UHGV virus genome: UHGV-0267677
Reading direction: 5' to 3' (one strand)
From: a virus
DNA: 12,895 nucleotides
Part shown: positions 1-12,895 of the stretch, one piece after another
Numbering within the stretch: position 1 is the first letter of the stretch
How the letters are laid out: each line of letters starts with the position of its first letter
Notes under the pieces: generated by a model
What the model was told of the DNA's origin: nothing
Seen by the model: the letters and a program-made list of their open reading frames with translations, nothing else
Databases searched by the model: none
Translations under genes and position numbers: made by a program

Positions 1-392
1 CACTCATTGTGAATGAGTATCGGGAGCAGGGCGGCGGCACCATCGATTTCCCTGATGATGTCAGCCGTGCACGCCAGAAGCTGTTCCGCTTCCTCGATAA
101 CAAATTCGATTCTGAAAAATACCGAAATAACGTGCGTGAACTGACCCCGGCAATTCTGGCGGTACTACCGCTGGAATATCGCGGTTACCTGGTTGAGCAG
201 GATAGCTTCATGGCTAGGTTGGCTGAAATGGAAAAGGAACTCAGTGAGGCAAAACAGGCTGTCATTCTCAACGCACCACGCCACCAGAAACTGAAGGAAA
301 TTAGTGAAGGTATTGTGTCGATGTTTCGTGTGGACCCAGATCTGGCTGGTCCATTGATGGCGATGGTTACTACCATGCTGGGGGCGATATGA
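1..392 (+). CDS. Early-region hypothetical protein, 5' end probably truncated by the window edge (possibly YdaT-family)
   Basis: Frame is open from nt 3 (no stop before the GTG at 9) and ends at TGA 390-392, 86 nt upstream of O. Motifs such as EQGGG and PAILAVLPLEYRGYL resemble what I recall of YdaT-like prophage proteins; this is recollection, not a search result. Confidence 0.55.
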   Translation, partial: LIVNEYREQGGGTIDFPDDVSRARQKLFRFLDNKFDSEKYRNNVRELTPAILAVLPLEYRGYLVEQDSFMARLAEMEKELSEAKQAVILNAPRHQKLKEISEGIVSMFRVDPDLAGPLMAMVTTMLGAI

Positions 393-478
393 CAGGTTCA
401 GAAATGGCGAAAGCCGGTCTGCTGGAACAGAACCGACTTTCAGGTGCAAATCGTAACACACTCATTGCGGGAGGAATT

Positions 479-1408
479 ATGGCAAACACTGCTGAGATAT
501 TCAATTTTCCAGTGCCGGATGCGGCACAAAAGGAGCCGCGCGTGGCAGATCTCGATGATGGTTATACGCGCATTGCAAATGAGTTGCTGGAAGCTGTGAT
601 GCTGGCCGGATTAACACAGCACCAGCTTCTGGTCTTCCTGGCTGTCATGCGCAAAACATATGGCTTTAATAAAAAACTGGATTGGGTGAGCAACGAGCAA
701 CTTTCCGAGTTGACCGGGATATTGCCGCACAAGTGTTCTGCTGCAAAAAGTGTTCTGGTAAAGCGTGGGATTTTGATTCAGAGCGGGCGGAATATCGGTA
801 TTAATAATGTGGTCAGTGAATGGTCAACATTACCCGAATCAGGTAAGAAAAATAAAGTTTACCTGAAAGAGGTAAATTTACCTGAATCAGGTAAGAAAAG
901 TTTACCCAAATCAGGTAAAGGCGTTTACCCGAATCAGGTAAACACAAAAGACAAACTAACAAAAGACAATATAAAACCTTTTTCGTCCGAGAATTCTGGC
1001 GAATCCTCTGACCAACCAGAAAACGATCTTCCTGTGGTGAAACCGGATGCTGCAATTCAGAGCGGCAGCAAGTGGGGGACAGCAGAAGACCTGACCGCCG
1101 CAGAGTGGATGTTTGACATGGTGAAGACCATCGCGCCATCAGCCAGGAAACCGAATTTTGCAGGGTGGGCTAACGATATCCGCCTGATGCGTGAACGTGA
1201 CGGACGTAACCACCGCGACATGTGCGTGCTGTTCCGCTGGGCATGCCAGGACAACTTCTGGTCCGGTAACGTGCTAAGTCCGGCCAAACTCCGCGACAAG
1301 TGGACCCAACTCGAAATCAACCGTAACAAGCAACAGGCAGGCGTGACAGCTAGCAAACCAAAACTCGACCTGACAAACACAGACTGGATTTACGGGGTGG
1401 ATCTATGA
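479..1408 (+). CDS. O: Replication initiator protein O (lambda O family)
   Basis: N-terminal domain MANTAEIFNF...VADLDDGYTRIANELLEA...RKTYGFNK and C-terminal end ...TDWIYGVDL match lambda O as I recall it. Start ATG 479 has a good SD (GGGAGGAA). The ORF-track start at 389 is in frame but would add a 30-aa extension that lambda O lacks. Stop overlaps the P start (ATGA at 1405-1408). Confidence 0.88.
   Translation: MANTAEIFNFPVPDAAQKEPRVADLDDGYTRIANELLEAVMLAGLTQHQLLVFLAVMRKTYGFNKKLDWVSNEQLSELTGILPHKCSAAKSVLVKRGILIQSGRNIGINNVVSEWSTLPESGKKNKVYLKEVNLPESGKKSLPKSGKGVYPNQVNTKDKLTKDNIKPFSSENSGESSDQPENDLPVVKPDAAIQSGSKWGTAEDLTAAEWMFDMVKTIAPSARKPNFAGWANDIRLMRERDGRNHRDMCVLFRWACQDNFWSGNVLSPAKLRDKWTQLEINRNKQQAGVTASKPKLDLTNTDWIYGVDL
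829..942. repeat. ori iterons: five ~19-bp dyad-symmetric repeats (consensus TTTACC[C/T][G/A]AATCAGGTAA[G/A]) inside the O coding sequence
   Basis: Copies at about 829-847, 858-876, 877-895, 901-919 and 924-942, each containing the palindrome TACCYGA/TCAGGTA. They fall in the O linker region and are mirrored in the protein as repeated LPESGKK/LPKSGK/YPNQVN peptides, as in the lambda ori arrangement. Confidence 0.85.
943..990. promoter_or_regulatory. AT-rich DNA-unwinding region of the replication origin, immediately right of the iterons
   Basis: Sequence cacaaaagacaaactaacaaaagacaatataaaaccttttt directly follows iteron 5, analogous to the AT-rich segment of ori-lambda. Confidence 0.6.
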
Positions 1409-2127
1409 AAAACATCGCCGCACAGATGATTAACTTTGACCGTGAGCAGATGCGTCGGATCGCCAACAACATGCCGGAACAGTACGACGAAAAGCCGCAG
1501 GTACAGCAGGTAGCGCAGATCATCAATGGTGTGTTCAGCCAGTTACTGGCAACTTTCCCGGCGAGCCTGGCTAACCGTGACCAGAATGAACTGAACGAAA
1601 TCCGCCGCCAGTGGGTTCTGGCTTTCCGGGAAAACGGGATCACCACGATGGAACAGGTTAACGCAGGAATGCGCGTAGCCCGTCGGCAGAATCGACCATT
1701 CCTGCCATCACCCGGGCAGTTTGTCGCCTGGTGCCGGGAAGAAGCATCCGTTACCGCCGGGCTGCCAAACGCCAGCGAGCTGGTTGATATGGTTTACGAG
1801 TATTGCCGGAAGCGAGGCCTGTATCCGGATGCGGAGTCTTATCCGTGGAAATCAAACGCGCACTACTGGCTGGTTACCAACCTGTATCAGAACATGCGGG
1901 CCAATGCGTTGACTGACGCGGAATTACGGCGCAAGGCTGCCGATGAACTGTCCTGTATGACCGCACGAATTAACCGTGGTGAGGCTATACCTGAACCAGT
2001 AAAACAACTTCCTGTCATGGGCGGTAGACCTCTAAATCGTGCACAGGCTCTGGCGAAGATCGCAGAAATCAAAGCTAAGTTTGGGCTGAAAGGGGGAAAA
2101 GCATTATATAAAAAGATTTCGAAATAA
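1405..2127 (+). CDS. P: Replication protein P (DnaB helicase loader), lambda-type
   Basis: 240-aa translation MKNIAAQMINFDREQMRRIANNMPEQYDEKPQVQQVAQIINGVF... appears almost identical to lambda P from memory. SD GGGGTGGA precedes ATG 1405; stop TAA 2125-2127. Confidence 0.95.
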   Translation: MKNIAAQMINFDREQMRRIANNMPEQYDEKPQVQQVAQIINGVFSQLLATFPASLANRDQNELNEIRRQWVLAFRENGITTMEQVNAGMRVARRQNRPFLPSPGQFVAWCREEASVTAGLPNASELVDMVYEYCRKRGLYPDAESYPWKSNAHYWLVTNLYQNMRANALTDAELRRKAADELSCMTARINRGEAIPEPVKQLPVMGGRPLNRAQALAKIAEIKAKFGLKGGKALYKKISK

Positions 2128-2279
2128 TGCATTGATTTTTATGTTTTTTTCTGTTCAGGTTCTATTGGTTGAAATTAATGCCACTGGGAATAAAAGTTTT
2201 AGCAAAGCCCTTCAAAAATGTTGCTGTTGTAAGCTAGAATAATGCGCCAAATTTACATTGCTGAAACCTGGAATATAGG

Positions 2280-2945
2280 ATGAAAATCATACAGTTACAA
2301 ATGGTATTTTTTTACGATTCATCAACGACTGTCGATTTCGATGGAATGTCGTATTTTATTAGGCAAACTTTTAAAAAGAAGGCAGGTATTGAATTAACAA
2401 ACAATATGATGTTGGGCGTTTTACCTATGGATACCCCACCAGAGATTCCTCGTCTCCAATTGTTTTCTATAGATAATAAATTTAGAGTTCAATGCTCACT
2501 GCAGAGATGTGATTTGTTTTTTGAACGTATGGATTCTGAGCAAGAGGTAGACTTACATTTGTTTCAAGAAGTTTTCGATAGTGTGGTTGATATCCATAAA
2601 GAACTCAATAAGGATATTATCAGAATAGGCTTGGTGGCCGTTAAGGCGGAATTAAACAACAACCCAAACAAAGAGATTGTTAAAAACTATCTTAGTAACA
2701 ACATGCAGAATGATAGCGAAATAATTGAAGATATTAATTTAATGTATAATAAAAAATTCGAGTTTGAGCAGTCCATATTTAATTGTCATTTGTCGATTAT
2801 GTCAGGATATGATCTTGTCAGAGAACAACCAATGCTAGTGAAACAGATCGATGTGAATACAATCGAGAGTTTTATATTTAAAGATAAATATACCGCAGAA
2901 AAAACAAAAAAAGCCTTTTTAAGTAAAGTGAATGAAATTCAGTAA
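2280..2945 (+). CDS. Hypothetical protein, cargo gene 1 of the AT-rich island (no recognisable motif; start uncertain)
   Basis: 221-aa ORF in a strongly AT-rich block with a Lys/Asn/Ile-rich composition. ATG 2280 has poor SD spacing (AGGA abuts the ATG), so a downstream in-frame start is possible. Ends TAA 2943-2945, 14 nt before gene 2. No antisense ORF of comparable quality. Confidence 0.55.
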   Translation: MKIIQLQMVFFYDSSTTVDFDGMSYFIRQTFKKKAGIELTNNMMLGVLPMDTPPEIPRLQLFSIDNKFRVQCSLQRCDLFFERMDSEQEVDLHLFQEVFDSVVDIHKELNKDIIRIGLVAVKAELNNNPNKEIVKNYLSNNMQNDSEIIEDINLMYNKKFEFEQSIFNCHLSIMSGYDLVREQPMLVKQIDVNTIESFIFKDKYTAEKTKKAFLSKVNEIQ

Positions 2946-2959
2946 TGTGAGGTGGCTGA

Positions 2960-3919
2960 ATGAATAAGGATGATAATAAAAAGGATATAAAAAGAATTGC
3001 AAATAATAATGCTATAGTCAACGATGACATGGCAAAAAGAACTGCGCATCATTCACTTTATTCTAATTCACAAGTATCGAATAGTACATCTACGTATACA
3101 GGAGGGGTACAAAAAATTAGTAATTTGCAGATAGATAATAAAACTGCAACAGCTTCAAATAAAGAGCGGGAAAGTATATCTATCAAAGACGCGGCACCAC
3201 AAAACTTAATAAAAACCTCTCTTTTTGTTAATGAAAAAGAAATGTTGCATGAAGCTATAAAATACAGTTCAAAAGCAACTGTGCCGGTGATGGATAATAC
3301 TGTCTCTAATGCCATTTTATCTAATTACTTTGTTAATAATAATTCTGAATCTACAATTTCTTTTAATAAAGAGAATGTAAAAAAATATACAAAAAGTGAT
3401 ATTGATAACATCCTCTGGAAAAATATCAATGATCAACTAACCAATTTTTCGCAAGAGTTGAATAAGAGCAAAAAGAATATTAATGATACTAAAAGAAAAA
3501 TAGGTAAGGTAATGTCTTCATTATCTCAGCAAACTGCAAAGATTGAGCAATTTGATGCAACATTATCAAATGCTGAAAAAGATATACATGAGAAAGTTAA
3601 AAGCTTTGAATCGGAAGTAATTACAGCAAGGAACTCAATGCTGGGTGTCATTGCTTTATTTGCTTCTTTCTTTACTTTCATTTCTATTTCAGTAAACGTA
3701 TTTTCTCGCGATATGTCTTTAAGCATGTCAATCTCAGTTTTGTTAGTGATATGGTCGTGCTTAATTAGCTTTATCTTTGTTTTTATGGCAGGGATTAGCA
3801 AGGGAGGAGCTTTTTTTACAAGCTCATCATTTATTAAGCATGCCATTTTTATGGTTGTGCTTTTTATTTCATCTTTCGCACTCCCTAAAGTTATTTTTAA
3901 TATCTTTGCAATTAGCTGA
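2960..3919 (+). CDS. Hypothetical membrane protein, cargo gene 2 (N/S/T-rich N-terminus, coiled-coil-like middle, three C-terminal TM helices)
   Basis: Strong SD GAGGTGG 4 nt upstream of ATG 2960. Hydrophobic segments at about aa 227-247, 255-278 and 293-317. The preceding ~75 aa (KNINDQL...KVKSFESEV) is heptad-like and charged. Confidence 0.7.
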   Translation: MNKDDNKKDIKRIANNNAIVNDDMAKRTAHHSLYSNSQVSNSTSTYTGGVQKISNLQIDNKTATASNKERESISIKDAAPQNLIKTSLFVNEKEMLHEAIKYSSKATVPVMDNTVSNAILSNYFVNNNSESTISFNKENVKKYTKSDIDNILWKNINDQLTNFSQELNKSKKNINDTKRKIGKVMSSLSQQTAKIEQFDATLSNAEKDIHEKVKSFESEVITARNSMLGVIALFASFFTFISISVNVFSRDMSLSMSISVLLVIWSCLISFIFVFMAGISKGGAFFTSSSFIKHAIFMVVLFISSFALPKVIFNIFAIS

Positions 3920-4020
3920 CTATCAGATGTTATCTTCAGTTGTTTAGGGTTGATTTAAAAGCGAATCTTAATATTTTCAAGTTTTGAATTTAGAAATAAA
4001 AAAGCCATAATATTGTCATC

Positions 4021-4148
4021 GGAGCCTAAAAAACTCCGGTGACTTCTGCGCTAAACGGGGACGTTTATGCGCACACACAATCCAAACTCTCATCTCCATT
4101 CACAGATGCAGAAATGCACCTACGATTTTTTACATTCGGTGTTTTACT
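4021..4148 (+). repeat. Direct repeat copy 1 (~125 bp, ~90% identical to copy 2), containing a conserved GGGA-loop hairpin
   Basis: ggagcctaaaaaactccggtgacttctgcgctaaacggggacgtttatgcgcaca...ccattcacagatgcagaaatgcacct.cgatttttt recurs at 5954-6078 with a few substitutions and no indels. Internal imperfect hairpin tgcgctaaacg-GGGA-cgttta(t)gcgca. Confidence 0.85.
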
Positions 4149-4550
4149 TCGACAGCCAGAATTGGGAGTCTCTATTCGTCTGGCGGCTAAAGGTGATATG
4201 GAAATCGTTATGTTTTGGCCTGAGGTAGTTGTAACTGTTGTAGCAACTATGGCTGTGATCATCATGGTGTCCATTTACTGGGGTTGACGACATGATTTAT
4301 CCGGCGCTATATTCTGTGCGTTGCCGCAAAATCGGCACACGGGATTGGCGTCCCGGGATACTACTCAACGCATACCGCGTTAAGCGGTTTTTTTGTGCGC
4401 TAAGCACGGCTATGCCCAAATTATGGTGGGCTGTGTGAGGGCTTCTTCGGAAGCGCCGGGTTTGAGTAGCCGGTTACGCCAACCTTACACAGTTCACCAC
4501 CAGTCGATTGGCGTCGTTGGTGGTGATGGTTAACCTGATGAGGTGATACT

Positions 4551-5159
4551 ATGACTACTCAATTAGCATTCCACAAAACGACGTTTACCCCGATTTGCCA
4601 CAATAACAGAATTTGGCTTACTGCCACTGAAGTTGGTTTAGCACTGGAATATGCGGACGATAAAGCAGTTCAGCGCATTTACTCTCGGCACTCAGATGAA
4701 TTCACAGATATGATGACAAGGGTGGTCAAAGTGACCACCCCTCGTGGAATGCAGGAGTCTCGAGTATTTAGCCTTCGCGGAGCCCATTTGATCGCCATGT
4801 TTGCTCGTACTCCTGTGGCCAAAGAATTCCGCCGCTGGGTTCTGGATATTCTCGATCGAGAAGTTCAACAATCCCCAATCACAAAACAATTCACTGATAA
4901 CGAACTTTGCACACTCGCCTGGTTATGGCGAGCAAGTGATACGATGTTAACCGCCTGCCAGAACGTTACGCCCCTTCTTCAGGTCGCAGAGCATCGCGAA
5001 GCAGGTAGATTCACTTCAATCGAACAAGAATATCCTCGGATACTCAACAGGGCGCGAGAAATCCTTGCCAGAGAAACGGCGCATGTAAAATTCCAACCGT
5101 GGCAGGATGATAAGTGGAGTCGTGTGTTACCATATTTCCGTCAGAATCTGTTGCAATAA
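4551..5159 (+). CDS. Bro-N domain protein (phage antirepressor/KilA-N-like DNA-binding family), C-terminal half unassigned
   Basis: SD GAGGTGA 5 nt upstream of ATG 4551. N-terminal region ...NRIWLTATEVGLALEY...RVFSLRGAHLIAMFARTPVAKEFRRWVLDIL fits the Bro-N signature I recall (...YSLIMRSRKPEAKAFRKWV...). Confidence 0.75.
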   Translation: MTTQLAFHKTTFTPICHNNRIWLTATEVGLALEYADDKAVQRIYSRHSDEFTDMMTRVVKVTTPRGMQESRVFSLRGAHLIAMFARTPVAKEFRRWVLDILDREVQQSPITKQFTDNELCTLAWLWRASDTMLTACQNVTPLLQVAEHREAGRFTSIEQEYPRILNRAREILARETAHVKFQPWQDDKWSRVLPYFRQNLLQ

Positions 5160-5178
5160 AGTCACTAGTTAGAAATAC

Positions 5179-5218
5179 TGCCAGCATTCTGCGATGACGG
5201 AAGTGCTGGCATTTTTTT
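5179..5218 (+). terminator. Rho-independent terminator downstream of the Bro-N gene
   Basis: 8-bp stem tgccagca/tgctggca (5179-5186 and 5204-5211) followed by T7 (5212-5218), 20 nt after the stop codon at 5157-5159. Confidence 0.6.
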
Positions 5219-5393
5219 GGTAATGTGCGAGTCCATTTCATAAAATACGGGTACTGGAACTGGACGATATAATCTAAAAGATACCATTATCAGTAGCATT
5301 AAAATCGCTATGTGCCGATACGGATATAAGTTATATTGATTGTTCACATACCTTATTGGATATTACTGAGGGGTGTTTATATAAGGTGTAACG

Positions 5394-5903
5394 ATGATGT
5401 GGAACTTTGACAGTGCCGACTTAAGTGCAATAGCAGCAGGCATTTCTGCGTTTGGCACATTAGCCGCAGCGGGGTCGGCGCTTGCAAGTTGGTACACGTC
5501 AAAAAAAGCGCTGCAGCTACAAAATAGAGTTTACCTTTATGAGTCTTTAAAGGCTTGCGCTGAGAGAGCCAATTCATCAGCTAAAGATAAGCGCGGATCT
5601 GAATGGAGCGTTAATGATGCAGCGGATATCATCAGGTGCCTAGTACGGGCGATGGAGATCATCAAGCAGGATAGCCAGCAGAAAGAAGGTAATCAGGCAT
5701 TAATGTTGAAACAGTACTTTGTTAATCTGCTAATAATGGAACTGTACGAGGAAGTTCATAACGGTGATGCGGCTGATTCTGTTTTTAAAAGGACGGAACC
5801 TACACAAGTACTTGATAACTTATGGGGCAAATGGCAGGAGGCTATAGCTTTTTTTGATATTTGGAATTACCCAGTTGCGACTGAGGAAGACTTGGCAGAC
5901 TAA
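5394..5903 (+). CDS. Hypothetical protein with one N-terminal transmembrane/signal-anchor helix
   Basis: SD AAGGTG 5 nt upstream of ATG 5394. aa ~10-33 (LSAIAAGISAFGTLAAAGSALASWY) is hydrophobic; the remainder is soluble and acidic. Possible sigma70-like promoter TTGATT-17-GATATT at 5336-5364. Lies between the terminator and repeat copy 2. Confidence 0.6.
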   Translation: MMWNFDSADLSAIAAGISAFGTLAAAGSALASWYTSKKALQLQNRVYLYESLKACAERANSSAKDKRGSEWSVNDAADIIRCLVRAMEIIKQDSQQKEGNQALMLKQYFVNLLIMELYEEVHNGDAADSVFKRTEPTQVLDNLWGKWQEAIAFFDIWNYPVATEEDLAD

Positions 5904-5953
5904 TTTTCAGCACATTTGATTTCCAATAATCAACCAGCCATAATCATGCCATT

Positions 5954-6078
5954 GGAGCCTGAACAACTCCGGTGACTTCTGCGCTAAACGGGGACGTTTA
6001 TGCGCACATACAATCCAACCTATCTTCTCCATTCACAGATGCAGAAATGCACCTGCGATTTTTTGCATCCAGCGTTTG
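5954..6078 (+). repeat. Direct repeat copy 2, immediately upstream of the ybcN/ninB-like gene
   Basis: See copy 1; the same hairpin is preserved. The repeat ends about 20 nt before the GTG start at 6098. Confidence 0.85.
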
Positions 6079-6097
6079 GCCTCTGCGGAGGTGAAGC

Positions 6098-6553
6098 GTG
6101 AACCTCCCACAAGACGGCATAAAATTACATCGCGGTAACTTCACCGCTATCGGTCGGCAGATCCAGCCTTATCTGGAGGAGGGCAAATGCTTTCGCATGG
6201 TGCTTAAACCGTGGCGTGAGAAACGCAGTCTTTCCCAGAATGCACTCAGCCACATGTGGTACAGCGAAATCAGTGAATACCTCATCAGCAGGGGTAAAAC
6301 GTTCGCCACTCCAGCTTGGGTAAAAGATGCTCTCAAACACACATATCTCGGTTATGAAACCAAAGATCTGGTTGATGTCGTAACCGGTGATATCACCACT
6401 ATCCAGTCGTTACGCCATACCTCCGATCTTGATACCGGAGAGATGTATGTCTTCCTGTGTAAGGTCGAAGCCTGGGCGGTGAATATTGGCTGCCATCTGA
6501 CTATTCCGCAGAGCTGCGAGTTCCAGCAGCTCCGTGACAAGCAGGAGGCGTAA
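6098..6553 (+). CDS. ybcN: NinB/Orf-family recombination protein (YbcN-like)
   Basis: 151 aa, GTG start with SD GGAGG 6 nt upstream. The motif [15 protein letters not shown] resembles the lambda Orf/NinB core. Synteny with ninE-ybcO-rusA-ylcG-quuD-nmpC matches the DLP12 gene order. Confidence 0.85.
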
Positions 6554-6723
6554 TGGCTACACCGCTTATTCGTGTCATGAACGGACACATCTACAGAGTA
6601 CCAAATCGTCGTAAGCGTAAACCGGAGCTGAAGCCTTCCGAAATACCAACACTGCTCGGATATACCGCCAGCCTGGTTGATAAAAAATGGTTGCGACTGG
6701 CAGCAAGGAGGAATCATGGCTGA
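6553..6723 (+). CDS. ninE: NinE-family protein (56 aa)
   Basis: Not in the ORF track (under 60 aa). ATG 6553 overlaps the ybcN stop (TAATG) with SD AGGAGG upstream. Translation [56 protein letters not shown]; stop TGA 6721-6723. Confidence 0.8.
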   Translation: MATPLIRVMNGHIYRVPNRRKRKPELKPSEIPTLLGYTASLVDKKWLRLAARRNHG

Positions 6724-7006
6724 TTTGAGAAAAGCAGCGCGTAGTCGGGAATGCCAGGTAAGAATCCCTGGCATATGTAATGGCAACCCTGAAACGTCTG
6801 TACTGGCACATATCCGGCTGACTGGATTGTGCGGCACCGGTACCAAACCGCCAGACCTGATTGCCACCATTGCATGTTCTGCCTGCCACGACGAAATCGA
6901 CCGCCGCACACATTTTGTCGATGCTGCATATGCAAAAGAATGCGCGCTGGAAGGTATGGCGAGAACACAGGTTATCTGGCTGAAAGAGGGGGTAATCAAG
7001 GCGTGA
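6716..7006 (+). CDS. ybcO: YbcO-family protein (DUF1364, putative nuclease)
   Basis: ATG 6716 with strong SD AAGGAGG, overlapping the ninE 3' end; 96 aa [40 protein letters not shown]... The track ORF starts further upstream at 6677 in the same frame, but the SD supports 6716. Confidence 0.88.
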
Positions 7007-7365
7007 ATACTTACCACATCACACTACCCTGGCCGCCGAGCAATAACCGCTACTACAGGCATAATCGCGGGCGCACGCACATCAGCGCAGAAGGGCAGGC
7101 ATACCGTGATAACGTCGCCCGAATCATTAAAGGCTCAATGCTGGATATCGGTCTGGCTATGCCTGTGAAAATCCGCATTGAGTGCCACATGCCGGATCAC
7201 CGTCGCCGTGACCTGGATAATCTGCAAAAAGCCGCTTTTGACGCACTCACTAAAGCAGGTTTCTGGCTGGATGATGCTCAGGTCGTTGATTACCGCGTTG
7301 TGAAGATGCCTGTTACCAAAGGTGGGAGGCTGGAACTGACCATCACCGAAATGGGGAATGAATGA
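7003..7365 (+). CDS. rusA: Holliday-junction resolvase RusA
   Basis: GTG 7003 overlaps the ybcO stop (GTGA). 120 aa (M)[25 protein letters not shown]...[31 protein letters not shown] matches RusA as recalled. The track ORF 6829-7365 is the same frame with an unsupported upstream extension. Confidence 0.95.
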
Positions 7366-7502
7366 TGTTTGAGTTTAATATGGCAGAACTTCTTCGCCAC
7401 CGCTGGGGGCGTCTGCGCTTATATCGTTTCCCCGGTTCTGTTTTGACCGATTACCGAATACTGAAGAATTACGCCAAAACCCTGACAGGAGCAGGAGTAT
7501 GA
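7362..7502 (+). CDS. ylcG: YlcG-family small protein (46 aa)
   Basis: ATG 7362 overlaps the rusA stop. Translation [46 protein letters not shown]; stop TGA 7500-7502. Not in the ORF track (short). Confidence 0.75.
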
Positions 7503-7586
7503 AGTCAGAGATAACAATCAACTAATACTGTTTTGTTGATTTTTGCTTGTAATTGGCGTTTTGGTCTGATTTTGTGGAGTAAGTTG

Positions 7587-7970
7587 ATGCGTGATATTCA
7601 GATGGTTCTTGAGCGTTGGGGAGCGTGGGCGGCTAATAATCATGAAGATGTGACCTGGTCGTCCATTGCCGCCGGTTTTAAGGGATTAATTACTTCAAAA
7701 GTAAAATCTCGCCCGCAATGTTGTGACGATGACGCGATGATCATTTGCGGGTGCATGGCCCGTCTGAAAAAGAACAACAGCGATTTGCACGATTTATTAG
7801 TAGATTATTATGTAGTCGGTATGACATTCATGTCACTGGCAGGTAAGCATTGCTGCTCTGATGGTTATATCGGGAAAAGGTTACAGAAGGCTGAGGGCAT
7901 AATTGAAGGGATGTTAATGGCATTAGATATCCGGTTAGAGATGGATATCGTTGTTAATAACTCTAATTAA
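7587..7970 (+). CDS. quuD: Late-gene antiterminator Q (phage 82/DLP12 QuuD type)
   Basis: 127 aa from ATG 7587 (SD GGAGTAAG): [26 protein letters not shown]...[16 protein letters not shown]... The track start at 7533 lacks an SD. Stop TAA 7968-7970. Confidence 0.9.
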
Positions 7971-8109
7971 TATGCCAATTGTTTACTAAAAATTATTAAA
8001 AATGGGGCGTTGAGACGCCCCCAAAAATAAAGGGTAATATATAACAGAAGGTTTATATAGTTAGAAGCAAGGTTGTGCTTCTAAAGGAAGTGGCTTGAGG
8101 GAGCCACTT
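7971..8109 (+). promoter_or_regulatory. Candidate late promoter (pR'-like) and Q-utilisation region with stem-loops
   Basis: AT-rich promoter-like stretch at 7975-8003 directly after Q, then hairpins ggggcgt-tgag-acgcccc (8004-8021), tagaagca-aggttg-tgcttcta (8062-8083) and aagtggct-tgaggg-agccactt (8089-8110). Assignment rests on position by analogy with lambda pR'/qut; exact -35/-10 not resolved. Confidence 0.4.
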
Positions 8110-8150
8110 ATATGTTGGGGAGGCAACGCCTCCCGCAACATATCTTTTTC
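8110..8150 (+). terminator. Intrinsic terminator, candidate tR' (Q-antiterminated)
   Basis: Long hairpin atatgttg-gggaggc-aac-gcctccc-(g)-caacatat (8110-8143) followed by cTTTTTc (8144-8150), about 175 nt downstream of Q. Confidence 0.55.
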
Positions 8151-8159
8151 GTAATCAGA

Positions 8160-9257
8160 TTAGAACTGGTAAACCAGACCTACAGCAACGATGTCATCAG
8201 TGCTTACACCGAGTGCTTTAGTGAAGTCATTTTTGTCAAGCAGGTTGATTTTGTAATCAACGAAAGTAGACATATTTTTGTTGAAGTAATAGGTTGCACC
8301 TACATCAACATATTTGACTAAGTCCTGATCGCCCCATACTCCAAGATCCTTACCTTTAGATTGCAGGTAAGCAACGGACGGACGCAGACCGAAATCGAAC
8401 TGATATTGTGCAACAGCTTCGAAGTTTTGGGCTTTATTAGCAACGAAGTGATCAGCAAATACAGTCATATTCTGGGTTTCAGAATAGGTAGTGGCCAGGT
8501 AAATGTTGTTAGCGTCATATTTCAGACCTGCGGCCCAAACTTCTGCATTTTTACCGGAAGCAAATACTTCAGGAAGAACTTTCCCTGCATTAACTTGAGT
8601 GTCGGTACGATCAGATTTCGCATAAGTTGCACCGATACCGAATCCTTCGTATTCATAGGTAGCAGAGAAACCGAAGCCATCACCGTTACCTTCAGTGTAG
8701 TTATCGAAATCGCTACGATCGTTTTTGCCTTGGTACTGAGCAGCAAAGTTCAGACCATCAACCAGACCAAAGAAGTCGTTGTTACGATAGGTTGCAACAC
8801 CAGTGGTGCGACCAGTCATGAACACATCTGTTTGGGTCCAGGTATCGCCACCGAATTCTGGCAGAACGTCAGTCCACGCACCGATGTCGTATGCTACACC
8901 GTAGTTACGGCCGTAATCGATTGAGCCGTAGTCACCGAATTTCAGGCCTGCAAATGCAAGACGGGTTTTGTCTTTGGAGGAACCTTGAGATTCAGCGCGG
9001 TTGCCTTTGAATTCATATTCCCACTGACCGAAACCAGTCAGTTGATCGTTGATTTGGGTTTCACCTTTGAAGCCAAGACGGGCATAAGTAGTATCACCAT
9101 CATCTGCATCATTAGAGGAGAAGTAGTGCTTAGCATTAACTTTCCCGTACAGATCCAGCTTGTTACTGTCTTTATTATAAATTTCAGCTGCCTGAGCAGA
9201 CATCGCCATCAGTACTGATGCAGCTACAGCAGAAATTGCCACTGTTAATTTTTTCAT
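8160..9257 (-). CDS. nmpC: Outer-membrane general porin, NmpC/Lc (OmpC/OmpF family), apparently intact
   Basis: 365 aa with signal peptide [30 protein letters not shown], the typical porin block LYGKV...[26 protein letters not shown], and C-terminal ...VGLVYQF. Sits between Q and the holin on the opposite strand, as nmpC does in DLP12. Confidence 0.95.
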
Positions 9258-9685
9258 CGTGAGCCCTTTTTTTTGAACTATTATTAAAAAATGATGTCAC
9301 TGCGCGATAAATATTCATCTAATCAATATGATTATTTCAAGATGTAAGTTTTGGTTTCTCGTTTGATTTGTGAAGTAGATCTCTATTTTTATCTGAACTT
9401 TTTTCTGTCGAATCCTATTCATGGCTCTTGGCTGAATAAAAATAAATCTATTAGCCAATTTATATTAACGGTTGTTATTTATAAGTGCTCTATGATTTGA
9501 AGGTTCAATTTAAATCGGCTAAAAATAACACTGGAAATTATTTGTTGGTTATTTGTTGAGATTTGCTTATGTATTTGTAGTGGTGTTTTCAATACTCGGT
9601 AGCATTCTCGCAAATATCATTTAGTGGTTTACGTACGTAAAAAATTGGTTATGCTGTTAAGAGTGGTTACTTCGTCACACAGCTT

Positions 9686-9716
9686 AAACCCGCCGTCGAG
9701 CGGGTTTTTCCATTTT
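9686..9716 (+). terminator. Rho-independent terminator in the nmpC-holin intergenic region (+ strand)
   Basis: Stem aaacccgc/gcgggttt (9686-9693 and 9700-9707), loop cgtcga, followed by ttccatttttt. Confidence 0.6.
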
Positions 9717-9830
9717 TTGAGTCTTGATATTAGCTGATAACCCAATACCTGAGTTATTCACTGACTCCGAGTCTGTTACGTTTCGTAGTATTCCCTCAAT
9801 TTACACCCGCTTTGTCTGCGAGGTGGGGTT

Positions 9831-10046
9831 ATGAAATCCATGGATAAGTTAACAACGGGTGTCGCCTATGGCACCTCAGCAGGTAGTGCCGGTTACTGGT
9901 TTTTACAGCTGCTCGATAAAGTCACGCCCTCACAGTGGGCAGCAATAGGTGTGCTGGGTAGCCTGGTATTTGGCCTGCTGACGTACCTGACAAACCTTTA
10001 TTTCAAGATTAAAGAAGACAAGCGTAAGGCTGCACGGGGAGAGTAA
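9831..10046 (+). CDS. essD: Class II holin, phage 21 S-type pinholin with dual-start motif (EssD/EssQ-like)
   Basis: 71 aa [31 protein letters not shown]...[11 protein letters not shown] with the Met1-Lys-Ser-Met4 dual start, two TM segments and a charged C-terminus. SD GAGGTGGGG upstream. Confidence 0.9.
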
Positions 10047-10050
10047 TTCA

Positions 10051-10365
10051 ATGACTCAAAAATATGAACTGATTGTGAAAGGGATCCGCAATTTTGAGAA
10101 TAAAGTTACGGTAACTTTAGCGTTACGGGACAAAGAACGCTTTGACGGTGAAATTTTTGACCTGGACATCTCGCTGGACCGTGTTGAAGGTGCCGCGCTG
10201 GAGTTTTATGAGGCAGCAGCCAGAAGGAGCATCAGACAGGTCTTCCTGGATGTTGCTGCCGGGTTATGTGAAGGGGACGAGCTGTTGCCAGAAACGCGCC
10301 CCTGTTCAGAGGCGCGGTATACCATAAAAATTAACAGTTCTGATAACTCGATTACGGGTTGTTAG
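10051..10365 (+). CDS. Conserved hypothetical acidic protein between holin and endolysin (YdfR/DUF1327-like by position and size)
   Basis: 104 aa, starting 4 nt after the holin stop with SD GGAGAG. I recall a ~103-aa gene (ydfR) in the same position in the Qin-type lysis cassette; sequence identity was not verified. Confidence 0.7.
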   Translation: MTQKYELIVKGIRNFENKVTVTLALRDKERFDGEIFDLDISLDRVEGAALEFYEAAARRSIRQVFLDVAAGLCEGDELLPETRPCSEARYTIKINSSDNSITGC

Positions 10366-10420
10366 CTTTTTGCAGTTGGCTTTCCGGTATCTTTCATTGG
10401 TAGCATCCTGATAAATATCC

Positions 10421-10954
10421 ATGAGCGCAAAAATCAAATACGCCCTGTCAGCTGCTGTTCTGGCGCTGATTGCTGCAGGCGCGTCTGCTCCTCAGATACT
10501 TGACCAGTTTCTGGACGAAAAAGAGGGTAACCACACAACGGCATACCGCGATGGTTCCGGCATCTGGACCATCTGTCGGGGGGCCACGATGGTGGATGGA
10601 AAACCCGTTTTTCCCGGTATGAAACTGTCGAAGGAAAAATGCGACCAGGTCAACGCCATTGAGCGTGATAAGGCGCTGGCATGGGTGGAGAAAAACATCA
10701 AAGTGCCATTGAGCGAACCCCAGAAAGCGGGGATCGCGTCATTCTGTCCGTACAACATTGGTCCCAGTAAGTGTTTCCCGTCGACGTTTTATAAACGAAT
10801 TAATGCAGGTGATCGCAGGGGAGCGTGTGAGGCGATTCGCTGGTGGATTAAGGACGGTGGCAGAGACTGCCGTATTCGTTCAAACAACTGCTACGGTCAG
10901 GTTGTTCGCCGTGACCAGGAGAGCGCATTAGCCTGTTGGGGTATCGACAGATAA
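10421..10954 (+). CDS. SAR endolysin (T4-lysozyme-like muramidase with N-terminal signal-arrest-release domain)
   Basis: 177 aa. N-terminal weakly hydrophobic Ala/Gly-rich SAR segment YALSAAVLALIAAGASAP, then the catalytic triad spacing E-x8-D-x5-T in DEKEGNHTTAYRDGSGIWTICRG. Pairs with the pinholin upstream. Confidence 0.9.
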   Translation: MSAKIKYALSAAVLALIAAGASAPQILDQFLDEKEGNHTTAYRDGSGIWTICRGATMVDGKPVFPGMKLSKEKCDQVNAIERDKALAWVEKNIKVPLSEPQKAGIASFCPYNIGPSKCFPSTFYKRINAGDRRGACEAIRWWIKDGGRDCRIRSNNCYGQVVRRDQESALACWGIDR

Positions 10955-11044
10955 GCAGGATATTCTGCTGAAAAATGCGGGATGGCCACGCGAGCGGATA
11001 ACACGAAATCCTGCTAACTGGTAAAACAGAAGTGAATAAAAGTA

Positions 11045-11081
11045 AAACCCCGATTGCGCGAACAGTCGGGGTTTTGTTTTT
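11045..11081 (+). terminator. Rho-independent terminator ~90 nt downstream of the endolysin
   Basis: Stem aaaccccga/tcggggttt (11045-11053 and 11066-11074) with a 12-nt loop, followed by tgttttt. Confidence 0.6.
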
Positions 11082-11115
11082 GGACTAATTCTGTGGATGC
11101 GCATGGGGATCAGTC

Positions 11116-11313
11116 ATGCCAGTAAAGACTAACACGACGAAAGATAAATTTGGAGATGATCTGATGATAAAAGCAGAAACCACTCCGCAGGGTGCGGATG
11201 ATGCCGCAAAAATCATCGCAGTATGCCGTGGTATCAGGCACATACTGACGCCAGTTGCATGGATTATTTGTACCGCACTGATTGCATACACAACGATTTA
11301 TTTAAACAGATGA
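11116..11313 (+). CDS. Possible small membrane protein (65 aa) in the endolysin-Rz insert; weakly supported
   Basis: ORF with a C-terminal hydrophobic helix ILTPVAWIICTALIAYTTIYL. Followed, with ATGA overlap, by a 28-aa hydrophobic mini-ORF (11310-11396, MSAEFVRATVFAIRIVAIAVLVWAIRWW). No family recognised. Confidence 0.3.
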   Translation: MPVKTNTTKDKFGDDLMIKAETTPQGADDAAKIIAVCRGIRHILTPVAWIICTALIAYTTIYLNR

Positions 11314-11773
11314 GCGCTGAATTTGTTCGGGCAACCGTGTTTGCTATTCGTATTGTGGCAATTGCTGTTCTGGTCTGGGCAATCCGCTGGTGGTGAGAGA
11401 GTGGCCGGAGGGCTGCGACAGCAGGCCCGTCGGGGCGAAACGGGCAAAGAAAAGCGCAACGCAAATAAAACAATAAAGTTACATATATTTTGTAAGATAT
11501 TATTTGAATTTGTTTTGAATTATCGGAATGCATATTATTTACCATAATACAATAATTTAATTTCCATTATTATCATGGCGTTGTGCGAATAAAATATCAT
11601 GCCAGTTTTATTTAGTTTACAATTTTAATGTTAATTATGACAACATAATGATAACACAAAAGGATGAGAAAACTCACGGTACCAGAAGCGGCGGACGACA
11701 GCGACGGACAGCTGCATGACCGCTACGTAATACCCGTTCATCAAAATCACGGAGTATCAGAACAGGTGGCTGC

Positions 11774-12238
11774 ATGAACCGCATAACGACGTACGTAATA
11801 ATATTATTGCTGGCAGTGACTGCAGCGCTGGCATGGACAACGGACAATTACTACCGTAACGCTGTCACTTACAAAGAGCAGCGCGACAAAAACGCCGGAG
11901 AGCTGAAACTGGCGAACGCCACCATTACTGACATGCAGCAGCGTCAGCGTGATGTTGCTGCGCTCGATGCAAAGTACTCGAGAGAATTAGCCAATGCGAA
12001 AGCTGAAAATGAAACTCTGCGCGCTGATGTTGCCGCTGGTCGTCGTCGGTTGCACATCAAAGCAGTCTGTCAGTCAGTGCGTGAAGCCACCACCGCCTCC
12101 GGCGTGGATAATGCAACCAGCCCCCGACTGGCAGACACCGCTGAACGGGATTATTTCACCCTCAGAGAGCGGCTGATGACGATGCAGATGCAACTGGAAG
12201 GGGCACAGGAGTATATCCGCACTCAGTGCATTAAGTAG
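11774..12238 (+). CDS. Spanin inner-membrane subunit Rz (i-spanin)
   Basis: 154 aa with N-terminal TM helix (YVIILLLAVTAALAW), then a long charged coiled-coil-like periplasmic domain. SD AGGTGG upstream; contains the embedded Rz1 frame. Confidence 0.85.
   Translation: MNRITTYVIILLLAVTAALAWTTDNYYRNAVTYKEQRDKNAGELKLANATITDMQQRQRDVAALDAKYSRELANAKAENETLRADVAAGRRRLHIKAVCQSVREATTASGVDNATSPRLADTAERDYFTLRERLMTMQMQLEGAQEYIRTQCIK
11994..12176 (+). CDS. Spanin outer-membrane lipoprotein subunit Rz1 (o-spanin), embedded out of frame in Rz
   Basis: Signal peptide with lipobox (LMLPLVVVG/C) followed by a proline-rich mature region (VKPPPPPAWIMQPAPDWQTP), entirely within Rz in the +1 frame. The true start may be the second Met. 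Confidence 0.8.
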   Translation: MRKLKMKLCALMLPLVVVGCTSKQSVSQCVKPPPPPAWIMQPAPDWQTPLNGIISPSESG

Positions 12239-12280
12239 CCTTTTTATCGTGGTAAACATTTCGCAGGGTATGAGGTATTT

Positions 12281-12631
12281 ATGCCATCACGAATCCCACG
12301 CGCCTGCCGTAAGCGTGGATGTGCAGGTACAACCACAGACAGTTCTGGTTACTGCGATAAACATCGTGGCGAAGGATGGGTACAGCATCAACGCGGACTG
12401 AGCCGCCACCAGCGTGGCTATGGCTCGAAATGGGATGCCATACGTGCGCGCATACTGAAGCGTGATAATCATCTGTGTCAGAACTGCCTGCGCAATGGGA
12501 GAGCCGTTGAAGCCAGAACTGTGGACCACATCATTCCGAAAGCTCATGGTGGCACGGATGCAGACAGTAACCTGCAGAGTCTGTGCTGGCCCTGTCATAA
12601 AGCAAAAACAGCGCGCGAACGCATCAATTGA
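12281..12631 (+). CDS. HNH homing-type endonuclease (packaging-associated)
   Basis: 116 aa with Cys pairs (CRKRGC...CDKH, CQNC, CWPCH) and the HNH core DHIIPKAHGGTDADSNLQSLCWPCH. Lies immediately upstream of the small terminase, as in HK97-like cos phages. Confidence 0.9.
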   Translation: MPSRIPRACRKRGCAGTTTDSSGYCDKHRGEGWVQHQRGLSRHQRGYGSKWDAIRARILKRDNHLCQNCLRNGRAVEARTVDHIIPKAHGGTDADSNLQSLCWPCHKAKTARERIN

Positions 12632-12778
12632 TAACAGTTCCCATCTGTAGGGGAGGGGCGGGTCAAATCTCTGCAACCCTGGCTGCTCAGTACCGCCGCC
12701 TGACCTTTCCTCGCATCGCCGCAGGTTCGAAAACTTTTTTTTGGAATGTAATTAAATGATTGATAGGTAAAACCGATT

Positions 12779-12895
12779 ATGTCTGGACCCCCGAAAACCC
12801 CGCCACGCCTGCATTTGATACGAGGTAACCCCTCAAAGCGGCCAGTTAAAGACCCCAAAAAAACCGCTAAAAAGGATGAAAAAGGTCTCCCTAAA
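12779..12895 (+). CDS. Terminase small subunit (P27 family), N-terminal 39 codons only; runs off the window
   Basis: MSGPPKTPPRLHLIRGNPSKRPVKDPKKTAKKDEKGLPK has the characteristic G-rP-Kp...L.gNpsKRP opening of P27-family small terminases. Not in the ORF track because it is truncated. Confidence 0.7.
   Translation, partial: MSGPPKTPPRLHLIRGNPSKRPVKDPKKTAKKDEKGLPK

Follow-up and report, generated by a model that had tools for sequence, protein, structure and literature searches.

What is encoded by an AT-rich two-gene block that separates replication gene P from the nin region of a lambdoid phage, and does it serve the phage or the bacterium that carries it? The question arises from a 12,895-nucleotide stretch of viral DNA (UHGV virus genome UHGV-0267677, referred to in full as the window), for which an earlier note, made from the sequence alone, had proposed an AT-rich defence island located at positions 2128-4020. 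The island itself is borne out, as the G+C content in 300-nt windows changes from 0.52-0.58 at 1501-2100 to 0.26-0.36 across 2101-4050, and then returns to phage-like values of 0.46-0.51. Its exact limits, however, have to be moved. A blastn comparison with the sister phage PhiR26_1 aligned positions 1-2093 at 97.7% identity and 4047-5175 at 99.9% identity, with no match between them, and homology to P across 152 phage records stops at query position 689 (i.e. window position 2093), 34 nt ahead of the P stop codon. As similarity to lambda-type P and PhiR26_1 breaks at 2093 and restarts at 4047, the replaceable cassette spans 2094-4046 (1,953 bp), and the final 11 codons of P come from the cassette. 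The G+C content of the cassette is 0.313, as compared to 0.472 for the remainder of the window (31.3% versus 47.2%). Our preferred reading, to which we assign a probability of roughly 0.45, is that we are dealing with a self-contained cargo operon of a prophage (a ‘moron’) that protects the lysogen from other phages, using a cytoplasmic sensor/regulator and a membrane effector that act by abortive infection or exclusion.

The position of the cassette provides the first line of support for a role as defence cargo. The genes upstream are lambda-type O and P, and ren follows P at the corresponding position in phages 434, SfI and the PhiR series, in agreement with the earlier claim that the island fills the ren slot; in the window, ren has been displaced. 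The counterpart interval in PhiR26_1 consists of the end of P, ren and a gene annotated as PD-lambda-1, and the cassette is allelic to all three, with near-identical flanks. It thus shows the presence/absence between conserved flanks that is expected of a moron. PD-lambda-1 (Laub laboratory), since renamed SNIPE, is a membrane-bound nuclease that blocks lambda; its action takes place at the membrane in the course of injection and involves an interaction with ManYZ (10.1101/2025.11.03.685801). Finding a proven anti-phage gene in the same slot, between P and a Rha/Ant-like gene, argues for a defence role of the window pair, and both loci encode a membrane-anchored protein. The resemblance is nevertheless limited, as SNIPE is a single 500-aa protein, encoded on the opposite strand, whose N-terminal transmembrane segment is combined with DUF4041 and a nuclease domain, and PhiR26_1 keeps ren beside PD-lambda-1, whereas the window cassette has lost it. 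Neither window protein is homologous to SNIPE, as the PADLOC collection includes PD-lambda-1 and it was not matched.

The slot is not reserved for defence genes, and this must be weighed against our preferred reading. Five different cargos occupy it among the sister phages, and those other than PD-lambda-1 include non-defence genes (emrE/ybcK/ybcL/ybcM, or an acyltransferase together with an outer-membrane lipoprotein). The pair could therefore be cargo that alters host physiology, the envelope or virulence, or it could serve the carrier itself by affecting the switch from replication to late functions or the timing of lysis. The failure of any defence model to match is consistent with these possibilities, and its place between P and the nin genes puts the cassette within the rightward early operon, which may lead to its transcription in the lytic phase. 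A function in the phage’s own life cycle is at odds with the distribution of the pair, which is missing from nearly all relatives of the carrier phage; none of the 152 deposited phages sharing its P gene has the pair, so it is dispensable for that cycle. Non-defence functions in general also fit poorly with the operons of gene 1 relatives outside phages, which contain toxin-type genes (described below), and we consider them unlikely.

How cargo enters and leaves the slot is suggested by a 150-nt direct repeat, identified by a repeat search and alignment, whose two plus-strand copies are 88% identical. The first (3995-4144) lies across the right junction of the cassette, and the second (5928-6077) is positioned directly 5’ of ninB/ybcN. 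The repeat is probably a shared sequence for the exchange of cargo modules. Its first copy contains a hairpin at ~4015-4043 (-17.1 kcal/mol, z -2.5) that has no T-run and is therefore not a canonical intrinsic terminator; a terminator scan at the cassette returned only this hairpin.

The cassette holds two co-directional open reading frames on the plus strand at the coordinates given in the earlier note: gene 1 (2280-2945, 221 aa) and gene 2 (2960-3919, 319 aa). Their 14-nt spacing implies a single operon, and the sequence contains a Shine-Dalgarno element for gene 2 (GAGGTGG, 2949-2955, plus strand) 4 nt before its ATG. A promoter-like site on the same strand (TTCAAA-18 nt-TAGAAT, 2211-2240), identified by its match in a consensus scan, is located ~40 nt 5’ of gene 1. 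In most of the eight enterobacterial lineages that carry the pair, a TAnAAT-like hexamer follows TTCAAA, TTTAAA or TTTATA with the same spacing to the start codon, while the surrounding intergenic DNA is otherwise unalignable. The pair also retains a G+C content of 31-35% in all eight lineages, as compared to 42-58% in their hosts or flanks, a second feature expected of a moron. The constant low G+C content and the conserved promoter-like element would both fit an autonomous module.

Neither protein had been recognised from its sequence, and our searches gave the same outcome: nothing was found in Pfam or NCBIfam, and the only PHROGs matches were to two small families of ‘unknown function’ (for gene 2, phrog_25335 alone). 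RefSeq labels both proteins hypothetical (gene 2 is WP_001030591.1), and looking up the two accessions in the searchable literature and in the supplements of DefensePredictor gave no match. The earlier note had named PADLOC as a check on the defence proposal, and here the proposal gained nothing, as neither protein matched any of the 5,027 models of PADLOC-DB v2.0.0, even at E-values up to 1. This result counts against a defence role, as does the presence of non-defence cargo in the slot.

The pairing of a soluble protein with a multi-pass membrane protein, which had been part of the original argument for defence, is upheld. Hydropathy analysis finds no transmembrane helices in gene 1, and its AlphaFold model is a duplicated α+β sandwich. 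Seven of its residues are invariant across the superfamily (P53, P57, R76, R115, N168, D191 and N193). Sequence and profile searches of the PDB yielded no solved structure for gene 1 or its superfamily, and the Pfam search revealed no DNA-binding domain. The modeled fold resembles S-adenosylmethionine decarboxylase-like and guanido-kinase-like folds with TM-scores of 0.35-0.40 and 4-10% identity, a likeness at the level of topology with no accompanying PDB profile match. As neither sequence homology nor conserved catalytic residues link gene 1 to the decarboxylase-like enzymes, we rejected this assignment, and the predicted fold yields no functional lead. A SecB-like chaperone of the CmdTAC type was not supported either, as gene 1 does not match PD-T4-9_C and SecB is not among its sequence or fold matches. 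When 60 gene 1 relatives were scanned with PADLOC, two lone hits were obtained, each for a single relative, one to PD-T4-9_C (5e-5) and one to a 2TM effector model (0.005).

Gene 2 is predicted to encode an inner-membrane protein composed of three segments, all on the plus strand. Residues 1-142 (2960-3385) are rich in N, S, K and T, hypervariable (19% mean pairwise identity among homologues) and predicted to be disordered, with pLDDT values below 50; they are presumably cytoplasmic. Residues 143-224 (3386-3631) are predicted to form a long coiled-coil helix that is continuous with the first transmembrane helix, as the model contains a single helix from residue 145 to 249 with a pLDDT of ~85. 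The coiled-coil part has a mean pairwise identity of 41%, and its Pfam and PDB matches are to generic coiled coils only. Residues 225-319 (3632-3916) contain three hydrophobic C-terminal transmembrane helices according to both the model and hydropathy (the first ending at residue 249, followed by 254-281 and 289-316 in the model). This part has a mean pairwise identity of 77% and holds most of the invariant alignment columns, and its C-terminus is predicted to be periplasmic. The model is confident only in the helical C-terminal half of the protein.

The distribution of the pair is that of a rare but strictly co-inherited module. A survey of 5,426 complete E. coli genomes found the cassette in 22 (0.4%); one native lysogen is strain AR_0077, with the pair at 387751-389390 of NZ_CP026755.1. 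DNA and protein searches returned no match to the pair in 50,697 deposited phage genomes and none to the cassette in deposited plasmids. This rarity counts against defence. Gene 2 homologues fall into 26 clusters, every one from Enterobacterales. Wherever upstream DNA is present, gene 1 lies immediately 5’ of gene 2, and this holds in all eight lineages, in which gene 1 is 38-64% and gene 2 is 44-65% identical. Constant co-inheritance, proposed as a check on the module, is therefore observed at every informative locus. Constant placement is only partly observed: the pair lies behind P in four lineages, but in others it occupies different phage settings or prophage remnants beside icd. The pair persists even in decayed remnants with almost no phage genes left, one of them beside icd in Scandinavium and another in Leclercia, where it lies at the end of a contig. 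Two losses illustrate how the module decays; in one genome an IS10 element is inserted within gene 1 while gene 2 is intact, and in another most of the pair has been removed by an IS1-associated deletion. Such losses fit an accessory module in which gene 1 serves as a sensor or activator and not as an antidote that the cell depends on.

Additional insight into gene 1 comes from its distant relatives. A full HMMER search assembled 152 family representatives (~150 clusters at 50% identity) that range from Enterobacterales to Omnitrophota, Planctomycetes, Gemmatimonadetes and Tectomicrobia. The family is covered by no model in Pfam, NCBIfam or PADLOC and no solved relative was found; two scans of GTDB species-representative genomes gave pattern matches and no confirmed relative. 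The environmental proteins are only 20-27% identical to gene 1, and the enterobacterial and environmental clades align by hhalign at 98.8% (E 6e-17, 209 columns). The environmental homologues head three-gene operons (A-B-C) whose third gene is variable. At 85 environmental loci, a B gene was found within a few bases at 73 and a C gene at 60. The C-terminal domain of PDC-M32A was matched in 48 of 70 B members, and the 60 C members gave 33 matches to three PDC-M32B models (best 2.4e-9), with other C types comprising Fic (7), DUF7689 (2), PIN (1) and further types. The Fic, PIN and PDC-M32B-like domains are toxin or defence-candidate domains. DUF7689 was not found in the searchable literature. 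The seven operons that end in Fic proteins carrying the HPYxNGNGH motif recall known Fic systems (SoFic, PDC-S04 and Doc-type toxins), but no Fic protein is encoded in the window, where the membrane protein holds the effector position.

These relationships connect the window pair to candidate defence systems only at the level of the superfamily. PDC-M32 is a PADLOC ‘guilt-by-embedding’ candidate, is mentioned in the searchable literature only as such, and its models do not include the gene 1 family; the connection runs solely through the environmental B (PDC-M32A) and C (PDC-M32B) proteins. The pair is not itself a PDC-M32 system, as its proteins match neither PDC-M32A nor PDC-M32B. The B component is absent from the window, and gene 2 is not a fusion of B or C (hhalign probabilities of 0.12% and 0.02%, respectively). 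The candidate status of PDC-M32, the low identity of the environmental relatives to gene 1, the missing B component and the lack of relationship between gene 2 and B or C count against defence, as does the uninformative fold of gene 1. A more ambitious proposal is that gene 1 is the founding member of a widespread family of sensors/regulators that defines a new class of modular anti-phage systems. Their effectors would be swappable, being PDC-M32B-like, Fic, PIN or DUF7689 proteins or, in enterobacterial prophages, a coiled-coil membrane protein with three transmembrane helices, and the window pair would be the system at its smallest, two genes whose products kill infected cells or arrest their growth via the membrane. 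We advance this proposal tentatively, and at present doubt it more than we believe it.

The original defence proposal is partly supported: the allelism with PD-lambda-1/SNIPE, the strict pairing and the toxin-type operons of gene 1 kin lend it circumstantial support. In the mechanism that we envisage for a defence cassette expressed in the lysogen, gene 1 would act as the cytoplasmic sensor/regulator, being drawn from a family that is coupled to interchangeable toxic effectors across phyla, and gene 2 would be the effector of the enterobacterial version. Its cytoplasmic coiled coil may drive oligomerisation, after which the three conserved transmembrane helices would perturb the inner membrane, causing either depolarisation (abortive infection) or a block to entry. 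The proposed logic resembles that of Rex, in which the cytoplasmic sensor RexA triggers the membrane effector RexB. Like rexA and rexB of lambda, the window genes form an adjacent, co-directional pair that is borne by a lambdoid prophage and encodes a soluble protein first and a multi-pass inner-membrane protein second. The two systems are otherwise distinct. RexB is small and entirely membrane-embedded, whereas the 319-aa gene 2 protein joins three transmembrane helices to a coiled coil and a disordered N-terminus. RexAB is encoded beside cI in the immunity region and is co-transcribed with it, whereas the window pair is located after P, ~2.8 kb from the repressor gene and downstream of O and P. 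Moreover, the pair replaces ren, which is annotated as lambda’s protector from Rex. A direct relationship between gene 1 and RexA was rejected, as alignment of the gene 1 family to RexA of phage SfI gave an hhalign probability of 0.25%, and the sole PHROGs match of gene 2 is to its own family, phrog_25335.

The same architecture could also support direct superinfection exclusion without abortive infection, in which gene 2 resides in the inner membrane and blocks genome injection (for example, through contact with a conserved component of the host membrane), gene 1 is accessory or stabilising, and the cell survives. The 77% conservation of the transmembrane part between genera, as opposed to the drift seen in the remainder of the protein, is expected for contact with a conserved host membrane partner, the module is carried by prophages, and SNIPE, the allelic cargo of PhiR26_1, likewise works at the membrane during injection. 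However, known injection blockers such as P22 SieA, HK97 gp15 and T4 Imm each consist of one small membrane protein, whereas gene 2 has a strictly co-inherited soluble partner. The coupling of that partner’s relatives to toxin domains of the cytoplasm (Fic and PIN) suggests a toxic effector under regulation. As there is also no homology to any exclusion protein in PHROGs or PADLOC, we judge this mechanism to be improbable. No better placed is a toxin-antitoxin-like addiction module without a primary defence role, in which gene 1 restrains a membrane toxin encoded by gene 2 and so stabilises the prophage or its remnant: the tight linkage of the genes, the classical toxin domains (Fic and PIN) that terminate related operons, the persistence of the pair in the Scandinavium and Leclercia remnants, and an environmental locus (L014) that adjoins a ParE toxin/RH3-domain gene pair and a Bro-N gene favor it, but the IS10 insertion in gene 1 ill fits an antidote that the cell cannot do without (a polar effect on gene 2 may, however, be at play), and gene 1 lacks a DNA-binding domain and, with 221 aa, is larger than would be expected of an antitoxin. 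This reading also overlaps with our preferred one, as many toxin-antitoxin systems act in defence.

Whichever role the pair plays, the window shows the stretch between P and ninB in lambdoid phages to be a slot for exchangeable cargo, with a repeated 150-nt sequence at its borders. Without a role in defence, the pair is another uncharacterised moron. If it does defend its host, it would add a new protein family pair, missed by current detectors, to the prophage-borne defence repertoire of E. coli and its relatives, and it would offer a genetic handle, in a tractable host, on the larger family of A-B-effector operons in uncultured bacteria, whose effectors include Fic, PIN and the candidate PDC-M32.

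The window is a portion of a lambdoid, DLP12-like prophage, and E. coli chromosomes hold DNA nearly identical to it. Immediately after the replication genes O (389-1408) and P (1405-2127), the G+C content falls from 0.52-0.58 to 0.26-0.36 at about 2100-4050 and then recovers, in keeping with the abrupt AT-rich block described in the earlier note. The island itself stands, but its proposed limits (2128-4020) do not, as sequence comparison places the exchangeable cassette at 2094-4046: similarity to lambda-type P, traced in 152 deposited phages, ends at 2093, 34 nt short of the P stop codon, and identity with the sister phage PhiR26_1 restarts at 4047. The window and PhiR26_1 are 97.7% identical over 1-2093 and 99.9% identical over 4047-5175, and their intervening DNA is unrelated. 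The cassette (31.3% G+C versus 47.2% elsewhere in the window) therefore also encodes the final 11 codons of P, whose end lies within 2060-2127. It carries two plus-strand open reading frames, gene 1 (2280-2945, 221 aa) and gene 2 (2960-3919, 319 aa), which, as first noticed, are separated by 14 nt, with a Shine-Dalgarno sequence (GAGGTGG) 4 nt upstream of the gene 2 start. RefSeq lists both products as hypothetical proteins (WP_000691849.1 and WP_001030591.1). A promoter-like element (TTCAAA-18 nt-TAGAAT) is predicted at 2211-2240.

The cassette has displaced ren, which in 434, SfI and the related PhiR phages directly follows P and overlaps its end, and which is absent from the window's prophage; the assignment of this position to the ren slot was thus correct. 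Its occupants in the PhiR phages also bear out its description as a variable cargo position. PhiR26_1 carries ren and a gene annotated PD-lambda-1, since renamed SNIPE, whose product is a membrane-bound nuclease and cuts phage DNA while it is being injected (10.1101/2025.11.03.685801). PhiR34_1 and PhiR68_2 carry ren, emrE, ybcK, ybcL and ybcM, PhiR5_1 carries ren and small open reading frames, and PhiR30_1 carries ren, an acyltransferase gene and an outer-membrane lipoprotein gene. With such varied contents, the slot is a true hotspot for cargo, which can include defence genes but is not limited to them. The right junction of the cassette lies within one copy (3995-4144) of a 150-nt direct repeat, whose second copy (5928-6077, 88% identical) is located just before ninB/ybcN (6098-6553). 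The repeat also corresponds to the beginning of the right-hand homology block of PhiR26_1, and is plausibly a shared boundary sequence, or recombination site, at which cargo modules are exchanged.

Several other features of the window were recorded. Just outside the cassette, in DNA of normal G+C content, a small open reading frame (4039-4287, + strand) with a hydrophobic C-terminal segment lacks annotation in the RefSeq copy of the window DNA; phrog_4612, a family of unknown function, matches its final 57 residues (E 4e-42). An Ant/Rha-like gene with Bro-N and P22AR C-terminal domains (4551-5159, + strand) is intact in the window and is annotated as two separate open reading frames in E. coli ECCTRSRTH03 (L001, the RefSeq copy, 11424-12032), presumably owing to a frameshift. 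A second dip in G+C (0.38-0.41 at 5101-5550) coincides with a 169-aa open reading frame (5394-5903, + strand) that has a hydrophobic N-terminus, matches phrog_1779 (unknown function) and no Pfam family, and is missing from some otherwise similar prophages (loci L023/L030); it may be a further cargo gene. Downstream of ninB/ybcN lie ninE, ybcO, rusA and Q (about 7593-7970), and between Q and the lysis genes (from 9831) is an OmpC/Lc-type porin gene (8160-9257, - strand), the classic porin moron of DLP12/PA-2-like prophages, beside a stretch of 29-34% G+C (9150-9750). Near the window end, a 116-aa open reading frame (12281-12631, + strand) has cysteines and histidines arranged as in HNH endonucleases, and is typical of the HNH genes adjoining phage terminase genes.

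Both proteins are as unfamiliar as originally judged, and the proposed pairing of a soluble with a multi-spanning membrane protein holds. Gene 1 has no transmembrane segment and no family in Pfam, NCBIfam or PADLOC, matching only phrog_24110 (function unknown). Its AlphaFold model, reasonably confident (pLDDT 81.7, pTM 0.80) although derived from a shallow alignment, predicts a duplicated alpha+beta sandwich; Foldseek searches of PDB and BFVD, a check suggested by the earlier note, were concordant and added nothing further. In gene 2, residues 1-142 are rich in N, S, K and T and predicted to be disordered, residues 145-249 are predicted to form one long helix in which a coiled coil continues into the first transmembrane helix, and two further transmembrane helices are predicted at 254-281 and 289-316. 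The positive-inside rule and the lack of a signal peptide would place the N-terminal 224 residues in the cytoplasm. Across 26 clusters of gene 2 homologues these three parts diverge unequally, with mean pairwise identities of 19%, 41% and 77% from the N- to the C-terminus.

An exhaustive HMMER search with an enterobacterial gene 1 profile retrieved 152 representative proteins (E <=1e-3), mostly of 220-245 aa; the 60 compared with Pfam, NCBIfam and PADLOC had no family there, nor any relative in PDB by sequence. The enterobacterial and environmental clades align with 98.8% probability (profile-profile, E 6e-17, 209 of 221 columns). Near-invariant positions (P53, P57, R76, R115, N168, D191 and N193) map to predicted beta-strands or strand ends in the model, which suggests that they form a binding surface. 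Examination of 80 metagenome loci and five genome contexts shows a gene 1 homologue (A) as the first gene of a tightly packed operon, with an adjacent second gene (B) in 73 loci and a third (C) in 60. B belongs mainly to one family, whose C-terminal domain of ~110 residues matches positions 256-370 of the PADLOC candidate PDC-M32A (48 of 70 members, best E 6.5e-12). C varies: in 40 loci an 85-144 aa family with matches to PDC-M32B (best E 2.4e-9; 23, 8 and 2 members hitting the three models), Fic in seven (also matching the SoFic and PDC-S04 models), DUF7689 in two (Pfam), PIN in one (Pfam E 5.5e-7), and in the remaining loci several other types with no function-identifying family match. PDC families are candidate systems proposed through 'guilt-by-embedding' in BREX, DISARM and type I restriction-modification loci. 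Example environmental three-gene operons (L015 5001-6942, L018 4001-5922, L120 3995-5812 and L016/L017) combine a second gene bearing the PDC-M32A-like C-terminal domain with a third gene encoding Fic (HPYxNGNGH motif), PIN, DUF7689 or a PDC-M32B-like protein; the source annotation of L018 lacks calls for both. A conserved leading gene with swappable terminal genes, several of which encode domains of toxins or defence candidates, is characteristic of regulated toxic-effector systems. As gene 2 is unrelated to either B or C, the enterobacterial prophage version is a two-gene variant with a membrane protein where toxin-type domains stand elsewhere.

The cassette is present in 22 of 5,426 complete E. 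coli genomes, each at >=99.5% identity, in prophages at a minimum of three attachment sites (ybhC/lambda att, icd and argU/DLP12 att), and was not found by DNA and protein searches of 50,697 deposited phage genomes and 72,556 plasmids. Diverged copies occur in IMG/VR prophage contigs and in genomes labelled Klebsiella aerogenes, Citrobacter werkmanii, Kosakonia oryzae, Leclercia, Scandinavium and Erwinia rhapontici. At every locus with upstream DNA, across eight lineages, the gene 2 homologue is immediately preceded by a gene 1 homologue (38-64% identity), answering whether the two are co-inherited. The pair is not confined to the ren slot: it follows P in four lineages, but elsewhere occupies different phage contexts or remnants that have lost nearly all phage genes. 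Its DNA is 31-35% G+C in all eight, and in most of them the promoter-like element is found again at an unchanged distance from the start codon, amid otherwise unalignable intergenic DNA. In an icd-site prophage of E. coli AHB18 (NZ_OZ546938.1; L002 6396-7165), IS1 (IS1B) interrupts gene 1 at codon 82, and a deletion corresponding to window 2524-4108 has removed the remainder of gene 1, the whole of gene 2 and the junction. In IMG genome 2778261689 (L027 8358-8432, L028 1-39), IS10 lies inside gene 1, flanked by a 9-bp target duplication (window 2628-2636), beside an intact gene 2 (99% identity). The pair is therefore dispensable.

The best-supported reading, to which we assign a probability of roughly 45%, is that the pair is a prophage-borne anti-phage module. 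Swappable toxin-type partners, allelism with SNIPE, strict co-inheritance, autonomous composition, the promoter-like element and dispensability all point to it. Gene 1 would be a sensor or regulator, and gene 2 would oligomerise through its coiled coil and act on the inner membrane. Abortive infection is favoured over direct superinfection exclusion because the other effectors in the gene 1 family are cytoplasmic toxins. The strong conservation of the gene 2 transmembrane region would fit just as well with contact between it and a conserved membrane protein of the host. A toxin-antitoxin addiction module devoid of a defence role would cast gene 1 as an essential antidote, against which the tolerated loss of gene 1 in the presence of gene 2 argues weakly, since the IS10 insertion may silence gene 2. 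We consider non-defence cargo, or a function of the phage itself, less well supported than an anti-phage module.

The pair resembles lambda RexAB in its logic, as both are prophage-borne with a soluble gene first and a membrane gene second, but the two share no homology and differ in membrane-protein architecture and location. PADLOC searches of both proteins, the defence-model check suggested at the outset, assigned neither to a family, PDC-M32 and PD-lambda-1 included. Two of three features of lambdoid morons, variable presence and distinct composition, are evident, with partial evidence for a promoter and terminator. Prophages commonly carry uncharacterised defence candidates, and the pair is of this familiar kind: cargo that probably serves in defence and is organised as a sensor plus a membrane effector. 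What appears new are both protein families and the connection between gene 1 and a broad, unnamed family of A-B-effector operons, of which we found no description in the protein-family libraries or literature searched. The pair is amenable to direct testing in E. coli.

What the first reader, a model, noticed from the sequence alone, without database searches (positions are those of the whole stretch)
2280..2945. Cargo gene 1: 221-aa soluble protein with ambiguous start and no recognisable motif
The first ATG (2280) sits directly on its AGGA with no spacer, and several in-frame Met codons follow, so the true N-terminus is uncertain. The protein has no Walker, HxH or nuclease-like motif I can see. 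Its tight linkage to gene 2 suggests a sensor, regulator or antitoxin partner. A candidate promoter (TTCAAA-18-TAGAAT at 2211-2240) lies just upstream in the island rather than in phage-like sequence, suggesting the cassette brings its own expression signals.
Basis: partly seen in the sequence, partly recalled or inferred. Interest (0 to 1): 0.5.

Follow-up and report, generated by a model that had tools for sequence, protein, structure and literature searches.

The report
Conserved first gene of defence-like cassette
The ORF at 2280-2945 is a real, well-conserved gene for a soluble protein of an unannotated family that always sits first in small mobile operons ahead of interchangeable toxin-like partners (here a membrane protein), so it is most likely the sensing or controlling half of an untested prophage anti-phage or toxin-antitoxin module.

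Summary
The ORF is real. It encodes a 221-aa soluble, acidic protein. ATG 2280 is the true start: seven aligned homologues (44-64% identity) begin at the same Met, and eight homologous loci (down to 27% identity) carry a GGA/GGG motif 4-8 nt upstream (here GGAA 2270-2273). Residues 2-12 form a confidently modelled first beta-strand.

The gene and its partner (2960-3919) fill a 1.9-kb, ~30% GC island (2094-4003). The island replaces ren between replication gene P and the nin region of a lambda-like E. coli prophage. In a sister prophage that slot holds a SNIPE-type defence nuclease.

No Pfam, NCBIfam, PADLOC or PDB sequence match exists. The AlphaFold model (pLDDT 93.9) is an internally duplicated TBP/AdoMetDC-like alpha/beta fold with no close solved relative.

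Exhaustive searches show a large dark family (152 representatives; about 90 metagenome and viral loci). It is always the first gene of a tight operon. The partners vary: coiled-coil plus 3-TM proteins, small 2-TM proteins, or a soluble protein followed by a PIN or HEPN toxin. Several loci lie beside restriction-modification, GmrSD, GajB-like and other defence genes.

Best reading (about 50%): a conserved sensor or neutraliser subunit controlling swappable effectors. Nothing has been tested experimentally. The proposed promoter exists but scores no better than chance.

The parts
2094..4003 (.). Cargo island of about 1.9 kb and about 30% GC. It replaces the last 4 codons of lambda-type P, ren and the downstream spacer. 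It contains only gene 1, gene 2 and their flanks.
   Evidence: blastn junctions against sister prophages and lambda lie at window 2093/2094 and 4003/4004. GC is 0.26-0.36 inside the island and 0.46-0.58 outside. The full cassette occurs in 21 of 5426 complete E. coli genomes.
2211..2240 (+). Candidate sigma-70 promoter TTCAAA-18-TAGAAT. Its -10 box ends 39 nt before the ATG. Unproven.
   Evidence: The scan scores it 9 of 12, but such matches are not enriched over shuffles. It lies inside the island. -10-like boxes are readable upstream of most homologues, and 7 of 11 pass the scan.
2270..2273 (+). Shine-Dalgarno-like GGAA, 6 nt upstream of ATG 2280. This is the likely ribosome-binding element, rather than the AGGA at 2277-2280.
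   Evidence: A GGA/GGG motif sits 4-8 nt upstream of the aligned start in eight homologous loci sharing 27-64% protein identity with gene 1.
2280..2945 (+). Gene 1: a 221-aa soluble acidic protein. It is the founding member here of an unannotated family with an internally duplicated TBP/AdoMetDC-like alpha/beta fold.
2949..2955 (+). Shine-Dalgarno GAGGTGG for gene 2, 4 nt before its ATG. The intergenic gap is 14 nt.
   Evidence: Read from the sequence. Gaps in the homologous gene-2-type loci are 2-16 nt.
2960..3919 (+). Gene 2: a 319-aa partner protein. Its N-terminal ~140 aa are variable and low-complexity. Residues ~141-220 are helical or coiled-coil-like. The C-terminus is a strongly conserved 3-TM module.
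   Evidence: It co-occurs with gene 1 in every locus with downstream sequence.
3620..3904 (+). Conserved 3-TM region of gene 2 (aa ~221-315; TM helices at ~226-248, 254-278, 291-315), carrying the motif RNSxLGxIALFAxFFTFxSxxVNxF. Proposed effector part.
   Evidence: Hydropathy analysis. Residues 221-300 are 78-92% identical across 25 cluster representatives, against 12-22% for residues 1-140. The motif is retained in partners from Yersinia and from a metagenome locus.

Best explanation
Gene 1 (2280-2945, start ATG 2280) encodes the conserved cytoplasmic control subunit of a two-gene, horizontally acquired cassette. The cassette sits in the P/ren-nin cargo slot of a lambda-like prophage.

Shown:
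- It is a real gene under purifying selection and encodes a soluble protein with a duplicated TBP/AdoMetDC-like alpha/beta fold.
- Its family is always the first gene of a compact operon.
- The downstream partners are interchangeable. They are a coiled-coil plus 3-TM protein (here), a small 2-TM protein, or a soluble 'middle' protein followed by a PIN or HEPN RNase-type toxin.
- The operons lie on prophages, integrase- or IS-flanked islets, and next to known defence genes.

Inferred:
- The protein binds its partner and keeps it inactive, and/or senses a signal of phage infection through the conserved polar patch (Q7, E55, R58, S63, D65, R76, D78, R115, N168, D191, N193).
- On triggering, the highly conserved 3-TM C-terminus of gene 2 damages or depolarises the inner membrane. 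That would abort infection or exclude the superinfecting phage.
- The logic resembles lambda RexA/RexB, or a PanA-type antitoxin paired with a membrane-disrupting toxin.
- Expression in the lysogen probably comes from a promoter inside the island.
For: Real gene and correct start:
-; dN/dS 0.12-0.22.

Island and hotspot:
- The junctions are mapped and GC is low.
- The cassette is rare and sporadic: 21 of 5426 E. coli genomes. It also occurs in Klebsiella aerogenes, Citrobacter, Leclercia, Kosakonia, Erwinia, Scandinavium and Yersinia.
- Most of these are prophages, with the cassette after P or beside Q where the context was read.
- The same slot in a sister prophage carries a DUF4041 + T5orf172/GIY-YIG protein. 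That is the architecture of the experimentally proven SNIPE defence nuclease (PMC13190303).

Obligate pairing:
- Every locus with downstream sequence has the pair.

Family-wide modularity:
- There are 152 representatives at E<=1e-3.
- About 90 HMM-verified metagenome and viral loci were recovered.
- The partner starts -38 to +23 nt from the stop codon and falls into at least 8 unrelated families.
- Third genes include PIN (Pfam 1.9e-10 and 8.7e-12) and HEPN (PDB profile 2.6e-6).
- Within a class, the gene-1 homologues can share as little as 28-31% identity, so the linkage is old.

Defence neighbours:
- Type I R-M S subunit, Eco57I-like methylase and GmrSD_N.
- DUF1156 methylase plus PLD-helicase, GajB-like helicase, PDC-S15 and a Cas4-like nuclease.
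- Integrase- and IS-flanked copies.

Gene 2 as effector:
- Its TM helices are 78-92% conserved while its N-terminus is only 12-22% conserved.

Precedent:
- Panacea antitoxins pair with many unrelated toxins. These include membrane disruptors and one toxin with a coiled-coil N-terminus and C-terminal TM helices (PMC8832971).
Against: - There is no experimental datum of any kind: no expression, toxicity or phage phenotype.
- There is no homology to any known defence, toxin or antitoxin protein.
- A dozen near-invariant polar residues on beta-strands would also fit an enzyme active site. Gene 1 could therefore be an effector or modifier rather than a sensor or neutraliser.
- Most partner families have no recognisable toxin domain.
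- Some family members lie among housekeeping-looking genes, read by eye only.
- The defence-island association was not tested statistically.
- The internal promoter is not distinguishable from chance, so expression in the lysogen is unproven.
- Which protein is toxic, and whether the two interact, was not tested. No multimer prediction was available.
Confidence: 0.5

Rival explanations
1. Plain toxin-antitoxin or addiction module. Gene 2 is a membrane toxin and gene 1 its labile antitoxin. The pair stabilises the prophage or island by post-segregational killing and has no phage-sensing role.
For: - The operon is tight and bicistronic, with the conserved soluble gene first.
- PIN and HEPN toxins occur in sister operons.
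- Copies sit on mobile elements.
- Panacea-type antitoxin precedent.
Against: - At 221-245 aa, with a rigid duplicated fold and a conserved polar patch, the protein is larger and more conserved than typical labile antitoxins.
- Many sister cassettes have three genes.
- The cassette sits in a slot that holds a proven-type defence gene in a sister prophage, and other family members lie beside defence genes. Many TA systems also turn out to defend against phage, so this rival overlaps the best explanation.
Confidence: 0.2
2. Gene 1 is an enzyme and the true effector or a signal generator (for example nucleotide- or metabolite-modifying). The downstream proteins are its regulators, anchors or immunity factors.
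For: - Near-invariant polar residues lie on strands: R76, D78, R115, N168, D191 and N193, plus E55, R58, S63 and D65.
Against: - The matches are only topological: TM-score <=0.41 and 4-10% identity.
- No known catalytic motif was found.
- PIN, HEPN and TM partners are themselves classic effectors, which makes a second effector less economical.
Confidence: 0.12
3. A phage life-cycle or entry-exclusion function rather than abortive infection. Gene 2 would act at the inner membrane to block DNA injection by a superinfecting phage (as Sie-type proteins do) or to modulate lysis or lysogeny. Gene 1 would be its cytoplasmic accessory or chaperone.
For: - In Enterobacterales the pair is found almost only in lambdoid prophage early-right or nin regions.
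- Gene 2 is an inner-membrane protein with a variable cytoplasmic N-terminus.
- Membrane-level exclusion is common among prophages (discussion in PMC13190303).
Against: - Family members outside Enterobacterales pair with cytoplasmic PIN and HEPN proteins and lie in non-phage defence islands. This points to a general toxin-control role rather than an entry block.
- The cassette is absent from most lambdoid prophages, so it is not a core function.
Confidence: 0.13
4. Non-functional ORF, decaying remnant or annotation artefact.
For: The function is unknown, the gene is AT-rich, and the ribosome-binding site is weak.
Against: - Purifying selection.
- 152 family representatives.
- A high-confidence fold, pLDDT 93.9 in all five models.
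- Intact in all complete copies examined. One genome matches only 40% of the query and has an IS1 annotated under the match, which may be a disrupted copy.
Confidence: 0.02

Closest known systems
Lambda RexA/RexB exclusion system
   Same: A prophage-borne two-gene module. A soluble cytoplasmic protein is encoded immediately upstream of a multi-pass inner-membrane protein. The proposed logic is also the same: a sensor activates a membrane effector and infection is aborted.
   Different: - No sequence relationship. hhalign of the family profile against RexA gives probability 0.3%, and BLASTP of gene 2 against RexB finds nothing.
- RexB is a 144-aa protein described as four-pass (established knowledge; topology not checked here) with no long cytoplasmic domain. 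Gene 2 has ~220 cytoplasmic residues plus 3 TM helices.
- The locus differs: the P/ren-nin slot rather than beside cI.
- The gene-1 family also pairs with PIN and HEPN partners.
Panacea (PanA, DUF4065) hyperpromiscuous antitoxin with diverse PanT toxins (PMC8832971; PMC10440598)
   Same: - One conserved domain is paired in small operons with many unrelated toxin families. These include membrane disruptors and a toxin with a coiled-coil N-terminus and C-terminal TM helices.
- The antitoxin-first gene order is common.
- Copies are found on prophages.
   Different: - No DUF4065 match for gene 1 or for any of 51 family members.
- The predicted fold is a duplicated TBP/AdoMetDC-like alpha/beta domain.
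- Many sister cassettes are tripartite.
- Neutralisation has not been shown for this family.
Tripartite toxin-antitoxin-chaperone systems (TAC; CmdTAC = PD-T4-9; PMC9519451)
   Same: Three-gene architecture with an RNase-type or other toxin plus two accessory proteins. The function is abortive-infection defence.
   Different: - Only 1 of 135 family members touches the PADLOC PD-T4-9_C model (E 5e-5).
- The window cassette has two genes.
SNIPE (TM + DUF4041 + GIY-YIG membrane-bound nuclease; PMC13190303)
   Same: A protein with the DUF4041 + GIY-YIG part of this architecture occupies the same prophage slot in a sister E. coli prophage. Both are prophage cargo with a membrane component.
   Different: The proteins are unrelated. 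SNIPE is a single polypeptide nuclease, whereas gene 1 and gene 2 have no nuclease domain.
TBP-like / AdoMetDC-like duplicated alpha/beta fold proteins
   Different: - TM-score is only 0.28-0.41 and identity 4-10%.
- No pyruvoyl-processing or DNA-binding features were demonstrated.
- The family is mostly acidic: median pI 5.4, with 79% of members below 7.

Membership tests
RexA/RexB | Sequence or profile homology of the soluble partner to RexA | tested here: not met
   hhalign of A5 against lambda RexA: probability 0.3%, E 0.19 over 15 columns.
RexA/RexB | Homology of the membrane partner to RexB | tested here: not met
   BLASTP of gene 2 against lambda RexB: no alignment at E<=100.
RexA/RexB | Membrane depolarisation and abortive infection on activation | not testable with these tools
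   Needs a membrane-potential dye assay and phage challenge.
Panacea / PanA antitoxins (DUF4065) | Presence of the DUF4065 domain | tested here: not met
   Pfam scans of gene 1 and of 51 family members: no DUF4065 hit.
Panacea / PanA antitoxins (DUF4065) | One conserved domain partnered with many unrelated toxin families in conserved small operons | tested here: met
   At least 8 unrelated partner families, including TM, PIN and HEPN proteins. This is a functional analogy only.
Panacea / PanA antitoxins (DUF4065) | Direct neutralisation of the cognate toxin | not testable with these tools
   Needs co-expression toxicity rescue and a pull-down.
SecB-like chaperone of TAC systems (CmdC / PD-T4-9_C) | Family-level match to SecB or CmdC profiles, or a SecB fold | tested here: not met
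Known anti-phage systems in PADLOC-DB v2.0.0 | HMM match of gene 1 or gene 2 to any system component | tested here: not met
   Zero families at E<=1 for both proteins. Systems described after 2023, such as those of Brenes & Laub 2025, could not be checked because the paper is not held.
AdoMetDC (pyruvoyl decarboxylase) fold | Close structural superposition | tested here: inconclusive
AdoMetDC (pyruvoyl decarboxylase) fold | Autocatalytic Glu-Ser serinolysis site | not tested
No sequence-level match either.
TATA-box-binding-protein-like DNA binders | Saddle-shaped duplicated fold with a basic DNA-binding concave face | tested here: inconclusive
   TBP matches at TM 0.28-0.32. The family is acidic, with median pI 5.4, which argues against DNA binding.
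Prophage defence-hotspot cargo (operational class) | Variable, low-GC insert at a fixed backbone position that carries known defence genes in related prophages | tested here: met
   Junctions at 2094 and 4003. GC about 0.30. The same slot holds a DUF4041 + GIY-YIG (SNIPE-type) protein in L030 and a different ORF in L031.

The most novel reading that the evidence does not exclude
The gene-1 family is a previously unrecognised, widespread 'universal adaptor' of prokaryotic conflict systems. It would be a TBP/AdoMetDC-like duplicated domain that senses a phage cue, or a small ligand, through its invariant polar patch. It would then gate whichever effector is encoded downstream (3-TM pore, 2-TM peptide, PIN or HEPN RNase). 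That would define a new multi-architecture defence family found from enterobacterial prophages to environmental defence islands.
Probability: 0.35. Interest if true: 0.75.

Novelty: new variant of a known kind. Interest (0 to 1): 0.55.

Why it matters
If the cassette defends against phage, it adds a new protein family to the catalogue of prophage-borne immunity. Neither component is covered by Pfam, NCBIfam or PADLOC v2.

The family's constant first gene with swappable TM, PIN and HEPN partners offers a clean natural experiment. It could show how one sensing or neutralising module is rewired to different effectors.

The work also marks the P/ren-nin junction of lambdoid prophages as a cargo slot that exchanges defence genes. 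A SNIPE-type nuclease sits there in a sister prophage.

The system is small (1.9 kb), comes from E. coli and can be tested directly.

Tried and rejected
Homology and family tests that failed:
- RexA/RexB homology: none.
- SecB/CmdC chaperone lead from one PADLOC hit: not a family signal, 1 of 135 members.
- Panacea/DUF4065 and every other Pfam, NCBIfam or PADLOC family, for gene 1 and for 51-135 relatives: none.
- Profile search of the family against all PDB sequences: zero hits at E<=10.
- tblastn against 50,697 deposited phage genomes: no match.

Fold searches:
- afdb50 was unavailable.
- PDB and BFVD gave only topological matches. One unnamed viral protein scored TM 0.59/0.64.

Collection scans:
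- The search for related loci on genome contigs: the A3 alignment was too divergent, and A2 gave no confirmed locus.
- My first degenerate DNA pattern was 1 nt too long. That wasted the second genome-contig scan and one viral scan. L033-L048 are false hits, as shown.
- The corrected 90-nt pattern worked.

Other dead ends:
- Longer family members (P0039, P0100, P0152 and others) read by eye as upstream read-through rather than domain fusions. This was not tested, so they give no Rosetta-stone clue.
- hhalign among partner families and the gene 2 N-terminus: no significant relation, best E 0.007-0.04.
- Pfam on ten partner-family representatives: nothing above threshold.
- The F11 third-gene family: no PDB or Pfam match.

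Literature:
- Accession numbers are not mentioned in any held paper.
- Brenes & Laub 2025 is not held.
Full report
**Setting**

The window is the early-right and late-regulatory part of a lambda-like E. coli prophage. In order it carries:
- O (389-1408, PF04492) and P (1405-2127, PF06992);
- a low-GC stretch;
- a Bro-N/P22AR antirepressor-like gene (4551-5159);
- ybcN/ninB-type, ninE, ybcO and rusA genes, Q, an ompC-like porin, and the lysis genes.

A 100% identical copy lies in E. coli AHB21, beside an integrase next to ybhC.

**Observation**

- ORF 2280-2945 (+) is 221 aa.
- AGGA at 2277-2280 overlaps the ATG.
- In-frame Met codons follow at residues 8, 23, 43, 44 and 50.
- TTCAAA-18-TAGAAT lies at 2211-2240.
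- The protein has no hydrophobic segment and pI 5.1.
- It matches nothing in Pfam, NCBIfam or PADLOC. Its only hit is PHROG 24110 of unknown function.

**Start codon**

- Seven aligned homologues with 44-64% identity begin at the same aligned Met, and residues M1, I3, Q7, F10, F11 and Y12 are invariant among them.
- Eight homologous loci, reaching down to a 27%-identical Yersinia locus, have a GGA/GGG motif 4-8 nt upstream. In the window this is GGAA at 2270-2273 with a 6-nt spacer. The abutting AGGA is therefore incidental.
- In the deep-alignment AlphaFold model, residues 2-12 form the first beta-strand, with block pLDDT 97.
- A start at Met8 or Met23 would delete part or all of this strand.

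**Is it a real gene?**

- dN/dS is 0.12-0.22 for the pairs in which dS is not saturated, for both gene 1 and gene 2.
- Every complete copy fetched is full length.
- The exact protein is recorded on 421 contigs, always named 'hypothetical protein'.
- One of 5426 complete genomes matches only 40% of the query and has an IS1 annotated under the match, which may be a disrupted copy.

**The island**

- blastn against two sister prophages and lambda places the junctions at 2093/2094 and 4003/4004.
- The left junction lies inside P. The last four lambda-type codons (GASV*) are replaced by GGKALYKKISK*, and ren is missing.
- GC is 0.26-0.36 inside the island and about 0.5 outside.
- The island contains only gene 1 and gene 2 (2960-3919). 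They are 14 nt apart, and gene 2 has a good Shine-Dalgarno sequence (GAGGTGG).
- The full cassette is present in 21 of 5426 complete E. coli genomes at 98.9-100% identity.
- In sister prophages the slot holds other cargo.
  - One has ren plus a 500-aa DUF4041 + T5orf172/MUG113 protein. That domain architecture is described for SNIPE, an experimentally validated membrane-bound anti-phage nuclease (PMC13190303).
  - Another has ren plus a 472-aa ORF with no Pfam match.
- The slot therefore behaves as an exchangeable cargo or defence hotspot.

**Promoter**

- The hexamers exist and lie inside the island.
- The scan finds 17 comparable matches in 2.6 kb, against 10.3 +/- 4.1 in shuffles.
- -10-like boxes can be read 12-39 nt upstream of the ATG in most divergent homologues, and 7 of 11 pass the scan. 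That agrees with self-contained expression, but the sequence is AT-rich, so this is weak evidence.
- No terminator-like site lies between P and gene 1.
- The first good terminator-like site downstream (4374-4388) belongs to an isrK sRNA.

**Partner gene**

- Gene 2 has about 220 cytoplasmic residues. Residues 1-140 are low-complexity and poorly conserved (12-22% identity to the reference).
- Residues 141-220 give only weak Pfam matches to coiled-coil families and are 29-52% conserved.
- Three TM helices follow, and residues 221-300 are 78-92% conserved.
- That level of TM conservation suggests a functional membrane module rather than a simple anchor.
- The motif RNSxLGxIALFAxFFTFxSxxVNxF survives in partners of gene-1 homologues that are only 27-32% identical, from Yersinia enterocolitica and from a metagenome locus.
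- Every locus with a gene-1 homologue and enough downstream DNA has a tightly following partner gene; in the enterobacterial, Yersinia and L014 loci it is a gene-2 homologue 2-16 nt away.
- In the Klebsiella, Kosakonia and L004 loci the pair follows P or precedes the nin/Q genes of a lambdoid prophage. In the Citrobacter loci it lies about 1.2 kb after a NinB gene in a prophage remnant. The Leclercia locus shows no phage gene within the flank read.

**Fold**

- With 5 sequences the model was unstable, with pLDDT from 81.7 down to 39.6 across the five models.
- With 135 family members all five models converge at pLDDT 93.6-93.9 and pTM 0.89.
- The topology is beta-alpha-beta-beta-beta-beta-alpha repeated twice.
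- The best solved matches are only topological:
  - TBP (TM 0.28-0.32).
- In BFVD one unnamed 202-aa viral protein matches at TM 0.59/0.64.
- A family profile finds no PDB sequence at E<=10.

**The family**

- An exhaustive HMMER search of 1.84 billion representatives gives 152 hits at E<=1e-3, nearly all 215-245 aa.
- The family signature is Q7, F11, P49, P53, E55, I56, P57, R58, S63, D65, R76, D78, R115, G117, N168, D191 and N193. N193 is invariant in 135 of 135 members.
- The spacing from P49 to D78 is fixed.
- None of 51-135 members hits Pfam, NCBIfam or PADLOC, apart from isolated chance-level matches.
- The family is mostly acidic, with median pI 5.4. That argues against a TBP-like DNA-binding role.

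**Family context (the key result)**

- A 90-nt degenerate pattern for the P49-D78 motif was verified on known members.
- It recovered about 90 HMM-confirmed members in metagenome and viral contigs.
- In every case with downstream sequence, the family member is the first gene of a compact operon. The next ORF starts -38 to +23 nt from its stop codon.
- The partner differs between operons:
  1. the gene-2 family (coiled coil plus 3 TM);
  2. small 2-TM proteins of 111-122 aa;
  3. other coiled-coil plus TM proteins;
  4. a soluble 190-240-aa protein, often followed by a 150-218-aa protein with a weak HEPN match;
  5. a 318-aa protein followed by a 142-aa HEPN protein (profile against PDB HEPN chains, E 2.6e-6);
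  6. a 236-250-aa protein followed by a 131-aa protein with an HPRHANI motif;
  7. a 170-aa protein followed by a PIN-domain protein (Pfam 1.9e-10 and 8.7e-12).
- The partner families are not detectably related to one another and have no Pfam match.
- Within each class the gene-1 homologues can be as little as 28-31% identical, so these linkages are ancient.
- Neighbours within a few kb include:
  - a type I R-M specificity subunit, an Eco57I-like methylase and GmrSD_N;
  - a DUF1156 methylase (3e-247) with a PLD-helicase (2e-137);
  - a GajB-like helicase (1.6e-74), PDC-S15 (9e-41) and a Cas4-like nuclease.
- Other copies are flanked by an integrase or by IS transposase genes.
- Some neighbours looked like housekeeping genes when read by eye.
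- No enrichment statistic was computed.

**Interpretation**

- A constant first gene with interchangeable toxin-like downstream genes, on mobile elements and beside defence genes, is the pattern seen in two known kinds of system.
  - One is sensor or regulator plus effector defence systems.
  - The other is 'hyperpromiscuous' antitoxin domains such as Panacea. Panacea's partners include membrane disruptors and a coiled-coil plus C-terminal-TM toxin (PMC8832971).
- I therefore take gene 1 to be the conserved control subunit (sensor and/or neutraliser), and the 3-TM module of gene 2 to be the effector in this cassette.
- The proposed outcome is abortive infection or exclusion, analogous to lambda RexA/RexB.
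- There is no homology to RexA or RexB.
- Shown: the gene, its start, the fold class, the pairing, the modularity and the context.
- Inferred: binding, sensing, toxicity, membrane damage, the phage phenotype and the promoter.
- The dozen invariant polar residues keep an enzymatic role open.

**Novelty and score**

- The components match no described family in the libraries available. Post-2023 defence catalogues and Brenes & Laub 2025 could not be checked.
- The logic, however, is a familiar kind: a prophage-borne two- or three-gene toxin-control module.
- I classify it as a new variant of a known kind and score interest at 0.55. It is a concrete, small, E. coli-derived and directly testable candidate. 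Many such candidates exist, and no function has been demonstrated.

Noticed in passing
window 4322-4394 (+) and 4419-4504 (+), upstream of ORF 4551-5159: Two Rfam hits above gathering score: isrK Hfq-binding sRNA (58.7 bits) and C4 antisense RNA (74.8 bits). They lie directly upstream of the Bro-N/P22AR antirepressor-like gene. From memory, this resembles a P1 c4/ant-type or Gifsy IsrK-type antirepressor control module. The terminator-like hairpin at 4374-4388 is the 3' end of isrK.
   Followed up: partly
window 2094-2127 (3' end of P): The island junction lies inside replication gene P. The last four lambda-type codons (GASV*) are replaced by 11 island-derived codons (GGKALYKKISK*), and ren is absent. 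Whether this altered P tail matters for replication is unknown.
   Followed up: partly
window 4003-4135; L030 6390-6522; L031 6908-7040: The ~130 nt just right of the island also match a second site, upstream of ybcN/ninB, in the sister prophages (90% and 81% identity). This looks like a repeated mosaic-joint sequence that could mediate module exchange.
   Followed up: no
L030 2690-4192 (-), E. coli LH09-a, same slot as the island: A 500-aa DUF4041 + T5orf172/MUG113 (GIY-YIG family) protein. These are the two cytoplasmic domains described for the proven SNIPE defence nuclease. It occupies the P/ren-antirepressor slot (PMC13190303).
   Followed up: partly
L031 2969-4387 (-), E. coli LR-50, same slot: A 472-aa ORF with no Pfam match occupies the same slot. 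It is another uncharacterised cargo candidate.
   Followed up: no
L001 6964-8537 (E. coli AHB21, same prophage, outside the window): A HipA-family kinase plus DUF3037 gene pair sits next to the S24-peptidase repressor, where lambda carries rexAB. It may be a second cargo or defence pair in the same prophage.
   Followed up: no
window 5394-5903 (+): A 169-aa ORF matching PHROG 1779 (unknown function, E 4.9e-102), with no Pfam, NCBIfam or PADLOC hit. It lies between the antirepressor-like gene and ybcN.
   Followed up: no
window 8160-9257 (-): A full-length ompC-like porin gene on the opposite strand, between Q and the lysis genes. In the identical genomic copy it is annotated as porin OmpC. It is a further moron in this prophage.
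   Followed up: no
L105, L147, L088, L154, L159 (third gene of gene-1-type operons): A ~131-aa protein family with an invariant PHPRHANI motif follows the gene-1 homologue and a 236-250-aa middle protein. It has no Pfam or PDB match and may be a new toxin or effector domain.
   Followed up: partly

Follow-up and report, generated by a model that had tools for sequence, protein, structure and literature searches.

The stretch of DNA analysed here, hereafter the window, comprises 12,895 nt of the virus genome UHGV-0267677 and covers the early-right region and the lysis region of an Escherichia coli prophage of the DLP12/lambda type. Between the replication gene P and an antirepressor gene, the window carries two adjacent genes, which we call gene 1 and gene 2 and which encode a soluble protein and a membrane protein, respectively. 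The features of this cassette, together with the lysis genes of the window, are the following.

2094..2279, plus strand: left junction and own promoter region of the cassette, placed by the end of the similarity to P and a drop in GC from ~0.55 to ~0.30.
2211-2216 and 2235-2240, plus strand: −35 (TTCAAA) and −10 (TAGAAT) elements, with a spacing of 18 nt, of a sigma-70-like promoter predicted by a promoter scan.
2280..2945, plus strand: gene 1, encoding a 221-aa soluble alpha/beta protein (WP_000691849.1, phrog_24110), characterised by hydropathy, structure prediction and alignment.
2946..2959, plus strand: intergenic spacer of 14 nt read from the sequence, with the Shine-Dalgarno sequence GAGGTGG for gene 2 at 2949-2955.
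2960..3919, plus strand: gene 2, an ORF of 319 aa (WP_021546790.1) with an ATG start, 4-6 nt downstream of GAGGTGG.
3920..3982, plus strand: right junction, with homology to the phage-82/lambda pre-nin segment from 3983.
9831-10046: holin gene, followed by lysozyme and Rz genes (lysis cassette 9831-11000).

A search of complete E. coli genomes found positions 2100-4500 with 100% identity in NZ_OZ547226.1, whose annotation reads, in order, O, P, WP_000691849.1 (221 aa), WP_021546790.1 (319 aa) and a P22AR_C antirepressor, followed by ybcN/ninE/ybcO/rusA/ylcG, Q, an ompC-like porin and the holin-lysozyme-Rz genes. Both proteins of the cassette are labelled ‘hypothetical protein’ in this record. 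Pfam and the record annotation agree in placing P on one side of the cassette and a Bro-N/P22AR_C antirepressor on the other. When P was compared by megablast with 152 phages, its likeness to lambda-type P ended at ~2093 (query 689/723). On the right, megablast matches begin at query position 1883, position 3982 of the window, in a segment identified from the annotation of the phage 82 record. Since similarity to P stops at 2093 and similarity to the pre-nin segment starts at 3983, the insert extends from ~2094 to 3982. It takes the place of ren, the gene that follows P in each of the six sibling phages that we compared. A search for flanking repeats that could mark the insertion mechanism returned only short AT-rich chance repeats at the cassette. 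The GC content falls from ~0.55 in O/P to 0.29-0.33 over 2250-3750 and returns to ~0.48 afterwards, the flanks showing values of 0.47-0.56.

The predicted promoter is located ~40 nt upstream of the gene 1 ATG. Alignment revealed that the −10 element (TAnAAT) and a −35-like element (CTTCAA/CTTTAT) are kept, at an equal distance from gene 1, in nine different and unrelated genomic contexts. Expression in lysogens would therefore be possible from the cassette’s own promoter. A hairpin with a T-run directly downstream of gene 2 was not found in the window, where a hairpin at ~4014-4040 has no T-tail; clear intrinsic terminators follow the gene 2 homologue in three other loci (L006, L010 and L035). 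Morons are small accessory genes of deviant GC content that carry a promoter of their own and lie between conserved phage modules. The cassette presents these features, namely a predicted promoter of its own, a deviant base composition and presence or absence among similar phages, and genes 2280-2945 and 2960-3919 are best explained as one mobile, self-promoted prophage cargo operon of this kind.

Gene 2 had been singled out from its sequence alone as a putative membrane effector. The protein is divided into three parts, as follows.

2960..3391, plus strand: head (aa 1-144), hypervariable, of low complexity and predicted to be disordered and cytoplasmic (composition, pLDDT, alignment).
3392..3640, plus strand: stalk (aa 145-227), a coiled coil ending in a pre-membrane motif (AlphaFold2, heptad test).
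3641..3904, plus strand: three transmembrane (TM) helices (aa 228-315; Kyte-Doolittle hydropathy, AlphaFold2, conservation).
3641-3706, plus strand: TM1.
3713-3799, plus strand: TM2.
3824-3904, plus strand: TM3.

The original prediction had described a low-complexity N-terminus of ~140 aa, and residues 1-140 indeed contain 15% N, 12.9% S and 10% K and showed a pLDDT below 50 when modelled by AlphaFold2 with an alignment of 22 sequences. The heptad-like centre that it had noted at aa ~150-225 was likewise confirmed: AlphaFold2 modelled residues 145-248 as a single helix with a pLDDT of ~88-90, and in the best heptad register of aa 150-224 the a/d positions were 71% hydrophobic versus 31% overall, a value that none of 20,000 shuffles equalled. 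The stalk ends, directly before the membrane, in the conserved motif F-E-x-E-x2-x-A-R-N-S, with F216, E217, E219, A223, R224, N225 and S226 invariant in the alignment of homologues; N246, D251, W265 and K281, closer to the C-terminus, are invariant as well. As for the three C-terminal hydrophobic helices, first placed at nt ~3638-3913, hydropathy and AlphaFold2 both returned three and located the TM part at nt 3641-3904. Kyte-Doolittle analysis (19-residue windows, threshold of at least 1.6) gave hydrophobic blocks at ~228-249, 255-282 and 289-319, and in the AlphaFold2 model the long helix stops at 248 and is followed by helices at 252-280 and 289-315. The helix 145-248 spans both the stalk and the first hydrophobic block, so that the coiled coil runs without a break into TM1, whose signature in gene 2 is I-A-L-F-A-S-F-F-T-F-I-S-I-S-V-N-x-F-S. 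A polar stripe on TM1, sought as a sign of a pore, was not significant (P = 0.28). The likely topology, N-in and C-out, is deduced from the absence of a signal peptide, the 227 residues of the N-terminal part and the K/K/H residues in loop 2; the presumed periplasmic parts would then be the loop SRDMSL and a tail of ~10 aa. The earlier remark that no catalytic motif was visible holds for gene 2; gene 1, however, contains a conserved polar motif.

Conservation along gene 2 is strongly uneven. Among 22 homologues, the mean pairwise identity was 13% in the head, 40% in the stalk and 76% in the TM part, while the length of the head ranged from 95 to 197 residues. In comparisons with the copies from Klebsiella, Scandinavium and Erwinia, the last 122 codons showed dN/dS values of 0.03-0.15 at saturated dS. 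The ORF at 2960-3919 is thus a real, constrained gene. T-rich DNA by itself gives ORFs rich in F, I and L, and the gene 2 stretch is T-rich, with an AT skew of −0.17. Given the low dN/dS and the conservation of the TM part, the hydrophobic C-terminus nevertheless appears to be more than a chance product of composition and, to judge from the alignment, the TM domain is conserved far beyond the needs of a mere anchor. A protein search with gene 2 yielded 26 clusters at 90% identity, all from Enterobacterales, and HMMER over 1.84 billion representatives extended the family to 76 clusters (E ≤ 1e-3), which include proteins of 165-340 aa and similar layout from Acinetobacter, Pseudomonas and candidate-phylum metagenome-assembled genomes (MAGs). 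The TM1 motif is kept in the 76 cluster representatives, the Acinetobacter, Pseudomonas and MAG relatives included, the family signature being (R/K)-N-x-[VIL]-x3-[IL]-A-[LI]-F-[AV]-[AS]-F-F-[TS]-F-[IV]-S-[VI]-x-[IV]-N-[IV]-F-[ST]-K.

In 19-residue windows the hydropathy of the gene 1 product does not exceed 0.53, as befits a soluble protein, and its predicted fold is a two-repeat alpha/beta sandwich (pLDDT 89.5). Its most conserved motif is P49-x-D-x-P53-x-E-I-P57-R-L-Q-L-x-S63, and R76, D78, R115, N168 and D191 are further conserved residues; R58, Q60, R76 and D78 are invariant. An AdoMetDC-like fold and the apparently ‘invariant’ S63 raised the idea of a pyruvoyl enzyme, which we rejected because the serine is absent from two distant homologues (L033 and L037).

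The two genes are obligate partners. A homologue of gene 1 is located directly upstream of gene 2 in every locus with upstream DNA, and the same was true of all such loci in IMG/VR when scanned with custom HMMs. In seven of seven contexts that were looked up (Klebsiella aerogenes, Citrobacter werkmanii, Erwinia rhapontici, Leclercia, Scandinavium, Kosakonia and one further genome), a gene for a protein of 220-221 aa lies 9-19 nt upstream of gene 2. All seven distant loci recovered in an Acinetobacter-type alignment search also carry a gene 1 homologue (E 1e-21 to 1e-28). Even the two remotest loci, which belong to an uncultured bacterium and to a Spirochaetes MAG, have upstream proteins of 210 and 231 aa that are remote homologues of gene 1 by profile-profile comparison (hhalign probability 95.7%, E 1e-8, colinear over 183 columns). 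Across 17 loci, the gap between the two genes ranges from −38 to +19 nt and the pairwise identities of gene 1 and gene 2 are closely correlated (r = 0.95), a value reached by 0 of 5000 permutations in a Mantel test. By these measures, genes 1 and 2 have been inherited together as a single unit, with no swapping of partners.

The pair is rare and mobile. It was present in 21 of 5,426 complete E. coli genomes, and tblastn with gene 2 gave no match among 50,697 GenBank phage records or 72,556 PLSDB plasmids. Its insertion sites are diverse: the slot between P and nin in E. coli, Klebsiella and Kosakonia, the slot between rusA and Q in two loci (L031, L033), int-proximal ends in three (L006, L010, L034), positions beside umuDC/SRAP, and chromosomal islets or degraded prophage remnants (L004, L007, L008). 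In the sibling phage PhiR26_1, whose right flank is 99.8% identical, the P-nin slot holds Ren and PD-lambda-1. PD-lambda-1 is a validated defence system. Other siblings carry in the same slot emrE/ybcK/ybcL/ybcM, an acyltransferase with a lipoprotein, or small unknown genes. Since both defence and non-defence cargo occupies it, the P-nin slot is a general cargo slot and no pure defence hotspot. Two further kinds of neighbour link the pair to defence or antitoxin genes. In locus L035, a RosmerTA system (RmrT 1.5e-68, RmrA 9.7e-168) starts 19 nt downstream of the gene 2 homologue. In L014 and L015, the two remotest loci, the pair is preceded by a gene with a SocA/Panacea domain (PF13274, E 1e-15 and 7e-13); only 2-7 nt separate this gene from the gene 1 homologue, and the three genes form an operon. 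The Panacea link is confined to these two related loci, and a further scan of IMG/VR revealed no more Panacea-linked copies. The rarity and patchiness of the pair suggest accessory immunity cargo, of which such a distribution is typical.

Databases of families and structures gave little to go by. Neither protein reached the threshold of any Pfam or NCBIfam family, PHROGs placed both in families of unknown function only, and none of the 5,027 models of PADLOC-DB v2.0.0 matched either of them at E ≤ 1. When Pfam was run on 38 members of the gene 2 family, no common family emerged and no model covered any member. The Pfam and PDB sequence matches of gene 2 were limited to a generic, sub-threshold coiled coil at aa 154-225 (PDB E of at least 0.011); profile searches matched neither gene 1 nor gene 2 to a solved structure, and Foldseek against the PDB returned nothing for gene 2 at E < 1. 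Homology of gene 2 to a phage morphogenesis or transport protein, which would have spoken for a different role, was looked for in Pfam, PHROGs, NCBIfam, PDB sequences and Foldseek-PDB, and none was found. No paper containing the WP accessions or the PHROG numbers was found, and neither protein was present in the DefensePredictor supplements. SNIPE and RexABpp are unrelated proteins.

Several known systems nevertheless resemble the pair in part. Lambda RexA/RexB consists of a soluble prophage component and a small inner-membrane effector, both expressed from the lysogen; once activated, the system harms or depolarises the membrane, and the infection is aborted. The likeness lies in the two-gene prophage unit with a soluble and a membrane part, the logic being only proposed in our case. 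The differences are structural and positional: gene 1 does not have the RexA fold (PDB 8TWQ), RexB has ~144 aa and four TM helices whereas gene 2 has 319 aa, a coiled-coil stalk and three TM helices, and rex lies beside cI, with which it is co-transcribed, whereas the cassette lies between P and nin. In the parent prophage, the repressor region lies ~3 kb upstream of the cassette and contains other genes. RexAB-type systems also include PP_5643/PP_5644 of P. putida (PMC12894663).

A second resemblance concerns toxins controlled by Panacea antitoxins, which neutralise many unrelated toxins, membrane disruptors included (PMC8832971). PanT of Helicobacter sp. 13S00482-2 (cluster T4, WP_095295403.1) is described as having a coiled coil at its N-terminus and TM helices at its C-terminus, and depolarises E. 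coli without SYTOX permeabilisation (PMC8832971). By this description, the layout of gene 2 is alike; its best PDB sequence match is also, as for PanT, the tail-needle gp26 coiled coil, and in the remotest loci a PanA gene precedes the pair. However, T4 loci are bicistronic, with PanA and the toxin, whereas in our loci a gene 1 homologue stands in between or replaces PanA, and the E. coli cassette has no SocA_Panacea (PF13274/DUF4065) neighbour, a feature of L014 and L015 only. The clusters of 20 distant gene 2 matches contained names from Acinetobacter, Pseudomonas and MAGs, and no T4 accession.

Two groups of phage membrane proteins complete the comparison. The exclusion membrane proteins HK97 gp15, P22 SieA and T4 Imm each act alone against other phages, at the entry step, and none of them is known to have an obligate soluble partner. 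The cassette shares with such Sie proteins and with morons an accessory gene for an inner-membrane protein, an own promoter and a deviant GC content, but differs from the Sie proteins in its obligate soluble partner and shows no sequence similarity to the known ones, PHROGs returning only families of unknown function. Class I holins of the lambda S type are proteins of ~70-150 aa with three TM helices and without long soluble domains, which can permeabilise the inner membrane and are encoded directly upstream of the endolysin. Gene 2 resembles them as a phage-encoded protein with three TM helices, but it has 319 aa, lies ~6 kb from the lysis cassette and has no holin match in Pfam or PHROGs.

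Which function would account for these observations? The reading that we favour, and to which we give a little less than an even chance, is a two-component module of abortive infection or exclusion, with gene 2 as an oligomeric membrane effector and gene 1 as a cytosolic sensor or regulator. In a lysogen, the cassette would be expressed from its own promoter. The gene 2 product would insert with its N-terminus inside, and the stalk would bundle several copies, bringing the near-invariant TM1-TM3 together as an oligomeric membrane assembly. Gene 1 may bind or control gene 2 from the cytoplasm, as a sensor or a brake. Upon detection of a superinfecting phage, the complex would switch and membrane potential or integrity would be lost, or another membrane-level block would follow. 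Such a logic would be analogous to that of RexA/RexB but built from unrelated proteins. The original prediction of a membrane effector acting in abortive infection or exclusion thus agrees with the TM anatomy, the partner gene, the promoter and the PD-lambda-1, RosmerTA and Panacea neighbours; the function itself is what we infer from them, and this applies to what gene 1 does, what triggers the system and whether it acts against phages as much as to the oligomerisation and the channel or leak activity of gene 2.

A more specific version of this reading is possible, although, taken jointly, its parts seem rather doubtful. The pair may represent an unnamed, widespread two-component anti-phage family present in Enterobacteriaceae, Acinetobacter, Pseudomonas and MAGs of spirochaetes and candidate phyla. 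Its effector would be a new small channel, in which the stalk is continuous with a pore-forming TM1 and which is gated by the alpha/beta sensor. This effector would be evolutionarily linked to the depolarising PanT toxins, and its control would lie either with a Panacea antitoxin or with gene 1.

A defensive role does not have to be lethal. The membrane protein and gene 1 might instead block genome entry at the inner membrane, as in non-lethal superinfection exclusion, an explanation that we regard as unlikely. A prophage-borne inner-membrane protein with a predicted promoter of its own, possibly expressed in lysogens and placed like a moron, is consistent with such a role, and so is the enterobacterial two-gene version, whose lack of an antitoxin fits a non-toxic protein. 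However, the periplasmic exposure would be tiny, restricted to the SRDMSL loop and the tail of ~10 aa, and the variable part of gene 2 is predicted to be cytoplasmic, whereas a protein that recognises incoming tape-measure or ejection proteins would be expected to vary on the outside. An intracellular trigger and toxicity are suggested by the obligate cytosolic partner and, in the remote loci, by the Panacea antitoxin, and homology to known Sie proteins is lacking.

Toxicity could also serve a different end. Gene 2 could be the toxin and gene 1 the antidote or regulator of an addiction module that stabilises the prophage or island without a dedicated anti-phage role, which we consider quite improbable. 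The tight, co-inherited bicistronic arrangement would suit a toxin-antitoxin system, as would the Panacea antitoxin gene joined to the operon in the two remote loci, the similar layout of the depolarising PanT toxins (PMC8832971) and the persistence of the pair in degraded remnants and islets. Gene 1 is, nevertheless, a well-folded protein of 221 aa, conserved as much as gene 2 and in this unlike small, labile antitoxins, and with gene 1 as the antidote, the remote loci would have no need of their extra PanA. Besides, toxin-antitoxin and defence roles are not mutually exclusive.

The location of the cassette inside the early-right operon in three genera, in either the P-nin or the rusA-Q slot, and the absence of a clear terminator downstream of gene 2 in the window would also accommodate a part in the phage’s own lytic programme, transcribed from pR and concerned with replication or recombination anchoring, lysis timing or host takeover. 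The probability of such a role seems slight, since the pair is found in so few E. coli genomes (21/5,426) and in none of the 50,697 GenBank phage records, near-identical sibling phages are viable without it, copies next to int or in chromosomal islets are not part of such operons, the cassette carries its own predicted promoter, and the window holds a complete and separate lysis cassette. Finally, another membrane function in lysogenic conversion that has nothing to do with phages and concerns, for example, stress tolerance, signalling or a modified envelope, would be compatible with the emrE, ybcL/ybcM or acyltransferase and lipoprotein genes in the slot of sibling phages and with the lack of a recognisable functional domain, but it is very improbable in view of the absence of a transporter or enzyme fold, a distribution that is tied to prophages across many genera and not to a niche, and the adjacency of RosmerTA and Panacea genes.

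Two-gene modules of a sensor and a membrane effector are already known; what is new here is, most likely, a prophage pair of this type that derives from unclassified families. If the pair is defensive, it would add to the few membrane-acting immune systems a new effector-sensor pair without precedent in Pfam, PADLOC or known structures, in a lambdoid context that is compatible with E. coli K-12 and thus easy to test. With its very strongly conserved TM1-TM3 beside a free-running disordered head, gene 2 would be a compact model of the switch by which a small helix bundle, tethered by a coiled coil, comes to damage a membrane, and control by Panacea in the remote relatives would link toxin-antitoxin modules and prophage immunity via a single effector. 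If it is not defensive, genes 1 and 2 still represent a conserved, mobile prophage pair that annotation pipelines call only ‘hypothetical protein’.

At the left junction of the cassette, the low-GC insert that carries gene 1 (soluble partner) and gene 2 (membrane protein) between replication gene P and the nin region, the final ~34 nt of P (2094-2127) were unlike those of all 152 lambda-type P genes. The ren gene, which comes right after P in six sibling phages (lambdoid relatives with the same flanks and other cargo in this slot), was absent. The missing ren together with the divergent 3′ end of P indicate that the cassette replaced ren and rewrote the C-terminus of P. On the right side, the flank (3983-4136) matched a segment of phage 82 whose annotation lists a putative promoter as well as a 'possible regulator-binding site'.

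Further downstream, the following features were located:

4284-4313, strong promoter-like site TTGACG-18-TATATT, ahead of the two RNA matches
4322-4394, isrK Hfq-binding sRNA (Rfam gathering-level match, 58.7 bits)
4419-4504, C4 antisense RNA (Rfam gathering-level match, 74.8 bits)
4551-5159, Bro-N/P22AR_C antirepressor gene

Both RNA matches lie immediately 5′ of the antirepressor gene, and the whole region (4284-5159) looks like a P1/P7 immI-type c4-ant control module within a lambdoid prophage. A 169-aa ORF (5394-5903) with a hydrophobic N-terminal segment corresponds to phrog_1779, of unknown function; it gave no match in Pfam and PADLOC searches and is kept beside the antirepressor in sibling phages.

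Two other genes of the window were noted. Between Q and the holin gene, on the opposite (minus) strand, an ompC/nmpC-like porin gene (8160-9257) is bordered by low-GC DNA; this gene is the known DLP12-type porin moron. At the right end, a Cys/His-rich 116-aa ORF (12281-12631) carries the HNH-like motif DHIIPKAHGG...N...LC..CH. In lambdoid phages this position, adjacent to the terminase, is often taken by an HNH endonuclease gene.

Additional toxin-like or defence-like genes were observed in prophages carrying the pair. In the parent prophage (L001), beyond the window, genes for a HipA-family kinase and a DUF3037 protein (3964-5537) adjoin the S24 repressor gene; within the immunity region they make up a second candidate pair of toxin or defence type. 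The Kosakonia oryzae prophage (L009) encodes, as well as the gene 1-gene 2 pair, an Mrr_cat/NA-iREase1 protein in its immunity region (1388-2566), which matches PADLOC models of Mrr-like nucleases, among them those for type IV REase and the C-terminal part of ZorD.

Among distant copies, two prophage-like regions with terminase genes downstream, one from an uncultured bacterium and the other from a Spirochaetes MAG, contain a three-gene operon (L014, 4832-6678; L015, 4647-6618) in which a Panacea (SocA-like) protein gene is followed by remote homologues of gene 1 and then gene 2. In L035 (IMG/VR UViG_2791355506_000003), a complete RosmerTA pair (4156-5906), comprising a 368-aa RmrA with HTH and M78 peptidase domains and a 208-aa RmrT, is convergent to a distant gene 1-gene 2 pair and separated from it by 19 nt; genes for an Arc-like repressor and a Bro-N protein lie directly upstream. 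Together, these genes form a small phage-borne defence cluster.

Follow-up and report, generated by a model that had tools for sequence, protein, structure and literature searches.

A repeated leader element with three covarying RNA hairpins ahead of a lambdoid nin-Q operon: a candidate translation-coupled attenuator

We analysed the virus genome UHGV-0267677 over a window of 12,895 nt, which is the whole stretch of DNA available to us. A repeat search found a single repeat family in this window, a pair at 3995-4144 and 5928-6077 (hereafter copy 1 and copy 2). The copies are 150 nt long, align without gaps at 88% identity with a spacing of 1933 nt, and share identical runs of 42 and 29 nt. BLAST of copy 1 against copy 2 gave E = 4e-50, so the repeat is not a chance match. 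An earlier sequence-only reading had placed it at 4021-4148 and 5954-6078, which lies inside the true repeat but misses about 26 nt at the 5' end, namely the -10 hexamer and part of the promoter spacer. As that reading had claimed, homology stops some 20 nt short of the ybcN start (GTG at 6098), and each component that it had named in the block between the copies (leader, Bro-N gene, terminator, promoter, second gene) was located. The features are as follows.

3984-4011, plus strand: promoter-like site of copy 1 (-35 TTGAAT, 16-nt spacer, -10 CATAAT at 4006-4011; predicted start near 4018)
4016-4042, plus strand: hairpin H1 of copy 1 (TCATCGGAG / CTCCGGTGA, loop CCTAAAAAA)
4047-4073, plus strand: hairpin H2 of copy 1 (TGCGCTAAACG-GGGA-CGTTTATGCGCA), Shine-Dalgarno in the loop and ATG (4067) in the 3' arm
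4067-4228, plus strand: remnant of the leader ORF in copy 1, 53 codons, coupled to no gene, C-terminus diverged
4103-4131, plus strand: hairpin H3 of copy 1 (CAGATGCA-GAAA-TGCACCTA), lacking its outer pair through a G to A change and followed by CGA and T6
4284-4394, plus strand: isrK-type promoter (TTGACG-18-TATATT) and IsrK / c4-a1b1 RNA with terminator (promoter prediction and Rfam)
4419-4504, plus strand: C4-type antisense RNA (Rfam C4, RF01695, 74.8 bits; gathering threshold 45)
4551-5159, plus strand: antirepressor-like protein with Bro-N (PF02498, E = 4e-10) and P22AR C-terminal (PF10548, E = 2e-17) domains
5179-5218, plus strand: predicted intrinsic terminator of the antirepressor module (TGCCAGCA...TGCTGGCA, then T7)
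5217-5903, plus strand: variable cargo slot with a promoter-like site (5217-5246) and a gene for a 169-aa protein (5394-5903)
5916-5944, plus strand: putative promoter of copy 2 (-35 TTGATT, 17-nt spacer, -10 CATAAT; predicted start near 5951)
5949-5975, plus strand: hairpin H1 of copy 2 (CCATTGGAG / CTCCGGTGA, loop CCTGAACAA), with two G-U pairs on the plus strand
5980-6006, plus strand: hairpin H2 of copy 2, GGGA Shine-Dalgarno in the loop and ATG (6000) in the 3' arm
6000-6101, plus strand: leader ORF of copy 2, 33 codons (homologue of ylcH / orf33), TGA stop overlapping the GTG start of ybcN (GTGA)
6036-6064, plus strand: hairpin H3 of copy 2 (CAGATGCA-GAAA-TGCACCTG) containing an A.C mismatch and followed by CGA and T6
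6098-6553, plus strand: ybcN/ninB, first gene of the nin-Q operon

The intervening block had been described as a self-contained cassette. Instead it consists of two modules, and only the gene or genes past the antirepressor terminator vary. The first module begins with the IsrK-type RNA, which matches Rfam isrK (RF01394) at 4322-4394 with 58.7 bits, above the gathering threshold of 50, and c4-a1b1 at 4307-4359 with 39.6 bits, below the threshold of 46.7. The C4 RNA follows, overlapped by an orf45-like small ORF (4423-4533), and then the antirepressor-like gene. This series of isrK, C4, a small ORF overlapping C4 and a gene of the antirepressor type is also that of the Gifsy-1 isrK locus and of immI (c4-icd-ant) in P1/P7. 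In Gifsy-1, where the organisation is isrK-orf45-anrP (PMC4825925), the isrK module lies downstream of antQ and has no leader copy ahead of it, unlike in the window, and the window antirepressor is weakly similar to AnrP, in the N-terminus only (E = 0.003). The junction of copy 1 with isrK is present in 300 E. coli genomes, O157:H7 among them. The terminator at 5179-5218 forms the right end of the conserved block running from copy 1 through isrK to the antirepressor gene, and homology to other double-copy loci stops near 5190. In the slot beyond it, the window carries the gene for the 169-aa protein, which has an N-terminal hydrophobic segment; this protein and two upstream genes had no family match in PADLOC, Pfam or NCBIfam. 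Other genomes have other cargos in the same slot, and the interval from the antirepressor terminator to copy 2 appears to be a cargo hot spot.

The repeated element itself was found in 2750 of 5426 complete E. coli genomes, about half, and the median number of copies was one. The promoter, H1, H2, the leader ORF and H3 with a U-tract are shared by more than 100 homologues, which come from at least eight enterobacterial genera. The same element forms the orf33 leader of phage 82 (X92588) and lies at ylcH-ybcN in the K-12 prophage DLP12, at 87-92% identity to the window copies; against positions 48-244 of X92588, the identity is 87% over 164 nt for copy 1 and 91% over 286 nt for copy 2. The putative -35, -10, inverted repeat and RBS annotated in X92588 correspond to the promoter, H1 and the H2 loop described here. 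Its 33-codon orf33 overlaps orf151/ybcN, as the ORF of copy 2 does, whereas copy 1 is uncoupled. The annotation treats H1 as a possible DNA site for a regulator and orf33 as a protein, and it does not include H2, H3, RNA covariation or the family-wide coupling of stop and start codons. Phage 82 and DLP12 have a single copy, unlike the window, and these two together with thousands of E. coli prophages, all with one copy directly before ybcN, bear out the earlier suggestion that copy 2 is the native nin leader. A cmscan search of the whole window against Rfam 15 (E <= 1) gave no match on either repeat copy, full-text literature searches for ylcH and ybcN returned no description of the element, and a literature search for tR2 and ninB in lambdoid phages returned nothing on it. 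The element is widespread in prophages yet undescribed as a three-hairpin RNA.

A conserved, putative sigma-70 promoter heads the element. The -35 and -10 hexamers are conserved with 16-18 nt spacing, and the one mapped transcription start site is that of the Gifsy-1 relative, linked by position: the same promoter, H1 and H2 lie about 1606 nt upstream of antQ, matching the start site mapped 1,600 nt upstream of this gene (PMC4825925). The -10 is nearly invariant, and some variants have an extended -10 in place of the -35. In the family the -35 overlaps a conserved palindrome, which reads TTGATT-N6-AATCAA in copy 2 and is degenerate in copy 1.

Downstream of the promoter, three helices are conserved as RNA. 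In an alignment of 101 distinct sequences, which was fitted by a covariance model and in which many sequences are close relatives, 98.9% of the cells in H1, H2 and H3 were paired, compared with 25-33% in slid controls, and compensatory changes occurred at 22 of the 26 pairs (8/9 in H1, 10/10 in H2, 4/7 in H3). The covariance-model alignment was used because RNAalifold on a plain MAFFT alignment mis-registered H2. Wobble pairs in the family are G-U on the plus strand. Although H3 folds better on the minus strand, that orientation was rejected, because the natural variants pair on the plus strand only and no minus-strand U-tract follows. The hairpin with the GGGA loop had been recognised in both copies by the sequence-only reading, and it is indeed present at 4047-4073 and 5980-6006 as a conserved RNA structure (H2). 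The structured character of this loop therefore held up, but its GGGA is the Shine-Dalgarno sequence of the leader ORF, and throughout the family the start codon lies in the stem. H1, H3 and the promoter go beyond that description. H1 presents a conserved 9-nt loop, CCUGAACAA, on very different stems. Among 26 fully paired haplotypes of H3, the fourth pair is A.C in 20 and G.U in 3.

The conserved reading frame starts at the ATG within H2 (4067 and 6000). The frame from a GTG in the repeat, to which attention had been drawn, is open in both copies (4039-4287 and 5972-6094) but is not the conserved one: it is open in 17 of 128 homologues, compared with 127 of 128 unique sequences for the ATG frame. 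The leader ORF has 31-34 codons and is always in frame, although its N-terminal part is either 33 or 36 nt long. In about 140 of 150 elements its stop codon overlaps the start of the following gene, and the junctions are of three types. In the window, ybcN/ninB is probably coupled translationally to the leader ORF through the GTGA overlap.

H3 of copy 2, which occupies codons 13-19 of the 33-codon ORF, is a weak predicted intrinsic terminator inside this ORF (prediction at 6040-6057 with ATTTTTT; folding energy -9.3 kcal/mol). Its position is that of tR2 in lambda, between ren and ninB and thus directly before ninB, where a hairpin is likewise followed by a U-tract. tR2 differs in having no sequence similarity to the element, in being a strong stand-alone hairpin (-15.7 kcal/mol compared with -9.3 kcal/mol for H3 of copy 2) and in lacking the promoter, the 5' hairpins and the leader ORF. 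The U-tract after H3 is interrupted (AUUUUCU) in most family members and reads AAUUCUUU in DLP12.

We propose that the two repeats are copies of a conserved regulatory module, about 165 nt long, that serves as leader to the lambdoid nin-Q operon, and give a probability of roughly 0.55 to this explanation as a whole, that is, to the identity of the module together with the attenuator mechanism, the roles of the two copies and their origin. From the layout of these parts, we infer that the leader is a translation-coupled attenuator that insulates Q, with an active promoter and termination at H3. The sigma-70 promoter would give a transcript that opens with H1. Without antitermination, most transcripts reaching the leader, whether from its own promoter in the lysogen or from constitutively expressed accessory genes upstream, would stop at H3, leaving an RNA of about 110 nt and Q silent. 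Read-through and translation of ybcN would require a ribosome on the leader ORF, which would melt H3 and re-initiate at the ATGA or GTGA overlap, and H2 would restrict how often this happens. What counts would be the act of translation, not the YlcH peptide.

Attenuators of the pyrBI and pyrE type have a leader ORF that runs through an intrinsic terminator, so that a closely following ribosome could block the hairpin and no antiterminator is needed. As in pyrBI, the leader ORF here spans the predicted terminator hairpin H3. The element differs from both in having no evident U-rich pause region or nucleotide-sensing logic, in the start codon sequestered in a hairpin and in the coupling of the ORF to the downstream gene. 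No covarying antiterminator alternative was found in the family: the ATGCAG/CTGCAT pairing is broken in several homologues without compensation. Pairing of H3 with the linker UUCUGC or with the downstream CUGCAU was rejected for want of supporting covariation, and so was a leader-peptide attenuator of the trp/his type, in which the sole alternative pairing is the broken one and the N-terminal codons vary freely. Given its weak stem and the interrupted U-tracts, H3 could be a pause or processing hairpin instead of a terminator. In Gifsy-1 there is no separate small ORF, the leader continuing directly into a long one, and since relatives of the Gifsy type have the leader ORF fused in this way and a degenerate U-tract, termination is not universal in the superfamily. 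The attenuator model accounts for neither the conserved H1 loop nor the conserved -35 palindrome.

The two copies appear to differ in their state. Copy 2 (5916-6101) is, to judge from its features, the intact working leader. Copy 1 (3984-4144) looks like a degenerating paralogue joined to the IsrK-C4-orf45-antirepressor module. It has lost the coupling of the ORF, one pair of H3 and the H1 loop motif, since CCTAAAAAA stands in place of CCUGAACAA. H3 of copy 1, at -4.4 kcal/mol, is weaker than that of copy 2 and gave no terminator call. Among copies 1, two (L067 and L141) read CAG ATG TAG, which gives a stop codon and retains a U.G pair in H3, and others have frameshifted tails of 40, 46 or 53 codons; the O157:H7 equivalent of the ORF is a pseudogene in the PGAP annotation. 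All copies 1 share the 3' signature ATTCGGTGT and the T6 tract. As the -10 hexamer, H2 and the hairpin with U6 are retained, copy 1 most likely acts only as an insulator, made up of promoter and terminator, ahead of the antirepressor gene.

Polymorphism of the arrangement, which had been predicted, is evident: a single copy is usual, two copies are found in combination with at least five different cargos, AR_0077 and O157:H7 being examples of the double arrangement, and PhiR5_1 and PhiR26_1 have an intermediate arrangement. The exact empty site expected for the left flank did not turn up; a hybrid query of left flank, one repeat and ybcN was matched in 0 of 5426 genomes at >=80% coverage. The 12% divergence of the copies and their different diagnostic 3' ends argue against a recent duplication in place, and the double arrangement appears to have arisen by module shuffling at the conserved leader. 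Morons and module boundary sequences in lambdoid mosaic genomes were reportedly described by Juhala et al. in 2000, a paper cited in PMC4104026. The locus is moron-like in having accessory genes with their own promoter between conserved sequences and a cargo that differs among otherwise similar prophages. Unlike the boundary sequences of morons, the flank is a structured leader present twice and not a short linker.

A more far-reaching version of the proposal, which we regard as possible but not likely, is that an undescribed cis-regulatory RNA family gates Q and lysis independently of CI and PR. Here a promoter active in the lysogen would feed the three-hairpin leader, a conserved trans factor (protein or RNA) would recognise the conserved, boxB-like H1 loop, termination or pausing would be adjusted by the conserved A.C or G.U wobble in H3, and accessory modules would use leader copies as portable insulators. 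A search of the window for a partner of the H1 loop, by way of its complement TTGTTCAGG, returned 6 matches compared with 3.4 expected, and the sole exact match was the element itself.

The order of promoter, 5' hairpin and terminator is also typical of sRNA genes, and the element could encode a stable RNA, about 110 nt long and perhaps dual-function by also encoding YlcH, that acts in trans on mRNAs of the host or the phage through the single-stranded CA-rich stretch between H2 and H3. In that stretch, CACACACAAUCCAAAC resembles CA-rich motifs like those of GcvB targets (PMC4104026); prophage sRNAs are common at conserved positions, and the neighbouring IsrK is both an sRNA and an mRNA. However, the supposed seed is the most variable part of the element, and the strictly in-frame ORF with its stop/start overlap implies selection on read-through transcripts. 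The element is also absent from the Hfq-bound EcOnc sRNAs of Sakai, in a screen that excluded sites next to CDSs. The CA-rich stretch had suggested the anti-sRNAs AgvB/AsxR, an identity that fails on both locus and sequence: AgvB lies downstream of PR', and the 3' domain of AgvB/AsxR (GTATCTCATGC...GCCCGAAC...) has no match in the window at <=3 mismatches. We therefore consider an sRNA gene unlikely. Other known sRNAs were set aside by location, EcOnc11 of Sakai lying after the lysis genes and STnc2080, STnc1380 and STnc1160 of Gifsy-1 lying elsewhere or being the C4/orf45 RNA.

The conserved H1 loop raises the question whether H1 and H2 form a cis-acting antitermination RNA similar to put or nut, which would alter RNA polymerase or recruit a factor and so allow processive read-through of H3 and the later nin terminators to Q. 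The put RNAs of HK022 likewise have two stem-loops, of about 60-70 nt, directly after the promoter and ahead of terminators, as in putL (PMC9378689). Conservation of the loop over very different stems, and the CCUGAAnAA that it shares with lambda nutR boxB (GCCCUGAAAAAGGGC), point to a specific partner. Against this, there is no detectable homology to the put RNAs: covariance model R1, run with filters off at E <= 1, found nothing in HK022 24000-40751, which covers putL and putR. A nut site has a boxA followed by a boxB hairpin with a 5-bp stem and a GAAnA pentaloop; here the stem of lambda boxB cannot form and no boxA lies upstream. The loop and 3' arm of H2 are constrained as Shine-Dalgarno sequence and start codon, which put RNAs do not have, unlike the element with its ORF, and the same loop occurs in phages of different immunity and N types. 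An antitermination role of this kind is thus doubtful in our estimation.

Could YlcH be a functional small protein and the repeat a duplicated gene, with the hairpins incidental? The ORF is intact in nearly all homologues, has a conserved core of 14 residues and carries a CDS annotation in K-12, phage 82 and RefSeq. Yet variable sites are distributed over the three codon positions as 20/20/19 and 14/20/14, with no third-position excess, and conservation of the core is seen in its nucleotides and falls on H3, where a loop variant changes QKC to LNG and keeps the hairpin. The N-terminus varies freely, the C-terminus is set by the RBS of the next gene in its three types, and YlcH has no NCBIfam match. 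This makes a protein function very improbable. The least credible reading, a feature of the DNA only (a conserved boundary for homologous recombination among mosaic phage modules, or a palindromic repressor operator as in the 1996 annotation, without RNA function), draws on homology that ends exactly at module boundaries with different downstream genes and cargos attached, on identical runs long enough to support RecA or Red recombination, on the label 'possible regulator-binding site' for H1 in X92588 and on the palindrome over the -35, but it conflicts with compensatory changes in three separate helices, with wobbles that are G-U on the plus strand only and that the opposite strand, or a palindrome in DNA, would show as A.C, and with the constraints on reading frame and stop/start overlap. 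Serving as a substrate for recombination would not conflict with the attenuator explanation but would add to it.

The element is placed between accessory genes expressed in the prophage and the antiterminator Q, which triggers lysis. About half of the sequenced E. coli genomes have it, among them K-12 (as ylcH) and O157:H7, and it occurs in many further enterobacterial genera. The toxic antQ operon of Salmonella Gifsy-1 begins with a partial form (promoter, H1 and H2). Comparative support for the three RNA helices and the leader ORF is strong, yet there is no Rfam family for them. If the model of an attenuator and insulator is true, it would account for the silence of rusA and Q in prophages of the DLP12 type, would make the K-12 orphan gene ylcH a leader ORF, and would define a predictable slot in which toxin, immunity and defence cargo of prophages may be found.

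The window corresponds to the early-right part of a lambdoid prophage, in which the O gene, the P gene and two AT-rich unknown genes are followed by the region under study and then by ybcN/ninB, ninE, ybcO, rusA, ylcG and Q. A repeat search reported a sole long direct repeat (3995-4144 and 5928-6077; 150 nt, 88% identity, without gaps; BLAST of copy 1 against copy 2, E = 4e-50). The repeat described in the sequence-only reading lies inside it and lacks about 26 nt at the 5' end, where the -10 hexamer sits. The features are as follows.

830-946: four tandem iteron-like repeats of 22-23 nt (TTTACCyGAATCAGGTAA) inside the O gene; the expected lambdoid ori
2280-3919: two genes downstream of P and ahead of copy 1, encoding 221 aa and 319 aa
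3984-4144: copy 1 of the leader
4307-4394: isrK / c4-a1b1 RNA (Rfam; isrK above gathering threshold)
4419-4504: C4 antisense RNA (Rfam; above gathering threshold)
4551-5159: Bro-N + P22AR-C antirepressor-type gene
5179-5218: terminator closing the isrK-C4-antirepressor module
5916-6101: copy 2 of the leader, before ybcN
11040-11132, minus strand: Rfam hit to sar, an antisense RNA of P22 immI, below threshold (32.5 bits versus gathering 43, E = 0.0025)

The isrK-C4-antirepressor block is arranged like the Gifsy-1 isrK-orf45-anrP locus and P1 immI. Its terminator is followed by a separate promoter-like site and a gene for a 169-aa protein, which matched no family in Pfam, NCBIfam or PADLOC. The 221-aa and 319-aa proteins, the latter with hydrophobic segments at its C-terminal end, also had no family in these databases; their genes have 28-34% GC versus ~50% in the phage genes on either side and probably form an accessory or defence module gained by horizontal transfer. 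In PhiR26_1, PD-lambda-1 occupies their slot.

Copy 2 had been proposed to be the native leader of ybcN, and phage 82 and K-12 DLP12 indeed have the same leader before ybcN. The phage 82 record (GenBank X92588) annotates a putative -35, a -10, an inverted repeat ('possible regulator-binding site'), an RBS, and orf33 overlapping orf151; in DLP12, the leader preceding ybcN contains a 33-codon ylcH-type CDS. The element is present in 2750 of 5426 complete E. coli genomes, mostly once per genome, and also in phi80, HK639, HK225, and Enterobacter and Klebsiella phages, even with another downstream gene. Homologues were collected in three scans, one of species-representative genomes using the 20-mer core of H3 (the last of the three leader hairpins, H1 to H3) as query, and two of viral contigs using anchors outside H3. 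The former yielded 33 true homologues (Enterobacter, Citrobacter, Lelliottia, Trabulsiella, Huaxiibacter, Scandinavium, Pseudescherichia, and Escherichia), and each of the latter at least 120 loci. With a covariance model of 18 seeds and a hand-drawn structure, 104 matches were aligned, 101 of them distinct. Because this alignment was fitted to the model and contains many related sequences, an alignment-free check was also made.

The -10 of the leader family (CATAAT or TATAAT) is almost invariant. Of 102 unique upstream sequences among the matches listed, 60 have a -35 TTGATT that forms one half of the palindrome TTGATT-N6-AATCAA; some variants have an extended -10 in place of the -35. The palindrome lies at window 5916-5933, and its right half, within the promoter spacer, is 80-90% conserved across the family, which is unusual for a plain promoter. 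It may be an operator for some factor. Gifsy-1 has the same promoter, H1, and H2 at its top covariance-model match (19 bits, E ~0.01), with a predicted start ~1606 nt 5' of the antQ ATG. According to the IsrK paper (PMC4825925), the mapped antQ transcription start site lies 1,600 nt 5' of the gene; this is, through sequence homology, the only experimental anchor for the leader promoter.

Standard pairs occupy 98.9% of cells in the 101 distinct sequences among the matches listed, compared with 25-33% in controls with partners shifted by 1-3 columns. Compensatory changes occur at 22 of the 26 pairs (H1 8/9, H2 10/10, H3 4/7), and none of 500 shuffles attained the observed values. The GGGA-loop hairpin, H2, is thus a conserved RNA structure, as had been suggested: all of its pairs show compensation, and the alignment-free check found at least seven stem haplotypes with a loop that is invariably GGGA or GGGGA. 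H1 stems are highly varied (TCACCGGAG/CTCCGGTGA, CTGCCAG/CTGGCAG, GTCGCAGTCGG/CCGGTTGCGAC, ATAGG/CCTAT), and most copies have the loop CCUGAACAA, whose UGAAC core is constant. H3 has 26 fully paired haplotypes among the matches listed, with inner stems such as UGCA/UGCA, CGUU/AACG, CCUC/GGGG, UUCC/GGAA, and CCCU/AGGG and an outer stem alternating between CAG/CUG and CUG/CAG. Its fourth pair (window 6039/6052 and 4106/4119) is A.C in 20 of the 26 haplotypes and G.U in three, which suggests a conserved pair of wobble geometry, possibly protonated A+.C, rather than a defect.

Two further occurrences of leader sequence were noted. The conserved H3 core TGTCACAGATGCAGAAATGCACCTGCGATTT is a CRISPR spacer between type I-E-like repeats CGGTTTATCCCCGCTGGCGCGGGGAACAC in Enterobacter sp. 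BIGb0383 (NZ_RJKQ01000002.1; L023:5480-5560); therefore, a host targets the conserved leader. In AR_0077, antisense to the PL operon and outside the window (L003:3213-3260), the H1-loop core and the conserved leader linker GACTTCTGCGC occur together in CTGCTGAACATATAGAGACTTCTGCGCG, at an unrelated site, which could be chance or a relic.

The start codon of the leader ORF (ATG or GTG) lies within the 3' arm of H2, 5 nt after the GGGGA loop. Of the 128 unique sequences among the matches listed, 127 keep this frame open and 106 the +1 frame, the latter within the two large haplotype groups only; the GTG frame earlier considered as a possible leader peptide is open in just 17 and is not the one conserved. 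The ORF has 31-34 codons in ~145 elements, its variable N-terminal part being always 33 or 36 nt, and its stop overlaps the start of the next gene (ATGA or GTGA) in ~140 of 150, again among the matches listed. This overlap spans three C-terminus/RBS types and many different downstream genes. In Lelliottia wanjuensis (L008:837-1006), the leader ORF continues in frame into a 171-codon ORF, without a coupled start.

All family features are present in copy 2. In copy 1, the H1 loop motif is gone (CCTAAAAAA), the outer H3 pair is abolished by a G to A substitution (folding just -4.4 kcal/mol), the -35 palindrome is degenerate, and the ORF runs for 53 codons with no coupled gene. The same decay is seen in copy 1 of other double-arrangement genomes: L067 and L141 have CAG ATG TAG, with a stop codon that retains a U.G pair in H3; the ORF tails of L074 and L149 are frameshifted; and O157:H7 has a degraded H1 stem and an ORF called as a pseudogene by PGAP. 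All copy 1s have a diagnostic 3' end, ATTCGGTGT, and a T6 tract in common and are contiguous with the isrK-C4-antirepressor block (window 4003-5190); this junction was found at coverage of at least 80% in 300 of 5426 E. coli genomes.

The norm is a single leader immediately before ybcN, and the double state recurs with varied cargo between the antirepressor terminator and copy 2, in agreement with the cassette polymorphism proposed earlier. The slot is occupied by the 169-aa protein in the window, by a HEPN protein with its partner in O157:H7, L067, and L141, by three small genes in L068, and by one reverse-strand gene in L149. In O157:H7 (Z885; L166:5880-6676), the HEPN-domain protein and its overlapping 133-aa partner are a candidate toxin-antitoxin or defence pair; the sole PADLOC match for this cargo was weak (PDC-M28A). 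A different 4.1-kb cassette lies between two leader copies in IMGVR_UViG_2609459941_000002 (L122:6847-11081), encoding a tail-fibre-like 380-aa protein, a 620-aa S-type pyocin (cloacin/colicin E3-type cytotoxic domain), and a cloacin immunity protein, with neither C4 nor isrK RNA. In L068, copy 2 and copy 1 have different H2 haplotypes; in PhiR26_1, copy 1 ends prematurely at window position 4047; and in PhiR5_1, homology is limited to 4773-6200, without copy 1. The sequence-only reading suggested that cassette insertion may have duplicated the repeat; a hybrid query representing precise excision, its empty site, matched none of 5426 E. coli genomes. The 12% divergence and distinct 3' signatures of the copies argue against recent local duplication, and we therefore favour a double arrangement in which parts of different phages would have recombined at or beside the conserved leader. 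Identical runs of 42 nt and 29 nt would still allow cassette loss by recombination.

From the anatomy, conservation, + strand RNA pairing, translated frame, and coupling that the comparisons establish, we infer an attenuator. H3 would halt most transcripts arriving without antitermination, so that Q would be driven neither by the upstream AT-rich accessory genes (28-34% GC) nor by the leader's own promoter. A ribosome translating the leader ORF would counteract H3 before passing to ybcN at the overlap, and H2 would restrict initiation on this ORF. Copy 1 would keep only promoter and terminator (insulator) activity, ahead of the antirepressor. In lambda, the tR2 hairpin and U-tract lie within the 74 nt between ren and ninB, a position equivalent to that of H3 and its U-tract, although H3 is weaker (-9.3 versus -15.7 kcal/mol). 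The weak points of the attenuator are that H3 is weak and the U-tract interrupted in most relatives, that no antiterminator alternative is supported, that the conserved H1 loop and -35 palindrome are not accounted for, and that the leader ORF of Gifsy-type relatives is fused to a long ORF.

Some probability goes to a trans-acting sRNA and some to a put-like or nut-like antitermination site. The H1 loop CCUGAACAA (window 5958-5966) has CCUGAAnAA in common with lambda boxB GCCCUGAAAAAGGGC (nutR, L289:68-82), a stretch including the GAAnA pentaloop motif, closable by a U-A pair; however, H1 has no lambda-type boxB stem, there is no boxA, and homology to HK022 put was tested and not found. The leader ORF might also encode a functional peptide. 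It matched no NCBIfam family, its variable sites fall at codon positions 20/20/19 and 14/20/14, without third-position excess, and a natural H3-loop variant changes QKC to LNG with the hairpin retained; from the latter two observations, we conclude that selection acts on translation of the frame rather than on the peptide. Lastly, a DNA-only feature keeps some probability, although single-base hairpin variants still pair via G-U on the + strand, where the other strand would give A.C, which places the helices in + strand RNA rather than in a minus-strand transcript or DNA operator.

A GenBank record of 1996 already outlined the parts of the element, and K-12 has ylcH as an annotated gene. No Rfam family matches the leader, and no description of it was found in the literature searched; it is best filed as a new family within the established kind of promoter-proximal structured leaders with a leader ORF and internal terminator. 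A divergent subfamily of ~100 loci among the matches listed (e.g., L014:5305-5427 and L162:6024-6142) has an extended -10, H1 ATAGG/CCTAT, H2 GCGCCA/TGGCGC, and H3 CUGACGUU/AACGCCAG. It is located deeper in nin regions, sometimes ~1 kb downstream of a canonical copy, and is followed by other genes, among them ORFs whose N-terminus is LexA-like (RQQEVFDLL). The leader belongs to a broad superfamily, in which the H1 loop is the best-conserved feature and hints at a partner.

Follow-up and report, generated by a model that had tools for sequence, protein, structure and literature searches.

What does the reading frame at 4551–5159 of the window (the whole 12,895-nucleotide stretch of virus genome UHGV-0267677 analysed here) encode, and how is it controlled? 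A first-pass annotation, made from the sequence without database searches, had described a Bro-N domain joined to a C-terminal half of an unfamiliar kind. We found the reading frame, here called the ant-type gene, to be a genuine gene of 202 amino acids, placed as that annotation had it, on the plus strand like all features located below, with an ATG at 4551, a TAA at 5157–5159 and a Shine-Dalgarno sequence ahead of it. By its sequence, it is a member of a widespread enterobacterial prophage family in which Bro-N is joined to the C-terminal domain of the P22 antirepressor; the assignment draws on Pfam, PHROGs, an alignment to P22 Ant, an AlphaFold model and RefSeq.

The protein joins Bro-N to the P22 antirepressor C-terminal domain

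Pfam identified the proposed N-terminal Bro-N domain (PF02498) at aa 17–100 (nt 4599–4850; E = 4.4e-10, 40.5 bits, gathering cut-off 25.6). KilA-N, which had been named for the same search, gave no Pfam match in the 202-aa protein at E ≤ 10. At that threshold there was likewise no match to Phage_pRha (PF09669), which leaves the product name ‘Rha protein’ in phage PhiR26_1 (GenBank PV340555) unsupported.

The C-terminal ~90 residues, held to match nothing known, proved to carry P22_AR_C (PF10548; aa 110–180, nt 4878–5090; E = 1.7e-17, 63.7 bits, cut-off 22.4). P22 Ant (NP_059643) consists in Pfam of P22_AR_N and P22_AR_C, the latter at residues 200–272. Direct comparison gave an alignment spanning aa 85–179 of the window protein by BLASTP (E = 7e-6, 23% identity), and hhalign aligned the C-terminal domain to Ant 205–273 (88.7% probability, E = 2.5e-6). 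The best full-length PHROG was ‘anti-repressor Ant’ (2.8e-56), and an identical RefSeq protein (WP_000211451.1) is named “P22AR C-terminal domain-containing protein”.

A fusion of Bro-N to a novel, unrecognised C-terminal domain would be in keeping with several null results. Queried by itself, the C-terminal half failed to find P22 by tblastn at E ≤ 1e-3; phrog_7640, which spans this half, is labelled ‘unknown function’; no NCBIfam model matched the 202-aa protein; and solved structures offered no match, with nothing under E 0.5 in a PDB sequence search with the protein and nothing under E 0.19 when Foldseek compared the AlphaFold model with the PDB. Since tblastn misses P22, the relationship needs profile or direct pairwise comparison. 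The Pfam match, the BLASTP and hhalign alignments to P22 Ant and the RefSeq product name refute a novel domain, and we give it almost no credence.

In the AlphaFold model, Bro-N was the best part and confidently modelled (pLDDT about 90), the C-terminal domain formed a helical hairpin (H116–146/H151–176) of moderate confidence only, and the tail (aa 178–202) was of low confidence. The best local Foldseek resemblance, to a Ski-like DHD domain (probability 0.85), was not significant and was rejected.

Bro-N is commonly taken to be a module that binds DNA. The protein could thus be a sequence-specific DNA-binding transcription regulator, repressor or activator, that acts through Bro-N and whose C-terminal domain only oligomerises, with no binding of a repressor. 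Bro-N is the best-modelled part of the protein, the predicted two-helix hairpin is a common oligomerisation element, and Bro-network proteins often regulate genes; PLE CapR, assigned to the network by domain similarity, binds DNA and represses a helper-phage capsid promoter (PMC10111431). We consider such a regulator unlikely, because the C-terminal domain is common to P22 Ant, whose activity is the protein–protein inactivation of repressors (PMC3121763; PMC3064807), because RNA leaders of the kind described below keep antirepressors in check in P1 and Gifsy-1, and because no DNA target is evident.

The family is widespread and its N-terminal region is exchanged

Homologues of the 202-aa protein formed 4195 clusters at 90% identity (E ≤ 1e-5), and the Bro-N plus P22_AR_C architecture was present in all of the best 120 of these 4195, which places the gene far beyond chance. 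Across 5426 complete E. coli genomes, the ant unit was at least 99% identical, with the gene intact, in 108; a copy of at least 80% length occurred in 135 (2.5%), and related C-terminal modules in 839 (15%). In the isolated phage PhiR26_1, the unit was 100% identical.

Otherwise near-identical alleles differed by a swapped N-terminal ~70 residues, as expected of a DNA-binding regulator if these residues set target specificity. One ant allele was found with two immunity types, that is, with CI repressors differing solely in their DNA-binding domains.

The gene occupies a cargo slot bracketed by direct repeats

As had been proposed, the slot is nin-proximal: the gene sits between replication gene P and the ybcN/nin genes. 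Adjacent cargo slots hold, by genome, PD-lambda-1/DUF4041, HEPN or AT-rich genes without known function. The ant unit and an ORF at 5394–5903 are bracketed by two copies of a 150-nt direct repeat, D1 (88% identity by alignment), the left at 3995–4144 and the right at 5928–6077, immediately before ybcN. Prophage DLP12 of E. coli K-12 carries only one D1 copy at the corresponding position, the empty site. The unit is closed by an intrinsic terminator (5180–5218), recognised from sequence and fold, in which the stem GCCAGCA...UGCUGGC is followed by A and U7; the automatic scan missed it because its loop is longer than 8 nt.

Location in a variable cargo region would also suit a host-directed toxic, exclusion or counter-defence factor that the RNA leader silences and whose purpose is not prophage induction, comparable with Kil/Eta of P4 or the growth-inhibiting Gp07 of phi11. 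P4 eta/kil are likewise under CI/C4-type RNAs (PMC10111431), and the occurrence of one allele with two immunity types agrees with such a role. Overexpression of phi11 Gp07, a Bro-like plus KilA domain protein, inhibits growth (PMC5944126), but the toxic part described there is the KilA (ANT) domain, which is absent here. Furthermore, PADLOC returned no defence-system match for the 202-aa protein or three neighbouring cargo ORFs, Gifsy-1 AnrP is itself not toxic (PMC4825925), and the sequence bears no sign of enzymatic or membrane activity. A host-directed factor is, in our judgement, quite improbable.

An isrK/C4 RNA leader precedes the gene

The best clue to the control of ant is the pair of isrK and C4 RNA genes ahead of it. 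They belong to a compact, roughly 0.93-kb unit that comprises a promoter, isrK, C4 with an embedded small ORF, ant and the terminator. The sigma-70-like promoter (4284–4313; TTGACG, 18 nt, TATATT; scan score 10/12) is the counterpart of Gifsy-1 PisrK; aligned to the Gifsy-1 leader, its −35 and −10 elements are conserved. The predicted transcription start lies near G4320, by transfer of the nucleotide numbering in PMC4825925.

The isrK sRNA (4322–4394; Rfam RF01394, 58.7 bits, gathering score 50) contains the decoy sites b1 (GAUUGGCGUC, 4343–4352) and a1 (CUACUCAA, 4361–4368) and has, in the terminator scan, an intrinsic terminator of its own (stem 4374–4388 plus a U-run); c4-a1b1 (RF03163), at 4307–4359, scored 39.6 bits, under its gathering score of 46.7. 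The C4-type antisense RNA follows at 4419–4504 (RF01695, 74.8 bits, gathering score 45, E = 1.8e-13), with a′ (UUGAGUAG, 4462–4469) in the loop of hairpin 2 and a single-stranded segment b′ (ACGCCAA, 4476–4482).

Embedded in the C4 element is a small leader ORF of 36 codons (4423–4533), recognised from the ORF list and the alignment to Gifsy-1 orf45, whose stop lies 17 nt before the ant AUG. Its start context (AUUAUGGUGGG) was invariant in six leaders; its amino-acid sequence and stop position were not conserved across them (overlapping, 20–33 nt upstream or an in-frame fusion, with 17 nt here). An alternative hairpin at 4494–4526, seen in the sequence and in the fold of 4495–4575, has a 9-bp stem of UCACCACCA with UGGUGGUGA. 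Its loop displays the target b2 (GAUUGGCGUC, 4506–4515), which was invariant across the six leaders, and it is predicted, from sequence and folding, to compete with the C4 basal stem.

The translation-initiation region of ant (4540–4562), delimited by sequence and complementarity, comprises the Shine-Dalgarno sequence GAGGUG (DNA GAGGTG, 4540–4545), the AUG (4551–4553) and the target a2 (CUACUCAA, 4555–4562), which makes up codons 2–4. In the minimum-free-energy fold, a local hairpin at 4527–4553 engages the Shine-Dalgarno sequence, together with part of the AUG, in base pairing; small ORF and ant may possibly be coupled through unfolding of this hairpin. Conserved translational coupling of the orf45 type was also considered and is not simply transferable, as the stop position varies among the six leaders.

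A tRNA scan found none, so the structured upstream region is not a tRNA. The isrK and C4 genes directly upstream of ant were absent from the first-pass annotation.

The RNA sites are complementary and co-vary

The C4 loop (4462–4469) has perfect 8-nt complementarity to both a1 and a2, and b′ is complementary to b1 at 4345–4351 and to b2 at 4508–4514. RNAduplex gave −50.7 kcal/mol for the isrK/C4 duplex (4320–4384 with 4420–4484) and −21.4 kcal/mol for the b′/b1 pairing.

Across the six leaders, the C4 loop, a1 and a2 changed together. Cognate loop matches were 4–9 nt to a1 and 6–9 nt to a2, Stx2a_WGPS6 being the weakest, and non-cognate loop/target pairs mostly reached 3–5 nt; owing to a shared ACUCAA, the window C4 loop also matches the start regions of other leaders over 6–7 nt. 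The a2 site lies at +4 to +11 here; the five other leaders have it at −22 to −9. The genes behind all six belong to the Bro-N/ORF6N/Rha/Ash domain-shuffling network, domain shuffling being reportedly the subject of a 2002 paper by Iyer, Koonin and Aravind. Genes of this network are adjoined by C4/isrK RNAs in satellites too (PMC10111431).

A putative RNA-gated antirepressor

On these comparisons of sequence, the Bro-N/P22_AR_C protein is probably an antirepressor that inactivates CI-type repressors and whose translation is gated by an isrK/C4 RNA switch. That it could act as an antirepressor had been suggested from the domain family; the suggestion agrees with the PHROG ‘anti-repressor Ant’, the P22_AR_C domain and the antirepressor-type RNA leader, and the function is best termed putative. 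In this reading, binding to a repressor, the sense in which the RNA switch works and any small-ORF coupling are inferred.

The protein would bind and inactivate CI-type lysogenic repressors in the manner of P22 Ant, and CI inactivation would promote or accelerate prophage induction. The isrK terminator would end most transcripts. In those that read through, the C4 loop a′ and segment b′ would pair with a2 and with b2, the latter 36–45 nt upstream of the ant AUG, while the local hairpin would additionally cover the Shine-Dalgarno sequence; together, C4 pairing and the hairpin would leave ant untranslated. Free isrK RNA, in which a1 and b1 are identical sites, would titrate C4 and so switch translation on. 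C4 represses in the P1 model (PMC8198154), and IsrK activates in the Gifsy-1 model (PMC4825925). The prophage type carries an S24 (self-cleaving) CI, and SOS induction therefore does not require an antirepressor.

A more speculative reading, which we hold to be doubtful, is that the unit is a self-contained, exchangeable ‘RNA-immunity plus antirepressor’ cassette, re-specified in two ways, that acts in trans on the conserved CI C-terminal domain and, instead of working for its own prophage, couples or hijacks induction across lambdoid prophages resident in the same cell. In the first re-specification, C4 loop, isrK decoy and mRNA target would have shifted jointly to a new sequence, the mRNA target moving from the Shine-Dalgarno sequence into codons 2–4; in the second, alleles would have exchanged their Bro-N half and kept a near-identical P22_AR_C half. 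A trans-acting antirepressor fits both re-specifications and the occurrence of one allele with two CIs that differ only in their DNA-binding domains.

The gene at 4551–5159 is an ordinary member of a prophage antirepressor family, annotated before this analysis, and the small-RNA control cassette that precedes it is a known one. The domain architecture (Pfam), the exact protein (RefSeq), the RNA families (Rfam) and the cassette type (literature) are all already known, and the interest first attached to the gene as an unusual one lapses with a well-known antirepressor domain in its C-terminal half. It carries little weight as a discovery; its practical value lies in annotation. The ant-type gene is best read with its isrK/C4 leader as a single unit, and ‘Bro-N/P22AR_C antirepressor-family protein’ could take the place of ‘Rha protein’ or ‘hypothetical protein’ in some phage records. 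Should the antirepressor function be borne out, such cassettes could affect spontaneous or cross-prophage induction. The co-varying loop/target triplets are a ready collection of natural variants on which the specificity of C4-type RNA immunity could be tested.

Comparison with known antirepressor systems

With P22 Ant, the window protein (202 aa, compared with 300 aa) shares a homologous C-terminal domain, aa 113–181 corresponding to Ant 205–273, both PF10548. Like P22 ant, the gene is an accessory gene outside the main immunity region under antisense-RNA control (predicted here). The N-terminal domains differ, being Bro-N here and P22_AR_N in P22, as do the controls: P22 ant is governed by Arc, Mnt and the sar antisense RNA, whereas the predicted control here is the isrK/C4 leader.

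The leader resembles the immI c4–icd–ant arrangement of P1/P7 in that its C4 is of one Rfam family with theirs and is predicted to guard an antirepressor. As in P1 immI, C4 is complementary to a1/b1 upstream and to a2/b2 downstream at the translation-initiation region. Unlike P1 immI, the window has no icd: the ant AUG comes only 46 nt after C4, the sole ORF there is the 36-codon ORF inside C4, and the target sites therefore directly flank the ant start. P1 also differs from the window in being a plasmid prophage with C1 immunity, and P1 Ant1/Ant2 probably belong to another protein family than the window protein. Specificity differences between P1 and P7, reportedly described by Citron and Schuster in 1990, are resembled by the co-varying loop and target sequences here. 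In P1, c4 RNA is required for full ant repression (PMC8198154).

Ant of Phi24B and Stx phages is alike in belonging to lambdoid E. coli phages, in its P22 Ant-like C-terminal domain and in its place in the early-right operon ahead of Q. The nin region of Stx2a_WGPS6 contains an isrK/C4 leader followed by an ORF6N antirepressor pseudogene and, separately, an ORF6N plus P22_AR_C gene preceded by a match to sRNA-Xcc1; the N-terminal domain of this copy is thus ORF6N, in place of Bro-N here. C-terminal likeness to P22 reaches 82% over the last 104 residues in Phi24B Ant, compared with 23% in the window protein. Experiments on Phi24B support a role in efficient induction: its P22_AR_C-type Ant promotes the expression of late genes once the phage is induced, and an ant deletion mutant reached 27–56% of wild type and was complemented (Fogg et al. 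2011, PMC3064807).

The leader itself is 79% identical to Gifsy-1 isrK–orf45. In both, a promoter, isrK with its terminator and then a C4-like element lie on one strand ahead of anrP or the ant-type gene; the small-ORF start codon, the b1/b2 sites and the first codons (MTTQ) correspond; isrK is extensively complementary to the downstream C4/orf45 segment; and the transcript, here a predicted one, has much the same length, about 0.9 kb. Homology of the window protein to AnrP, expected from the common leader, was rejected, as BLASTP likeness was limited to the first ~10 residues: AnrP is an ORF6N protein without Bro-N or P22_AR_C, whereas the window protein has both. In Gifsy-1, the stop of orf45 and the start of anrP overlap (AUGA), whereas the small ORF of the window stops 17 nt upstream; the a′/a1/a2 sequences differ, with a2 at the Shine-Dalgarno sequence in Gifsy-1 and in codons 2–4 here; and in Gifsy-1 the locus comes after Q and before isrJ, whereas that of the window lies upstream of ybcN and Q, without isrJ. 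In Gifsy-1, the long transcript is translationally silent, IsrK supplied in trans raised anrP translation 139-fold (Table 1B; about 140-fold in the text), and expression of AnrP induced the prophage (PMC4825925, Hershko-Shalev et al. 2016).

Domain architecture of the ant product

The gene ant (4551–5159, + strand) is an uninterrupted frame of 202 codons with a Shine-Dalgarno sequence, GAGGTG, five bases 5′ of its ATG. The first-pass annotation had placed a Bro-N protein here, and both frame and domain were borne out: Pfam located Bro-N at residues 17–100 (40.5 bits versus a curated cut-off of 25.6), while KilA-N, the other family suggested for checking, had no match in the Pfam scan of the protein. 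The C-terminal half, which the same annotation had called unrecognised, is P22_AR_C (residues 110–180; 63.7 bits versus a curated cut-off of 22.4, E = 1.7e-17). Scanned for domains, P22 Ant consists of P22_AR_N (residues 14–125) and P22_AR_C (residues 200–272). BLASTP aligned residues 85–179 of the ant product with Ant 177–271, the C-terminal domain included (E = 7e-6), and a 44-homologue profile aligned residues 113–181 with Ant 205–273 (88.7% probability). The stretch quoted as novel (…CQNVTPLLQVAEHREAGRF…ILARETAHVKF…) falls within the alignment to the P22 Ant C-terminal domain, so this half is a well-known antirepressor domain.

In PHROGs, the whole protein matched ‘anti-repressor Ant’ (phrog_245, 2.8e-56) and its C-terminal piece by itself a PHROG without a name; no NCBIfam model matched the protein. 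RefSeq holds an identical protein, WP_000211451.1, as ‘P22AR C-terminal domain-containing protein’. The isolated phage PhiR26_1 carries the same 609 bases labelled ‘Rha protein’, a label unsupported by Pfam. Thus, ant has already been annotated and belongs to a large antirepressor-type family that is known, as is the RNA control cassette in front of it. The pairing of Bro-N with P22_AR_C adds a further arrangement of familiar modules.

An AlphaFold model (44 input sequences, mean pLDDT 71.5) gave a confident Bro-N β-sheet/helix domain with blocks near pLDDT 90, a P22_AR_C two-helix hairpin of moderate confidence (residues 116–146 and 151–176) and a low-confidence tail (residues 178–202). Neither sequence search nor Foldseek (best E 0.19) found a solved relative, and the predicted fold added no mechanistic information. 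Working through Bro-N, the product might be a DNA-binding regulator, which we consider unlikely; the presence of the P22 Ant C-terminal domain argues instead for a protein that would inactivate a repressor.

An isrK–C4 leader precedes ant

Directly 5′ of ant, on the same (+) strand, lie two RNA genes that the first-pass annotation overlooked: isrK at 4322–4394 (Rfam, 58.7 bits versus a gathering score of 50) and C4 antisense RNA at 4419–4504 (74.8 bits versus 45). An Rfam match to c4-a1b1 (4307–4359) was below threshold. A promoter-like site (TTGACG, 18 nt, TATATT; 4284–4313) stands 5′ of both RNAs, isrK has an intrinsic terminator (4374–4388 plus a T-run), and a second terminator (5180–5218) closes the unit 3′ of the gene.

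Complementarity to the C4 element extends over the entire isrK RNA (RNAduplex, −50.7 kcal/mol). Segment b′ of C4 (ACGCCAA, 4476–4482) pairs with b1 in isrK (UUGGCGU, 4345–4351) and also with b2, an identical heptamer 3′ of C4 (4508–4514) located in a hairpin loop; this alternative hairpin (9 bp, 4494–4526) and the basal stem of C4 compete with each other. Segment a′, the hairpin-2 loop UUGAGUAG (4462–4469), is the perfect complement of a1 in isrK (CUACUCAA, 4361–4368) and is likewise complementary to a2 (CUACUCAA, 4555–4562), which forms codons 2–4 of ant. The minimum-free-energy fold also has a local hairpin (4527–4553) in which the Shine-Dalgarno sequence and some of the AUG are base-paired. 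The ant product would be made only once this RNA switch opens.

We aligned six leaders: those of the window, Escherichia coli 2013C-4225, Gifsy-1, Stx2a_WGPS6, phiV10 and cdtI. The b sites did not vary, and the a′ loop was different in each leader, with a1 and a2 varying along with it. Perfect matches of a loop to its own leader ran to 4–9 nt at a1 and 6–9 nt at the start region, with Stx2a_WGPS6 the weakest, versus mostly 3–5 nt for non-cognate loop–target pairs. Such co-variation is the pattern expected if the loop–target contact is functional and sets specificity, with the caveat that the window loop matches 6–7 nt of some non-cognate start regions because ACUCAA at the ORF start is common to several leaders. 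The window has a2 at +4 to +11, a position that a ribosome footprint would still cover, whereas the remaining five leaders have it at −22 to −9, on or beside the Shine-Dalgarno sequence.

Overlapping C4 is a small ORF (4423–4533) whose start is the invariant AUUAUGGUGGG (4423), as in orf45, the small leader ORF of Gifsy-1. Its stop lies 17 nt 5′ of the ant AUG without overlap, whereas orf45 overlaps the start of the antirepressor gene anrP. The end of this ORF differs between the six leaders: its stop codon may overlap the start of the antirepressor gene, precede it by 20–33 nt or be missing where the two are fused in frame; these variable ends yield database proteins of 234–249 aa starting within the leader. 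As the stop position varies and the peptide is not conserved among the six, the coupling step of Gifsy-1 orf45 is not simply transferable to the window. Two details alone set this locus apart, and only mildly: a2 falls among the codons of ant, and the small ORF does not overlap the ant start.

A conserved unit between variable neighbours

The window comes from a DLP12-like lambdoid prophage and spans its early-right and lysis region, in the order O and P (replication), cargo, ybcN, ninE, ybcO, rusA, ylcG, Q, porin (minus strand), holin, lysozyme, Rz. The ant unit and a 169-aa ORF (5394–5903) are enclosed by two copies of a 150-nt direct repeat, D1 (3995–4144 and 5928–6077; 88% identical), each with a promoter-like site and a terminator-like hairpin. 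K-12 DLP12 has a single D1 copy immediately 5′ of ybcN, an empty site, which suggests that the cassette may be gained or lost by recombination between the repeats.

The 169-aa ORF belongs to a PHROG of unknown function (phrog_1779), had no Pfam or PADLOC match and is always 3′ of the ant unit in near-identical copies; in the O157-related E. coli 2013C-4225 (3956–4752 of that locus), a HEPN-domain gene and a hypothetical gene take its place. Between P and the left D1 (2280–3919) lies a co-directional, AT-rich (27–35% GC) pair encoding 221 aa and 319 aa, the latter with a hydrophobic C-terminal third; the pair matched PHROGs of unknown function only and nothing in Pfam or PADLOC. Because the same slot carries PD-lambda-1/DUF4041 or DUF6864 genes in other prophage copies, these two uncharacterised genes may act in defence or exclusion. 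The earlier term ‘cargo slot’ is apt in that genes flanking the ant unit are replaced in other genomes; ant itself is a conserved resident rather than variable cargo.

Farther right, an intact OmpC/NmpC-type porin gene (8160–9257, − strand) lies between Q and holin, where K-12 DLP12 has an annotated IS5 transposase. A 104-aa ORF (10051–10365; PHROGs of unknown function) separates holin from lysozyme, and an HNH-motif ORF (12281–12631, + strand) lies 3′ of Rz at the right end. The lysis module is mosaic, since the 177-aa window lysozyme is unlike RrrD, which accompanies an identical copy of segment 3950–6150 in isolate AHB21.

Distribution and probable function

A homologue search of 5.8 billion protein clusters (E ≤ 1e-5) returned 4,195 clusters; all of the best 120, from Escherichia, Klebsiella, Enterobacter, Citrobacter and relatives, contain both domains. 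Among 5,426 complete E. coli genomes, 839 had a match to some of the transcription unit; a copy covering 80% or more was present in 135, and one at ≥99% identity in 108. Many more E. coli genomes contain the C-terminal half alone, at 85–92% identity. Protein alignments show the first ~70 residues exchanged between ant alleles and near-constancy from ‘RVFSLRGAHLIAMFARTPVAKEFRRWVLDILDRE’ on. An intact gene, strictly conserved across over 100 genomes and also in a viable phage, favours a repressor-inactivating role; that ant encodes a silent toxic or exclusion factor seems to us improbable, more so than a Bro-N regulator.

Inactivation of a repressor is the best-supported reading of the ant product. 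Further support comes from two systems, both studied by experiment, in which antirepressors are under a leader of this type, and from the lambdoid E. coli phage Phi24B, whose Ant is of the P22_AR_C type: its deletion cut pR′ late expression after induction to 27–56% of wild type, and the deletion was complemented (PMC3064807). Besides C2, P22 Ant acts on the repressors of phages L, lambda and 21 (PMC3121763). At four loci carrying an identical Ant allele, the accompanying repressor is CI WP_000858975.1 (three genomes) or WP_001295669.1 (a fourth). The two repressors are 82% identical, differing throughout residues 1–80 (the N-terminal DNA-binding region) and identical from 81 to the C-terminus. 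One Ant allele with two CI types, an observation from only four loci, is consistent with broad or C-terminal-domain recognition.

Comparison with known systems

The PisrK-isrK-orf45 leader of Gifsy-1 is 79% identical to that of the window over 300 bases, from promoter to first codons, and has isrK and C4 in the same order ahead of anrP. Its antirepressor AnrP is an ORF6N protein that shares only the first residues (MTTQ…) with the ant product. Experiments on Gifsy-1 showed that transcripts reading through the isrK terminator reach ~0.9 kb but are not translated; IsrK provided in trans paired with orf45/C4 and increased anrP translation 139-fold (about 140-fold in that paper's text), and AnrP led to more antQ operon transcripts and to Gifsy-1 induction (PMC4825925). 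In P1, a homologous C4 RNA is required for full repression of the c4-icd-ant antirepressor genes (PMC8198154).

The protein behind the isrK/C4 leader is interchangeable: Bro-N plus P22_AR_C in 2013C-4225, an ORF6N pseudogene in Stx2a_WGPS6 (with an ORF6N plus P22_AR_C gene further downstream), Bro-N annotated as ‘anti-immunity protein’ in phiV10, and Ash plus Rha in cdtI. Upstream of that second Stx2a_WGPS6 antirepressor gene, in the nin region (3254–3337 of that locus), a strong Rfam match to sRNA-Xcc1 (73.5 bits) stands in place of isrK/C4 and may be another type of RNA leader for ant genes. The C4 and isrK profiles also match the P4 CI and seqA RNAs, and adjoin ‘Bro network’ genes in PICI satellites; the genes behind all the leaders belong to a domain-shuffling network that includes P22 Ant (PMC10111431).

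What the first reader, a model, noticed from the sequence alone, without database searches (positions are those of the whole stretch)
10955..11773. ~0.8-kb insertion splitting endolysin from Rz/Rz1, with a terminator, small hydrophobic ORFs and an AT-rich tract
R and Rz are normally adjacent; here they are 820 bp apart. The insert holds a strong intrinsic terminator (11045-11081) that would stop late transcription before Rz unless antiterminated, then a 65-aa ORF with a C-terminal TM helix translationally coupled (ATGA) to a 28-aa hydrophobic mini-ORF, then a very AT-rich, ORF-poor ~200-bp tract (about 11460-11660) with promoter-like composition. This could be a small membrane-peptide toxin or type I TA-like unit, a degraded moron, or a regulatory element controlling spanin expression.
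Basis: seen in the sequence. Interest (0 to 1): 0.5.

Follow-up and report, generated by a model that had tools for sequence, protein, structure and literature searches.

The report
Antisense-guarded membrane-peptide genes between lysis genes
The gap between the cell-wall enzyme gene and the outer-membrane lysis genes of this prophage holds two real, conserved genes for tiny membrane proteins. In front of them sits what looks like a relative of the phage P22 "sar" antisense-RNA switch, and behind them a stretch of AT-rich DNA with no known relative.

Summary

The insert has two parts.

**Part 1 (10955-11396)** is shared with other E. coli and Salmonella prophages.
- The hairpin at 11037-11082 is a two-way terminator that resembles the terminator of the P22 sar RNA.
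- Codons 4-7 of the 65-aa ORF carry, on the minus strand, an extended -10 (TGTTAGTCT). It aligns exactly with the annotated P22 Psar -10.
- Its key bases are invariant in 12 aligned cassettes, although the encoded amino acids vary.
- This predicts a roughly 80-nt antisense RNA (about 11119 to 11037, minus strand) covering the ribosome-binding site and AUG of the 65-aa gene.
- The 65-aa protein (A) and the ATGA-coupled 28-aa protein (B) both show substitution patterns typical of coding sequence. Both are single-pass membrane peptides with no known family.

**Part 2 (11397-11773)** is about 22% GC in its core, rich in promoter-like matches, and has no homologue in any collection searched. It separates B from Rz; in relatives the two lie 1 nt apart.

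R-Rz gaps holding such hairpin-plus-small-ORF arrays are common: 871 of 5,426 E. coli genomes carry one variant.

No RNA or toxicity data exist, so the mechanism is inferred. I rate this a new variant of a known kind.

The parts
10421..10954 (+). R, lysozyme-type endolysin with an N-terminal SAR-like segment (left boundary, context)
   Evidence: PF00959 at E 1.2e-23 and phrog_7 endolysin. It is 88% identical to the R genes of L001 and L003.
10955..11036 (.). Conserved flank 3' of R, including the near-palindrome GCAGGATATTCTGC (10955-10968)
   Evidence: It aligns with L034, L001 and with Stx, GER2 and PhiR5_2 phages. Function unknown.
11037..11082 (.). Two-way intrinsic terminator hairpin (GC core 11048-11053 / 11066-11071), homologous to the P22 sar terminator
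   Evidence: Folding energy -23.5 kcal/mol, z -5.4. The Rfam sar model RF00262 hits 11132..11040 on the minus strand at 32.5 bits, E 6e-5, below the gathering score of 43. The hairpin is kept with A-U to G-C exchanges across contexts. The A-tract, which is the minus-strand T run, is always present; the plus-strand T run is missing in L034 and L056.
11037..11119 (-). Predicted sar-like cis-antisense RNA of about 80 nt: a 5' hairpin GCAUG-loop(anti-SD)-CAUGC followed by the terminator
   Evidence: The start was inferred 7 nt downstream of the conserved -10, as in the P22 annotation (sar 15021-15090, Psar from 15097). No expression data.
11126..11134 (-). Predicted extended -10 of the antisense promoter (minus strand TGTTAGTCT; plus strand AGACTAACA, codons 4-7 of the 65-aa ORF)
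   Evidence: The columns that are invariant in alignment A3 are A, T, A and C (A93, T97, A98, C100 in P22 numbering); A101 is nearly invariant. They coincide with the annotated P22 Psar -10, TGCTATACT. The pattern A-N3-TA-N-C-[AG] occurs at the homologous place in each of 14 regions of about 140 nt; one region (L014) has a second match. Codon 5 encodes 5 different amino acids but always ends in T.
11101..11119 (+). mRNA leader hairpin (GCAUG 11101-05 / CAUGC 11115-19) with the SD GGGGA (11105-11109) at the stem-loop junction (GGGA in the loop) and the AUG in the stem
   Evidence: The GCATG...CATGC arms are conserved in at least six lineages while the loops vary. On its own the fold is not better than shuffles, so it is weak.
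11116..11313 (+). Gene A: 65-aa single-pass membrane protein (variable 16-aa N-terminal extension plus a conserved 49-aa core from M17 at 11164)
   Evidence: Among 23 unique coding sequences, codon positions 1 and 2 are nearly invariant and position 3 varies 0.3-0.6. There are 34 clusters, named as E. coli or Salmonella wherever a source gives a name, and only 12 representatives among 1.84 billion. AF2 gives a disordered 1-21 and one helix 24-64. No Pfam, NCBIfam or PADLOC hit.
11310..11396 (+). Gene B: 28-aa hydrophobic peptide, ATGA-coupled to A, with no SD of its own
   Evidence: Among 11 unique coding sequences, synonymous to non-synonymous differences are 241:236 in frame, against 44:420 and 42:408 in the other frames. 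It hits the C-terminal TM of phrog_4493 and phrog_3246 weakly (E 2e-4 and 8e-4); the 47-aa L034 ORF, which I read as a paralogue, hits the same two families and phrog_1115 far more strongly.
11397..11773 (.). Orphan block: a GC-rich 50 bp, an AT-rich core (11450-11650, about 22% GC), then normal-GC DNA. The foreign block continues to 11845, inside Rz
   Evidence: No match in E. coli genomes, phages or plasmids, and none by exact 21-24-mers in viral, genome or metagenome contigs. It is present nearly identically in two metagenome contigs, L004 and L005.
11664..11777 (+). 37-aa ORF overlapping the Rz start (ATGA); probably not a gene
   Evidence: The only hit among 5.8 billion proteins is a 37-aa sequence 97% identical to it. 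The AAGG lies directly against the ATG. No family hit.
11774..12238 (+). Rz i-spanin (right boundary), with Rz1 embedded at 11994-12176. It has its own SD, AGGTGG, at 11764-11769
   Evidence: PF03245 at E 1.3e-50 and phrog_13. The first 72 nt are unlike E. coli relatives and 76% like SPN3UB Rz.

Best explanation
The R-Rz gap holds a mobile accessory cassette followed by an unrelated orphan spacer.

**The cassette (about 11037-11396)**
- A two-way terminator hairpin.
- A leader of about 35 nt.
- A two-gene operon for single-pass inner-membrane micro-proteins: A (65 aa) and B (28 aa, translationally coupled through ATGA).
- The hairpin, the leader and the first seven codons of A together form a relative of the phage P22 sar antisense-RNA gene. 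An extended -10 promoter on the minus strand (TGTTAGTCT, 11134-11126) should start an RNA of about 80 nt at about 11119. That RNA runs leftward over the AUG and Shine-Dalgarno of A and ends at the hairpin.

**Inferred working**
- In a lysogen, the terminator blocks read-through from R, and the antisense RNA pairs with any A leader that is made. It probably does so through the complementary GCAUG-loop-CAUGC hairpins, which keeps A silent. B depends on A for translation, so it is silent too.
- After induction, Q-modified polymerase reads through the hairpin, and the antisense RNA then only limits the dose of A and B, as sar limits Ant.
- A and B are membrane-active accessory peptides whose amount must be restrained. 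They could be lysis-timing modifiers, exclusion factors or toxin-like peptides; which of these is unknown.

**The orphan spacer**
- In relatives the last small ORF ends 1 nt before the Rz AUG, so the switch could also reach the spanin.
- Here the 377-bp orphan AT-rich block (11397-11773) has uncoupled Rz. The block arrived together with a foreign Rz 5' end, and Rz uses its own SD.

**Shown versus inferred**
- Shown: the insertion and its boundaries, that A and B are coding, the hairpin, the conservation of the -10 bases, and their alignment to the P22 annotation.
- Inferred: that the RNA is made, that it represses, and what A and B do.
For: **Insertion and boundaries**
- R and Rz overlap in L003. 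L001 carries only part 1, between R and Rz. L002 carries 11039-11396 after a different (M15) endolysin.
- The hairpin plus A also occur after tail-fibre genes in Salmonella, after int/AlpA, and between baseplate genes. This makes it a portable unit.

**Coding**
- A: codon positions 1 and 2 are nearly invariant, position 3 varies 0.3-0.6.
- B: synonymous to non-synonymous 241:236 in frame against about 43:414 out of frame.
- AF2 gives one long helix, 24-64.

**Antisense RNA**
- Rfam sar hit on the minus strand, 32.5 bits, E 6e-5 in a local search.
- The P22 record annotates sar at 15021-15090, ant from 15091, and Psar at 15097-15125.
- In the 12-sequence alignment, the invariant columns after the start codon are the -14, -12, -11 and -7 positions of TGnTAnnnT, and the -15 position is nearly invariant. 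All sit at the annotated Psar -10.
- The pattern is found at the homologous place in each of 14 regions, with one extra match in L014.
- Codon 5 is ACT, CCT, AAT, ATT or TCT: five different amino acids, always T at the third position.
- The minus-strand T run is universal. The plus-strand T run is absent in L034 and in the distant GC-rich L056, where the neighbouring genes called (L056) or read from the ORF list (L034) are all on the plus strand.
- The same hairpin, leader and -10 head the small-ORF arrays of Stx2 phage, SPN3UB, vB_EcoS-569R3, L034 and L046.
- Predicted RNAs are 71-100 nt with a 5' hairpin plus a terminator.

**Coupling to Rz**
- TGGTGGTGAnATG or TGGTGGTAAnATG occurs in L001, L034, L055, L057, L058 and L059.
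Against: - There are no transcript data of any kind.
- The Rfam sar score is below the gathering threshold, and the model gave no hit at E <= 1 in 12 related loci.
- The window's -10 hexamer TAGTCT matches only 3 of 6 consensus positions, although it has the TG extension and the key bases. The -35 is poor (TCCAAA).
- Part of the conserved pattern could reflect a K-x-N/S protein motif.
- MAFFT tends to align identical letters, which inflates the apparent invariance between the A-type, B'-type and P22 rows.
- No plus-strand promoter for A was found, so it is unclear what the antisense RNA would act against in a lysogen.
- In 'type B and C' arrays the A core lacks its own cassette, so A is tolerated without a dedicated antisense RNA.
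- The Hfq-crosslinking list for E. coli O157 Sakai shows no Sp5 peak near where I expect the lysis genes just downstream of stx2; I did not fetch the Sp5 lysis region. The two Sp9/Sp10 peaks I mapped lie after Rz. This is weak evidence, because Sakai prophages have a different R-ant-Rz layout and I know of no evidence that cis-antisense RNAs of the sar type bind Hfq.
- The function of A and B is entirely inferred.
Confidence: 0.6

Rival explanations
1. This is an ordinary moron. The hairpin is just a transcription terminator and recombination boundary after R, and A and B are hitch-hiking small membrane-protein genes expressed only as part of the late transcript. There is no antisense RNA; the conserved bases near the start of A reflect protein or translation-initiation constraints.
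For: The hairpin is a generic GC-rich terminator, and similar hairpins follow R in thousands of E. coli prophages. The Rfam sar score is below threshold and there are no hits in the other loci. The window's -10 is weak and there is no -35. The A core occurs without its own cassette in type B and C arrays.
Against: Conservation at synonymous and amino-acid-changing sites falls exactly on the TGnTAnnnT positions, which align with an annotated promoter in P22. A minus-strand-only terminator lies between plus-strand genes in L034 and L056. The cassette always sits at the head of the small-ORF array, whatever the first ORF is.
Confidence: 0.22
2. This is a true type I toxin-antitoxin module. A, B, or the pair is a membrane-depolarising toxin. 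The antisense RNA is the antitoxin, and the unit serves prophage maintenance or abortive infection rather than lysis.
For: The proteins are small and hydrophobic (65 and 28 aa, one TM each). A cis-antisense RNA is predicted over the RBS and AUG, the same geometry as SymR/symE. The unit is mobile and found at several prophage sites. The family is narrow and fast-moving.
Against: No plus-strand promoter for the toxin mRNA was found. There is no hit to any Pfam type I toxin family or to PADLOC. The A core exists without a dedicated antisense RNA inside late operons. Frameshifted or truncated A copies exist (L051, L053, L054, P0015), as expected for any accessory gene. Toxicity is untested.
Confidence: 0.25
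3. This is a lysis-cassette component. A and B (and the B', D and E peptides of relatives) are accessory lysis proteins, such as modulators of the pinholin or of SAR-endolysin release. Alternatively they act as leader peptides that set Rz/Rz1 translation by coupling.
For: They lie between the SAR endolysin and the spanin in many lambdoid phages, including Stx phages. The last ORF ends 1 nt before the Rz AUG, and its WW codons form the Rz SD. In L002-type prophages A-B follow an M15 endolysin and precede a small lipoprotein.
Against: A also occurs far from lysis genes: after tail fibres, beside int, and among baseplate genes. Many functional cassettes have R directly next to Rz. There is only a very weak holin-family hit, for a neighbouring 50-aa ORF of L034 and not for A or B. 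In this window the coupling to Rz is broken.
Confidence: 0.25
4. The orphan block 11397-11773 is itself a functional element, for example a promoter for Rz and downstream genes, or for a long antisense transcript across B and A ending at the hairpin. Under this reading it is not junk left by illegitimate recombination.
For: It holds the best sigma-70-like matches of the region on both strands, scoring 11.0 (plus) and 12.1 (minus) against 5 sites >= 11 on the plus strand of the 12.9-kb window. The minus-strand fold has z = -2.5. The block is kept identical, or nearly so, in two independent metagenome contigs.
Against: AT-rich DNA produces promoter-like matches by composition. There is no homologue anywhere, so no conservation test is possible. 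There is no Rfam hit. The three copies are nearly identical and so carry no information.
Confidence: 0.2

Closest known systems
Phage P22 sar antisense RNA controlling ant (Rfam RF00262; immI region)
   Same: The layout is the same: upstream gene, terminator hairpin, short leader with SD, start codon, then an antisense extended -10 inside the first codons of the target gene. The RNA starts at or next to the AUG and ends at the hairpin. The hairpin loop and stem sequences are visibly related (for example CCCCGGACUGUUCCCGCAGCCGGGG in L022 against GCCCUGACUGUUACCGCAGUUGGGGC in P22). The -10 bases align with the annotated Psar.
   Different: The target is a tiny membrane protein inside the late or lysis region, not the antirepressor. 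The 5' part of the RNA is unrelated, as it must be for a cis-antisense RNA. The predicted length is about 80 nt against 68-69. The Rfam score is below the family threshold. The RNA has not been observed.
Type I toxin-antitoxin systems with a 5'-overlapping cis-antisense RNA (SymR/symE; also hok/sok, ibs/sib)
   Same: There is a small hydrophobic single-TM peptide gene. The RBS and start codon are covered by a short antisense RNA whose promoter lies just inside the ORF. The unit is mobile and found in prophages.
   Different: There is no sequence relation to any known toxin family. No promoter for the peptide mRNA was found. Toxicity is untested. There are two coupled peptides. The unit sits inside a Q-dependent late operon.
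Lambdoid morons (e.g. HK97 gp15, lambda bor/lom)
   Same: It is extra DNA at gene boundaries of the late operon, carried in different contexts by different prophages and encoding small membrane proteins. The HK97 and lambda examples are from my own knowledge.
   Different: Classical morons have their own promoter upstream and a terminator downstream. Here the terminator is upstream, and the only promoter found by conservation points the other way.
Small TM ORFs between R and Rz of Stx and other lambdoid phages (phrog_6632, phrog_1115, phrog_3246, phrog_4493; 'hypothetical protein')
   Same: B has weak hits to phrog_4493 and phrog_3246. The 47-aa L034 ORF, which I read as a paralogue of B, hits the same two families and phrog_1115 strongly. 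The hairpin, the flank 3' of R and the position just before Rz are all shared.
   Different: Gene A is not in any sequenced phage of the phage collection. The window also has the orphan block between B and Rz.

Membership tests
P22 sar RNA family (RF00262) | Score at or above the Rfam gathering threshold (43 bits) | tested here: not met
   32.5 bits, E 6e-5 in a 301-nt search. No hit at E <= 1 in 12 related loci.
P22 sar RNA family (RF00262) | Antisense promoter inside the first codons of the target gene, with the RNA start next to the AUG | tested here: met
   The conserved TGnTAnnnT aligns with the annotated Psar -10 (15097-15105). The window site is 11126-11134. This rests on sequence conservation only, not on expression.
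P22 sar RNA family (RF00262) | Rho-independent terminator hairpin between the upstream gene and the target RBS, usable on the minus strand | tested here: met
   Folding energy -23.5 kcal/mol. The A-tract is universal. Two lineages have a minus-strand-only terminator.
P22 sar RNA family (RF00262) | Target is the antirepressor gene ant | tested here: not met
   The target is a 65-aa membrane protein with no family.
Type I toxin-antitoxin | Small (below about 60-70 aa) hydrophobic peptide with a TM helix | tested here: met
   A is 65 aa (core 49) with one helix, 24-64. B is 28 aa and hydrophobic.
Type I toxin-antitoxin | Antisense RNA complementary to the toxin mRNA | tested here: inconclusive
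   Predicted from a conserved promoter and terminator. No transcript data.
Type I toxin-antitoxin | Own promoter for the toxin mRNA | tested here: not met
   There is no sigma-70-like site between or upstream of the hairpin on the plus strand in the window or in 9 relatives.
Type I toxin-antitoxin | Peptide is toxic when over-expressed, and the RNA neutralises it | not testable with these tools
   Needs expression experiments.
Type I toxin-antitoxin | Homology to a described toxin family (Hok, Ldr, Ibs, TisB, ShoB, Fst ...) | tested here: not met
   0 Pfam, 0 NCBIfam and 0 PADLOC families at E <= 1.
Moron | Found in some related phages and absent from others at a gene boundary | tested here: met
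   Absent in L003. Present after different upstream genes in L001, L002, L006-L014 and L016-L054.
Moron | Own promoter upstream and terminator downstream | tested here: not met
   The terminator is upstream. No plus-strand promoter was found, and there is no terminator after B.
Holin / antiholin | Match to a holin family, or a typical holin TM topology | tested here: not met
   No Pfam or PHROG lysis-family hit for A or B. Each has a single TM. The cassette already has an S21-type pinholin at 9831-10046.
Spanin (Rz/Rz1 or u-spanin) | N-terminal TM plus a periplasmic coiled coil, or a lipobox lipoprotein | tested here: not met
   A has a C-terminal TM and no lipobox. B is a bare TM. Intact Rz/Rz1 follow at 11774-12238.

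The most novel reading that the evidence does not exclude
Lambdoid prophages, including Stx phages and hundreds of E. coli genomes, may carry a class of element I found no description of in the searches made here. The class would be arrays of one to four genes for single-pass membrane micro-proteins (families A, B, B', C, D, E). Each array would be headed by a portable sar-type antisense-RNA switch and inserted at late-operon boundaries, above all between endolysin and spanin. The switch would make them type I-toxin-like, dose-limited effectors of lysis timing, exclusion or host killing, and by translational coupling it could also gate spanin synthesis.
Probability: 0.25. Interest if true: 0.75.

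Novelty: new variant of a known kind. Interest (0 to 1): 0.55.

Why it matters
If the antisense RNA is real, the sar type of switch is not a peculiarity of the P22 immunity region. It would be a portable module that lambdoid phages place in front of tiny membrane-protein genes inside the lysis cassette.

That would add a regulatory layer, and a set of uncharacterised membrane peptides, to one of the best-studied gene cassettes in virology. The same elements sit in Shiga-toxin phages, where lysis timing governs toxin release.

It would also blur the line between phage lysis accessories and type I toxin-antitoxin modules.

The experiment is cheap: a Northern blot or dRNA-seq, one reporter fusion, and peptide expression. 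If the RNA is not made, the region is simply a moron with two small conserved genes plus junk DNA, which is ordinary.

Tried and rejected
1. **Known families.** Pfam, NCBIfam, PADLOC and PHROGs were scanned for A, B, the 37-aa ORF, the minus-strand 93-aa ORF (Pfam only) and the neighbours' small ORFs. They gave nothing, or only 'unknown function'.
2. **Remote homologues of A.** A full HMMER profile search of 1.84 billion representatives found 12 hits, all the same narrow family. tblastn of A against 50,697 phage records found none. The GTDB species-representative scan found none.
3. **Origin of the orphan block.**
   - blastn found nothing in E. coli genomes, phages or plasmids.
   - Five exact 21-24-mers found nothing in viral, genome or metagenome contigs.
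   - A protein search with the 37-aa ORF returned only a 97%-identical copy.
   - Low-stringency tblastn of all array peptides against the block found nothing.
   - blastn against all fetched loci and the rest of the window found nothing.
4. **Orphan as a mobile element.** There are no terminal inverted or direct repeats beyond chance 10-12-mers. Rejected.
5. **Orphan 3' end as a remnant.** I considered a remnant of an endolysin, an Ant C-terminus or a B-type ORF. Translation in all frames shows stops and no hydrophobic stretch (and reading of the sequence). Rejected.
6. **Structured RNA in the orphan block.** Plus strand z = -1.1, minus strand z = -2.5, no Rfam hit. Not convincing.
7. **A plus-strand promoter for A.** None found.
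8. **A 57-aa longer form of B** (11223-11396). The upstream part changes freely, following A's synonymous sites, and the phrog match covers only the last 26 residues. Rejected.
9. **Literature.** I searched for an sRNA or ORFs between R and Rz, read a review of phage sRNAs, the Pas sRNA preprint, and the EcOnc list of Hfq-bound sRNAs in E. coli O157 Sakai. None describes an sRNA or small ORFs in the R-Rz gap. EcOnc11 and EcOnc12 lie after Rz, EcOnc22 lies in tail genes, and the Pas sRNAs lie next to the holin-lysozyme operon or elsewhere in the prophage, not in the R-Rz gap.
10. **Consensus folding of the predicted RNAs.** It recovers only the terminator stem, because the 5' parts are unrelated. 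I therefore built no covariance model.
Full report
**1. What is there**

The window is the late region of a DLP12/Qin-like lambdoid prophage of E. coli type. Seven complete E. coli genomes cover more than 80% of it at 95-98% identity.

The gene order around the finding is as follows:

| Coordinates | Feature |
|---|---|
| 9831-10046 | S21-type pinholin |
| 10051-10365 | DUF1327 |
| 10421-10954 | R, lysozyme with a SAR-like N-terminus |
| 10955-11773 | the gap under study |
| 11774-12238 | Rz, with Rz1 embedded at 11994-12176 |
| 12281-12631 | HNH endonuclease |

The gap is 819 bp.

**2. It is an insertion, and it has two parts**

- In the close relative L003 (NZ_CP195804), R and Rz overlap by 4 bp. 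Similarity to the window ends at 10947 and resumes at 11846.
- L001 (strain SCU-171) has 10405-11396 at 88% identity, and then Rz follows at once.
- L002 (strain E21845/O/A) has only 11039-11396. There it follows an unrelated M15 endolysin and precedes a small lipoprotein and HNH.

So 10955-11396 is shared, and the mobile core begins at the hairpin.

The rest, 11397-11773, has no match in any of the following:
- 5,426 complete E. coli genomes
- 50,697 phage records
- 72,556 plasmids
- the viral, genome-representative and metagenome contig collections, searched with exact 21-24-mers

The first 72 nt of Rz are also foreign to E. coli. They are 76% like the Rz of Salmonella phage SPN3UB. The foreign block is therefore 11397-11845.

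The whole arrangement recurs with a single mismatch in two metagenome contigs, so it is not an assembly artefact.

**3. The two small ORFs are genes**

*Gene A (65 aa)*
- It has 34 clusters of homologues, named as E. coli or Salmonella wherever a source gives a name.
- A full profile search of 1.84 billion representative proteins adds only one clearly divergent member, from a GC-rich organism.
- Over 23 distinct coding sequences of the 49-residue core (from M17, 11164), codon positions 1 and 2 are almost invariant and position 3 varies in 30-60% of sequences. This is strong purifying selection.
- AlphaFold gives a disordered N-terminus (1-21) and a single helix 24-64, with pLDDT 81-91 over residues 31-60.
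- Read from the sequence, this is an amphipathic stretch followed by a C-terminal TM helix, with the basic residues on the N-terminal side.

*Gene B (28 aa)*
- It starts in the ATGA overlap and has no Shine-Dalgarno of its own.
- Among 11 distinct coding sequences, synonymous to non-synonymous differences are 241:236 in frame, against 44:420 and 42:408 in the other two frames.
- The replacements are conservative (I/V/L, E/D, T/A/M).

Neither protein, nor any neighbouring small ORF, matches Pfam, NCBIfam or PADLOC. PHROGs gives only 'unknown function' families.

**4. Context elsewhere**

A is not tied to lysis genes.
- In Salmonella it lies after the tail-fibre (SASA) gene at the prophage end, followed by DUF1353 or by a 55-61-aa TM ORF.
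- In L014 it follows int/AlpA.
- In L026-L030, L046-L052 and L054 it sits between what look like baseplate or tail genes (read from the ORFs; no family scan was run on them). There it is sometimes followed by one or two 'PNWKF...IRWW' peptides.

In 15 IMG/VR prophage contigs with the same lysis cassette as the window (L031-L045), the R-Rz gap holds four small TM ORFs of 50, 47, 49 (the A core) and 28 (B) aa.

Sequenced phages also have such gaps:

| Phage | Small ORFs in the R-Rz gap |
|---|---|
| SPN3UB | 38 aa and 45 aa |
| Stx2 phage Stx2_EH2201 | 45 aa |
| vB_EcoS-569R3 | four small ORFs, including B |
| GER2 | a 37-aa B variant |
| PhiR5_2 | two small ORFs |

The Stx2-type arrangement is present over at least 80% of its length in 871 of 5,426 E. 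coli genomes. A gap between R and Rz filled with small TM ORFs is therefore common, and the window holds one variant of it.

In all these cases except PhiR5_2, the last ORF ends 1 nt before the Rz AUG (TGGTGGTGAnATG or TGGTGGTAAnATG). Its WW codons double as the Rz Shine-Dalgarno. This explains why otherwise unrelated peptides share the ending IRWW. In the window this link is cut by the orphan block, and Rz has its own AGGTGG (11764-11769).

**5. The hairpin is more than a terminator**

An Rfam scan gave one notable hit: P22 sar RNA (RF00262) on the minus strand, 11132..11040. It scored 32.5 bits against a gathering score of 43, with E 6e-5 in a 301-nt search. Three further observations turn this lead into a hypothesis.

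*(a) The minus-strand terminator is the conserved function.*
- The hairpin travels with the first small ORF into every context.
- It always has an A-tract on its 5' side, which is a T run for a minus-strand terminator.
- The plus-strand T run is missing in L034 and in the distant GC-rich relative L056. There the neighbouring genes called (L056) or read from the ORF list (L034) are all on the plus strand, so no minus-strand gene needs a terminator.

*(b) The layout matches the P22 annotation.*
- The P22 record annotates sar at 15021-15090 (minus), its terminator at 15021-15058, ant from 15091, and Psar at 15097-15125.
- I aligned P22 with the window and ten other cassettes. After the start codon, the only invariant columns before the conserved TTTGGA region are A, T, A and C; the next A is nearly invariant. 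On the minus strand these are T(-7), A(-11), T(-12) and G(-14), plus T(-15), of an extended -10, TGnTAnnnT.
- They lie exactly on the annotated Psar -10, TGCTATACT.
- The pattern A-N3-TA-N-C-[AG] occurs at the homologous place in each of 14 regions of about 140 nt; one region (L014) has a second match.

*(c) The constraint is on the DNA, not the protein.*
- In the A-type cassettes the element spans codons 4-7 (5-8 in L056, which has one extra codon). Codon 5 is ACT, CCT, AAT, ATT or TCT: five different amino acids, always T in the third position.
- Codon 6 is always AAC or AGC.
- The window's element is TGTTAGTCT (11134-11126).

*What this predicts.*
- Placing the start 7 nt downstream, as in P22, gives an RNA from about 11119 to about 11037, roughly 80 nt.
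- In all lineages the predicted RNAs are 71-100 nt, with a 5' hairpin and the terminator.
- In most A-type cassettes the 5' hairpin is GCAUG-loop-CAUGC with the anti-SD in the loop. The mRNA carries the mirror hairpin (11101-11119), with the SD at the stem-loop junction and the AUG in the stem.
- That arrangement suits loop-loop pairing. On its own, however, the small fold is not better than shuffled sequence.
- The same hairpin, leader and -10 head the arrays in Stx2 phage (TGCTAAAAT), SPN3UB (TGCTAATAT), vB_EcoS-569R3, L034 (TGTTATCCT, in front of the 50-aa ORF) and L046 (TATTCT, TG lost).
- The cassette thus always sits at the head of the array, whatever the first ORF is. The N-terminal 'M-x-x-K-x-N/S' codons belong to the cassette rather than to a protein family.

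**6. Weaknesses**

- No transcript has been seen.
- The Rfam score is sub-threshold, and the model finds nothing in 12 related loci.
- The window's hexamer TAGTCT is weak apart from its key bases and the TG. The -35 is poor, as it also is in P22.
- Alignment across the three cassette types is partly circular. Some of the pattern may reflect a K-x-N/S motif.
- No plus-strand promoter for A was found in the window or in nine relatives. The natural source of A mRNA is therefore the Q-dependent late transcript or leakage through the terminator.
- The published Hfq-crosslinking list for E. coli O157 Sakai shows no Sp5 peak near where I expect the lysis genes just downstream of stx2; I did not fetch the Sp5 lysis region. 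The two Sp9/Sp10 peaks I mapped lie after Rz, which in those prophages follows an antirepressor gene and a small ORF. I know of no evidence that cis-antisense RNAs of the sar type bind Hfq.

**7. The orphan block**

- It holds the 37-aa ORF that overlaps the Rz start. That ORF has no usable SD spacing, and its only database hit is a 97%-identical copy of itself. I do not count it as a gene.
- The block shows no terminal repeats, no Rfam match, and no relation to any small-ORF family of the arrays.
- Its promoter-like matches are among the best in the window, but with 22% GC that proves little.
- The most economical reading is a mosaic joint. A block from an unknown phage, carrying non-coding AT-rich DNA and an Rz 5' end, replaced the B-Rz junction.
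- Whether it now provides a promoter cannot be judged without transcript data.

**8. Mechanism and verdict**

- *Best-supported reading (0.6).* This is a portable, sar-type, antisense-guarded operon for two membrane micro-proteins, inserted between R and Rz and followed by an orphan spacer. Terminator and antisense RNA together keep A and B silent in the lysogen and limit their dose late in infection.
- *What A and B do is not known.* The double lock, the hydrophobicity and the late-operon sites point to membrane-active peptides that are harmful in excess. I rate a toxin-like role, a lysis-modifying role and a plain moron without RNA control at roughly 0.25, 0.25 and 0.22. The first two are not exclusive of the main reading.
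- *Membership.* It is not a member of RF00262 by the family's own threshold, nor of any described type I toxin family. It works like both.

**9. Novelty and interest**

I found no description of an antisense RNA or of these peptide families in the R-Rz gap.

I rate it a new variant of a known kind, with interest 0.55. The peptide genes are solid, and the cassette architecture is widespread, including in Stx phages. The key regulatory claim rests on comparative sequence evidence only.

Noticed in passing
window 4322-4504 (+), upstream of the ORF at 4551-5159: Rfam finds isrK (58.7 bits) and C4 antisense RNA (74.8 bits) above their gathering scores, just upstream of an ORF at 4551-5159. By position that ORF seems to match the gene annotated 'P22AR C-terminal domain-containing protein' in relative L003; I did not scan it. 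This looks like a P1/P7-type c4-ant immunity module, which would give the same prophage a second antisense-RNA switch. The same pair is in L002.
   Followed up: partly
window 10955-10968: The near-palindrome GCAGGATATTCTGC sits directly after the R stop codon. It is a perfect GCAGAATATTCTGC in L001 and has one mismatch in the other relatives. It is conserved together with the flank 3' of R in L034, L001, Stx2, GER2, PhiR5_2 and vB_EcoS-569R3. Function unknown.
   Followed up: no
window 11114-11123 and 11597-11606: The 10-mer TCATGCCAGT, which includes the start codon of gene A, recurs inside the orphan block. About 15 nt downstream of that copy lies the best minus-strand promoter-like site (TTGTCA-18-TAAACT). 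A repeat of this length in 1 kb is about as likely as not by chance.
   Followed up: partly
L002 3376-3547 (also L016-L023, L051, L053): In prophages with an M15 endolysin and two holin-like genes, no Rz/Rz1 is annotated. A-B are followed by a 51-60-aa lipoprotein with the lipobox LVGC and several cysteines (phrog_7528, unknown function). It could be an outer-membrane lysis component.
   Followed up: partly
window 8160-9257 (-): A 365-aa ORF lies on the minus strand upstream of the holin. By position it seems to match the gene annotated as porin OmpC (between the Q antiterminator gene quuD and the holin) in relative L003; I did not scan the window ORF. This would be a classical moron at the pR' site.
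   Followed up: no
L024 3279-3464, L046 2835-3002: A further small TM family (NFSGG[DE]WIVEALKLL...) occurs next to gene A in either order: C then A in L046, A then C then DUF1353 in L024. The micro-protein genes seem to be shuffled as a set.
   Followed up: partly
window 12281-12631: An HNH endonuclease gene follows Rz directly and precedes a P27-family small terminase, as seen in L004. The window's late region therefore switches from a DLP12-like to an HK97/P27-like packaging module right after the lysis cassette.
   Followed up: no
L063 525-671 and L064 527-673 (E. coli O157 Sakai Sp10, Sp9): In Sakai prophages an antirepressor gene and a 48-aa ORF lie immediately before Rz (R itself lies outside the stretch I fetched). 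The Hfq-bound sRNAs EcOnc11 and EcOnc12 of Tree et al. 2014 map just downstream of Rz on the minus strand.
   Followed up: partly
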